From Hypanus sabinus (taxonomy: Eukaryota), in NCBI RefSeq assembly GCF_030144855.1, contig NC_082716.1:80476001-80540000 (forward strand): a DNA stretch of 64,000 bases, in the 5' to 3' direction. Below, piece after piece: positions 1 through 64,000 of this stretch. The notes under the pieces were generated by a model. The model made no database searches. It had not been told where the DNA came from and saw only the letters and a list, made by a program, of their open reading frames with translations. Position 1 is the first letter of the stretch. Every line of letters begins with the position of its first letter. The position numbers and the translations under genes are program-made.

Positions 1-1145
1 TAGGTGCGAAACCCCTCCCAACAAAAGTAGCCGCTATTATGGATTTCCTTCTGCCCTGCACTACTAAAAAGCTACAGGAGTTTTTAAGGTATGGTGAATT
101 TCTGTCACCGCTTCATTTGTGAGCTACTGAACTTATACTCCCCCTGTATAGTGCATTTAATGGCAATACCCCAATCATGGGCTTGACTGGTCAGCAGGCA
201 TGACCAGGGCATTTGATTATCTGAAATCAGCTCTAACGCGACTCTACTGGCACACCCGCTTCCCAATGCACCCATATCTATTACTAGCTCTATTACTATT
301 ACTGAGGGCTTCCCTGACAGATTAGTGTTGGCATTATCATCCCCCGTAGGCCCTGCTAGGGCTCTGAGCAGCTCCAAAGAGGACCTGCAATCATCTGTGC
401 CTGAGCTTGTATATGGGCAGCCATTACGAGCACCAGGTGATTTTATCCTGATCCCACAACTGCCTGGTTGGCGTCTCAACAGCGTCCCACCCTCCTCAGT
501 AAACTCAATTCCCTTTTCAGCTATTCCTACCTCCCATCATGGTGCACAGTTCTCGTGGGTTCCTGTTGACCTACATTCCGCCTCATTCGTTTTCATCCAC
601 CACGATGCACACCAACATCCCCCTAGGCCTCCTTATCAGAGCCCGTTCCACATTTTGGAACAGAGAGAAAAGACTTTTATCATAAATAATAGGGATAAAG
701 CTGAATGTGTTTCGGTAGATTGCCTTAAACTGGCCCACCAAGATTTAGAGGATTCTGCTGCCATGTCCCTGCTGTTGTGACATGACCATGAGTGTGTCAA
801 CAAATCTCTGGACAAACCAGGGGCACCTGCTGTTCCTCCACCCTTGGAACGTAAGACCCAGGCAGGGCTCCAGACAGGCTCATAACAGCGGTTTTAGTGA
901 ATCCAGGGGTGGGCCTGTGTAGGGTAATATAATTGGTGGAAATGTACATAATGCACAACCACCGACTTTGAATTGGGGTTCACTTTAAGAGACTGGTCTG
1001 ATGTGATGACATAATTACGTAAAGAACTTTTAGTGTGTTTTTGTGTTAATTTTTTTGGAGTTCAATAAATGAGTTGTTCTGGGTTATTTTATTAAACATA
1101 AAATGCCTCACATCACTATTTGCAAAACCCTGTGCTCCATCCACA
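1..1145 (+). mobile_element. Degraded Gypsy/Ty3 LTR retrotransposon 3' remnant (RT/RNase H and integrase C-terminal fragments, PPT, 3' LTR about 918-1145)
   Basis: 5' part translates to an RT/RNaseH-like stretch (LQEFLGMVNF-type, same family as the 40008-44203 pol). ORF 325-780 has an integrase end (PELVYGQPL..PG, RPPYQSPFHIL, VSVDCLKLAH). Purine tract at 905-913 is followed by a TG...CA segment containing AATAAA. Runs off the window start. Confidence 0.75.
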
Positions 1146-1611
1146 CTTTTCCAGCTTCACTTTCAGATATTACGTAGCAAATTAACAATGGTGTCATGTA
1201 TTCCGAGGATGATCATGTATTTTGATGGTTAGTATGGAATACTTCACAAGTTGTTTTGGGAAAACATGATTTTAGTAAGAAGCAAATTAGTTACCTCGTC
1301 AAGATCAATGATATTAGCCTGTGTTGCGGCATGTGTAATGTCTTTACACATGCAAAAAAAAGGAATACATGTTTACATGATTACCAGAAAGGTAAGCTAC
1401 TTGAAGTACAAATCATTACAATTGATTGTACTTTCAAAAGATTTACTCTCCAGCTGGACTCTGAAGATTCCATTTGCCATGACAACTAATCTAGTTTAAT
1501 GGTCAGGTTCAGCACCTTATCCAAATGATGTAGGCCCTCAGCTCGCATGTTTTGGTTTGAAATACAAACTCTCTTTATAATATGAGAAAAAAATACCCAG
1601 GTGCTACCTCA

Positions 1612-2602
1612 CAAACAAGAGAAGATCTGCAGATGCTGGAGATCCAAACAACACACAAAATGCTGGAGGAACTCAGCATCTATGGAAAAGAATATAGTCG
1701 ATGTTTCAGGCTGAGATCTTTCAGCAGGACTGGAGAGAAAAAGATGAGGAGTAGATTTAAAGGTGCGGAGAAGGGAAAGAGAAACAAAATGATAGGTGAA
1801 ACCTGGAGGAAGAGGGATGAAGTGAACAGCTGGGAAGTTGATTTGGTGAAAGAGAGAGAAGGCCAAGGAAGAAAGAAAGAAAAAGGGGGGAGGCGCACCA
1901 GAGGGAGGCAATGGATAGGCAAGGAGATAGGGTGAGAGGGGTTAAAGGGGATGGGCAATGGTGAAAGGGGGGTGGGTCATTATTGGAAATTTGAGAAATT
2001 GATGTTCATACTATCAGTTTGGAGGTGACCCAGACAGAATATGAGGAGTTGTTCCTTCAACTTTGCAACAGTAGAGGAGGCTATGGATTGACATATCGGA
2101 ATGAGATGGGAGGTGGAATTAAAATGGGTGGCCACTATGAGATTCCACTTCGTCTGGTGAACAGAGAGTAGGTGCTCACCGAAGCGGTCTCCCAATCTAC
2201 ATGTGTCTCACCAATACCTGAGGCCGCACTGGGAGCACGGAGCACAGTGTGACCCCAACAGTCTCACAGGTGAAGTGTCACCTCATCTCCTTGCCTGCCC
2301 ATCACCTCCTTCTGGTGCTCCTCCCCACTTTTCTTTCTTCCATGTCTTTCTGTTCTCTGCTATTAGATTCCCCCTTCTTCAACCCTGTATCTCTTTCAAT
2401 CAACTTCCCAGCTCTTTACACCCCCCCCCTCCCGGTTTCACCTATCACCTTGTATTTCTGTCTCCCCTTCCCCCACTTTTAAAATCTACTCATCTTTTTC
2501 TCTCCAGTCCTGCTGAAGGGTATTGGCCCGAAAAGTCAACTGTATTCTTTTCCATAGATGCTGCCTAAGCCTGCTGAGTTCCTCCAGCATTTTGTGTGTG
2601 TT
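1612..2602. mobile_element. Penelope-like element (PLE) 3' remnant with inverted terminal copy: minus arm about 1612-2290 includes a GIY-YIG fragment, plus arm about 2300-2602
   Basis: ORF 1980-2195(-) starts GDRFGEHL (GIY-YIG region). 2300-2602 is an imperfect reverse complement of about 1640-1920. Both arms end in gatgctg..ctgagttcctccagcattttgtgtg. Confidence 0.75.
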
Positions 2603-4474
2603 CCCAAGTGCCTGCTAATGATTTCCAACTGCGGTATTAATTCAGACAGTCCAGCAAAAATAAAAGACTACAAGAAAATAAATCACTAATGCTTTAACTA
2701 CATGGACAATTTTCTTCTCTGCAACACCCCATCAGCAATTACAATCCTAAACCATTATCCAGCAAAACCTGTATTACAACCAAATGTTTAGGTCACATCA
2801 TAGTATACACTGGGTAGCTCAAATTTCAGCAGGACCAAAGCTAAAAAACAATGGCTGTTCTTCATCACGGGAGAAAGTCTTGCTTGCATTCCATGTGATT
2901 ACTAAATTAATTCAAGAGAAAAAAAACAGGCTAAAAGAATCCCAACTGTCCATGTGGAAAGCTAGAGTTTTGTGGCAGATGCATACCCTTGCTGTCTGGA
3001 AGAATTACAATACCAGTAATTTAATAAAAAACATCTGCTGAAATTTGGCACAAACTCATCTGCCTTCAGCGATACAAAGCAGTCAGATTGGAAGAATGTG
3101 ACAGGCTAGCATAATAGTATTCACTTGTGGCTTAAAAGTACTCCATGCCATGGACTGTTGGATCAAACAGCATTCCACGCAATACATTGTATATGACCAT
3201 TGAAATAAAATGAAAGACATCCTCAGCTACACAATTCATTCCAGCCTTTCTAAACGGCAAACCCATTTTGCATCCAATTATGAAATTGTCTTATTTTTCT
3301 ATTAGACAATGTGAAATCTAAACTGCATAGGACTATTTGGATAGCATGCAATATTTTACAACCTTTCTAATATATTGAAGTATTTAATACTTTAACCTAT
3401 TGCAACAATGTTGTTCAAGTGTCTGATGAAAGTAAAAAAAAACTGGACAGTTGAAATACAAACAAATTGTTGGCAATATTCAGGACAGCATCTGCGGAAA
3501 GAGAAACATTTGACATCAGAGGTCAAAAACCTTCAACAGATGCTCCCCAGCCTATTAAAGTATTTTATTGCCCCATCTTACTGTTAACTAAATGGTAAAA
3601 AAAAATTTGGTTAGAAAGTTTACCTCATCCATTCCAAGACTTCAAGCAGACATTTTTTTTCATCAGTTCAAGGAACGAACCCAATTTCCATTTGGCACTT
3701 CACCAAAAACCTGAAGGTATTTTACTTGTCTCAAATCTTAAAAATAAAAACCTGCTTTTTCCAATGTGGGTGGTTTGAGTGGAAAACTACAATTCTGAAC
3801 TAAGATTAATGCTTTAATATTCACTAATGGTTGCACATTACACTTGGGATTTTTCTCTTAAAACAGCCGGCACTTACACAGAAACTTTCAGTGATGTAAC
3901 TACCTGGGGATTTTCACTAAACCTTGGCTCACAATACAAGACCTTGCTCGAGCATAACTCTGTCAAAGCAAGCATATCAAATAATTGTTAAGGTCTGGAA
4001 ACCATATTTCCTCCTCAATACTGTGAAGTGCATTAATTCTGTAAAGACTGTACTCCATGGTTTTGTGTTTTTAAAAAACCTTGTTAAGCAAAACAGGACT
4101 TCAGTGTCCCCCTTTCCCAACCTACAGGGTAGCCTCAACACTTGCTGACCTTGAAGTTACTGACAAACACCCAACAAACTGTAACATGATCATGTCCCTT
4201 CTTGAAATGGAGCTGCTGTCAGGATTCAGTCTGAGCCAATGATTGACAGCCAGGTACTGTAGTCTCATCAAGTTGCCTAACCAGTCAATCACATTTATCT
4301 TCAATAAAGATAAAAACAATCTTAATAGATACATGCTCCAAAGATAATCAAATAGCTGAGAAGTTATCGTAGGAACTAACAATAGCAAAGGAGTCAAACT
4401 GTGATATCACAAAAGCACTATACAGTTGTGCTTTTATACAGCTTGCGATTTCATTGAAGGTCTTTTTAGTTAAG

Positions 4475-4760
4475 AATAAACTCTTCTTGAGCTTCCAGCC
4501 GGGTACAGGTATCAATTTGAACTGATGTTTTGATGACAAACTCTGCCATCTTCATCAGGGATGAAGTCTGGGCATGTCTAGACCGGTGCTATTTATACAC
4601 CCTTGTCGTCCGTCCTTCCTGATTGGTTAGTCTGCATCCAATCAGGATTCTGTTGTCCCAACTCATTTACAATTGAATTCTAGCTCTGACTTGGAACAAG
4701 ACCATCACCTCCGTTAAGATTCTTTTTCTCTAGTTTTATATCAATGGCTTCCTTCATCAG
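4475..4760 (-). mobile_element. PLE-type terminal (pLTR) fragment of a second family, carrying a hammerhead-like motif
   Basis: Minus strand reads ccCTGATGAagatggc-agagttt-gtcatc(a)AAACatc...cccggctggaagc, a typical Penelope terminal signature. Confidence 0.55.
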
Positions 4761-5294
4761 GTGGCACAGTTGTTTTGTGCCGAAGACAATCCAATGGCCG
4801 TTGTGAATGAAATGTTCTGCATTCTTTTTAGTTCTTCAATGATCAACATTGGCAAGTTAAACTAGGCATCTGACATTTTTATTACTGACCCTAATAATTA
4901 CTCACGATCACCTGTGTTCAATTACATCAATTCCAAAAGTACATTACTTCAAATTTATTCCTTGCAAGACATTTGGGGTAATAAAATAAAATACATTTTA
5001 AGTGGAATAACATGGAGGGTTTGCAGCATTTAGGAAATTTGAATATTTTTAAATAGTGGTTTTTAGCCTTGTATTGCAAAAGATTCATTAGTATTGCATT
5101 AAAATGTTTACAGCAGTGATGAAAGTGCACCTTCAGATCCGGGTTCAGAATTACGAAGTCACTGAAGGTTGTGCTTTGTAGAAAGTGTACAGAACAGACA
5201 ACACAATATAACGATCAGTAACTCCAGAAAGATCTTAATGGAAATGTTACTAACCTAGTGCTGCTTCTTAAATATAGGTCTTGGCCAAGCCTCA

Positions 5295-5460
5295 CCGGTA
5301 TGAAACTTGCCTTGAGACAGAAGGCTGCGGGTTCCAGAGCCACTTTCAATGCCTAAGGACAGAGTTAACGTGACACTCCCAGGCAATGCTGGGGCAGTCA
5401 CAAGATGTCAATTTTCAGTGAACACAGTGAATCCAGCCCCCATTTGCAAGCATCCCGGAT
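5295..5460 (+). mobile_element. Old tRNA-derived SINE head (shark SacSINE/Deu-SINE-like), degenerate
   Basis: gccttgagacagaaggctgcgggttccag...tgacactccca resembles the recalled tRNA-derived head of elasmobranch SINEs. Confidence 0.4.
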
Positions 5461-6297
5461 TAATAGTTGAAGGAGAACACTTTCAGTGTCCAAGTTAATG
5501 CAGCCCACTATGAAGTGCATGGGGCGAGAGGCTGGAAATGCAGCAAAAGATTGGAAAACTTAATAAAGCTGATCTACCTCAACCCCATATTATTCCTGTT
5601 CCTGTTCCCCCAACATCAATGAAATAAAACATGCCAGTATTCCCCTCTGAACTTCAAGCATATCTAATACACCCTTCTGCAAACTTGTTCCAGGAATTAT
5701 GTAACTTCAACCTACATTCCAAAGATTTATTTTTCAATTTTGGGTGTTTTCCTTGATTTGGCCATTTTATAGCACTCTTTCCAAATGAGCAAATGGGAGC
5801 AAAATTGGTCTTACTACAGATACCAGCATGTTTAGTTGCAGCCTGATCAAGTGGTCAATTACACAAACTCAGCTCCTGCACTGTTTTTTAAATATATTTT
5901 GGGAGGGAGAAGCAATATTAAAATTAAAAATTCCAGGAGAACAAACATATTAGGTGAATTTTATAGGCATTGGTAACATTAATGACAGAATATGGAAATG
6001 CATGCATTGCTCTTTGCAAGATCAGGAACTAAAATGCAGGCAGCTAAGCTGAGGGCATCTGATATCAAGAAATTTTCTGCACTAGTGATCCCAACCCTAC
6101 CAATCCCTTAGAACATTTCTAGCCCCATCCCATTGCTGTTTTTAAGCATCTGCAGTATTCAACTGTGAAACTACTCCTGTTGCCAGGCATATACTGGTTT
6201 CAGCCTTAAACAGTAACAAGTGACCAGCTAATCTGTTTTAGTTCTGCTGACTGAAAAATCAATTAGTATAAATTCTTTGTTCAGTAGTTATTAAAAA

Positions 6298-6500
6298 TAT
6301 TATGTTTGTGGTACTGGGAAGCTGGATGACTGTGAATAACACATACAAGAGACAGAGAGGTGAAGAACAAATGTTCAACTGTTCATTTTACTTGCAAGTC
6401 ATCTAGCTAAAATGCCCTCTCATGTTACATTCAGTACATTGCACACATGGGAAGTTTGATAGCAACTTGCAAGGGTTAAAGTATACATCAATACATAACG
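6298..6500 (-). repeat. 3' LTR of the EIF4ENIF1-carrying element
   Basis: tattatgtttgtggtactgggaag...atacataacg is collinear with 9601-9802 (roughly 70-75% by eye). It is followed on + by tatctctccgccctt, the PPT complement. Confidence 0.85.
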
Positions 6501-6759
6501 TATCTCTCCGCCCTTATTTTAAAGGTTTCTATGCCTTCCCACAGAGACCAGCCACTGAGCTATTAAGATTCAATAGAGTAATCATCCAATACAACCAATA
6601 ACAAAAGACATTTTTTTAAACTGGGGAGAGAGGGTAGACCGCCTCTATTCCCAGACATAATCCTGTGAGGGTATTGACAACTTGGGGATAACGCTAAGGT
6701 AATTTTATCTCTTGGTGGTGTATGTATAGATCTTGGCTTGGATACTGCATTGTTAGTAG

Positions 6760-8436
6760 GGTCACCTCCGAAAGCACAGGTGACAGGCCTTGCCGATTAA
6801 AGATTGCTGTGTGATGATTCTGACCACCAAGCAGGTCACCTAGAATATCTGGGAATGGAGGCCACATTACAGGGGGAGGTAGAATTTTGGGGGGGTTTGA
6901 TTGCAAGGGTAAGGTTCCACTTGCCTTCATACTGTTAATTAGCTTATTGAAGGAAGTCATATCTGGTCTGTTGAGCAACACACACAAAATGCTGGAGGAA
7001 CTCAGCAGACCAGGCAGAATCTATGGAAAAGAGTACAGTCGACATTTCAGGCCGAAACCCTTTGGCAGGACTTTTCTTCGGTCTTTTATTTGTACAAGAC
7101 CAGATGGTGCAGTTAGAGTCTGTTCCAGATGTTCCACCATAAATGGGGTGGTAAGCTTCGTCTCAGATTCCATTTTGAGACCTTTCAGTTCAGCTTCCAT
7201 CTCTTCCACAGACAAACCACTCCAGACTGTGACCTCTCCTTTAGCTTCACATCCACATTTACTTTTTGCAGTATTCCAAAATATCAACTTTTTTACTGAT
7301 GTCCTTATAAGTTTCCTCATGATGGAACGGGTACTGGGATCATCAGCTCCAGACTAGAAAATCGCTCGTTCTTGAGGGGTAGACTGCAAGCTACTGGACC
7401 GACTGACTACCTGGTCTACTTAAGTTGCTTAACAACCATTGATAGAATCAGCTGGATAATATTGACCATTCACCAAGCACCTCTTCAATCATCGATGGTA
7501 GTTGAAGAACTCTTTTCTCCATATTAAAGAATTCACTGAAGTTCGCCGATGCAAGTTCAGGCTGGACTGCTTTCTGGGTCAGCTTCTTGGTCAGCTTCTG
7601 ATGCAAGAACAGTAGGTTCTCTGCTTGGGCTACGCCATTACATCCTACACCTTCTTTAATGGTCTGTGATCGTTTCCTCCGCCTCTTTGCCTGACTCGGA
7701 TCCTCCAGCAGCATGTTACCATCATAGCCTGTCAGCTCTATTGTTTCTGATTGACTAGCGAGGCCAGCAGAAAACCATTCTGCTTCCTCTTCAGTAAAGT
7801 AGTCACATCACCTCCACTGACTAAAATGCATCCGCCATCACCAAACTCTCTCCTAAAGTGCTTTTCCTTGCAGCCTCATCCCCTTCCTTCTCTAGCATCT
7901 CTATCACCAAAGTTTTTGTCTCTACCATCCTAATCAATGGTTCTTGATGTTATTATGCACCCACTTCCAATCCTCCACTGGCAGCCCAACCCATGAATAT
8001 TTTTATTCTATTTTCCAATGGGCTTCCAGATCCTCAACTACTAGGAGTATTGGTCACATGACAGCTATGACTACAGCTTTGGCACTGAGGACTGAGTACA
8101 ACATCATGATCTTTTTTTTATTCTCTCTCATGGATTTGTAATTCTTCACTTGAGAATTGCCCTCTCCAAATTTGAAAGATAGTCCTTCTTAGTGCCCCCC
8201 CGTGGTGAATTCCTGCCAGAATTCAGATACAAGGATGCATGCCATTTGTCCAGGTCCCAGATGCCTTCACTGTCATATTTTTCCAAAAGACTTGCTGGTC
8301 TCTGCATTGTATATGGGCACTCTTTGATTTCCAGCAGCTTTTCCACAGAATATCTATGTGGTTTCTTTGTGCCATACATTTTTATTGTATCGTTTCATTG
8401 ATCTTTTTCTTCAATCCGTCGTTCTGTTTTATCCAT
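6760..8436 (-). pseudogene. EIF4ENIF1: Processed (intronless) retrocopy of the 5' half of EIF4ENIF1 / 4E-T, with stops and frameshifts
   Basis: Collinear matches to 4E-T: ATG at 8436; PHRYSVEKLLEIKE..QRPASLLEKYDSEGIWDLDKWHASLY; DVVLSPQ; RIGSG; FRREFGD; TEEEAEWFSAGLASQSETIELTGYD; SMIEEVLGE; LSVEEMEAELKGLK..TPFMVEHLEQTL; DMTSFNKLINSMKASGTLP. No introns between blocks. Several CGA-to-TGA-type stops. The 3' boundary is approximate (about 6700-6770). Confidence 0.92.
6975..7071 (-). mobile_element. About 97-bp PLE 3'-end fragment inserted in the EIF4ENIF1 retrocopy
   Basis: gcaacacacacaaaatgctggaggaactcagc...cagtcgacatttcaggccgaaaccctttggcaggac. The 4E-T homology resumes on both sides. Confidence 0.8.
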
Positions 8437-8479
8437 GCCACCACCGGGGGTCAGCAGCTGCCTCTGCTGAGGCTCTGGG

Positions 8480-9350
8480 CTTACCAGTGATTCCTTTCAT
8501 TCTGCCCAGTTCTCCATTGAACACTTCCACTGAAACAGATAAAACATGCAAAGCTTCTTCAACCACAGAGGGAGAGTCACTCAGTCCATCCTTCTTGTCA
8601 CTCCTTATTCACGTTTCTTTTTGTTGTTCCAAAAGTCATTTTTCTTTATTATAGTGTTTTTGGTTGACAGTGTCTTTTTTTCTTTTACAGGTGCGTTCAG
8701 TCTGCCCCTTTTTGCCACAGTTTTAGCAATCTAAATCCTTACACCAGCATTCTTTTGTTGAGTGCCTAGTTTTATCACAACAGTAACGCTGATTACCAAT
8801 AGGTGTCTTATTTTTAAAGTCAGTAGAAACTTTATGAACTTGGGAAGATGGCTCAAAAGCTATACTTCTTCAGTTGCCAGCTCCATAGCTGTACTAATCT
8901 CAACTGTCTTCTGTAATGATAGTCTGAATTCTGTAAGCAAATGTTTCCAAATTGCCTCAGTGTAGACCACATACGAGTCTATCATGTACCGCGTTATTCA
9001 GCCGCTGCCCAAAATCAGTGTTCAGACAATTGCTTCAGCACCACATCAAATGTGAAATAGAATTGCCTTCCCCTTGATTCCTTTCCTGAAATTTACTCTC
9101 TCAGCAATAAAGACTTAGGTAAATAGTGGTCCTTTATGACTTGAACTATGTCCTCATCAGATTCATCACCAAGTTTAGCATGTTGCACTAGACTGCATAA
9201 TAAATTAAACGTTTTTGTACCCATCAGTCAGAAAAGTTGGAACATAATTATCTGAAATTTGACTTGCCAGTGCAAAATACTCATATCTTTCTGTATATGA
9301 ACTCCATTGCTTTGTCATTTTGTCATACGACCCCATAATTCTAAACATTG
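8480..9350 (-). pseudogene. Decayed Gypsy gag plus a short pre-RT linker, protease missing
   Basis: Minus translation with lesions: WSSYTERYEYF..TKTFNLLCSLVQ..DRLVCGL..EAIWKHLLTE..LQKTVEISTAMELA, a decayed zinc-knuckle region, then EEALHVLSVSVEVFNGELGRMKGITGK. Confidence 0.8.
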
Positions 9351-9600
9351 TTACTATTTTCCAACAATCACGTTCCAGAAAAGGTAACTAGACTTATCCG
9401 TCACTCTCTCTCATTTTCTTTTTAACCATTCTGTTCTCATTCTCTCCCCTCGATTTCTCTCACCAGGCTTCGTGAGGCCATTTTGTTTTTGCTCATCATC
9501 ATGACACAGCGGTAGACCGCCAGCATTGCACATGGACTTTACTTGCCAAGAGGAACAAAACAATAAATATCGTGCGAGGACTTGTCACCGCATCACAAGT

Positions 9601-9802
9601 TGTTATGTTTGTAGTACTGGGAAGCCGGGTGGCCATGAATAACAACCACGGGGAACAGAGAGGTGAGGAACAAACGTGCTGCTGTTTATTTTACATGTAA
9701 GTCATCTACCCAGAATGCCCTCTCACATTACGTTCAGTACATAACATACAGGGATGCATGATAACACCCTGTCAGGTTCAAAATGTATGTCACTACATAA
9801 AA
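9601..9802 (-). repeat. 5' LTR of the EIF4ENIF1-carrying element
   Basis: tgttatgtttgtagtactgggaag...actacataaaa, a direct repeat of 6298-6500. Confidence 0.85.
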
Positions 9803-10859
9803 AAAGAATCTATTTGCACTTTTAGCAAGCTATTGCTCAGTCTGGATTTTTGCAAACAGAAGAATTTTACCAACCTCCAAGAAAGTAATCCCCGAGGAAA
9901 GCCCTGACCTTCGAATGTCACTGCTTTTAACTCTGCAATCCTAGATATCGAGCAACAGTGACATCAAGGATAGGCAGCCACAATTTTAATCTCATATTTT
10001 AAACATTTTGCCAAGCATGAAATAATGATTAGAACATTTATGCAGGCTAAAGTGACAGAAAGTAAAATTTTAATTCCTCAACTCCTTCAAAAATTAGATT
10101 GTTAGAAAAGTACCATGAATAGCCCATTGTGAAAGCAGTGAACAAAGTTAACATGCCATTGAAAACTTTAGTTCTGTGCAACAAAAGCCACAGTTTTTAG
10201 TGCACTGAAAAAAATGGCTCATAGCTTAGAGCTTGTCTCGTTCAGTTAAGTTGAGAAAGCTTCAAAACATCACAGCCCATGGAAAATTGCAAATCTAATT
10301 TGAGTTAAAACAAATAGGTTTTCTCAACATTTTTTATTATAAATATTACTACATGACTCAGAGGGCAAACAGAGTTGAGCTGGAAATCAGCCAGCCAGTT
10401 ATGCCCAGTACATTAGGGAGACCAAAGGTCTCTGATTACTATATGACCAAGCCATTATCTGAAATGTTGTGCGCAAAATTGCAGTTTGGCTTGTCCAGGG
10501 AAGTTTGGATTCCCAAGGGGCTCTTTGTGGAATTGGGAAGCTTTCAAGTTAAATTGTTGGAACTGAGTTCCCCAGGAGTGCAGTATGTATGAAAGTTTTG
10601 ATTTGACAAACTGAATTTCTTAATACACTGATTACTCTCTCTCAAGTCCAAGCATAAACAATGTTGAGAAGCTATCACTGCAATACTTGGGTCATTTTAC
10701 ATATAGTACAAAATTACAAGCATCTGGCAGAATTCTCTTCCAATAAATCACAATGTGCCTTTCAAAGTCCAACTCCAGGACTATCATCAGAGTGTCAATG
10801 CCTGGCAAACGGGCAACTCATTCTTATTAATGCTACCTATAGATAAACTAGTTAGGCCA

Positions 10860-11410
10860 CATCTGGAATATTCCATACAGTTTTGGTCCCCCACTATAGG
10901 AAGGCTGTTGAGGCTTTGGGGAGAATGAAGAAGAATTTACCCGGGTGTTGCCTGGTTTAGAGGGCATGTGTTGTCACGAGACACTGGAAAAACTTGGGTT
11001 ATTTGCTCTGGAATAGTGGAGGCTGAGGGAAGAGCTGATAGAAGTTGATAAAATTATGAGAGGCATTGATAGAGTCAACAGGGAGCATCTTTTTCTCCAG
11101 GGTAGAAGTATCTCATACCAGAGGGCATGCACAGAAGGTATGAGGGGGTAGGTTCAAAGGGGATGTGAGGGGCAAGTACTTTTACTCAGAAAATAATGGA
11201 CGTCTGGAGTGCGCTGCCTAGTATGGTGTAGATGCAAATACATTAGAGGCTTTTAAGGTACATTCAGATAGGCACATGAATGAGGAAGATGGAGGAATAC
11301 GGACATCATGTAGGTAGGAGGGGTTAGTTTTTGGAGATTTTAAATTTATGTTTGAGCTGGTTCAGCACCACATTGTGGCCTGAGGGACCTGTATCTATGC
11401 TGTACTGTTC
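10860..11410 (+). mobile_element. CR1-type LINE 3' fragment (degenerate)
   Basis: RT C-terminal motifs (ggccacatctggaata..cagttttggtccccc) and a ctgtactgttctatgttctat tail. Confidence 0.7.
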
Positions 11411-11839
11411 TATGTTCTATTCACAGTTCAAGTCAAGCATACAAAAAACAATCGACAGGTCATGCAACATCTGTGGAAGCATTAACAGAGGGTCCTGGTT
11501 AGAGTGGTGACCATGAGGAGGATAGACAAGGCGAATGGTCACAGTGTGTCCCAGGGAAGGACAGTCTAAGAATTAGAGAACATAGATTTAAGACAAGGGG
11601 AAACATCTAAAAGGGACCCAAAGAGCAAAAAAAAAATGTTTAAATGTCCTTTGTAAAACGTTGTAATTGTACTCGCCCTTATCCATGCTGCATGATGGAC
11701 TCGAAATATTAATGTATTGTTCTCTACACAGATGATGTCCAACATTCTGAGTGCTTCCAGCATGCTGTTTCAAGATTCCCAGCATCTGATATTTTTATTT
11801 TCTTAATAAAGTACTCATGGAGCATTAATGCATCTAGAC

Positions 11840-11919
11840 CAGGGTTTCCCATCTTTTTTTATGCTATGGACCCCAACCATTGACTGAAGGGTCTTTGGAC
11901 CCCAAGTTGGGAACCCCTG
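11840..11919. mobile_element. 80-bp hAT (Charlie-type) MITE with 8-bp TSD ATCTAGAC
   Basis: Ends CAGGGTTTCCCA / TGGGAACCCCTG. ATCTAGAC at both 11832-11839 and 11920-11927. Confidence 0.85.
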
Positions 11920-13559
11920 ATCTAGACGCTCTGCACTTGACAAATTTCATTTACTCTACAAGTCTTTCAAAAGTTAGAGTGGTGGCTAACTATGTACTTT
12001 CAGCAAAGAAGCTATCCATTCAATGGCTAATAGCATGGGCACAGAAGCAGCATGCCACTGACTTCCTCATAGCTCACTTGTCCTGCTGGAGTCTGAAAGT
12101 AGTGATAGCAGAACTTTGGAAGTTACTGGCCTTCTATCACCTTGATGACACAAGGCAAATGTGCACATCTTCATAAATGCACACATTTTGGAATGGGTGA
12201 GATGAACATGGCCATTTAGTGCTGCAAGGTTGGATAGCACAAAAGGAATGGTAAAAAAATGCCAAGCTTCTGACTAGAACAAACAAGCCACTACCCAAAT
12301 GTGTTAAACTTGCATAGAAATACTAAGCAATGCGTGATTTGCCCCTGCTGAATTTGGAGGTCGTCATCTCTAACATGTTTTGGAAATTTAGAACCTCATA
12401 CAGAATTTCCCAGCATGCCAAAACTGAAAATGAACCAACTTCATAACTACAGATCAAAACTACTGCGTATTGAAAACGTGTTTAACTGGCATTAATTGGA
12501 TCTTGGAAACATTCAACCAAAGCTTGAGGAAAGTTGACTGGCTGGAACCTAGGACTGGTTTGTATTGATTGGAGAGTTAAAGTTCTGCATAATTCACCTG
12601 GTCTATTTCCTATTTCCGGAAGGGAGAACAACTGCTCACACATATACCCTGTCATTAAGCACACAGCAATGTTAGGAGAAAACTGGGCAAGTGTTTATCT
12701 ACCAACTGGGTAAATTATAAATGTCATCTGGCACCCAACAGAGAGTGAGAGAGAGAAAATGTGTGTTTATTCAAGTGCTGAAGATAAGGGTTTCCTGATA
12801 ATCTGACTCACTTAGTAAAATACAGATTCCCGACCAATATTTTGTTTTGCTGTTTGCTAGTTTAAGACATTTGGTAGTAAAAGTCAGCCAACGTGAAGAG
12901 AAAAAAATATTGGTTTCAATAGCTGAAAAAGAGAAGCAGTAAAGCACAAACTGGGGCTGAAGTACGTTGCATCAGATCTTTCTTGTAAACAAGCAATCAC
13001 TTACTTTCTTGTAAGTGACTCTAAGCAAGCACCGCTACAATTCCCATTACTGTATGAAAAGAGCACCACTCAGAGTCTAAAGAAGTAATAGCAACCTGCC
13101 ACGCTAAACTGTCTAGTACTACTGGCATATGATGTTCAGAGACTGATTTGTAGCCAAGTGACAGCTATTAGCGGATTAATATTAACCAGTAAGTTTAACT
13201 TGCCATTTATCTTGTGTAAACCTATTACCAATTACAGCGCACAAAAACAATAGATTCAACACATTCAGAACAATGTATTACTGTCAATAACCTGTAAAAA
13301 ATGTAGTCACTTCCGTAGTTTTGTTATTGCACTGCCAAGCTGCTGGTAAAGCATTTTCAACAGCCCTCTGGCATCAAACCCAAAAGCGACATATGTTAAA
13401 CAAAGGAAATAAAAGTGGAAGAAAACTTAAAATGGAAGCAAAATATTTAGAGGTGCGATGGATATTCACTGTCCAGGGTTTGGGGGCCTGTTTGCGAAGC
13501 TTAGCTTTCTAATGTTGCTACTGACACTTCTAGAGATCAGTGGGGTTATGTTATGTGGC

Positions 13560-13700
13560 CTGTGTCCTAACGAAGGGTCTCGGCCCGAAACATTGACTGC
13601 TCGTTTCAACAGATGCTGCCCAACCTGCTGAGTTCATCCAGCTTGTTTGTATGTGTTGATTTGACCACAGCATTTGCAGTGTACTTTGTGTTTATCAAAT
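13560..13700 (+). mobile_element. PLE 3' end with hammerhead-like motif
   Basis: cctaacgaagggtctcggcccgaaacattgactg...gatgctgcccaacctgctgagttcatccagc. Confidence 0.7.
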
Positions 13701-16614
13701 CAGACAACACTGGCTAAGTTATTTAGTTCAAGGAAGCTTGCAGACTAGATTGATTTTATCCCTTAGCACATCAAATAGCTAATTGATCAACAGTTGGAAG
13801 ATTTGTGCACTCAGAGAGTCAGCTTCACAGTATTAATTTGGGGTCTCAGAAGCTTAAGACAGTCTGTGTGAAAAAGAATCTGAAAAAAATATCTGTGTGT
13901 AATCATCTAAGTGGCAAAAGAAAGTATAAATGTAAGAGAGTGGTTAGGCTTGTTGGGACTGGTCAAGGAACAGCAAGAAGAATGACAGAAAGACAGGATG
14001 AACTATAAAACATTCATCTGCCATTGATTTATGCAACAAATGACTGGTTAGTTCATTCGAATTGTACCTGTGTTTTGGAAATACTCTATTGTAGAAATTG
14101 TTTTCAATTTGGAAATCTTTATGAGATTTAAAACTCAGAGGTTTTCTACATTTTTCTTTTTAAGAATTTTATCTAAATTTAAATGTGTATCTCTAAAAAA
14201 TAAACAAACTGTGTTTAAACTACTTTGCTAGATGGTAGCATCTCCCCCTAGGTAGATAGGGAGGACCTACAACTGAAATAGTGGGTATGGCAGCTTAACT
14301 TGCTGTGGAGGATAAACAGGGAAGACATGTAGCCTTTGAAGGGTAGGTGGCTACAGTATAACCTCCCTTTAGAGAGGGCACCCATAGCTATCTATAATCG
14401 GATAGGGCTTAGGAGCTTCATTTGAGTTTCGAACTTTGTCTTCACAGAGGAAGAGACTGGTAGGATTGGTGGCACCCCAATACATCCAGTTCTGCATCTT
14501 AAGCTATCAAGATGTCAACTATAAAGAGACCTTCTTAACTCTATCCCAAGCTGCTCATTTCAATGGTCAGTCACCTCTCAGACTATGTCTACTAGACAAT
14601 GATAAAATTGTAGGAAAATGCTGGTAGAGTAAATAGTAAAACACTTTGAAGTACTATACATCAACTAATGAAAAAAGTAGTTCTGAAGAGAAAATAAAAT
14701 CAGAGAAAACATGGACAGAAATATTCCATGTACATCCTAATTATCTATTCCCATAAAATGAGAGTATTTGTTATCTATAGCTTCTACAATTTAAGGTCAT
14801 AATATTTTCCCATGTTTTACAGGCTTTTTAATGACTTAACTTTGAGATACTGAATAAACCATAGAGTTCCAGACCAAAATGACATTTGACTAGACAAAAA
14901 TCAATGCCACGAAGGCTGCTAAATCTTTATAGACCTCCTTTTGGCAGAGATCTCAAGTATTAAATCCACAGCACTGCTGTGCGTTTTTGGACACTGACAA
15001 CTATTTCTACAACTGCACAAAATTGAAAAAAAACCAATGGTAACATATGATCAAATTCCCAAAACCAAACACGGTGGTCACCAAGCATATTCATCAGAAA
15101 TCACTCCAAAAAGTTTTGATTGTTTGAACTTTTCACTCGGCTTGTAATTCTGCTTTCACATTTGCAGTGCTTTAACTACTGGTTCATATACTTCAATACT
15201 ACATTTACTAGGAAGAAATATCTTTCACTGTGTTCTCTGAAGGGGATGTACAGGCTTCCTGTACATTTCAAGACAATTGTTGATGAAATTGACATATTAG
15301 TAAATCCACAATTCCAATAAAGCATCTCAAAAGCTTGGTTGTTTGTGCCTTCAGAAAAGAATAAATATTTACTCCAAAATAGACTGACAAGGTGCTTGAA
15401 ATCATTCACGTTAGAATCAGTTAGGATCCAAAAGAGATCTGTTTGGTCAGGTCGAGGTGCTAATAAACCTTTTATTGAAGGGAACTGTTGGCCAACTATG
15501 GCTTGCAGGACAGAACATTCCTGAATATCACATCAATAGATTTGGGAACCACCAGTCACAGCTGCATTGATCAGACACTTTTGGACTTCACTTCTCACTT
15601 GACCACTGGATTTCAAACGGAATCTCAGATGAATACAGTCATGCTGAACCATGTGGCTGGATTGACTTTGCATCTGGCCCCACAACCTTCTACCAGCCAA
15701 GACAGGCATAGACAGCATTGTACTTGCTTGATAATTGTAGTAAATATCTTTCCTAAACTGCCCCTTCAAACTTTAATTTTTAACTATTAAAATTAAAAAA
15801 ACAAAAAATGATTAATATTTGAAACTGTTGTAATCCAATTACAATCAGAAGTATTTACGTAATTGCGCTTCAAATGTCTTTGACATTTTGACATCAAGCA
15901 GTCAATGGGCCATGAATTGCAACAAAGGGGATGGGAGCAGGGGCTGAGTGGACAAGATCAAGTACAATCCAGTCGATTAAGGATAGCACGTCATCATACC
16001 TTTCACAATTCTGCAGTCACACAAGTTATGGTGATTCAGAAAAAACCATATTAGTGCTGCTGTAGATCAGCATCAATGGAATCAAGCTGCATTAAACAAG
16101 CTATTCCTTCCCGGGTGGAGGGTTTAAAAATAAAACTGCACTGCAAATTGGAGCAATGCCACTTATTCACATGAATATTTGATATGTAGAAGCAGCTGTC
16201 AGAGACAACATATTGGTGATTGACATTTACATTTTAGAAGCCATTGCGCAGGAAGTAATGCAGCACAAACCAGCACTAGTTCAACTTGCAGGAGACAAAC
16301 ATATTAGCATCATGCACTGAAACAAACCCCAGACTTCAATTTTAAAGCCAACTCATGGAACACCCAATTGTGGGGAATAGGGAGGGACAGAAAATGACCA
16401 GTCTCCAATACTTAAGAATGACTGGCAGCTCAAGGTCCCCAGGTCAGACTTTGACATTAGTCATAATCCAATAACACTATTGTCATTTTAAACTCCAGCT
16501 TCCTAAAAGGAACCAATAGTAATCTCATTCATGGGCACGGTGCCCAAGCCAAAAATTAAATAACCAAAATGAATAACGGTGTTCCAACATTTTTGGGTAT
16601 ACCATAATACCGTA

Positions 16615-16865
16615 AGTTACAGGAGCAGAATTAGGCCATTTGGCCCATCAAGTCTGTTCCACCATTTCGTCGTGGCTGATCCATTTCCCTCTCAGCCCCA
16701 ATCTCCTGCTTTCTCCCTGTAACTCTTCATCCCTGACCATCAACCTCAAATTACCCAATGACTTGGCCTCTACAGCCACCAGTGGCAACACATTTGAGAG
16801 ATTTGCCATTCTCTAGCTAAAGAAATTCCTCTTCATCTCTGATCTAAATGGACATCCATCTTGAT
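16615..16865 (-). mobile_element. CR1-type LINE 3' tail fragment
   Basis: aggagcagaattaggccatttggccca..ccatttcgtcgtggctgatc is the reverse complement of the CR1 3' UTR seen at 39770-39856. Confidence 0.65.
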
Positions 16866-18834
16866 GTGGTTTTGCTATTCAGGCCATACAATTGCTGCAG
16901 CACCATTTTAACAAACAGGCCCATCATTTGCATGAGGAACAAGGAATTGTTTTAAATACAGTACCAGTACACAAACTTCTACACAGGTTTCCTGATACTG
17001 TCTGCCCGCATATTTATACTATGTTCAAGCAGAAGACACAAAGAAAAATAATAGTCAAGAGGTCTCAGCTACTTGTTGTAAAGTTAGAGGCAAGGATCCA
17101 TTTAAGGAATAAGCTAAATGGCAGCAAAACTCACGATTCAGATATTGTTAAATTCCACCCCCTCCCCCCCCCCCATGGCAACAGCAATTTCCTGTTGACA
17201 AAACTGACATCAGATGTCTCTTTTGTACACTTTCAATAAGGAGTGGTGTTGAGTATGGGATTCTAAAGCAACCCCCGTTCTGCATTGCTCAAGTCAGTTT
17301 GAAGGAAGACAGTGAAGTGCAAGCTCCAGATGTGTATCAGTGCAAAAGTTGTAACAGAGTCAATCTGCAAATGATCTACACTTCTACCAAATCTCAGAAG
17401 CTTTCGCCAACCACTTAATACCAATTGCAACTTGTTCTAAGTCATTGAACACATCAGTGTAAGTTAATTACATCCCGTGAAACGTTAGATGAGAATGAAT
17501 TAAATAAAAGCTTGCACTTCATTATTCAATATTTCATTTATATTTAAATTCCATTGATAACAATTTAGTCTGGCCACTGGCATATAATCGACCAGTAGGG
17601 CAGAACCACCAAACTGGTTGGGTCCAGACAACACTTTCAACTTCACTTTGCTTCAGGGTCACATCAGCTAAATATGGAGGATTCATGATATGTTCTTACT
17701 GACACTCGGCTTGGCATATACCCTATTCCAATTATAATACATTTCTGTAAAGAAGCATGTGCCCAATTAAAAGAGAATATATACAAATAACATGCAAAAT
17801 GGTGGCACTGATTATAAAAAAATGCAAACAACTTTCAAAACGCATAGTTATAATAAACATCTGGCTGCAGAATTTTAAAAAATTCTCTGTACATATCCAC
17901 TAATACATACTCACCAATATAGGAAAATATGCCATTGCTTTGGAACATAATTTTCATTTGCTTCATAAACCATTGTGAGAAGCAAGTACAGTTGATTTTG
18001 TGCAAGTCATTTTACAGATATAGCTAGAATCCATTAGATAGCCCAGTCTTCTTGTTTAAACCAGATTCTCCCCGGAATCACTAAGTGACTCAAAGCATGC
18101 ACTCTGCTCCACAATGCCCGTCACGGGATTATGACACAGTGAAGTTCCAGAAAGGATGAAATTCCTTTTCCGCTCTTAAGTAGGAGATGTTCAGAAACAA
18201 TTGATGGAAGTGAACTGCTGAGCTGGATTAATCTGCATCGTGCTCCCACACAGACTGTGTGACTCCTGCTCTGAAGGGAAAAAAAACAGCTCTGCAGTGC
18301 CAAAAAGCTACTTCATATTTTGAACAGCCTCTGATTTGATACAAGCACTTCTTTGTTGCTACAAGTCTACTCAAAAATCCAAGTAATCCTCAAGCCAAGT
18401 AAATCTTCAATGAGCTTCAAAATAAAAATAAAGATGTCCAAATTACACAAGCTGAAATCTCAGAATGCTGTTACAAATTCAAGGGAAGTGCAAAATCCAA
18501 TAAGAAAACATTCCTAAGTGCCAGAGTCATTTTTGTGGTCTAGATTTGCAATTTTACTGGAAAAGCTCAGTGTATAAAATGTGCTTTTGGGTCTCCATTT
18601 ATGGTTCATAATGCAAAGATATATTTATTAGTATATCTGTCTTGACAGTCACATCGCAACATTAAAATTGCATTGAATTAAACTGTACTAATAGAAGCTA
18701 CACCGAAAATGACACCAAAGTAGGGATCCTTGATTTTTCTCTTCCAGAAGTGGGAGGCAGGAAAAGGACAGTTCAAAACAATCCCTCACATTCATTTAAT
18801 TAATACTTATACTGACAATATTGTAGAGGTGCCA

Positions 18835-21800
18835 TGTTATGTAACTTCAGAAACTAACTGAAAGAAAAACATGGGAGTCTGGGGTTAACATGCCTACTTC
18901 AGACTGCTTTCGTAAGGCGTGCACATATGGGCACAGAGTATACCATTCACGCACTTTTACATATAACCCATAACGAATTCTATAAACAATGAATGCTTCA
19001 GACAATATATTTATATTACTTAAATATTACTGAAACGTTGACTACATGCACTGCTCAGCTATAAACTTCAAACAAAATGGAATGCACCTCAGCATATTGT
19101 GGTGCTTGGGGAGCTGTGGTCGGCATTCCTCGCGGCCGTTGCTACTTATTGTTCTTGCTTTTAAGATGTGCTTGTGGTGTGTGTGTTCAGTACTGTGATA
19201 TGTTCCAAGTTCATTTATTTTAGCTCAGGTTATACAGCTGCTCGCTTGTGTGTTGGTGTGCCACCCTGAAGGTGAGCGGGGTGAGTGATAATCACCTCCC
19301 CCATCTGAACGTGACTGAGTCAGTTCTCACCGAGCGACTGTGTCTGTTATTGTGCTTGTCACAATAAAAATGGCAGCTGAGGTAAATGAGCCTTTCTCAT
19401 TTGCCGTCAGGGACTGAATGCCTGCAACATTAGTGTTGGGAGTCGGATCAGAACTGGATGGTGCAAGTGAAGAGCTGTAAGGGCTAGACAAAGGGAATAA
19501 GTCGAGGGATGAGCAGGACTCCTCCCCGGCACCGGGCTCTCAAAACTGGGTTGCTGACCCGGGGGGCGGACCTTGGAACTGAGCATCAGTCCTTCCCAGA
19601 GAACCCCGATGAGCAAGTGTACCCTGGGTGCACAGTGTCACCAGCACCCTTTGTGGCCCACACTGGGGAACCCAGGATACCACAGCCAGGGGAGAATGGG
19701 CAATGCGGCATGCACCAACAACGCCAAAGAGAAGGATCAATGGACTCCAGCAGCTCACGTCACAAGATCCACCCAGATACAATGGTACCAGCCACCGGGC
19801 GCCTTACCTGGCGCAAGTCGAACTTGCCACATGGCACATTGAGTGGAGCCCCATTGAGACAGCGGTGGAGGGGATGCCCTCTTCCACCAATGCTGGCGGA
19901 GCAGCGCGACTACAGAACCCTTGCAGCAGCATTGCAAGCTGAGGCTACTGGAGGAAGAACTAGGAGGCAGAGGGCATTGTATGGGAGAAAGCCTGGTGGG
20001 GTGTTCACAGCTGCCCCCAGTTCTCACTCGCAGCCCAAGGAGAGCTTGCCCTCCACGCCCTTGTAAGGGCGCTAATGCCGAAGTGCCTTAGGCGGCACGT
20101 TCTCTCGACATCACCATCATCACTGGCCGAGATGCTGTCAGACGCGGAGATGGTAGAGCAATTTTAACCTGCCAGGTGTTCCAGCGTCTCCCCACATGCC
20201 GTGAGGCTGGGTCAGTGTCGACGAGGAGGAGCCAGTGAGAAGTCCAAACAGTGCCGTGTTGGCCCCACCACGAGCCACCGAATGATCTCTGCTACCGAGT
20301 GGCAAAGCAGGCCGTGTGCCCCGGAACTGCCCTGCACCAGAACCATACCACAGTGCAGCCATAGGGAAACGCCAGGTGACTGGCACTGCCCGAGACCTCC
20401 AGCAAAATCCCTCTGCTGTCGCCTCCCAGGGCAGGCCACTTGGGCGAAGATCAAGGCTTATACACAGACCTTGAGGTGGAAGGTGTCAGTTGGTGGACAC
20501 GGATTCAACCATCACTATCATCCATCCTGGTGTTCTCCCCCAACACAGACCAGCCTTCCCCACCTGGGTGGTTGACAACAGCGGTCCAGCTGGCTATGGT
20601 CACCGGCGACTGCCTGGCAATGAGAGGGAAGAGGCGGCTGTGTCTCACTGTGGGGAAAACACAGCGGAGCACGAGGTGTGGCTAGTCAACGTCCAGCACT
20701 TCTGCATCATTGGCCTGGACCCGCTGGTGGGGAAGCTCGAGGAAGCAGGCCAGGCGGGCACAGCAGCACACGCCACCGGTCTCACAGCGGCCCACCGCAG
20801 CGCAGCACAATGCAAAGCACCACGCCGAAACCTGCAGTGGAGTGACATGCACCATCACCTGCCACCCTAGCGCACCTCACCCTGCCCATCACCAGCAACC
20901 GCACCAGTGCAGCAAGACGCCACGGGCAGCACTACAGTGGGACCACCCAGGCTGTGGTAGCAGAGTATCAAGGGTTTGGATCAGGACCAGCAGGGGGCAA
21001 CTGAAAGACATCTCGGACATCTTCACAGACAGGGATGAGGACTGGAGACGCACATGGCTAATCCAGCTCTGGGGACACCCGGCCCTTCTGCCTGCAGCTC
21101 CATCACCTGGCCTCAGGCAGCAGATTAAAGCGATGGCAGCAGTTGTATCATTGAGCTCTCCAAAGCCCATGGGCAGCCCCAATGGAAGGAAGATGGGTCA
21201 TGGTGGCTGTGCATAGACTACCATCTCAATGCCGTGACCCAGAAGAGCTATGACACACTGGCCCGAATTGATGATGCAGGGTCACGGGTTTGACCCGGCT
21301 CAACTCTCTCAATCCCAACAACGGCTGCTAACACATCGATCGGGGGCAAGACTGCCTTCGCCATCAGTCAAGGGCTTTGTCACTTCCAGGTAATGCTGCT
21401 TGGTCACATGTAACATCCTGGCCACATTCACGAGACTAATAGAGGGCGCAGGCTCACATTCGGCAGAGTTACTGTGTCAACTATTTTGATGATCTCCTGG
21501 TAAATGTCACCATTTTTGATGATGCCCTGCAGAAGGGGGCTTCTCCACCATCCACTAGGCGAACCTGCACCTCAATCCTGCAAAATGCTGCTTGCTGCAC
21601 CACCAGACGAAGTTCCTGGGACACAAGGTGAGCGCAGGAGCGGTGATGGACAGTCAGGGAATAGCCCATCACCCATGACGTCTCTGAGCTTCGCAGCCTC
21701 CTACGGCTGGCAACATACCACCGCCAGATTATTAGGGACCTTGCCCCATTGCCAGCTCCCTGCACCAGCTCACCGAGAAGGGGAGGCCCTTCACCTGGAC

Positions 21801-24800
21801 TGACAGATGTGTTGCCAGCTCCGAGCTGCGCTCACCCAGACCCCGGGGCTGGTGTACTCTAAACCAGCATGGCGTCAGTGTTAACACAGACACCATCAAC
21901 TGGGGGGGTCAGTGTAGTGCTGTCATAGGAGGGGGTCTGATGAGAACACATTGTGTTGTACTTCAGCCCTGAACAGAACCATTGTGTCAGCCACCGGGAG
22001 CTCTCGGCATCGGTTCAGGCCCTCTGCCACTTCCACCCCTACCTCTTTGGTTGCTCTTCCTGCTTCACAGGGATCACGTGTTGTCAACCTGGCTGTTGAG
22101 CTCCCACGGTCCCAAGGGGCAGCTGCCACTGTGGCTGCAGGACGACAGCTCCTCATTGCTGAACCTGTGAGGCCGCTGAGTGGTCTATGGTCATCACCTT
22201 GAGGAGTGGAGCCGGGGCAAGCAGCAGTGGCAATGCTTCAGGTGACTCCTGGCAGCGAGGTAGACCTCCCCACCGTCGGCCACAGTGGCTGCACAGGGAT
22301 CGGGAAAGTGAGCCTATGCTGGCCTGGGTGAGTGAGGTGGGGTGGGGTGGAGGTCTCAGTCCTGGATCCAGAGGTCGAAGCCCAATACTCTCAGTGGGAC
22401 ATACTGGAGGTGTGCGATGGGCTGCTGTTCCGGCAGTGGCAGTTTTCCGATGGTGTCAGACATCTCCTGCAGCTGGTGGTCCCTGGGGCCTCCACTCCAC
22501 AGTGCTGCGGCCCCTTCTGCCTCGATGTTGGAAATCACCAGGCTCCAATGACCGTAGATTACTTCACAAGGTGACCACAGGCATACGTGGTCCCGGACAA
22601 GAGCACCACTACCACCGAGAGTTCTTCTGCCATTTCGGCACCCCTGAGAAACTCCACAGCGACTAGGAGCACAATTTTGAGACGCAGGTGTTTGGCGAGG
22701 TCTACAGGTGGCTGGGAATCACCAAAATATGGACCCCCCCCCCCTTCAGCTGCAAAGTGATGGGTGCTGACCTACACCCTGGCTACTCAGCTTGCCATCC
22801 TCACCAGCGCGATTGGGATCGCCTCCTACCCCTGGTATTGCGGGCATACCAGGCAGCAGCTCAGGAGAGCACCAGGTACATGCCAACTGTGCACGTGCTT
22901 GGGCAGGAGCCATGTACGGTGGCAGACGATGTTTGGCATCTTTCCCCGGGCCGGAGGTTCCTGTGCGGCTGGGTTGGAGCATCTGCTGTTCACGATGAGG
23001 CTCAGCAAAACCAAAGCACAGCTAGCAGCCACCAGAAATGGGCTTATGATATCTGCAGGGACCATCCTCAGAGCTGGACCACATCTCCGATATGGTACAC
23101 CGGGCACGGCTGCCTGAATGACAGAAAGAAATCTGGCTCCAGCAAGGCTGGCTTGCACCGTATCAGGCCTTGGCCACCATCAACACAGAAAGCTGAGGGA
23201 AGGAGGTGAAACTGTGTGCCCCTGCCCCTTTCAATCCCAAACAGTGCCTCCCCTGGGCGGTGGGGACGAGGTGGAACTACAAACACAGTCCCCCCCCTCC
23301 CGTGCCCCAAGCAGTGGTGGTCCCAACCACAACTGGGACCTTTGGACTTTGTTGTGGACGCGGTTGCCGGGGGCAGCGTGGCACTCCAGAGGCGCAGTCG
23401 GCAGCTCGCTCCAGCATTCCTAGCGGCAGCTCCATTTATTGCTATGGTTTTTAAAATGTGTTCTTGGTGTGAGTGTTCAGTAGAATGTTGGTGAGATTTT
23501 AAGTTCATTTATTTTGGCTCGGGTTATACAATTGCTCGCTTGCGTGCCATCCTGACTGTAACCGGGGTGTGTAAAATCACCTCCCCGTCTGTACGCGACT
23601 GTGTCAGTTCTCACTGAGCTACTGTGCTCTGCTATTGTGTTTGACGCAATAAAAGTGGCAACTGAGATAAACTTTTCTCATCTATCATCATGGACTGAAT
23701 GCTTGCCACAAGACACGCACACACACTATACCACAGAATATAGTACAACTACTACATAGACATCCACAGCATAATAAATGTTTAATTGCCCCATTCAGGC
23801 ATAAGGGTTTAATTGCTGCGAGGATTTCTTGATCTTGTGGGATACCGCTTTTCAGGATAAGGGGGAGGGTTCACTCTGCTTTGCAGGTTTGACCTGTGAC
23901 TGTGAAAAGATCTTTGGTTCCAGGTGGAGGTAAGAGTTGACTCTGGGATGACTGAAAATGGTTCCGACAGCTCTGGACACCTTTCTTCTCTAACAATTGA
24001 CTCAGCTTTCCTCCGCTGTGTAGGAGAGTGGTCCAGTTGATCCTTCTGAGCACCAACTTTTGATCACCTCTGCAGTCCCTCACCAGGACTGCTTGTCCAG
24101 AAGTGACACATTGAACTTCCTTGTTTGAGCCCTCCATTTGTCTCAGCTGTTTGTCCCACAGTGTCCTCCTGAGATTGAGTTTGACGAAATCCAAGTGTGA
24201 TGCAAAGGACAACCCAGGAAGATTGGTGAGTAGTTGCTTGTTGTGGAGTAAACTGCATTGCAATATGCAAGGAGGAAATTGCCAAGCTTCTGACTCGGTG
24301 TTAGTGTAATGTGTTCTCCTTTCGTAGCTCACCGTACACTCTTTAGTCTCTGGGAAACCTTTCCACCAAGCCATTTGCAGCAGGGTGGTATGGCGCAAAT
24401 GTAATGTGTCACATTGCATTTGTATTCAGAGATGACTGAAACTGCTCTGCAACAAACTGTGCTCTGTTGTCAATGACCAAGTGTTCTGGAATACCAGTCC
24501 TTGAGAAGAAACTTAACACACAGAGTGTGAGGTTGTAGTGGAGGCTATTAGGGAACACTTCTGGCCAATCTGCAGTTGCATTTGCTACTAACAAGAAATT
24601 TGTGCCCATGAATGGTCTGGCAGAATTCACATGAATCCTCTGCCAGGGTAATGCAGGCCATTCCAAAGGATAGAAAGATGCTATTCTTGGCATCTTCTAG
24701 ATGTGTTGGTATCCTGAACAATGCTTGGCAAGTTGCTCAATCTATCCAGGCTACAAGACAAAGCTTCCAACCAGCACTTTCATTTTGATTATGCCTAGAT

Positions 24801-27800
24801 GACCAGCCTGTAGCTCCAACACTCTAGCTTTCAGTTTGGATGTATAACAACTCTAAATCTCCACCCAAGGCTACATTCCCCCCACCCCCACAAGGGCAAG
24901 TTCTTCTCGGAACTGGAATTTCTGCTGCACATTCCAGCCATTTTAGGTTGTCATGCCGATGAGACAATGTGGAGTTTTATCTGGTTTCCCTCTGGATCAC
25001 CTCTGCTATTATATGGAGACCTTCGATTTGCATTAGGAAGAATATAACCCCTTTTGTAAATAATTCAGGAATTTCCTTTCCAAGTGTAAATAGGACAATT
25101 CATCAGCATTTCTCTGAATAGTTGTCCTCTTGAATGTGATCCTGCTATTGCGTCAGCCAAGGAACAGCGCCCACCTCTGCATTTGTGCTTCTGCTGTTAG
25201 TGGAACACCCTTCTGTGGATTGAAAATGGACTCTAGTGGTTGATGATTAGGAAGGAGTGTAAACTCTCTCAAATACAATTACTGGTTAAAATGTTTTACA
25301 CCGCAAACAGACTCAAAGCCTCTCTGTGATATGATTGCACCTACGCCATAAGGTGGAGCTTCACAGGACAATGTGGATTATAATGCTTGAGCACGGTATT
25401 TGTTGTCACTATTTACTTTGTCTTTTGGAAAGCCACCTCACACTACTTTGTCCAATGCTATCTCTTCTTGAACTGTTGTAATAAATTCATGGGGTAGAGC
25501 ACAGTAACTAGGTTTGAACAGGAACTTGTTACAGTAATTGACAAATCCTTAAAAGGACTGCAAATGTGACACATACTTCTGCCTTGGGGTATCCACCAGT
25601 GCTTGCATTTTCTCAGCACAATTGTGTAAATCTTGTGCGTCAATAGTGTGAACACAATAAGTGGTTCTTGGTTTAAAGAGCTCACATGTTGCGTCATGCT
25701 CTGAGCCCATAATCTTTTTGACACTCTTGAGAATTTAGAGATGTTCCTTGTCATCCTTACCGTTAACAATTTATGTCATCGACATAACACGGAGAGCTTA
25801 GGGAGCTTTGTAGAACCTGGTCCATAGCTTTCTGCCAGAGTGCAGGTTCAGATGCTACTCCAAATATAAGTCTTGTATTGCAATTTAGCCCTTTGTGAGT
25901 GTTTTTGGTGAAAAACACTTTGGACTCTTCTTCCATCTCAATCTGTAGGTCAGCCTCAGCCAAGCCTACTTTGAAGTGTTTCTCTCCAGAAAGGTTTGCA
26001 AAAATATTCTCTATTCTGGGCAGAAGATATTGATCTAGTTTCAGTACTGGTTGATGGTGACCTTAAAATCACCACAGATTCTGACAGACCTTTGTGCTTG
26101 GCTACTAGGACCACTGTCATCATCATTGCCCATGGGCTCCACTCAACCTTAAAAAGAATTCCTTCAACCTCCTTGTAATCTAGCTCATTGGCTACTTTAT
26201 TACAGGTGGTATAAGGAACCAGATAGGCTTTGTAAAACTTGGGGTGTAGCATTTTCATTTAACACTATTTCACTCTTGATATGTTTGAGCTTTCCAATGC
26301 CATCCTTGAAAGGGGCTGTGGTATCATCCAGTATCATCCTCAATTCACTTTCAGTTGACTCTATTACAGGGGATGTGGCATGCAAATTTTGGATGGATCT
26401 CCAATCAAGCTTAAGTTGCCTTAGCTAACATCGTCCCCACTGGCATGTGGCACTCCTATTTTTACCAATATAGCTTGTTCCTGGTTGTATTTCACTGTTA
26501 CAAATGTCATTATCCCACAAGAGTTATCTTTTCTACAGTATTAAGTTCTCAGTATCTTTCAAATGCTGTTCAATTCCATCTTAATTAATTTGCCATTCAA
26601 TTCTGTTGCAAGCCCTATTGCTTGTTAGTTTTCAAATTGTAAATCTCAAGACTACTCAGTACCATATCACACATCACTAAAAGCATGCAGATTAGTGCTC
26701 ATCTTTATCTCTCCCCTGTACAGTCCATTTTTTTTTCCAGCCTGACATGCTCTTTGTTGTATTTTCTCTAATTTTCACCTTTAAACCTGAATTGGTCTGG
26801 TGTATGCAAGCCCCTGTCACAATAGTAACAAAATTTGTTCAACCAAGTAGGTTTCTATTAAGAGGTTACAATTTTGTTCACACTCACTTTCACTCCTCAC
26901 TACAACTCAATTGCATCTCTAGCTACTGTTTCCACTGACAGAGCGATTTGAACTGCTCTTTTAAGTGTGAATTGCACTTCAGGCAGCAGCCATTTTTGAA
27001 TTGCTTTCTTCTAAGATTCCGCAAACTAAATGATATCTCAGTACATTAAGCCCATCATCGGACTAACAATGTTCATACAATTTTAGTTCTGCTACATACG
27101 CTGAAATGGATTCCCCTTTCCACTTTTGAAATCTAAAGTAGTCTGGCCAACAATGGCTTTGATTCTAAACGTTCCTGCATTATGTTCATGATATCAGCAA
27201 AACTCGTTTTGGCTAGTTGGGTTGGAGCAATCAAACTCCTAAGTAAACTGCATGTTTCCCCACCCATTGCACTCAGTAACACTGGCACTTGCTTTTAATT
27301 GACCATTTCATTTGCTTTAAAATACTGCTCAATTCTTTCAGTATATTTTGCCTACTTATCTGTTGAGCAATTGAATGTGTTTGTGTTTCTGATGTAGCCA
27401 GCCATTTGTTTTGTTTTTTAAATTTATTATTATTTATTATTTTCACCCAGTACTCACTGTTTATGTCTGTTATCTGCCTTATTTCTTAACTGTCTCACTC
27501 CTGTTCCAAATAAACACAAGCTGCACTTTAAGAAACTGGAATGTATCTCTCTTCTTCAGAATAAAGTTGTGCTGCTCTTCACTAGGTAGGTAGTAGTCTT
27601 GGGTTAGTTTTAAAACTGACTCATTGCCACTGGTATGGTTTATAACTCCAGAAACATGGAGACCGGGGAAATACATTTACTTTGTTTTACTTTAATGAAG
27701 CACACATGTATGATGTGGTGATGTAATAAGGTGTGCCATTCACGTATTTCTTATATATAACCCACAATGAAGTGTGTAAACAAAGAATGCTTAAAAACAA

Positions 27801-27846
27801 TACATTTACAGTATAACTCAAATATTACTGAAATATTAAATACACA
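18835..27846 (-). mobile_element. Old Gypsy LTR retrotransposon (outer element of a nest): gag-PR-RT-RH-IN, decayed
   Basis: Diverged direct repeats at 18835-19046 and 27631-27846. PBS-like tggcaatgag next to the right LTR. Minus fragments: gag about 26600-27350, RT (PKFYKA.LVPY, WSPWA, GVASEPALWQKAMDQVL..CYVDD), RH (LTVVCSYD-like), integrase (WPALPWQRIHV, GIPEHLVIDN.AQF), ending RYPTRSRNP at about 23800. Confidence 0.85.
19098..23710 (+). mobile_element. GC-rich Gypsy LTR retrotransposon nested in the 3' UTR of the outer element, opposite orientation, decayed
   Basis: LTRs at 19098-19429 (tgtggtgc..cctgcaaca) and 23377-23710 (cgtggcac..ttgccaca). PBS-like ttagtgttgggagtcggat at 19430, PPT gggggcag before 23377. 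Fragmented gag/PR (HFCIIGLD)/RT/RH/IN with many frameshifts. Confidence 0.85.
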
Positions 27847-28329
27847 ATAAGTGTGCACAAGTCAATAGAGGTTAAGCCACTGTCTAGTCAGAATCATCAC
27901 AGAACTGCTTTATAAACTAGTGCAGCCAAATAGTAATAGGAGAGATGATTAAATGAGCCAAATAGGGGAGAGAGAGAGAAAGTAAATGACCATTTGCAGT
28001 CTTCTCAAACACCTTCAATGCTGCCAAGAAATGGAAACCAGACAGACAGACAGTATTAAGTTTTTTTTCCCAAATAAGGTATTAAGAGCAGAATATTTAT
28101 TAACAGTTCCCAATGACAGTTGCCTACAGTCACAAAGTGTGTGGTTTGGTTCAGGCATCAAAACAGTTGTACCAGCTTCACAGTGAATTCAAACCCTTAA
28201 ACAGTAATGTCTCAGCGCATGTTAAGTTTAACAAATCTAAGTTGCTTAAGCCACTGATAAAAATGCACTGAAAAATTACTGGTTTATTTCCTTTTGCGAA
28301 GAGACACCAGAGCAAAACACACCAGCAGA

Positions 28330-28960
28330 GGATTGTTCTCAGCCACACCAGTCTTCGTTGTTCATCAAGTATCACTAGCCCACTTCTCTATTCTCTCTAC
28401 ATTCATGACAGCGTGGCTAAGCACAGCTCAGACACCATCTATAAATTTGCTGATAACGCCACAGTAGAATCTCAGATGGTGATGAGGTGTATAGGAGTAA
28501 GATAGATCAGTTAGTTGAACAACCTTGCACTCAAGATTGGCAACATTAAGGAATTGATCATGGACATCCCCAAAATGAAAGTCAGGAGAACACATACCAG
28601 TCATCATTGAGGGATCAGTAGTGGAAAGGGTGAATAGCATCATGTTTGTAGGTGTCAACATCTAAGGAACTGTCCTCAGCCGAACACATTGATGCAGTCA
28701 GGAAGGTGTCACACCAGTGGCCCGACTTCATTAGGAGTTTGAAGTGATTTTGTACGTCAAAAGCTCTTGCAAATTTCAATAGATGTATGATTGAGAGCAT
28801 TCTGACTGCCTACATTGCCATCTGGCAGTGTGCTTGATCACAAAAGGATGCAGAGGGGTGCAGCCAGTTCCATCCCAGGCACAGCCCTCCCTGCCCTTCC
28901 CTCATTGCAACCATTGGAGGAGGTGGTACAGGAACCTGCAGATCGATACCCAGATTATTA
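28330..28960 (+). mobile_element. Rex1/Babar-type (L2/CR1 superfamily) LINE RT fragment
   Basis: ctctattctctctacattcatgac..tataaatttgctgataacgccac (YKFAD motif), gatcagtagtggaaagggtg, tgagagcattctgactg. Confidence 0.65.
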
Positions 28961-29025
28961 AGAAGCAGCTTCTTCTCTTCCACCATCAGGTGTCCAAATG
29001 CTCCATGAACATTACTTTTGTACTA

Positions 29026-29492
29026 CGAGGGAGATTAATATGCTCATGGCCTAAGATAGAAGGAGACAATTTTAGAAAACCTAGCACATTTATTTTTCAA
29101 CATAGTCCCCTCCTACATTTACACACTTAGTCCAGCGGTCATGGAACATACGGATCTTGGACCTCCAGAAAGTGTCCACATCATGGATGATTGATAAGTT
29201 TGTGGCCTAAAATAGAAGGAGACGAGTTATACAGCTCTCGTTACATGAACATGCAGGTTAACTCTTTGAATGATTATGCAGAAAGTTTGAAGTTAATCTC
29301 TCCTTCTACCCAAGGCCACAAACTTATCAATCACCCCACCTGTGGGCACTTTCTGGAGGTCCAAGATCCATATGCTCCACAACCGCTGGGCTAAGTGTGT
29401 GAATGCAGAAGGGGACTATGTTGAAAAATGTGCTAGGTTTTCTAAAATTGGCTCCTTCTACCTTAGGCTATGAACATATCAATCACCCCTCG
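29026..29492. mobile_element. 467-bp foldback Tc1/mariner-type MITE with TA target duplication
   Basis: TA|CGAGGG.. and ..CCCCTCG|TA ends. Arms about 29026-29225 and about 29295-29492 are imperfect reverse complements, each with two copies of a roughly 35-bp motif. Confidence 0.8.
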
Positions 29493-31591
29493 TACTTTGT
29501 AATTTATAATAGCTTACGTCTCTGTCCTATGCTGCTGCCACAAAACAAATTTCATGACATTAAAGTCAGTGAAAATAAACCACCGATTCTGACTCATTAC
29601 CACTAGTTCACCTTCTGCAATATCAGAAAGGGCTATTCCAGCAGTGGCACTTTCTGTGCACGAGCTGCCCAATGCATTCAGCACATGCTGTGCAGGCATT
29701 CATGCTCCCCAAGAGCTCACAAAAATTCCATAATCAACTTTGAGCAGTTTAGTTTTTAAATGAATGTTGTACTGCTGGAATATCAAGCCTGAAGCTTGCA
29801 CAGATGTGTTTGACAGTGAAGTGAGTTGCAATATTTCACTGTTCCGGAGTCTTAAGTTGCCATTTTTATGGTTTAAAAATGCTGGCACTTTCCATCCGAG
29901 AAACTACTTTACCATTGTGCTCCAAACTTCATTTATTGCTGTGTGTATTGATGGGCCTCAAAATTAGTTAAATAGTATAGAAAATTTGGCAAAGACAAAG
30001 GCTTGCAACTTGCTTTAACATGCTCTCTAAAATCTCCAACTAAACCCAGCAAAGCAATAAGCATTTTTGGAGATAAGTATGGATGAAGAACAGAAGCTTT
30101 TCCCTGCACCCTGCATCTTTTATTCCCCCCCCTGTGTATCACATCTCATTCACAATACCTTGCATCACCACACAGGAGCAATTTAAAATTATCAAACACT
30201 TCAGTAAATATGTATTTTCCTTATTCATGTCCTAGTGGCTCAGACAATATGCCAAGGCAGATACCTTCTTACATGATGGTAAATGGAATCAGGATGGATG
30301 GGTAAATTATAATTAACAGGAACAAGGGCTCATTTCTGTGCTGCTTAACTATGAGAAGCAATTTGTGAACCACATGGTTATGTTTTTAACTATTTGAAGC
30401 TTTAGGCAAATAGTGGTGGTATTATGAAAGAATAAGGTAGCACAAGGACTGAGGACTTGGTGTCACGTAAGCAGTGTTAGTGCAGCGCAAGCCAAATCAG
30501 ACATCTTATTCCAACGCAGGATTTAAAAAGAAAGGAGTTGGGGTCAGTGGGATGCACCTGAAAATAACACAAGTAAACATCCCGATTCAAGGAGAGCAAG
30601 AGATATTCATAAACATTCCAATAGGACTGTACGAAGCAGAATCTGGTTGCAGCACTGAAGACAAAGTCTGCAGAGCACTGACTTGCAAAACAAAGCAATT
30701 TGATCTAAAGGGGCAAAGCTTGAAGGATGCAGGTCGAGTTGGGCTGAATCCTCAAATCTTCACTCCAGAAAGAAATCAATTTATTACAATGAAGCAACAA
30801 ATCTACCTTTTGATTTACTAATTTAATTTTAAGTAATGGATTAACAGATGCACTTCTCAATTCAGGGAAGATCACAAATCATACAAACAGAATAAACAAC
30901 TTGGACTGGACTTGAAGCCTGTTGTCAAATGTCCAACATTAAGACAACCTTAAATGGTGCAACGCATTTCTCTTTAGTTGTGCCAATTGATGCATGCACA
31001 AGTCCCACTGGAACCTTTACATCTAGGTCACTTAGTCACCATCAACTCTGACAACAGTTGAGAAAGCTTTGTTATTAGACGTCTGTTTACCAGATGGTAA
31101 ATGAAAAATAACTACCACCAGCACATTGGCTTTTGCTCAAAATTCCTAATGGCTTACTCATGTCAAGTGGGATTGCAATCATATTAAATTATCCATTTTG
31201 AAAAGATACATTTTTAAAGCCAAAACAAATCTCTCTGGCATATTCATGCTAGAACTCATTACTTTCAAAGCAGGAGAGAACTCAAGACTGATCTGTAGAC
31301 TCTTCTTGCTCCTGATGAATTTTATGGATTTAAACAAAATGTTAAACTGCAAGTGGTACAAAAATGTGACAACAGACTCTGCACCTTAATGAAACAAGCA
31401 CATACCACACCTCAAAATGTTTTAAAGATAGATTAGTGCTGCAGTTAGAGACACTGCAAAGAGAAAGCCTGAAGTTCTCTTTAAGTATAATTTAAGAATT
31501 TTTTTGTGAATACTGCTTATATGATGCTATGTGCCTGTGATATTGCTGTAAGCCTTTTATTGCACCTGTGCCAACATGTGAGAAAACTTAT

Positions 31592-33215
31592 TAGTGGCAT
31601 GCAAAAGTTTGGGCACCCCGGGCAAAATTTCTGTTACTGTGAATAGCTAAGCAAGTAAAATATGACCTGATTTCCAAAAGGCATAGAGTTAAAGATGACA
31701 CATTTCTTTAATATTTTAAGATTACTTTTTTATTTCCATCTTTTACAGTTTCAAGATAATTAAAAAAAGAGCCTGAAGCAAAAGTTTGGGCACCCTGCAT
31801 GGTCAGTACTTAGTAACACTGCCTTTGGAAAGTATCACAGCTTGTAAATGCTTCTTGTAGCCAGCTAAGAGTCTTTCAATTCTTGTTTGGGGGATTTTTG
31901 CCCATTCTTCCTTGCAAAAGGCTTCTAGTTCTGTGAGATTCTTGGGCTATCTTGCATGCACTGCTCTTTTGAGGTCTATCCACAGATTTTCGATGATGTT
32001 TAGGTCAGGGGACTGCAAGGGCCATGGCAAAATCTTCAGCTTGCACCTCTTGAGGTAGTCCATTGTGGATTGAGGTGTGTTTAGGATTATTACCCTGTTG
32101 TAGAAGCCATCTTCTTTTCATCTTCAACTTTTTAAAAAATTTTTTTAAATAGATGGTGTGATGTTTGCTTCCAGAATTTGGTGGTATTTAATTGAATTCA
32201 TTCTTCCCACTACCAGTGAAACTTTCCCCATGTCACTGGCTGCATGCACAAGCCCAAAACATGATCGATCCACCCCCATGCTTAACAATTGGAGAGGTGT
32301 CCTTTTCATGAAATTCTGCACCCTTTTTTCTCCAAACATGCCTTTGCTCATTGCCGCCAAAAAGTTCTATTTTAACTTCATCAGTCCACAGGACTTGTTT
32401 ACAAAATGCATCAGGCTTGTTTAGATGTTCCTTTGCAAACTTCTGACACTGAATTTTGTGGTGAGGACACAGGAAAGGTTTTCTTCTGGTGACTTTTCTA
32501 CGAAGGTCATACTTGTGCAGATGTCACTGCACAGTAGAACAATGCACCACCACTCCAGAGTCTGCTAAATCTTCCTGAAGGTCCTTTGCAGTCAAACAGA
32601 GGTTTTGATTTGCCTTTCTAGCAATCCACAAGCAGTTCTCTCGGAAGGTTTTCTTGGTCTTCCAGACCTCAACTTGACCTCCACCATTTCTGTTAACTGC
32701 CATTTCTTAATTACATTATGAACTGAGGAAATGGCTACCTGAAAACAGTTTGCTATCTTCTTATAGCCTTCTCCTGCTTTGTGGACATCATTTATTTTAA
32801 TTTTCAGAGTGCTAGGCAGCTGCTTAGAGGTGCCCATGGCTGCTGATTGCTGGGACAAGGTTTAAGGAGTCAGGGAATTTATAAAGCTTTGAAATTTGCA
32901 TCACCTGGGCTTTCCTAACCATGACTGTGAACAAGCCATAGCCCTAACAAGCTAATTAAGTTCTGAGACTTTGGTAAAAGTTATCTGAGAGCTCAAATCT
33001 CTTGGGGTGCCCAAACTTTTGCATGGTGCTCCTCTCCTCCCCCCTCACTCAAAAATTGCACAAAACAAAAATACACTAATCTTGCTTAAAATGTTGAAAA
33101 GAATGTTTCATCTTTAACTTTATGACTTTTGGAGATCAGCTCATCTTCTACGCACTTAACTATTCAAAGTAACAGAAATTTTGACCAGGGGTGCCCAAAC
33201 TTTTGCATGCCACTG
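31592..33215 (-). mobile_element. Full-length (about 1.62 kb) Tc1-family DNA transposon with IR/DR ends, transposase disrupted
   Basis: TIR (c)agtggcatgcaaaagtttgggcacccc / ggggtgcccaaacttttgcatgccactg followed by TA. Inner DR copies at about 31780 and 33005. Transposase from ATG 32837 (MGTSKQL..GEGYKKIA..RSGRPRK) with the VKHGGG-type region; stops and frameshifts. Confidence 0.9.
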
Positions 33216-33759
33216 TAAGTTAAAGGCCAACACTGAAAGACCGTGCATGGATTGAGGGCCACCAGGGAGAGCTTTATTGGCAGAATCGTGGCAATTGCTA
33301 TAGACCTCAAGTTAAGACTAGACTGAAGATTTTGCTGATTCCAAAATGCAAATTTCCTATATACTGCAGAGACTGAGGACCGGAATCAGCCAACAAATTT
33401 TCAGTGAGCATCATAAGAATTCAAGTTCTATTTAAGTCCTTGGATCAAGAGCAAATGAAAGTTTGGACCCAAAACTGGAATGATTTTAAAGATCATGTAT
33501 TTCACCATGTACCATTTTATAAATTCTGTGGAACAACACAGGAGACGGTTCAGGTGCTCTGAGTTCTGTTGTGCTCCTTCTCTGTCTTCTGGGCTCTCAT
33601 CTCTGTAAAATAAGAATAAATTAAGCTATCTGCTCACTTACCTTCTGGACTTACAGTTTCTGTCCTCAAGAAACTACGACTCTTGACTATCTGAAAAGCT
33701 GAGGTTTATGCACTAGAAATTATCCTTGTAGTCCATGTAAATCATTTCCAAATGTGCCA

Positions 33760-35770
33760 GGAGGACCAAAAGACTGCTGCACCAGTGGTGAGGACCAAGG
33801 AGATATGGTCAGGGGAGGTGAAGGAGTGCTTACAGGACTGCTTCGAGTTGGTGGACTGGTTAATATTCAGGGATTCATCTTCAAGTCTAGGTGAATACAT
33901 ACAGTTGTCATAGATTTTATCAAGACGTTTGGATAAGTGTGTGCACCTTCGAGAACATACCAGACATACCCAAACAAAAAACCATGGATGAACTGGGGGA
34001 GTTGTAGTCTGCTGAGGACTAGATCTGTGTATTCAAGACCAGTGATCCAGAACTTTCCAAGTCCAGGTATGACCTACAAAAAGGTATTTTAAGATTGAGA
34101 AAACAATTCCGATTGAGGTTAGAGGCAGAATTGGATGCACACCAGCTCTGGCTGAGTTTGTATGTGATTACTTCCTTTGAAATGAAACCTAACATCATGA
34201 ATGGCTGTGATGGCTCACTCACAGATGAGCTCAACACCTTTTATGCATGCTTCGAAAGGGAGAATAAAACTACACCTGTGTGAATCCCTGCAGGACCTGG
34301 TGACCCTGTGACCTCTGTCTATTAGACTGACATCAGAACATTTTTCAAGAGGGTCAGGCCATGATGGTGAAGCTGCTAGGGCCTCAAATCTGTACCAACC
34401 AATTGGTGGGAGTGTCCAATGACATCTTCAGACTCTCACCACTGCAGTCGTACGTTCTCACCTGCTTCAAAAAGGCAATCATACCAGTGCCCAAAAAAAA
34501 GCAGGGTGAGTTGCCTCAATGACCATCATCCAGGTGCACTCAAATCTACTGTGATGAAGTTCTTTAAGTGGTTGGTCATGTCTAGAATTAACTCCTGTCT
34601 AAGCAAGGTCCTGGACCTACTACAATTTGCCAGTCACCACAATGGGGCTACAGCAGATGCAATCTCATAGGCTCTCCATTTGGCCTTAGATCAGCTGGAC
34701 AATAGTAATATCTATGTCAATGCAACGTTCAACATAATTATACCCTCAGTTCTAAACAAACTCCAAAACTTGGGCCACTATACCTCCCTTCTGTAACTGG
34801 ATCTTTTATTTCCTCACTGCGACACTACAGTCTTTGTGGATGGGAAATAACAGCTCCTCTGCAGCGTACCTCAAGGATGCATGTTTAGTCTTCCCACTGC
34901 TACTCTCTCTACACACTTTACTTGGTGGCTAGACGCAGCTCATAGATTTGCGAATGACACAATTATAGTTGGCAGAATTTCAGATGGTGATGAGGAAGCA
35001 TACAGGAGCAAGATAGATCAGTAGTTGAGTGGTGTCGCAGCAACAACCTTTCACTCAGCATCGGTAAGACCAAGGAATTGATTGGGGACTTCAAGAATGG
35101 GAAGTTGAGGGAAAACACACCAATCCTCTCATCAAGGGATCAGCAGTGGAAAGGGCGAAAGCTTCAAGTTCCTGGGTGTCAGCATCTGAGGATCAATCCC
35201 AGGTCCAACATATTGAAGCAATGACAAAGCAGGCATGACAGTGGCTATATTTCCATCAAGAGTTTGAGGAGAATTGGGATGTCCCCAAAGCCACTTGCAA
35301 GTTGCTACAGCTGTACCATGGAGACCATTCTTACTTTTTGCATCACCGTCTGGTACGGAGGGGTCCTTGCAGAGGATTAGAAGAGCTGCAATATTGTAAA
35401 CTCAGTAATTCAGTCAGCTCCATCATGGGCACCAGCCTCCCCAGCGTCCAGGACATCTTCAAAAGGTGGCGCCTCAAGGTGGCGACATCCATCATTAAGG
35501 AACCCCATCATGCAGGCCACACCCTCTTCTCATTGCTACCATCAAGGTGGTGGTACAGCTGCTTGAATACACACACTCAACTTTTCAGGAGCAGCTTCTT
35601 CCCCTCTGCCATTAGATTTCTGAATGGTCAATGAACCCATGAATACTACCCCAGTATTCTCCCCTTTCTTTCTGCAATTAGTTTTTATTATTATGAATTA
35701 CAATGTACTGCTGCCGCAAAACAACAAATTCAGAACGCATACCAATGATATTAAACGATTCTCATTCTAA
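33760..35770 (+). mobile_element. Rex1/Babar-type LINE, 5'-truncated and decayed RT
   Basis: LQDCFE..DW, DELNTFYACFE, PVALKSTVMKFFKWLVM, DLLQFA, FANDT, HTLFSLLPS..RSSFFPSAIRFLN, followed by a 3' tail. Confidence 0.75.
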
Positions 35771-35898
35771 AGTAGTTGAAGTAGAACACCACCTCCTCAC
35801 CCACCCCCCCCCCCCTTTATTCTGGCTTCTGCCCCTCTCCTTCTTAGTCCTGATAAAGAATTTCAATCTGAAATATCAACCATTTATTCCATTGCATA

Positions 35899-37505
35899 GA
35901 TTCAGATTCAGTTTGTCAATTGGAAACCACAAATGCAATGCAGTTAAAAAATGAGACAATGTTCCTCCAGAATGATATCATAAAAGCACGTGACAAAACA
36001 GACTACACTAGAAAATCCACATAACGTTTGGCAATCCCCAATCCAGAGTCCAGAGAGGTTGCTGAGTATTAACATCGCGCTCTGTCTTAGTGCATTCCCC
36101 AGAAAGGAGCCCCAAATCCACTAGACCGGGGGTCGGCAACCTGCGGCTCCCGAGCCATTTGTGGCTCTTTCACCTCTGTGCTGCGGCTCCCTGTGGCTTT
36201 GGGAAATAATTGGTCAGTATTTAATTAAAATGTATTTTATGTTAGTTTGTTAGCTTTTGAAATGTAATTCTAAATTTGAAGATTATGGTGATCTTGTACG
36301 ATCTAAGTGTGGCGACACATTTCCTCACAATTAGCCAGCATTCCGGCTAAGGGAGATAGCCTACGGGGGTTTGTGAGTACGCGTCTTTTGCAGCATCTGC
36401 GTCCATGGGGGCTGGGTTGAGGGAGGCTTAAAAGCAAGGCTGTTTAGTTCGAATAAAGTTACCTTTGACTGCAGTCTTTATTTTAGCGCTGCGTGTAGCG
36501 CTACACCGCTACAACGTGTTTTTTATCGCTATTAATATACATCACCACTGCCAATGCCTGACACCCGCCAGTGCGCGCTTTCTTTTAATTCTTCGATCCA
36601 AGGTAGGCTAACTATGGAGCAACCTTCAACCCAACGTCTTTTTTTCGGAGTTCAAAATGTTTTTGTTGCATGCAGAAATGTAATTTCGTTTTCTCTGCAG
36701 GAGTTCATCAATTTCAAAAATGCAACACATTATAGTTTGTTTATACATAGCATAAAGGCAAAAAAAACCCGTTGTATGCAGTGTTATTTCATTTTGTGGC
36801 TCCCAGTGTTTTCTTTTCTGTGGGAAATGGGTCCATATTGGCTCTTTTAGTGGTAAACGTTGCCGACCCCTGCACTAGACAAACAAGACCAAAAACTAAA
36901 GCTACAAGACCTGCACAAAACCACATAGTTACAACATATAGTTACAACAGTGCAAACAATAGCATAATTGATTTAAAAAAAAACAGACCATGGGCACAGT
37001 AAAAATAATCCAAAGATGTTAAAGGACTATAAGTTCAAAAGAAATCACCACACAGCTTCCACAAGTCCCCAGGGTCCCCGACAGACTCGCCATCCCACGC
37101 TGGTGGCAGAAGGGAATACCCCCGCTATGGACTTCCACTGCGCCGCCCGACTCAGCCTCGCAGACGCAGCACACACTGAAAGCAACCTGACCGCAGCGGA
37201 CTCCGAGTCCGTCCAACCTCCAAGCCGACAACCATCCCCTCCAGCACAGCTTCTCCAAGCACCATCCACTGCCGAGCGTATTAAGATGGCCCTGCCAACG
37301 GCCATCGGCAATGCAACCCCGAGGACTGGGGGCCTGTTCTTCCCAGCAGAGTCCCGGACCTCACAGCAGCAGCAGCAATTAAGAAGGTCTTCCTGGAGAT
37401 TTCCCAATGTTCTTCCATGATTGTACATGGCACCCCACTTTACAAATAACAGATAATCAGCTCCAGAGTGGGTGCTGCAAGCTGCATTGCACCGCTATCT
37501 TGGAA
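35899..37505 (-). mobile_element. Non-autonomous retroposon (GC-rich head, LINE-like (tgaatc)n tail), interrupted by a hAT MITE
   Basis: On minus it begins ttccaagatagcggtgc and ends gacaaactgaatctgaatc. The sequence is continuous across the hAT TSD. Confidence 0.55.
36127..36872. mobile_element. 746-bp non-autonomous hAT (Charlie-type) element with 8-bp TSD CACTAGAC
   Basis: TIRs CGGGGGTCGGCAAC / GTTGCCGACCCCTG. CACTAGAC at 36119-36126 and 36873-36880. Subterminal cggctc/gagcc repeats. Confidence 0.9.
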
Positions 37506-37844
37506 ATACGAGCTATCTCCTCCAAGAGAACCACAATCTCATTGTGGTTTGGAGGCTTGCGTGCCTCAATGACTTGGAGAGCTATGTTGGTTGGAGCCAG
37601 AGCCTTGTGCTTTAGCTCCTGGTAGGGTCAAACACCTCAAAGGGTTAAGGCCAAACTATGTCGTCCACTAGTTCTCCAGGTTCAGGGATTCTGACTCATT
37701 TTTATGTATGGCTCAAGATTTCCAGCATCTGCAGAATCTTGTGTTTATATTGAGAGCAGAGGTTGTTCAAGGGACAAGGTGACCTAATGCATCATTACAA
37801 GTTTAATTACATTCTGTTTAAAGAGAGCTCATCTTCTCATCCTA

Positions 37845-39856
37845 GAAGATGAGACCGGGAAATTAATGGTAGGGGACATGGAGATGGCGGAAATGTTGAA
37901 CAAATATTTTGTATCAGTTTTTACAGTAGAGGACACTCAAAATATCCCAACACTGGATAAACAAGGGGCTCTAGGGGGATAGAAGCTAACTACGATTCAA
38001 ATCACCAAGGAAATGGTACTTGATAAATTAATGGGACTGAAGGTGGATAAATCCCCTGGACCGGATGGCTTGCATCCTAGGGTCTTAAGGGAAGTGGCGG
38101 TCGGGATTGTGGATGCATTAGTGATAACTTTTCAAAACTCGCTGGACTCGGCAATGGTCCCGGCAGATTGGAAAAATGCTAATGTAACTCCTTTATTTAA
38201 AAAGGGCAATAGACAGAAGGCTGGGAATTATAGGCCAGTTAGCCTAACATCTGTGGTTGGCAAAATGTTGAAATCGATAATTAAGGAAACAGTAACAGGG
38301 CATTTGGATAAACATAGCTTAATAGGACAAAGTCAGCATGGTTTTACAAAAGGGAAGTCATGTTTGACAAATTTGTTGGAGTTCTTTGAGGACATAACAT
38401 ATAGGGTAGATAAAGGGGAACCAGTGGATGTGGTGTATTTGGACTTCCAAAAGGCATTTGACAAGGTGCCACACCAAAGATTATTACTTAAAGTAAAAAA
38501 TCATGGGATTGGGAGTAATATTCTGGCATGGGTGGAGGATTGGCTTTCTAACAGAAAACAGAGAGTTGGGATAAATGGTTTATTCTCAGACTGGCAGTTG
38601 GTGACTAGTGGTGTTCCGCAGGGGTCGGTGTTGGGACCCCAACTCTTTACAATCTATATTAATGATTTGGAGAAAGGGACTAAGTGCAACGTATCGAAGT
38701 TTGCTGATGACACAAAGATGGGAGGGAGTGTAATGAGTGCGGAGGACATTGAAACCCTGCAGGGGGACATAGATAGGCTGAGTGATTGGGCAGACATTTG
38801 GCAAATGAAATATGATACTGACAAGTGTGAGGTCTTGTACTTTGGCAGGAAAAATTATAGAGCAAGTTATTATCTAAATGGAGAGAAACTGGAAGGTGCT
38901 TCTGTTCAAAGGGATCTGGGGGTCCTGGTGCAGGGAACACAAAAAGTTAGTATGCAAGTGCAGCAGGTGGTCAAGAAGGCCAATGGAATGCTGGCTTTTA
39001 TTGCTAAGGGGATGGAGTATAAGAACAGGGAGGTCTTACTGCAGTTGTACCGGGTATTGGTGAGACCACACCTGGAGTACTGCGTGCAGTTCTGGTGTCC
39101 ATATTTAAGAAAGGACATACTGGCTCTTGAGGCAGTGCAGAGAAGGTTCACTAGGTTAATTCCAGGGATGGGTGGGTTGATGTATGATGAGAGGTTGAGT
39201 AGATTGGGACTCTACTCATTGGAGTTCCAAAGAATGAGAGGCGATCTTATTGAAACATAAAAGATTGTGAAGGGGCTTGATCGGGTGGATGCGGGGAGAA
39301 TGTTCCCAATGATGGGTGAAACTAGGACTAGGGGGCATAATCTTAAAATAAGGGGATGCCGTTCCAGGACTGAGATGAGGAGAAATTTCTTCACTCAGAG
39401 GGTAGTGGGGCTGTGGAATTTACTGCCCCAGAGAGCTGTGGAAGCTACTACACTCAATAAATTCAAAACGGAGATAGACATTTTCCTGGATAAAAATGGC
39501 ATTAGGGGATATGGTGAGCGAGCAGGTAAGTGGACATGAGGCTAGGTTTAGATCAGCCATGTGATCTCCTGGGCCAGTTTTTGATAGCCTGGATGGGTCA
39601 GAGAGGAATTTTCCAGATTTTTTCTCCTCAATTGGCAAATCGTTTATTTTTCCCCCGGGTGATCACATGGGTATGGGTGGGATGAATAATAAAATAAAAT
39701 GGGCAGCATGGTGCCCTGTTGGTTGGCACTGTTGCCTTGTGGGATTCGGTGAAAACTAGAGTTAAGATTGGATCAGCCATGATCTTGTTGAATGGCGGAG
39801 CAGGCTTGAGGGGCCGATTGGCCTACTCCTGCTCCTATCTCTTATGTTCTTATGTT
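37845..39856 (+). mobile_element. Young 5'-truncated CR1-type LINE (RT and 3' UTR)
   Basis: ORF 38013-39260 continues in frame to 39539. Motifs KSPGPDGLHPRVL, YLDFQKAFDKVPH, GVPQGSVLGP, KFADD. Ends cttatgttcttatgtt. Confidence 0.95.
38013..39539 (+). pseudogene. CR1 ORF2 reverse transcriptase portion with a single in-frame TAA at 39258-39260
   Basis: GAA ACA TAA AAG ATT (expected ETYKI). The frame is otherwise open for about 500 codons; no endonuclease domain. Confidence 0.9.
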
Positions 39857-40007
39857 AATTCATTGCCATTTTACAGCTAGAATCTGTACAAAAAGTTACA
39901 TTCACATTAAATACTTGTATTGGAAGATTGCAAATGAGCATCTTTACAGAGTAGGACATTGCTGACAATGGTTTTCAAATCTGAATTCAGTGTAGAAAAG
40001 GCAGCAT

Positions 40008-40223
40008 TGTAGCGGTGTGCTACACGCAGCGCTAAAATTACGACACAGAGTCGGTAACTGCAGTCGAAGGAAAAAAACTTTATTCGAAAACTTCAGCCTC
40101 ACTTTTAAGCCTCCCTCAACCGGCCCCCCATGGCGCAGAGGCTCCAAAGTTCTGTGCTCGCAAACCCCCGTAGGCTATCTAATTGTGAGTCGGTTCGGAT
40201 GCACCAGGAAATGGGTCGCCACA
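40008..40223 (-). repeat. 3' LTR
   Basis: TG..CA ends; preceded on minus by the poly-G PPT (about 40229-40242). Confidence 0.95.
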
Positions 40224-43200
40224 TAACACCCCCCCCCCCCCCAGAACCGGCGATACACCCCCCAATGTCCACAGTCTGGGCCAGAACCTGCTTGGGAGGT
40301 CGGCCTCTGCGCCGAGGCGCCGGAAACTCGGCCGGTTGCGCCAGGTCCACATGGGCCGGTTTGAGGCGGTCCACCGTGAAAACCTCCTCTTTCCCCCCAA
40401 CATCCAGCACGAACGTGGACCCGTTGTTCCGGAGCACCATAAACGGCCCCTCGTATGGCCGCTGCAGCGGCGGCCGATGCCCACCCCTTCGTACAAACAG
40501 AAACTTACAGTTCTGTAGGTCTTTGGGTACGCAGGTCGGGTGCCGCCCGTGCTGTGAAGTGGGTATGGGGGCCAGGTTACCGAGCTTCTCGCGTAGTCTG
40601 CCCAGGACTGCTGCGGGTTCTTCCTCTTGCCCCCTTGGGGCTGGTAGGAACTCCCCGGGGACGACCAGGGGCGCGCCGTATACCAACTCGGCCGACGAGG
40701 CGTGCAGGTCGTCTTTGGGTGCCGTGCGGATGCCGAGTAGGACCCAGGGAAGCTCGTCCGCCCAGGTGGCTCCTCGCAGGCGGGCCATGAGGGTCGTCTT
40801 CAGGTGACGGTGGAAACGCTCCACTAGCCCGTTCGACTGTGGGTGGTAGGCAGTTGTGTGGTGCAGCTGAGTCCCCAAAAGGCTGGCCATAGCTGACCAC
40901 AGGTTGGAGGTGAACTGGGCGCCTCTGTCGGAGGTAATGTGGGCTGGTACACCAAAGCGAGATATCCAGGTGGCGATCAGGGCTCGGGCGCAAAATTCGG
41001 AGGTGGTGTCGGTGAGCGGGACCGCCTCTGGCCATCTTGTGAACCGGTCCACGATAGTCAGGAGGTGCCGCGCTCCGTGCGACACTGGCAGGGGGACCAC
41101 GATATCCACATGAATGTGGTCGAAACGCCGGTGGGCGGGATGGAACTGCTGCGGTGGGGCTTTGGTGTGCCCCTGCACCTTGGCCGTCTGGCATTGCATG
41201 CACGTTTTGGCCCATTCACTGACCTGTTTGCGGAGTCCGTGCCAAACGAACCTGCTGGAAACCATCCGGACAGTTGTCCGGATGGAGGGATGCGCCAAGT
41301 TATGAATGGAGTCGAAAACGCGGCGCCGCCATGCTGTCGGGACGACTGGACGGGGCTGGCCGGTGGCGACGTCACAGAGTAGGGTCCTCTCACCTGGGCC
41401 CACGGGGAGGTCCTGGAGCTGCAGACCGGAGACTGCGGTTCTGTAACTCCGAATCTCCTCATCCGCCTGCTGCGCCTCTGCCAGTGCCTCAAAGTCTACC
41501 CCTTGGGAAAGGGCATGAACTGTAGGGCGAGAGAGCGCATCCGCCACGACATTGTCCTTACCCGAGACGTGCCGGACATCCGTCGTGTATTCAGAGATGT
41601 AGGACAGGTGGCGTTGCTGGCAGGACGACCAGGGGTCGGACGCTTTCGTAAACGCAAAGGTAAGCGGTTTGTGGTCCGTGAACGCGGTGAAGGGCCGACC
41701 TTCTAGGAAGTACCTGAAATGCCGGATTGCCAGGTAGAGCGCCAACAGTTCCCGGTCGAAAGCACTGTACTTAAGCTCGGGTGGTCGCAGGTGTTTGCTG
41801 AAAAACGCCAGGGGTTGCCAGCGACCTGCGATGAGTTGCTCCAGCACCCCACCGACTGCCGTGTTTGATGCGTCCACTGTGAGGGCGGTAGGGGTGTCCA
41901 TTCTGGGATGAACTAGCATTGCGGCGTCCGCCAAAGCTTCCTTCGTTTGAACGAAAGCGGCGGCAGACTCTTCGTCCCAGGTAATGTCCTTGCTCGGACC
42001 CGACATCAGGGCGAACAGGGGGCGCATGATCCGGGCAGCTGAAGGGAGGAAGCGGCGGTAGAAATTGACCATCCCTACGAATTCCTGAAGGCCTTTGATC
42101 GTGGTGGGTCGGGGAAAGAGGCGGACCGCATCTACCTTAGCGGGCAGAGGGGTTGCCCCGTCTTTAGTAATCCTGTGGCCCAGCAAGTCAATGGTATCGA
42201 GTCCAAACTGGCATTTGGCGGGGTTGATTGTAAGACCGTACTCACTCAGTCGGGCGCAGAGTTGACGGAGGTGGGACAGATGCTCCTGACGACTGCTGCT
42301 GGCTATGAGGATGTCATCCAAATAGATGAACGCGAAGTCCAGGTCCCGTCCCACCGCGTCCATTAACCGCTGGAACGTCTGTGCGGCATTCTTCAGGCCG
42401 AACGGCATGCGGAGGAACTCGAAAAGGCCGAAAGGGGTGATGAGAGCCGTTTTGGGGACGTCGTCAGGATGCATCGGGATTTGATGGTACCCTCGGACGA
42501 GATCTACCTTGCAGAAGATCCGTGCGCCGTGCAGGTTTGCTGCAAAGTCCTGAATGTGCGGCACAGGGTAGCGGTCCGGTGTGGTAGCCTCGTTCAGCCT
42601 GCGGTAGTCGCCGCACGGTCTCCAGCCCCCCGTCGCTTTGGGCACCATGTGCAGGGGGGAGGCCCATGGGCTGTCGGACCGCCGGATGATCCCCAATTCC
42701 TCCATCCTCTGGAACTCCTCCTTCGCCAGTCGGAGCTTGTCCGGGGGAAGTCGCCGAGCGCGGGCGTGGAGGGGTGGTCCCTGGGTCGGGATGTGGTGCT
42801 GTACGCCGTGCCTGGGCATGGCCGCTGTGAACTGTGGTGCCAGAACCGATGGGAACTCCGCCAGGACCCTGGTGAAGTCGTTGTCGGACAGCGTGATGGA
42901 GCCGAGGTGAGGGGCTGGCAACTGGGCTGCACCCAGGGAGAACGTCTGAAAGGTCTCGGCGTGTACCAGTCTCTTCCTGGGCAGGTCGACCAGTAGGCTG
43001 TGAGCCTGCAAAAAATCCGCACCCAGAAGCGGTTGGGCTACGGCGGCCAGTGTGAAGTCCCACGTGAACTGGCTGAAGCCGAACTGTAGCTGCACCTGAC
43101 GGGTGCCATAGGTCCTTACTGAGCTGCCATTCACGGCCCTCAGGGGGGGACCCGGTGCCCTGCTGCGGGTGTCGTAACTTGTCGGAGGTAAAACGCTGAT

Positions 43201-43251
43201 CTCAGCCCCAGTATCGACCAAAAACCGGCGTCCCGACCTTCTATCCCACAC
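40105..43251 (-). CDS. Gypsy pol reading frame (protease, RT, RNase H, integrase), 1048 codons, no ATG start
   Basis: [10 protein letters not shown] (PR), [20 protein letters not shown] (RT), DAS..AFFS/FTDHKPL (RH), [23 protein letters not shown] (IN), GPF motif. Runs through the PPT into the LTR. Confidence 0.93.
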
Positions 43252-43261
43252 TTACCAGCCA

Positions 43262-43948
43262 TCAGCGGCGGCTGGCCCTGGCGTTTCCCGGGAACTTGCA
43301 GGGCGGGCGACAACGGCGGGCTTCTGCGCCCCACCGCTGGTGGTAGAAGCACCAGTGTTCATTGGGCCGGGGGTTGGCGGGCTCTGCGGCCGGGCCTGGA
43401 CTGGTTTGCTGCCGGGAGCGTGGCTGGGAGATCTGTGCGATGGACACCCCGCTCACCTTTTTGGCGTTCCACAGCAAGTCCGCCCGGGCTGCCACCTTCT
43501 GGGGGTCACTGAAATCCGCGTCGGACAGCAGCAGGCGTATGTCCTCGGGCAGCTGCTCCAGGAATGCCTGCTCAAACATGAGGCATGTGTGTCTGTCGGC
43601 CAGAGACAACATCTCATTCATTAAAGCCGATGGAGGTCTGTCGCCCAAGCCATCCAGGTGCAGTAAGCTGGCAGCCCGCTCGCGCCGTGAGAGTCCGAAA
43701 GTCCTGAGGAGCAGGGCTTTGAATTCCGTGTACTTGCCGTCTGCCGGGGGCGACTGTACAAACTCCGCGACCTGGGCCGCTGTGTCCTGGTCGAGGGAGC
43801 TCACCACGTAGTAGTAGCGGGTGTCTTCTGAGGTGATCTGGCGAACGTGGAATTGGGCTTCGGCTTGCTGGAACCATAGGTCCGGGCGCTGTGTCCAGAA
43901 ACCCGGCAGTTTCAACGAAACCGCATGAACAGAGGCGGCGTCGGTCAT
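43262..43948 (-). CDS. Gypsy gag (228 aa from the ATG at 43948)
   Basis: MTDAASVHAVSLKLPGFWTQRPDLWFQQAEAQF..., C-terminal WCFYHQRWGAEARRCRPPC motif. Confidence 0.9.
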   Translation of the reverse strand: MTDAASVHAVSLKLPGFWTQRPDLWFQQAEAQFHVRQITSEDTRYYYVVSSLDQDTAAQVAEFVQSPPADGKYTEFKALLLRTFGLSRRERAASLLHLDGLGDRPPSALMNEMLSLADRHTCLMFEQAFLEQLPEDIRLLLSDADFSDPQKVAARADLLWNAKKVSGVSIAQISQPRSRQQTSPGPAAEPANPRPNEHWCFYHQRWGAEARRCRPPCKFPGNARASRR

Positions 43949-43972
43949 TTCTGGTCCAAAAATCGTTTGGAC

Positions 43973-43986
43973 CGTCGGGGTCACCA
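43973..43986 (-). promoter_or_regulatory. Primer-binding site complementary to the tRNA-Trp 3' end
   Basis: Minus strand TGGTGACCCCGACG, the complement of the recalled vertebrate tRNA-Trp(CCA) end ..CACGTCGGGGTCACCA (14 nt match). Confidence 0.8.
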
Positions 43987-43988
43987 AT

Positions 43989-44203
43989 TGTAGCGGTGTG
44001 CTACATGCAGCGCTAAAATTACGACACGGAGTCAGTAACTGCAGTCGAAGGAAAAAACTTTATTCGAAAACTTCAGCCTCACTTTTAAGCCTCCCTCAAC
44101 CGGCCCCCCATGGCGCAGAGGCTCCAAAGCTCTGTGCTCGCAAATCCCCGCAGGCTATCTAATTGTGAGTCGGTTCGGATGCGCCAGGAAATGGGTCGCC
44201 ACA
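43989..44203 (-). repeat. 5' LTR
   Basis: Direct repeat of 40008-40223, adjacent to the PBS. Confidence 0.95.
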
Positions 44204-44689
44204 GCATTTCATTTTCCAAACTGATGTTGAGTGCTGACAACTTCATTCAATGCAATCAAAATGTTTTTGTCATACTGACATGAGCTGCCACAAGCGATCA
44301 CCACTTCAAAAGACATTGATTTTAGGCATTTTAAGTGGAGAAAGTAGCAGTAGTTCTGGGGAGAGCTCACTCTGGAATTATTTTTGATTACTGAGGCAGT
44401 GGTATGGGCAGTTGCCTCCTCCCCCACGCTACATAGTCACTGAGGACTGTCCCTCATCACAAACACCATAATATGGAAATATGCAAAAAAAAAACCACAT
44501 GAGGCATTTACAAATTTGAGTTTTGGACCAAGGAAATAAACATTAGTTTCCTTAGTATATTAATAATAGATTATAGAACTAAAGCCATGCTACAAAAAAG
44601 AATTCTCCATCTGACAGTGCACATTGCCATATGGGCCAAACAGACTCTTCCTGTGCTTTAAATTTTAATGATACCCATGATAATTATAG

Positions 44690-45320
44690 AACATAGAACA
44701 GCACAGCATACAATAGGTCATTTGACCCACTAGGGTGCACAGGTGTCAATGCCAATTTATACCAAGAGTGATTAATCTATTTACCCCTCCCCCCATTCCT
44801 TCACATTCACCTGTTTATATAAAAAAGCCTCTTAAACTCCACCAAATTGCTCATTTCTACCCACTCCAGGGGTCTGTCACTCCATAACAAATATTACCCC
44901 CCCAATCTTAAAAACGTGCCTTGTCATTTGACATTTCTCCCTTAAAAATTCTGACCGTCTACCTTATGTATGCTTTCCATAGTTTTGAAAACCTCTATCG
45001 TGTTCGCCCTTCAGCTTCTGATACACTGAAGAGCAACCCACGTTTGCCCCACTTTCCCTTGCAGCATCCTCTCTGAATCCTTTCCACACTCTCCATATCA
45101 TTCCGATAACGGGGTTACGAGAACTGCATGCAATACACCCAATGCAGTCCAACTAAAATTTCAATAAACTATGAGCGTTGACACCAAGATCCCTCTGCAC
45201 CCGAGTACTATTAAAGGACCTTACCATTTACTATACAACCTCTTCATTCATTTGACCTACCAAAGTGCAATACCTCACACTTGTCAGATTAAATTCCATC
45301 TGCAACTTCCCTGCCCATAA
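44690..45320 (-). mobile_element. Old CR1-type LINE 3' fragment
   Basis: agaacatagaacagcacagca tail complement, and caaagtgcaatacctcacacttg (RT region complement). Confidence 0.55.
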
Positions 45321-48300
45321 ATCATAAATGACTTATATACCACTCCATTTTTTGATAATCCTTTACACTACCTACAACTTCACTCTTTCTCTCACCTGCA
45401 CACTTCCTGATCCATCCTTCTATATTTTTATCCAGGTCATTTATATATGTCTCCGAGGTCCCAGCATCAATCGTGATGGAGAACTAATGGTCACAGTCTT
45501 CCAGCCAGAACAACAGACTTCCACTTCTCCCATGACCAGAGGCAAGTTAATTCCAAACCCAAACTTGCAATTCACCCTCAATCCCAAACTATCATGAGCA
45601 AACTTGACAAATTTCTGAAAATTAAACTCAATACTAACAAAATGTAGGCAGTTCCAGTAAGCATCTGCTATCTTTTGTAATTATATCTCCATATTAAAAT
45701 TCCTGTAAATGGAGACATTTTTGAAGCCAATTACTTTTTGGTAATCCTCAACTTCGAATAAGCCAACAGATTATCAATTTATGAATTCTTAAACTCAAAG
45801 CCAGAAGGGGTGGTTGGGAAACAGAGGAATTGAACTTTGAAGTGACATCTTTATCTCACAGTTCTTCAATCTTTACAAACCTGTTTAGTATGACAGAAGT
45901 TTACTGTACAGGAAGTCACCATTTGACCTACAACTTAAAAACCACTAAGATGATATAGGTTTAAAACACTGCAGCAAATGGTTCACCAATCTTGTGCTAT
46001 CATGTGCATTGAGACCATCTAGCACTCTTTAATACATTAGAATGATCTGCCAAAAGCATTGCAAATGCAGGTTCTGTACACACAATAGCACTGAATCCAA
46101 ACAACACCATTGCCATGGAACCCATTTAGCTTCCAAGCAAAGATGCCACACCTTAGCAATGAATCCACAACTCTGAAGTACGTACCTGCAGTTGTGAAGA
46201 ACTTGTGTACTGTGCTTTTATAATGAAGACCAAATTGGAATAAAATTAATTTCTCAAATGAAATCAAGAAAACCAAGAAATAAGAAACAAAAATCACAGA
46301 AGCTTAGCCAAGTTTCCCGCTAACAGGTAAGTAGATGCACTATACCGTGCACCAAGAGCATTTATTTTCACTTGCAAGGTATTTCAGTATCCAGTTTTTA
46401 GTATGAAATGCTAAGCAATGAATTTCTCAATGCTCTATTACCATTCTGTGCCCCCCCCCCGTATTTCTGATTCAACCATGAAGTAATTGATGATGAATAC
46501 AAGCTGTGTGAGAAATTGTACAGAATGATTTCATTGCTTTGCAACCATTTTGTCTCCGATTTTGCTCTTCAAATTTTATGCTGTTGCACTAGAAATTTCA
46601 GCTGAGTTTTTCTATTTCTACTGTACAGTAAATTTAGGTTAGAGACTGCATTCAAAGTGACCCCAAGGTTGCCAGTTTTGATAAGATAGGCTCTGGGGAT
46701 GTGATCATGTAATTTCATGCCCCCAGTGTAAACACTTAAACTCTGCACTCCAGTGCTGTTTGATTTCTTTACAACTGATAAGAAATAAAGGAATCTATTT
46801 TGCAAGTGCAGTGTCGGAGTGATGCAAACACAGAAACAGGACCTTCAGCCCATCACACCATTTGTTTATGAATGCTAATGCCATTTACCTTCATTAAGAC
46901 CATATCCACATATGCCTTGCCTGTTTAAATGCATTTCCGAGTGCCTCTTCTATAGATATTATACCTGGCTTCCTTGTGCAGTATTATCCAGATTTCAACC
47001 ACTACAAACATACCACTCAGATCCCCTTAAATTCCTGCCCCCCAAAAAAAATAAACCATTCCTTCATTTTGATTCCCCTATACCATGAGGAAAAGATTCA
47101 GATCTGCATTCAGCCTTACATACATGATGGGACAGCTCTTAGCACCCATCACTCCAGGGAAACAGAGCCAGCCTCTTCAATGCAACAGAGAACAAACTAC
47201 TTAAACCACTGAATTTCTCCAGCAACATTTTTAGCTCCAGATTCCAGCATCTGCAGTCTCTTAGGTCCGTGCTTATCCAGTCTCTTGTATTCAGCCCGCT
47301 CCAGGTTTGGGATTGTCCTGGCATCCGTAGAAATTAGGGGTGACAATTGTTTATAACCCAGTAAAGTCATTTTGGTAGCAGTTTAGATTGAAAGTTAAAA
47401 TTAGAGTCCCTTTGTACATGATTACATTTAGTATTACACCCTTCAAATGACAGCAGGGCTTATCCCTCTGGCCCGAAGTTTATTCAAAAGTAACCAAAGC
47501 ATGCATGATTGCAAGTTTGACAACTGATTTGCACAAGATTAATTCCTAAGCTCTTGTGCTGAGGCATGTTGCAACTCAACTACCATATACAGTAGATGCA
47601 GAGTTATGCCATTTGGTCCATAATGTCTGCTCCACAATTCAATCAAGGCTGATTTTCCTTCAACCCCAATTCTCCCACCTCCACTCAGTAATCTTCAACC
47701 CCTTAATGATTGAGAACCCATAAATCTTGCTTTAAATACATCCAACCACCAGATAGCCCTCTGGCTGCCACCTTCTGACTAAAGAAATAAACCATTTCAG
47801 TTTTAAAGGGATGATCATTTTCTTTCTCTGAGGATGTGCTCTCAGATCCTAGATACTCCAATTAATGGGAAATATTTTTCTATATCCAGTATCCAAGCCT
47901 TTCAGTATTCAGTAGGTTTCAAGAGATCCCCACCCCCAAAAAACAACTAATTTTCATGCCATCAAATGAAGTGCCAGCTTAAGATATTAAAATGGCTTAC
48001 TAGCTTGTTGATAATTATTGTGCTGGCTCACAAATAGATAATCAGCAACTCAGGCTATGTATTAAGCAACAACACACATTTGTGTAAGTTTAAAATAAGA
48101 GACCATCCAAGATTTTAAAGGAGTGGATAGAGTTGAGTGAAGTTGCAACATGATCAAATTGAAATCATAGTCAAGGTAACACTATCGGAAAAGGATAAAT
48201 TTGATTCACTTGCATCATTTTTATCCATTTCTACTACTGCATATTAAGTATGCATATGAGTTTGGCATAGTTCCTTCTTTTAGCTTCCCAAGGAACAGAG

Positions 48301-49879
48301 ACACATCATTCAGTCCAACTTCAATGTTAATACCTCTATTCAACAAGTCCCAGCTGCATTCTCTTGTGGTAAGAATGTGTCAAATTATGATAGAGATGTT
48401 GGAATGTGGAATGTTAAGAAAATTTCTCTGTGATCCTTTACTGAATGCATCTGCAACCACCTGTTTACAATCCTGTTCATTCCCAAATTAAAAAACCTTG
48501 CAGGTTCTCAAGTTCTGTTTCCTAACAAGTGTAAATATCAAGTTCTGGTAGTAACCCAGATATCACTAGAGAAACTACAGAGATTTTAAGTGTCCTTTTC
48601 AGATTGGAGATGAAAGGAACACAGCATGGACAGGCATCACTTTTAAGGCTTAATTCTAATTACATGTGCACTCCTCTCTAGTTTTAGCTTCTCCATAACC
48701 AATCCCCTGGACTGTCAGGACAGTTACAGGTGTTGTTGTGCAATTATTCATGATCCAAACAACACTTTCAAAGCTTAAGACCATTCTCTAGATCCCATGA
48801 CAAATGGCCTTTCCATTGCCCTCAATTATTTACATACTTCCTTCACAGGTTAAAGCTGACCTTTGACTCAACGTTCATGCGGAACAATGCCACCTCTGAA
48901 CTAATCAACAACTGTTGTCTCCAGCACATTCGAAGCAACAGAAAACATATGCTGGTCTTGATGGTGATAAGCATTTCCAATGTGCAAGTTAGATGCCAAG
49001 CATTACAAACCTGCCCAGTCTGTTCAGTCGTCTGAGTTTGCTCCTGTCCATCAGCTTCATTCGCCACATCGAGGCTGAGATCGTAAAACTGTTGTAATAC
49101 CTTCTATCTTCCTGGAGTTTGACATTCCAGTTCATACCACCTATTCCTCACAAGGTGGGGAAAACATTCAACTATTATGATCACTGCAACCTACTCCATA
49201 ATCCCTTTTTACAAGCAATGAGATTTTGAGAAGATCTTGAAGAGATTTCTCAAAATGCATTCACTCTTTTGACATTTTCTGTTACTCCAGGGTGTTTTGT
49301 AACAGGAAACAAAGTTCTTCCTTTCAAATAGTGTAAATAACAGTTGTAATTAAATCATATGGCTAATGAATAAAGAAAAAGTTAAAACCGATCAAACTTA
49401 TCAGCATGGTAATAACGATAATGCTTAAATTGATACTGCTTTTTCCCTTGCACTCCCTTGTTGCGTTGATGTGATGAAATGATATGAATGAATGGCATGC
49501 GTCAGTCATTAATTGTACCTCTGCACATGTGATAATCAAAACAAGTTACTATTACATCAACTGGGAAAGCAGTAGACAAGTGTTGCTCAATATCAACAAT
49601 ACTTGCCCTTCAAGCAGATTGTCCCTTTCAATTTCTGAATTCTGCTTTAGAAAATAGTTCCAAAAATAACTATCTAAGTGTGGAAGCTATTAGTAGCACT
49701 ACAATTGACATTCCATTGGTACAATTAAGCCCATGAAGACATTATGCTTTACAGTCTAATAAACTATTAAATGTACCTGGAAGCAAAACACTCTCAGAAC
49801 TTCCATTATATGAATGAAAGTCAGCCACAGTCTTGGTGTATATGAGCATTTTGACCAAGACCTCTGGAAATTAACGTCA

Positions 49880-50640
49880 ATGCACAAGCTCAAGAGATTC
49901 TGCAGGTGCTGGAGGAACTCATCAGGGCAGCATTAATGGAGATCAATAAATAGTCGATGTTTCGGGTAGAGACCCAAAAAAGGAAAGAAAGGGATCAGAA
50001 ACCAATAGAAGGTGGGATAGGGGAAAAAGTGGGTGGGTGATGTGGAAGTGTTGAGGGGCTGAAGGAGGAATCTAATAGGACAGAATAGTGGCCTGTGAAA
50101 GGAAGGGAAGGAGGAGGGTCTCTAGAGGAAGGTGATGGGCAAGTGAGAAGAAAGGGTAAGAGGGTAACCAGAATGGGGTATGTCAAAAAAAGAGAAGGGG
50201 GAGGGGGAAAAAAACTAATAGAAACTTGTGGATTTTGATGTTCATACCATCAGAATGGAAACTACCCAGAAAGATTGGCCGCATTGGGCTGATATTTTGG
50301 AATGAGGGATTCAATTGAAATGTGTAGCCACCAGGAAATATCATCTTTTGGGGTATTGACAACAGGTTGCACAGGATTAGTTGCTTGACAAATCTGTGTC
50401 AGGCCTCATTAATGTAGAGGCTGCCACACAGGAGCACTGGATATGGTAGCTAGACGTGGGTGAAGTGTCACCTGGAAGGACTGTTGGGGGCCCCTCAATG
50501 ATGATGATTGAAGATGGGTAGGGACAGGTTTCACACTTGTTCCATTTGCAGGAATAAGTGTCGGAGGGGAGAGATGAGTGGACAACAGAGTTGTGTAAAG
50601 AGCGATCTCCATGGAGAAAGAGAGGGGAGGGGAGGGAAAG
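49880..50640 (-). mobile_element. PLE 3' fragment with GIY-YIG remnants
   Basis: YSCKWNKCETCPY..GP..YHIQCS (GIY-YIG N-terminal region) and the terminal motif gggtctctacccgaaacatcgact. Confidence 0.7.
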
Positions 50641-50689
50641 ATGTGCTTGATGGAAGGATATAAACATCTTAATGTTTAGCCTCATTTGC

Positions 50690-50870
50690 TAAATGCCACT
50701 GTACTTCAAGGTGAGAAATCCAGGGTTCAAATCCGGCTGGCTCCTCACACGTTTTCCATCCATGCTGTACTAAGTGTCAAGCTAGCAACACGGCCTCACC
50801 AAAAAAAAGACAAAATGCTAAAGAAATAGCAAGGTTGCTGCCCTACCCGACACAAGGTATGGGGAGGAAT
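50690..50870 (+). mobile_element. tRNA-derived SINE remnant
   Basis: B-box-like gggttcaaatcc followed by gctagcaacacggcctc..aaatgctaaagaaa. Confidence 0.45.
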
Positions 50871-51140
50871 CACTATTTACTAAGAGTAGACTGGAGGACT
50901 TTGTTCCAATTCAGAATTTTAAGTTTCTGCTTGCAGAGTGCAATCTTCACAAAGGACACAAAATTTTAAACAAGACTATATTACAGTCCAGATCATGTTG
51001 TTATTGAAGCAGAAAGTGCAAAGTCTTGATGCTAGGTGGTCGGTTGGCAAGAATGATCAATGATACCTTTAGATAGAATATCTACAGTAGACTTAATAAC
51101 ACTGTTTCGCTTTTCAGATATTGATACTTTTTTCCGCATA

Positions 51141-51168
51141 CCCACCATTTTCTGTATTTGTATTTCAG
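51141..51168 (+). promoter_or_regulatory. Candidate splice acceptor for the APOBEC4 coding exon
   Basis: cccaccattttctgtatttgtatttcAG, 107 nt upstream of the ATG. An alternative AG lies at 51116-51117. Confidence 0.4.
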
Positions 51169-51275
51169 AATTCCATTTTTACACCACCATGTGCACCATT
51201 TTAACTATCGTTAAAAAAAGGTGCTGCATACATCAAAGGATTCCTTTCCGATGGAAATGAAGTGAACTCTCCATC

Positions 51276-52388
51276 ATGGCTTTTACTCATAAGGAATATA
51301 CTGCTCCTCAGGGAACGCTGGTGAAGCCCTACTACTGGCTTCACTTCACTGAAAACTGTTTGAAGTGCCCATATCACATCAAAACAGGAGAAGAAGCTCG
51401 CGTGTCGTACATGGAATTTTATGAATCATTTGGATTTCCTTATGCTCAGCCACAGCGTGGGAGTCATCTGCTTTTTTATGAACTGAAGTTATCATCAGGT
51501 ACCTTAGTGCAGAAGGGACAAGTATCCAGCTGTACTTTACACCAACTACACCCAGAATCAATATTCTTTGATACCGATGGTTATCTGGATGCACTCATGT
51601 ATTCATATGAAAACATTGCTTATATCACCATATACTCCAATTACACCCCATGCAACGAAAGAGCCCAATATTGCATAAGCAAAATGTATGATTTTTTAAT
51701 AAATTATCCAAGTACGAGATTAGATATCTATTTTTCTGCACTCTATCATACCGATGATTCCAATGTTGAATCAGGATGGAACAAGAAAGCTCTCCATTAC
51801 TTAGCAGCATTCTGGCCCAGGGTAACCATCAACCCAATCAGTAGCTGGACATGGCTGAATATTCTTCACCGATTTGTGAATGGTGTGCCTTGGACAGCAC
51901 TTTACAACCCAGTTTTACCTGAGAGAGCCCATGCTGATCTCATCAATGCCCATCAGATCGCTACCATCACTGGTGTGAACCCTTCCTACATTGATGCCAT
52001 ACCTCAGAAACCAGTTCAGGTCACGCCGCATAAGCAGCAACATTTTAAACCAGAAGGCATGAACATGTACAAGTCTTCACAAGCATCACTTCCCACTATA
52101 AACAAAATGCCATTAATGGCTCAGTATCAGCCTTATATGAGTCTTCCAAACCTACCAGCATTTCACTGGTCAATGTACCCTCTGAAACCACAGAAGACCA
52201 AGCCAAGAAATGTAGTGAGACACCTGAACATGCCCAACAAAGAGTGGGAAAAACCTACAACCCCATCACCTCACAATGTGCAAGTTACTGAAGTAGTGGA
52301 AATTCTTGAAGCTCCTGCAACGAAGAAATCAGGCAATTCAAACAGACGGGGAAAGAGCAGCAAAAGGACAAAATCTAGGAGGAAATAG
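51276..52388 (+). CDS. APOBEC4: APOBEC4 (AID/APOBEC family zinc-dependent deaminase fold), 370 aa, single coding exon
   Basis: GTLVKPYYWL..CPYHIKTGEEARVS..FGFPY..FYELKLSSGTLVQKG..HPES..GYLD..YSNYTPCNERAQYCISKMY..FSALYHT..WPRV..KPRNVVRHLNMP and a basic C-terminus. Collinear with recalled human APOBEC4 (367 aa); no stops. Confidence 0.96.
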   Translation: MAFTHKEYTAPQGTLVKPYYWLHFTENCLKCPYHIKTGEEARVSYMEFYESFGFPYAQPQRGSHLLFYELKLSSGTLVQKGQVSSCTLHQLHPESIFFDTDGYLDALMYSYENIAYITIYSNYTPCNERAQYCISKMYDFLINYPSTRLDIYFSALYHTDDSNVESGWNKKALHYLAAFWPRVTINPISSWTWLNILHRFVNGVPWTALYNPVLPERAHADLINAHQIATITGVNPSYIDAIPQKPVQVTPHKQQHFKPEGMNMYKSSQASLPTINKMPLMAQYQPYMSLPNLPAFHWSMYPLKPQKTKPRNVVRHLNMPNKEWEKPTTPSPHNVQVTEVVEILEAPATKKSGNSNRRGKSSKRTKSRRK

Positions 52389-53359
52389 CAGACCATCATA
52401 TATAAGAAAAAAAACTGTTCGAACTGCAGAATCGCTGCCCTTGCACCAGGGTAAATGCCAGTTCAGGGCACATTTGTATAGTACTTGGAGAATCTGGCAC
52501 ATGAATGCTACAAATCATGCCAATGCACCCAATGTTTGCATGACCAGATTAATATTACATTGTAACTCAATTTCAAGTTCAACTGATGGGCAAATTCGTA
52601 CTTTTATACATGTGCACTTCATTACTGCAAGCAAATTTCTACTGATTTGGGAATGAGTTAATGCCAATTCAAGAATTATGGCAACAGCTGTTACACAAAG
52701 AGGTACCAAGCTGCCATTCAGGCAAATATATGCCCAAGTCCTCAATTAGGAATAGAGACAAAGTAATAGGTAAGAGGTTACTTGGTGAACAAGCCCACAC
52801 TTCTGGAGGAGATTGATAATAGCATTAATGCTTGGCAGAAACACCTTGCAGGCCACTTAGAGGCAGAGATTATGTTGGCTTCAGCTTGACGAGCAACAGC
52901 AGACACAAATATTCTCTTGCTATCTCTCTTTCATGCAAGTAAAACAAAGCTTTTTCCAGCGTCTTTCACAATGCCCCTTCAATTCCAAGAGACATGTTTT
53001 GTTGATACTGTATGCGTATTCAGTTTACAGCCATAACACAAGTGTGTAAACATTACAATATGATTCAGCAAAGGTGCCTGAGTAAATCTATTGAACTGGC
53101 AGAACGCGGGAGGCTCTGTATCCATGATAAACTGGAAACTTATTTTTGGTATAAATAATAAAAAAAAATCAGTGCAGGTGCTAAACACATTGGTACCCAA
53201 TAAAGCAGGGAAGGAAGTGTTACGCTCACTCCGAATTGGCTGCAGTATCAAGATTCCAGGCATTATGATAAATTAATTTCCAGGTCTTTACAGATTGTAA
53301 AGGAATAGGTTTGTCCAAATCAGTCAGAATGGAATGCAATTTTATGTTAAAACCCTTCA

Positions 53360-54150
53360 GATGGGAGAAGATGGCGCCAGCAAACCATGCCACCATAGAT
53401 GACACCCTCATGATGGTCCACGAAACTGCTTTGTTCATGTCTTTTCATTCTTTTTCTTTCAAATGTCATTCTTGGTACTGTTGGGGCCTGTGATCTACAG
53501 TCTAATGGTTTGTTTTCAGGCTGATTGAGCAATCTGGCACTTTGCTGTCTCCGAGAGGGATCTGGGAGGTGAGTGGCCTCCGAGGACAAAAACCCCAAGA
53601 TTGACTCCATTTCTCACTGATTAAAGTGTCGAGGATTGAAAATATCAAGGCGAGTATTTGGCAGCAACTACCAGTTTCTTGCTCGCTACAGCTGAACAAG
53701 GTGGCTGCATGATGCGCTCTGTCTCTCCCCCCCCCCCCCCCCCCCACACAACTTGAAGCTCCTGGAGGAAGGTCCCTGCATTCAAATGATTTATCTCTCC
53801 CTCGATCCTATCAGAGCGAGATTTACGGTAATAGAACCATTTTGTGGATCGGACTGTAACTCACATTATGAGTTTTTCAGGGCTTTGAATTAGGGCTGTC
53901 TCCAGATAATGAACAATGAGCTGAACTGAATATACACTTAGTCATTTTTGTGTTTTGTAGTTTGTGTCTTCACTCGTTCTTTTTGTTGCCTTTTGTGCAA
54001 TTATGTTTCTTGCATAGGGGGTTGAGGTGGTTGATCTTTTTCTTAGAATGGCTTCAATGGCTTTCTTGGTTTCGTGGCTGTCTGGGAAGACAAATATCAG
54101 GGTTGTATGCTACATTCACACTTGGATAAATAAATGTACTTGAATCCTTT
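53360..54150 (+). mobile_element. Non-autonomous retroposon-like repeat (aagatggcg head; aataaatgtacttgaatc tail)
   Basis: Head/tail architecture like 35899-37505, with an internal poly-C run. Confidence 0.45.
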
Positions 54151-55919
54151 GGAAGCCAGTACCCTATGCTGTGAGCACAAATCTACTCCAGGGAGGGCCA
54201 GAAATGTCTTCATTTACTGAAATTGAGGTAACAATTTAGAATCCAAAAGTATTTTCCAATCAAAAGTATTAACAGGATTAGTTGTGGAAAATTTTAAATG
54301 GCATAAGAAGGTTGAATGTGAACACCAAACTTAATTGTATGACACATCTGAATAAACTAATCCAAATCTGAAATGCGTCTGTGCCTTGAGAGAAAGTTAT
54401 TCAATTAAACTTATTCTGTCACCCTTTTGTTGCACTCCACAAATTCCTTCACCTCAACAGGTGACAAATTTTGTAATTCACATTAACTCAACATCTTCCA
54501 GATAAGTTGGCAATGGACTAACTATCAGTTTGATAGGTTTAGAGGACTGCATGAAATGCTCCAGACACAGCCTAACTGGATTGTTAAAGGAGGAATCAAG
54601 AGGAGAATGGTATTAGGGCTGATACATTAGAGATTTTCAAAGAGATGTTTAGACGGGCACATGGATGTCAGGAAAATTGAAAAATGTGGACATTGTGTAG
54701 TAAGGGATTAGTCTAGCTGACCATTTGATTAGTAATTTATTTGGTTCAGCATTACATTATGGGCTGAAGGACCTGTGTCTGTTCTCTCTACATTCCATGT
54801 TCTCTCTACATTTAAATTTTCATTTATACTAGTTTATTTAGCTAGGAGTTTTGATCTTTACAACTGTTGTTAATCTTCTGTTAAGCATGTGATGCAAGAT
54901 ACCCAAAAAGATTTAAAGGACTAAACAGGTTACATACTCATTTTCACAATTACAAGCTAAATCATTTTCTATTGGGAAGGCATCTGAAAAGTCAGTGGGA
55001 GCACAAAGTGCATTTAGAAGTGCAACTTGTACCTTTCTAGTACAATTGTACAAAGGCAAGTATGCCAGATAGATGCTGAAGAGACAAGGACATGATTAAA
55101 GTGGTGTTGGATACAGAGGTGAAGTTCTTGATTGCTTAAAAAAAATAAACAATGGTCTGAAGTGATAGGAGCACCATACAAGTTGCCAAAACAAAAGAAA
55201 AAAAAATGGACAGAGAAACAAAGCAGCGTTCAAGGAGTCCAAGCAGTTTCCACCACATTCACCAACTCTGGTCCAGCGTGAAGCCTTGTTGCAGCCCTGT
55301 GACACATAGTATTGATGCAATTTAGCTCAATTGTATGGAAAAGAGATGGTGAATGATTAAAAAGAATAATATTCAAATCTTGAACTAATTAAAGAATGTT
55401 AAAGTGCCAAATATTTGTCTGGTCACAATTTGATTTCTAAAATATTTTGCAGCATCGGGCCTACCTCAAAAAAATCCTGAGCACAGATGCACTGCCTTCC
55501 AAAGTAGATGAAGGGATGGTGCAATCATAAACTAGATACAGCACATTACCTGCCAGTAGTTATACTGTACCTCCATACAACAGTAACCCTGACACAATGC
55601 TGCTGTGGATGTGACAATGCTGGAATATCCTACCCTATTCCAGTTGCAATCTAAAAACTATTGAGGTTCCATTTTCAAAGTACATGAAGACCTCCAGCAG
55701 GGATGGAACAGAGTGCATTTTTCTTTACAGAATTTTACAAAGCCCAACTTAAGCACCCAGAAAAATGTGGTCATTTGTGGATCTAATTGCCCTATACAGT
55801 AGTTATTTCTAAGCAGCTGCTAAAATGGAAACCAAGTTGACTGAAAATCAGAAGGAACTTGGGCAAAGCTCAGTTGGTATTATTTTGATGTGAACAATCC
55901 CATCTTAGTACAGAGGCAT

Positions 55920-57190
55920 CTAGAGACCAGGGATTGATTGACAGGAGATTCACGGAGGTAGTTGCACATCAGGTATAGGACACAACTAACTGGGTGACTG
56001 TCAGGAGAGGGAAAGGGTAATGCAAGATACCGCTATGGCCGTTCTCCTCTATAACAAGTAAATGGTTTCAGATACTGCTGGTGGGTGGTGGGGGAGGGGC
56101 AATCTAGCAGAGGAAAGCTGCAGCAGTCTGGACTCCGGCAAATCTGACTCTGACTCACAAAAGGAGGTAGAAGTGAGCAATAGTGACAAGGATTCCTTGT
56201 TAAGGGAACAGACAGGAGGCTCTGCAGTCAAGAACGAGATTTCCGGATTGTATGTTGTCTCCTACATGGCACAGTCATGGATATCTCTGATCGAGTACAC
56301 AGCATTCTTCTTGAACATGTTGAGAAGCCAGAGGTTGTGGTCTATGGACACAAGCAGAACAGGTGATGAGGTCCTGCAGAGAGTGTTCAGAGAGTTAGAT
56401 GCTAAGTTCAGAGTCAGGACCTCCAGGGTGGTATTCCCAGGATTACTATCCATGCCACATGCTAGTGAGACTAGAAATAGGGAGGCAATACAGGTCAGCA
56501 CGTGGCCAGGGAGATGGTGCAGGAGGGAGGGCTTCAGATCTTTTGATCATTGAGCTTTCTTCCAGAGTTTATGGGATCTGTACAGACAGAGCTTGCACCA
56601 GAACTGGAAGGGACCAACATCCTTGTGGGAAAGTTTGCTGGTGCTACAGGAGGATGGAAACCAGAGTACCGGGGTAGTTGCTGATTGAGAAGGTGTTAAG
56701 CCTACCTACAAAGACAGGAACTGAAAAAATGAGCACGTTGAAATGAGTGTTCCGAGTTGCAATGTGAGTTTCAGGGTATCGTGAGTAAGGTAGACTAGTT
56801 TAGAGCATGGGTAGAGCATAGTTTAGAGCACATGAAATTATGACTTTGCAGCCATTAGTGAGACTTAGATGCAGGAGGGGCAGGACTGCAGCTCAGTACT
56901 TTGGGATTCCACTGTTTTGGATGCGATAGAGTGGAAAGGATTAACTGGGGAGGTGTGGCATTACTAGTCAGAGAAAATATCAAGGAGGTGTTCAAACAGT
57001 ACAGACTGGACAGCTCGTCTATGAGGATATTTGGGTGAAACTGAGGGATGACCATACTAATAGGATTATATTATAGACCACCAAACAGCATTTAAAGAAG
57101 CAAATTTGTAAAGCAATAACACACAGCTGAGAGAAAAATAAAGATGTGATAGTAGGTGATTTTTAAACTTTCCAGAAATTGACTGGGACT
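55920..57190 (+). mobile_element. CR1-type LINE 5' part: decayed ORF1 (SGNH/GDSL esterase type) and the start of the ORF2 endonuclease
   Basis: ORF 56062-56553: DSLLR..DEVLQRVFRELDAK..RTSRVVFPGLL..ASETRNRE..WCRREGFR. Downstream AISETW and GGGVALLVRE. Confidence 0.8.
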
Positions 57191-57539
57191 CCAGTATTGG
57201 AGGTTTGGAAAGGACTCCAAAGCAGTCAGTATAACACTACTGGCACTTCATGCATGAAGAGACCTGGGTGGAAGCAAGGAGCTCAGTAGTCACATGGCCT
57301 GGAGAAAGAAACCCATTTTCCCATTCTAACAGCACTTGTCCTAATGCTACGGTACCTCCTGCCTAATGGTAGGGAGGTCACAGACATTCTTAGCCAGGTG
57401 GGACAGATGGGACAGATCATTGACTATGGGCACTGGGTATACAGCACTAAAGGCACTGGGTATACAGCACTTCAGATAAATATCACTAATGGATGGAAAA
57501 GAGACCCTGATGATCCTCAGCAGCCTTCACAACCCTTTG

Positions 57540-58590
57540 TGGGAACTTGTGGTCAGATGTTTTGCAATTCCCATTCCAGATGAGCAGACAATGACTCAGT
57601 GGGGTTCCTGTAAAAGTTAGTTAAATTTGGGGTGGGAAGTGGGGGGGGGGGGGGGGAGGTGAAGCCTCACTGGCCTCAATCTCCTCAGGAAGTGGAGACA
57701 CTGCTGTGTTTTATTGACCAAAGGGGTGGTTTGAGGGATCAGGTGAGATTGCCAGTTATGTGCACTCCCTTTTGCTCCCCTCTCTTTGGACTTGCTCACA
57801 CTGAGACTCAGATTGCTTTGCTTGCACTATTCTACCAACTGCTCTACCCCCTGTCTGCTGTCTTGTCTTTGTTGATGACCACAAGACATAGGAGCAGATT
57901 TAGAGCTGCTCAACCCCACTGTCCAGCCTTCTTCCTGTAACATTTGACACCCCGACTAATAAAGTAGTATGAACCTCCATTTTAAATATTCTCAGTGACT
58001 TGGCCTTCACTATTTGTGGCAATAATTCCACAGATTCACCACCTACTGGCTAAAATAAAACTCTTCCTCATCGGATTTAAATGGAGGTCCCTCTAACTCA
58101 AGGCCATGTCCTTTGGTCCCAAACTCACCCTTGAGGCCAACCACTGTTATGTCATCAGCAAAAGAGGATTCAGTTTGAACTGGATCTAGCAGAGCAGCCA
58201 AGGGTCAGCAACAATGATCGGCAGGCTGAGCACACAACCCTGGGGCACCAGTGCTCAGTGTGATGGGACTAGAGATGCTTCCATCAACATGGACTGACTG
58301 TGGCCCATCAATAAGTCTAGAATCCAGTTAACGAGAGAGGTGTTGAGACCTAACAAGGGTGGTTTACCCACAGCTTCTGAAGGATGATTGTATTAAGTGC
58401 CAAGCTGAAGCCAATGAACAGCATCCTGGCATATGAGGCACAGTTTTCCTAAGATGGACATTCCAAGTTTTCCCCTCGAGTGATAAGCAAATTGGAAAGG
58501 GTCCAATGCAACAGGAAGATGGGACTTAAATGAGATCCATAACCAGCCGCTCAAAGCACTTGTATTTGAGATCAGTGCCACTGGACAATA
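57540..58590 (-). mobile_element. Rex1/Babar-type LINE RT fragments
   Basis: ALDPFQFAY, NKTQQCLHFLRRLR, tttgctgatgacataac (FADD) on minus. Confidence 0.6.
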
Positions 58591-59435
58591 CTCATTGAAG
58601 CAGGTTACTGTGGAGTGTAGTGGACAGTGAGGAAGCTTGGAGTGTGATCTGCACCAGCTGGAAAAATGGGTTGAAAAGATGGTAGATGGAAATTAATGCA
58701 GACAAGTGTGGGGTGTTGCACTTTTGGAAGTCAAGCCAGGGTTGGATTTGTACAATAAACAGAGCACTGTAGAGTGTGGTAGAAGAGGGATCAGGGAATA
58801 CAAATCTACAATTCCTTGAAACTGTTGTCACAGATAGATAGGCTGTAAAGAGCTTTTAACACATTGGCCTTTATAAATCAGTATTGCGTAGAGAAATTGG
58901 GATGTTAGCTGAAGTTTTACAAGACATTGAGGGGGCTAATTTGGAGTATTGTGAGCAGTTCTGGACATCTACCTGCAGGAATGATATGAACAAAATTGAC
59001 AAAGTTTACAAAGATGTTGCTGGAACTTCAGGATCTGAGTTATAGGGAAAGATTAAAAAGGTTACGACTTTATTCCCTGGAGCATAGGACAATGAAGGGA
59101 GATTGTGAGGTGTGTAGATAGGTTTATACAAGCAGGGTTTCTCCACTGAGATTGGGTGAAACTGGAACTAGAGCTCACAAGTCAAGGGTGAAAGCTAAAA
59201 TATTTGAGCGGAACCTGAGGGGGAACTTCTTCGCTGAGAGAGTTCTGAGAACAGGGAATAAGATGCCAGAGGAAGTGGTGGATGTGGATTTGATTTCAAC
59301 ATTTAAGTTTGGATAAGTACGTGGATGAGAGGATGATGGAAGGCTATGCTGTGTGTCAATGGAACTAGGCAGAATAAGTTTGGCATGGACTAGATGGGCT
59401 GAAAGGCCTGTGTGCTGTAGAGGTTTTTGACTCTA
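58590..59435 (+). mobile_element. CR1-type LINE 3' fragment
   Basis: ctggaaaaatgggttgaaaagatggtagatggaaattaatgcagacaagtgtg..; 3' tail gggctgaaaggcctgtgtgctgtag. Confidence 0.7.
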
Positions 59436-59886
59436 AATTGATTACATTGCATCAGTTTCAGTTCAAAACAGAATTTCTCAATTGTTACTGAAGTTTATTC
59501 GATGAAGAATACCCATCACCTGCTAGTGATAGTGCATAAACAAGCTCCTTTCAAATAAACCAAGTACATAGAATGTGAACATGGAAGGTGCATATTGCAT
59601 TATAAAACTATAGTTGGACTATTTTGATTTTATTCTCATCAAGTAAAAATAGATTTAAGAAATATGACTCTTTGTTATCATCTCCTTCTGAAGTCAGGTG
59701 GCAGTAAAATGGTTTCATACAGGGCAGATGGTGGAAATAGCAGAGTTGTTTTTACTTTACATTTGCTTATACAAAGGATTCAAAAGAGAACTAAAGATAT
59801 GCATGGAGCTCTAGATCAAAAGACAAAAGAGAAGGAGTGGTGTGGCAGAAGCTGTTGAGAATCTCCATAACTGAGAAAAAAAAGTG

Positions 59887-60074
59887 TGAATGGCACTTGT
59901 AGAGGGATGAGATTCGACGGGCTTGTGGGAGAAGGAACCCAGACTACATTTCTGCTTTTGAGGAGGAGAAAGATTTCTACTGAATGGCACTTGTAGAGGG
60001 ATGAGATTCGACGAGCTTGTGGGAGAAGGAACCCAGACTACATTTCTGCTTTTGAGGAGGAGAAAGATTTCTAC
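59887..60074. repeat. Tandem duplication of a 94-bp unit (2 copies, 1 mismatch)
   Basis: 59887-59980 versus 59981-60074; the only difference seen is cgacgGgc versus cgacgAgc. Confidence 0.95.
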
Positions 60075-60889
60075 TGTAGAGTCCCAGTGTTGACTTGGGC
60101 AAGGGAAGAGTGTTAAGTAATACAAAGATTTGTAATGAGGATTGGAGACCAAAATATTAAGCATTGGTGATCATGAAGATGGCAAAACAGTAAGTCAGAA
60201 CAAATTATTGGCACTGAATGATTTACAGGTTATGAATAATATCTAATGTATCTGTTCAATGTCAAGCTGGAACAGAGTGCTTCTTATATAGAGTAAATTA
60301 TTGGATAATCTTAAAACTGACTCAAAAGTAGACTCATTTGTGCAAGTGTGCTGGAAATGGTTGATCATGGTGAAATGTGCACCTTCTGAATCAGGCTCCA
60401 AAATCAAAGTCTTTCATCTTAAATCAACAGTTCTCCAAAATGCCACTAAAATGATTTAGAGATTAGGTTTTTATGGCAAAAATATAGAACACTATACAGA
60501 ATTTGAAACTCCATTATAAAAATGTTGATTAGTACATTGCAAGGCAATTCAGTCAAATATAGCAAAAGTCAATAAAGCAGTCATTTAGATAATCATTCTA
60601 AACTAAGCATTTGGATCAAACACAAATCAAGTTAAGTTTATTGTCATTTAACTATATACATATGTGGTCAAGTGAGAATATTTCTCCAAGCCATGTCATA
60701 AAGCACTGTAATACACATAACATAACTTATGAAAGCAAGGATGAAATCTACAAATGGATTACACATAAAGAGCATAAATTAAATATTGTAAGGTGCTGAA
60801 CAGATTAACCAGTGACACTTTGAATATGATGCAGCATTAAACAGTCAAACTGCAAGATTCTAAAATCATTTCTCCAGGACAAAGACAAT

Positions 60890-62430
60890 AATAAAATATT
60901 TTGACAAACCTGACCAGTTTCCCTCCACCACCACCCTCCATCTGGCAAAACTGGTCTTCACACTCAACAACTTCTCTTTTGGCTCGCATGGGCTTCAGCT
61001 ATCCCTGCCTATTATATGGCTATATTAAACAGTCCATATTCCAAGCCTTCACTGGTAATGCTCCCCAACTTTCTCTGCACTATATTGACAACTGTATCCG
61101 GCACTGCTTATGTACCAATGATGAACTTGTCAAATTCATCAACTTTGCATCCAGCCTCCACCCTGCCATCAAATTCACTTGGTCCCTTTCTGACACCTCT
61201 TCTCCTTCTTAATCTGTTACCATCATTGGCTTCTGATATCTTTTTATCAGTATCAGCCATCATCTTAGCTGCACTTCATCACATGCCATCACTCGTAAAA
61301 ATACCATGGTCTTTTCTTAGTTCCTCTATCCCTGCCACATCTGGTCCCAGGATGAGGCTTTCCTTTGCAGTACAGAGATTTCCTCCTCCTTCAAAGAACA
61401 GGATTTCTCTTCCCACTTTATTGATACTGCACTCACCTGCATCTCCTCCATTCCTGGGCATCCCCCTCATCTCATCTTCCTGTTGTCTTTTTCAGGGATA
61501 GAGTTCTTGTCCATGCCTAACACTCATAAGCATTCAAATCTAGCACATCAGCTTCCTCAACGTCTGCCATTGTCAATGAAATCCTACCACTGAACTATCT
61601 TTTACCTTCTCCCCACAAGGAGAAACCTCTAACTCACTTATCCACTGATCTCCCTCCTGGCACTTGACCCTGCAAGTAGAAGTTCTACACCCGTCCATTC
61701 AGTTCCACCATCACCCACCATTCAGGACCCCAAACAGTCTTTCCAGGTGATGCAATACTTCACTTGCAAATCTGTTAGGATCATCTACCGTACGTACTGC
61801 TCCCAGTGCAGCGTCCTCAACATCAGCAAGACCTGATATAGATTAGGGGACTGCTTTTTGAGCGCCTTGGCTCCATCCACAACAAGATCTCCTGGTGGCC
61901 AACTATTTTAGTTGATATCCCCATTCCCATATGTTGATTCATTGCTCCTCTATTTTGTTTGGAGGAGTAGCACTTCACCTGGATACTCTCCAATCTGATG
62001 GTTGGAATACCTACCTGATAATTTCTCCCCACTTCTCTCTCATTCGCCATTCTGGCTTCCCCATATCCTCTTCTCTTCACCCGCCTATCACCTCCCCCTG
62101 CATCCCCTCCTCCTTCCCATTCTCCCATGGCTCACTGTCCTCCAGCAGATTCCTTCTTCTCCAGCCCTTACCATTTCCACCAGACCTCCCAGCTTCTCAT
62201 GTTAGCCTCTTCCATGCCCACCTACCTCCCCCATCACATGGCTTCACCCATCACTTTCAAGCTTGCACTCCTTCCTCTCCCCACCTTATTCTGACTTCTT
62301 CTCTCTTGCTTTCCAGTCGTGAAGGGTCTTGGCCAAAACAACTGTTTATTCTCCTTTCCACAGATGCTGCCTGATGAGCTTAGTTCCTTCAGCATTTTGC
62401 ATGCCAGTCTGGATTTCCAGCATTTAGAGA
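60890..62430 (+). mobile_element. PLE fragment: RT C-terminal part, GIY-YIG remnants and 3' end
   Basis: LHYIDNCI (YIDD-like), FINFASSLHPAIKFTWSLS, and acttcacttgcaaatctgttaggatcatctac (TC.S..IIY, GIY-YIG). Ends gatgctgcctgatgagcttagttccttcagcattttg. Confidence 0.8.
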
Positions 62431-63483
62431 ATTAGTAGATTAGATCCCTAGACTTGGTGTAGGCCATGTTCTATAGACAAAAGTACAAAATAATTTTGCA
62501 ACACAGGCCTGAAATCATTTTGTGCTTCTCTCCTAGCTCATCTAATTTCTGAGCAATACTCTGGCTCCTCAGACAATTAAGACAAAAAGACACCAATATT
62601 TTACAGAAACAATTGCTTTTAAATTTAAATTTCATGGATTGCAATTTGGGAAGAAAAATCTACAACTAGGAACCAGCAGTACCATGGAAGTGAAAATGGT
62701 TACACACGTACTTTTAAATGTGCCAAAATTGTTATCTCCACTCATGTTTCTTTACATGGCACAAAGCTTTGCTTGTCCATTGCTTCGCTGTTAGTTAGCA
62801 CAGGCCTTATTTTGATTTTCCGTATCTTTGGCACAATGGCTGTTTTTAATATTGTCAAGTTTCTTTACCTGGAAGGATTTAGACTAGCTCATGATGATTA
62901 GAGTTCACAGAATGTGTTGTAAAAAGTATTTTATTAAAGAGTAAGCACCTTTGACCAGCACTACAGTGCCTCAAATCTATCTCAGCATTTTTTCTATGTC
63001 ATCAGTAATTGTCTTGAGGCTGCACTGAGATAGTCAAAATTATCTAAATTTTAAACAAGGATTGAATTCATAACATCACAGATCTGAACATCTGCACAAA
63101 ATCATTTTTTTCGGCTGCAGGACCGGTCTTTAATCTTTGATTTGAAGAAAAACTTAACTTCCATTATATGAAGTAATTTATTTTAGCACTGATCCTCATG
63201 TCTGTATTCAAGTGTAATCTTCTTTACTGATATCACTTCTACAATGATCTGTTGCAGATGGAGCAAAACTGACATTAATATGGTGTTACCAACATAAAAC
63301 AGTCTTCAGTGTTCAAGAGGCTTCCAGCTGGTATTGTCTCAATTACTCCTCCTTCCCCTTGCTCAGATCCAATTCCTCTCCAGGCCCCCCTGCCCCTTCT
63401 ACTGAACTTTGCTACCATTTATGCTTTCCCCTCCACACTCCCACCCAGATTTATCTCAAATAGCCCACTTGGAATGAGACACA

Positions 63484-63683
63484 NNNNNNNNNNNNNNNNN
63501 NNNNNNNNNNNNNNNNNNNNNNNNNNNNNNNNNNNNNNNNNNNNNNNNNNNNNNNNNNNNNNNNNNNNNNNNNNNNNNNNNNNNNNNNNNNNNNNNNNNN
63601 NNNNNNNNNNNNNNNNNNNNNNNNNNNNNNNNNNNNNNNNNNNNNNNNNNNNNNNNNNNNNNNNNNNNNNNNNNNNNNNNNNN
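63484..63683. other. Assembly gap (200 N)
   Basis: A run of exactly 200 N. Confidence 1.
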
Positions 63684-64000
63684 CTGATCCGGGAGCTACT
63701 GCATGCACAAGAACGGCACTGATCGCAGTATGATATTTCATTCCAAGAGACACAGAGACATCAGTCAAGATAGTGTGCCCAAGTCTCTGAAATATGGCAA
63801 GTGTGGGCATACAATTTTGATGATTCAGAACCAAACATACACTTTGGAGCCATGACTCAGTGGATTCTGCTCAAGATCTCTAGCCTTTCTTACTGCCCCC
63901 TGAATGCAATCTGAAGCAGTACAATATCCTTATCATTCCTGTATGCGATCACCATGTTCCAAAGCACATGCAGGAACAGTACAAACAGCTTCTGTGATGC

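What the first reader, a model, noticed from the sequence alone, without database searches (positions are those of the whole stretch)
6298..9802. LTR retrotransposon that captured a spliced host EIF4ENIF1 (4E-T) mRNA in place of pol
Seen: the order on minus is 5' LTR, PBS-like site, gag, linker, about 1.6 kb of intronless 4E-T from just upstream of its ATG, element 3' UTR, PPT, 3' LTR. There is no poly(A) tail at the end of the 4E-T part, so this is not an ordinary LINE-made processed pseudogene. Established: LTR-mediated retroposition by template switching during reverse transcription is documented in animals, but such captures are far rarer than LINE retrocopies. Inference: the chimera kept its cis signals and could have been mobilised in trans as a cargo-carrying subfamily. 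I do not know of this capture being described.
Basis: partly seen in the sequence, partly recalled or inferred. Interest (0 to 1): 0.85.

Follow-up and report, generated by a model that had tools for sequence, protein, structure and literature searches.

The report
Ray jumping gene carrying 4E-T fragment
A decayed LTR retrotransposon in a stingray-like genome has its enzyme genes replaced by an intron-free copy of the first half of the host translation-repressor gene 4E-T, a clear cartilaginous-fish example of a known but seldom seen way in which jumping genes pick up host messenger RNAs.

Summary
On the minus strand, 9797-6298 is one LTR element. It has two ~197-nt LTRs (TG..CA ends, 77% identical), a perfect 6-bp target duplication (TTTTTA), and a purine tract before the 3' LTR. 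It also holds decayed gag pieces and a ~50-nt remnant of the pol leader.

Between these, 8479-6785 is 4E-T (EIF4ENIF1) cDNA. It runs from about 40 nt of 5'UTR through the ATG to about codon 545. At least nine exon joins are nucleotide-exact against the sawfish gene, where the same exons span 31 kb. The 3' half of the mRNA is absent, there is no poly(A), and the cargo has no duplication of its own. That rules out a LINE-made pseudogene and fits two reverse-transcriptase template switches.

The copy is dead, with at least 10 stops and at least 8 frame changes. Short-read contigs from several related species bridge both junctions and both LTR/flank borders, so it is old and not an assembly artefact. 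The same runs hold about 5-10 further intronless 4E-T copies, some abutting the same pol leader.

The mechanism is published (Tan et al. 2016). The scan has already noted similar captures (myosin, RBM25) elsewhere in this genome. Verdict: new member of a known kind.

The parts
9798..9803 (-). Target-site duplication, upstream copy (TTTTTA)
   Evidence: Read from sequence. It is identical to 6292-6297.
9601..9797 (-). 5' LTR (197 nt, TGTAG...ACATAACA)
   Evidence: Direct repeat and alignment. K2P distance to the 3' LTR is 0.29. The LTR is multi-copy in related genomes.
9578..9595 (-). PBS-like site, 5 nt after the LTR (TGATGCGGTGAC...)
   Evidence: Position only. Its likeness to the complement of a tRNA-His 3' end is from memory and untested. 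No tRNA genes are available in the window or L001.
8639..9348 (-). Decayed gag, split over three frames, with a CCHC-type knuckle remnant near 8735-8680
   Evidence: Translations. No Pfam, Atlas or word-search hit. The region is multi-copy in related genomes at roughly 20-80 times flank depth.
8530..8681 (-). End-of-gag / pre-protease block, the most repeated part of the family
   Evidence: Depth is 200-300 times single copy. Dozens of contigs match exactly 8530-8679 and then read differently below 8530.
8527..8530 (-). Internal deletion junction: the protease region of relatives is missing here
   Evidence: Loose ends on both sides (at 8530 'before', and at 8521/8527 'behind') show that relatives continue with other sequence. 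The same joint is seen in 4 contigs of X5 and 1 of X15.
8480..8529 (-). Remnant of the pol leader (reads ..EVFNGELGRMKGITGK)
   Evidence: Depth is 30-70 times single copy. Relatives read QEVLKKQAE before it and LAVKPDTTPK after it (loose ends).
6785..8479 (-). Captured 4E-T (EIF4ENIF1) cDNA: ~40 nt of 5'UTR, ATG at 8436, through about codon 545. It is intronless, with at least 10 stops and at least 8 frame changes
   Evidence: Pfam PF10477. tblastn to batoid 4E-T. Eleven exon blocks of the Pristis gene are colinear, with exact joins. Homology ends at 6785 against three references.
8437..8479 (-). 4E-T 5'UTR piece and the element/cargo junction (junction at 8479 +/- 3)
   Evidence: This is the only single-copy stretch in the area. 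8467-8437 matches Pristis L001 2305-2336 at 24/31, with CpG-decay type differences. Pristis has an acceptor (cag) directly before GCATG.
8332..8352 (-). eIF4E-binding motif YxxxxLphi, still readable (YSVEKLL)
   Evidence: Translation.
6973..7083 (-). Nested 111-nt fragment of a very high-copy interspersed repeat inside the cargo
   Evidence: Four other copies occur in the window, and depth in related genomes is in the millions. It is absent from the Pristis exon, from the skate mRNA and from a parental-type contig in X1/X16/X19.
6496..6784 (-). Element 3' region, with a polypurine tract (AAAATAAGGGCGGAGAGA) at 6520-6503
   Evidence: No 4E-T homology. It is multi-copy in related genomes, and some relatives lack 6531-6701. 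The purine tract abuts the 3' LTR.
6298..6495 (-). 3' LTR (198 nt, TGTAT...ACATAATA)
6292..6297 (-). Target-site duplication, downstream copy (TTTTTA)

Best explanation
This is an old, dead, non-autonomous LTR retrotransposon, probably of Ty3/Gypsy type. Its protease-RT-RNase H-integrase region has been replaced by cDNA of the 5' half of the host 4E-T (EIF4ENIF1) mRNA.

The most likely origin is inferred, not shown. During minus-strand DNA synthesis inside a virus-like particle, reverse transcriptase copied the element's 3' region. It then switched to a co-packaged spliced 4E-T mRNA at about codon 545 and ran to, or near, that mRNA's 5' end. It then switched back to the element RNA at the pol leader and finished through gag.

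The chimera kept its LTRs, its primer-side sequences and its purine tract. It integrated with a 6-bp duplication. It, or a sister copy, was copied several more times by enzymes supplied by autonomous relatives.

This copy has since decayed. Its LTRs are 23% different, and its cargo carries many stops and frameshifts plus a nested repeat. No function or expression is detectable.
For: Shown:
- Paired LTRs with TG..CA ends, a perfect 6-bp TSD and a purine tract.
- Cargo with Pfam EIF4E-T hits, colinear with batoid 4E-T aa 1 to ~545.
- At least 9 exon joins that are nucleotide-exact, where the Pristis gene has gt..ag introns spread over 31 kb.
- Likely removal of the 5'UTR intron as well.
- Homology that stops at 6785 in mid-CDS, with no A-run.
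- A cargo bordered upstream by a pol-leader remnant whose relatives read on as pol, and downstream by the element's 3' region.
- Contigs from other organisms that bridge 6298, 9797, the 8479 junction and the 6785 junction.
- 8-14 contigs per run that cover 4E-T exons 1-2 and are intronless, with joints 8417->8479/8485 to the same pol leader in 1-4 contigs per run.

Against: - No autonomous partner sequence was obtained. The switch points therefore cannot be checked for microsimilarity, and the superfamily is not proven.
- gag gave no Pfam, Atlas or word-search hit.
- The PBS is not verified.
- The other 4E-T-bearing copies were seen only as summaries of short contigs. Their LTRs, flanks and TSDs are unknown, so segmental duplication is not excluded.
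- Most other copies differ from this one across 8418-8478, so their relation to this copy is unresolved (derivative, founder or separate rearrangement).
- The 5'UTR match to Pristis is short (24/31).
Confidence: 0.85

Rival explanations
1. An ordinary LINE-made processed pseudogene of 4E-T landed inside a pre-existing LTR element. Later deletions removed its 3' half, its poly(A) and most of pol.
For: LINE reverse transcriptases are present in the window. There is a weak 6-of-8 likeness between TCACTGGT before the cargo and TCACCTGT after it.
Against: - LINE copies are 5'-truncated and 3'-complete. This one is the reverse, with its 5'UTR present and its 3' half absent.
- There is no A-run at 6785.
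- The sequence after the cargo does not continue the relatives' pol sequence. At least two further precise deletions would be needed.
- Several other copies share the pol-leader/4E-T adjacency.
Confidence: 0.04
2. Retrovirus-style transduction. An element inserted upstream of, or within, EIF4ENIF1. A read-through or deletion-fused transcript was packaged, and one template switch restored the 3' end.
For: This is the classical route for oncogene capture by retroviruses (established knowledge). It would also give a cargo flanked by element sequence without poly(A).
Against: The cargo begins in the first (5'UTR) exon, within about 40 nt of the ATG. There is no promoter or intergenic DNA, and every intron is removed. 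A first exon has no acceptor to be spliced to. The upstream junction lies inside the pol leader, not at a splice donor or LTR end.
Confidence: 0.06
3. DNA-level chimera. A free-standing 4E-T retrocopy and an LTR element were joined by non-homologous repair or gene conversion. The extra copies arose by segmental duplication.
For: The flanks of the other copies are unknown. Copy number is low, at about 5-10.
Against: The orientation is the same, and pol is replaced exactly between the retained cis signals. Two clean junctions and the TSD lie around the whole unit. The same genome holds other element/cargo chimeras of the same design according to scan notes, which argues for a recurrent RT-based process.
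Confidence: 0.04
4. Assembly artefact that joins unrelated repeats.
For: The region is repeat-rich.
Against: Independent short-read contigs bridge the key borders:
- Organism A at ~100% identity (8402-8830, 7556-8281).
- Organisms F, G, H, I, B and D bridge the 8479 junction.
- Organisms F and G bridge the 6785 junction and both LTR/flank borders.
Confidence: 0.01

Closest known systems
LTR-mediated retrocopies (Tan et al. 2016, Genome Res, PMC5131818)
   Same: An intronless host cDNA lies between discontinuous parts of one LTR retrotransposon. It is 3'-truncated, with no poly(A) and no TSD of its own. The proposed origin is template switching. Such copies are documented in vertebrates (zebrafish, chicken, mouse, human).
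   Different: This one is in a cartilaginous fish. It is much older (LTR K2P 0.29), and microsimilarity at the switch points could not be tested. It appears to have been copied further as a small family, which that paper does not emphasise for vertebrates.
Other cargo-carrying LTR elements noted by this scan in the same genome (myosin heavy chain, RBM25, RABEP1/CIN85; notes s1-175148, s1-213469, s1-223198, s1-213470)
   Same: Same genome and same design: an LTR element with pol replaced by spliced host cDNA. The myosin chimera is reported as present in several stingrays and devil rays.
   Different: The cargo differs. I could not test whether the carrier element is the same family, because the look-up by sequence was blank.
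Acutely transforming retroviruses and maize Bs1 (host gene transduction by LTR elements; from established knowledge)
   Same: A defective LTR element keeps its cis signals and gag, loses pol, carries host cDNA, and is mobilised in trans.
   Different: There is no sign that the cargo was expressed or selected. In this copy the cargo is out of frame with the pol leader and is full of stops.
LINE-mediated processed pseudogenes
   Same: An intronless copy of a host mRNA, now a pseudogene.
   Different: It is 3'-truncated instead of 5'-truncated. It has no poly(A) and no cargo TSD, and it is embedded in an LTR element.

Membership tests
LTR retrotransposon (structural definition) | Two direct long terminal repeats with TG..CA ends | tested here: met
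   9797-9601 and 6495-6298, TGTAG..ACA / TGTAT..ATA, 77% identical over 195 nt.
LTR retrotransposon (structural definition) | Target-site duplication of 4-6 bp flanking the pair | tested here: met
   TTTTTA at 9803-9798 and 6297-6292. The sequence is A/T-rich, so it carries less weight than 6 random bases.
LTR retrotransposon (structural definition) | Primer-binding site next to the 5' LTR and polypurine tract next to the 3' LTR | tested here: inconclusive
   The purine tract AAAATAAGGGCGGAGAGA ends 7 nt before the 3' LTR. The PBS has no TGG start, and its likeness to a tRNA-His site is from memory only. There were no tRNA genes to compare with.
LTR retrotransposon (structural definition) | gag coding region | tested here: inconclusive
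   Broken ORF pieces with a CX2CX4QX4C remnant. No Pfam, Atlas or word-search hit.
Ty3/Gypsy superfamily | pol order PR-RT-RH-IN and RT phylogeny | not testable with these tools
   pol is absent from this copy. Only 30-letter loose ends of relatives were visible, reading QEVLKKQAEVFNGELGRMKGITGKLAVKPDTTPK. That this is Gypsy-like rests on my memory.
LTR-mediated retrocopy (Tan et al. 2016) | Intronless host cDNA | tested here: met
   At least 9 exact exon joins against the Pristis gene L001, whose introns are 0.7-8 kb.
LTR-mediated retrocopy (Tan et al. 2016) | Flanked on both sides by discontinuous parts of one LTR element, in the same orientation | tested here: met
   A pol-leader remnant lies upstream, and the element's 3' region, PPT and LTR lie downstream.
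LTR-mediated retrocopy (Tan et al. 2016) | No poly(A) and no cargo TSD; often 3'-truncated | tested here: met
   The cargo ends at about codon 545 of ~950, with no A-run at 6785.
LTR-mediated retrocopy (Tan et al. 2016) | Microsimilarity at the switch points | not testable with these tools
   This needs the autonomous element and this species' own 4E-T mRNA. Neither could be fetched (searches returned no DNA).
LINE-mediated processed pseudogene | Complete 3' end with poly(A), and a TSD around the cDNA | tested here: not met
   The 3' half is absent, there is no A-run, and there is no convincing flanking repeat.
EIF4E-T / 4E-T (Pfam PF10477) | Sequence match above the Pfam gathering score | tested here: met
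   42.5 and 56 bits against a cutoff of 28.5. The best relatives are batoid 4E-T proteins.
EIF4E-T / 4E-T (Pfam PF10477) | Intact reading frame (a functional gene) | tested here: not met
   At least 10 in-frame stops, at least 8 frame changes, internal deletions and a nested repeat.

The most novel reading that the evidence does not exclude
The cargo was not a passenger. The captured half of 4E-T holds the eIF4E-binding motif and the region that, in 4E-T, binds the helicase DDX6 and drives P-body localisation (established knowledge). Ty3-type elements are known to assemble in P-bodies. The chimera may once have expressed this fragment, and this may have helped its own, or its helper's, RNA packaging or translational control. 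That would explain why this particular chimera was copied several times.
Probability: 0.04. Interest if true: 0.8.

Novelty: new member of a known kind. Interest (0 to 1): 0.42.

Why it matters
This is a clean, well-bounded vertebrate example of LTR-mediated gene capture outside the species where it has been described. It has nucleotide-exact exon joins and is shared across several ray species. There are signs that the chimera itself multiplied.

Together with the other captures noted in this genome, it suggests that one or a few ray LTR families were unusually prone to picking up host mRNAs. That would make rays a useful system for studying how often such events seed new genes. The copy itself is a dead pseudogene with no evident function.

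Tried and rejected
- **gag classification failed.** Pfam on eight pieces gave nothing. The Atlas gave nothing on two pieces. There was no likeness to the intact Gypsy gag elsewhere in the window. Word-index searches with the junction piece and with the 82-aa 4E-T piece found nothing.
- **PDB search** with the 4E-T N-terminal piece found nothing.
- **Fetching the EIF4ENIF1 locus of stingrays and devil rays** (Hemitrygon, Hypanus, Mobula) returned no DNA because the files were too large. Pristis was used instead.
- **Skate mRNA contigs** (L002, L005) lack the matching first exons, so they did not help with the 5'UTR.
- **Protein-level placement** of the retrocopy among batoid 4E-T proteins was not discriminating.
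- **RNA evidence:** no run on record as RNA holds the stretch. This is no evidence of silence.
- **Weak 4E-T-like protein match from 6785 to ~6700**. I rejected it as cargo because three DNA references all stop aligning at 6786.
- **Joint 6530->6702**. I first read it as evidence for chimeric sister copies. I now read it as indel variation in the element's own 3' region.
- **Scan look-ups** by sequence and by free words were blank.
Full report
**The object**

On the minus strand the window holds a 3.5-kb unit bounded by two direct repeats. After correcting the ends by eye and by script, the 5' LTR is 9797-9601 and the 3' LTR is 6495-6298. Both start with TGTA and end with A(C/T)A.

They are 77% identical over 195 aligned bases (32 transitions, 13 transversions, K2P 0.29). 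The six bases outside each LTR are the same, TTTTTA (9803-9798 and 6297-6292).

A purine-rich tract (AAAATAAGGGCGGAGAGA, 6520-6503) lies just before the 3' LTR. The site after the 5' LTR has no TGG. Its likeness to the complement of a tRNA-His 3' end rests only on my memory and was not tested. No tRNA gene was available to compare with.

**Element-derived coding remains**

From about 9348 to 8639 the three minus frames hold broken ORF pieces. They read like a retrotransposon gag and end in a decayed CX2CX4(H>Q)X4C knuckle.

None of the pieces hits Pfam, the Atlas or the intact Gypsy gag elsewhere in the window. 'gag' is therefore my reading, not a database result.

Contigs of related genomes laid on the stretch show that this region and the LTRs are multi-copy. 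They reach roughly 20 to more than 150 times the depth of the flanks.

At fine scale the most repeated block is 8530-8679. Dozens of contigs match it and then continue differently below 8530. A second set of contigs matches 8474-8527 and reads differently above 8527.

Translating the loose-end consensus, these relatives read QEVLKKQAE-VFNGELGRMKGITGK-LAVKPDTTPK. From memory, this is the stretch between protease and reverse transcriptase in vertebrate Ty3/Gypsy pol proteins.

So this copy has an internal deletion junction at 8530/8527, where the protease region is missing. It keeps only about 50 nt of the pol leader (8529-8480). RT, RNase H and integrase are absent.

**The cargo**

Pieces of the minus-strand translation between 8394 and 6697 hit Pfam EIF4E-T (PF10477) at 5.7e-11 and 4.9e-15, above the gathering score.

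An exhaustive HMMER search with the 119-aa piece found 4E-T proteins. The best is the electric ray Narcine bancroftii, and its cluster also holds the sawfish Pristis pectinata. A word-index search with the Pristis protein (P0037) then listed 4E-T of stingrays, devil rays and skates.

tblastn shows the cargo is colinear with batoid 4E-T from residue 1 to about 545 of roughly 900-960. The eIF4E-binding motif is still readable as YSVEKLL at 8352-8332.

**Splicing**

The Pristis gene with its introns was fetched (L001, 41.7 kb). The cargo aligns to eleven blocks of it, in order, from L001 2998 to 34379. These correspond to window 8439 to 6786, at 74-92% identity.

At each of at least nine boundaries the Pristis sequence shows a donor (gt, once gc) and an acceptor (ag). 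The window sequence runs straight from one exon into the next, to the nucleotide.

In Pristis an acceptor (cag) lies directly before GCATG. In the window, the 31 nt before the ATG instead match a GC-rich stretch about 660 nt upstream in Pristis. The match is 24/31, and four of the seven differences are of CpG-decay type. This suggests the 5'UTR intron is removed as well. The match is short, so I call it suggestive.

**The two junctions**

Upstream, depth in four other genomes falls to single-copy level only between 8426 and 8473. It jumps 30-fold or more at 8474-8489.

Relatives of the element read on as pol after GGTAA (8481), while this copy reads GCCCAGAGCC.. into the 4E-T 5'UTR. The junction is therefore at 8479 +/- 3.

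Downstream, alignments to the Pristis gene and to two skate mRNA contigs all stop at 6786/6785. This lies in the middle of an exon and of the coding sequence. Unrelated sequence follows and there is no A-run.

The remaining 289 nt up to the 3' LTR are element-type sequence that is multi-copy in relatives.

The cargo thus has its 5' end but lacks its 3' half and poly(A), and it has no convincing flanking duplication of its own. That is the opposite of a LINE-made processed pseudogene. It matches the LTR-mediated retrocopies of Tan et al. 2016 (PMC5131818).

**State of the copy**

Against stingray 4E-T (Hypanus sabinus, P0176) the cargo shows at least 10 in-frame stops and at least 8 frame changes. 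It also has internal deletions around residues 350-430.

A 111-nt fragment of a very high-copy interspersed repeat is nested at 7083-6973. Four more copies of this repeat occur in the window, and its depth in related genomes is in the millions. It is absent from the Pristis exon, the skate mRNA and a parental-type contig.

In this copy the 4E-T ATG is out of frame with the pol leader. No run on record as RNA holds the stretch. That is not evidence of silence.

**Independent confirmation and age**

Organism A gives contigs that are essentially identical to the window, with 0-1 differences. They cover 7556-8281 and 8402-8830, the latter across the upstream junction.

Organisms F and G, about 2% diverged in the flanks, have contigs that run from the left flank into the 3' LTR (to 6329). 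Others run from the 5' LTR into the right flank (from 9725 and 9687). Further contigs cross the downstream junction (6301-6856) and the upstream one (8082-8559 and 8253-8517).

Organism B has a 1,323-nt contig that crosses the upstream junction at about 10% divergence. Organisms H, I and D also cover the single-copy junction stretch.

The chimera is therefore real. It is fixed and predates the split of several ray species, in line with the large LTR-LTR distance.

**Is it a family?**

In each of four genomes, 8-14 distinct contigs cover 4E-T exons 1-2 (8250-8425). Most are 13-19% different from this copy. They have no gap across the exon A/B join, where Pristis has a 4.8-kb intron.

Most of them stop matching at 8415-8417. 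One to four contigs per genome join 8417 directly to 8479 or 8485, that is, to the same pol leader, with 42-47 letters on the shorter side. The internal 8527/8530 deletion joint also occurs in further contigs (four in organism B).

So several other intronless 4E-T copies exist, perhaps 5-10 per genome, and at least some are chimeras with the same element.

I could not read these contigs themselves. Their LTRs, flanks and TSDs are unknown, so segmental duplication is not excluded. It is also unresolved whether this copy, which alone shows the 61 nt with the 5'UTR and ATG, is closer to the founder.

**Mechanism**

The best-supported reading is two template switches during minus-strand synthesis. 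The first is from the element's 3' region to 4E-T mRNA at about codon 545. The second is from at or near the mRNA's 5' end back to the element at the pol leader.

The shown steps are the anatomy, the splicing, the truncation pattern and the single integration. The inferred steps are co-packaging, the switches themselves and trans-mobilisation.

**Comparison and novelty**

The architecture and the mechanism are published for invertebrates and for zebrafish, chicken, mouse and human (PMC5131818). No paper in the searched library links EIF4ENIF1 with a retrocopy, and none describes LTR-mediated capture in rays.

The scan's own notes list sister cases in this same genome with myosin, RBM25 and RABEP1/CIN85 cargo. 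Two of the myosin cases were followed up and read the same way. I did not test those.

I therefore file this as a new member of a known kind. It has moderate interest, mainly as part of what looks like a capture-prone LTR lineage in rays.

Noticed in passing
window 51276-52388 (+): An intact 370-aa single-exon ORF of the AID/APOBEC deaminase family. Pfam gives NAD1 at 4.7e-24, APOBEC_N at 3e-19 and APOBEC4 at 7e-19. It has HPE..PCx6C-type motifs, so it is likely the host APOBEC4-like gene.
   Followed up: partly
window 40105-43987 (-): An apparently intact, GC-rich (about 61%) Ty3/Gypsy element. It has a 241-aa gag (Pfam DUF7041) followed by a 1,048-aa pol with RT, RNase H and integrase. It is unrelated in sequence to the element carrying 4E-T.
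   Followed up: partly
window 38013-39260 (+): A 415-aa ORF with a LINE-type reverse transcriptase domain (RVT_1, 1.4e-28).
   Followed up: no
window 6973-7083, 2506-2602, 1651-1731, 13564-13658, 62351-62399: A roughly 100-nt unit of an extremely abundant interspersed repeat. Summed contig depth in related genomes is in the millions. One fragment is nested in the 4E-T cargo.
   Followed up: partly
window 6531-6701: Some relatives of the element join 6530 to 6702 and lack these 171 nt. This is either an insertion in this copy or a deletion in the others, and it is unresolved.
   Followed up: no
window 63484-63683: A run of 200 N (assembly gap or masked), left as it is.
   Followed up: no
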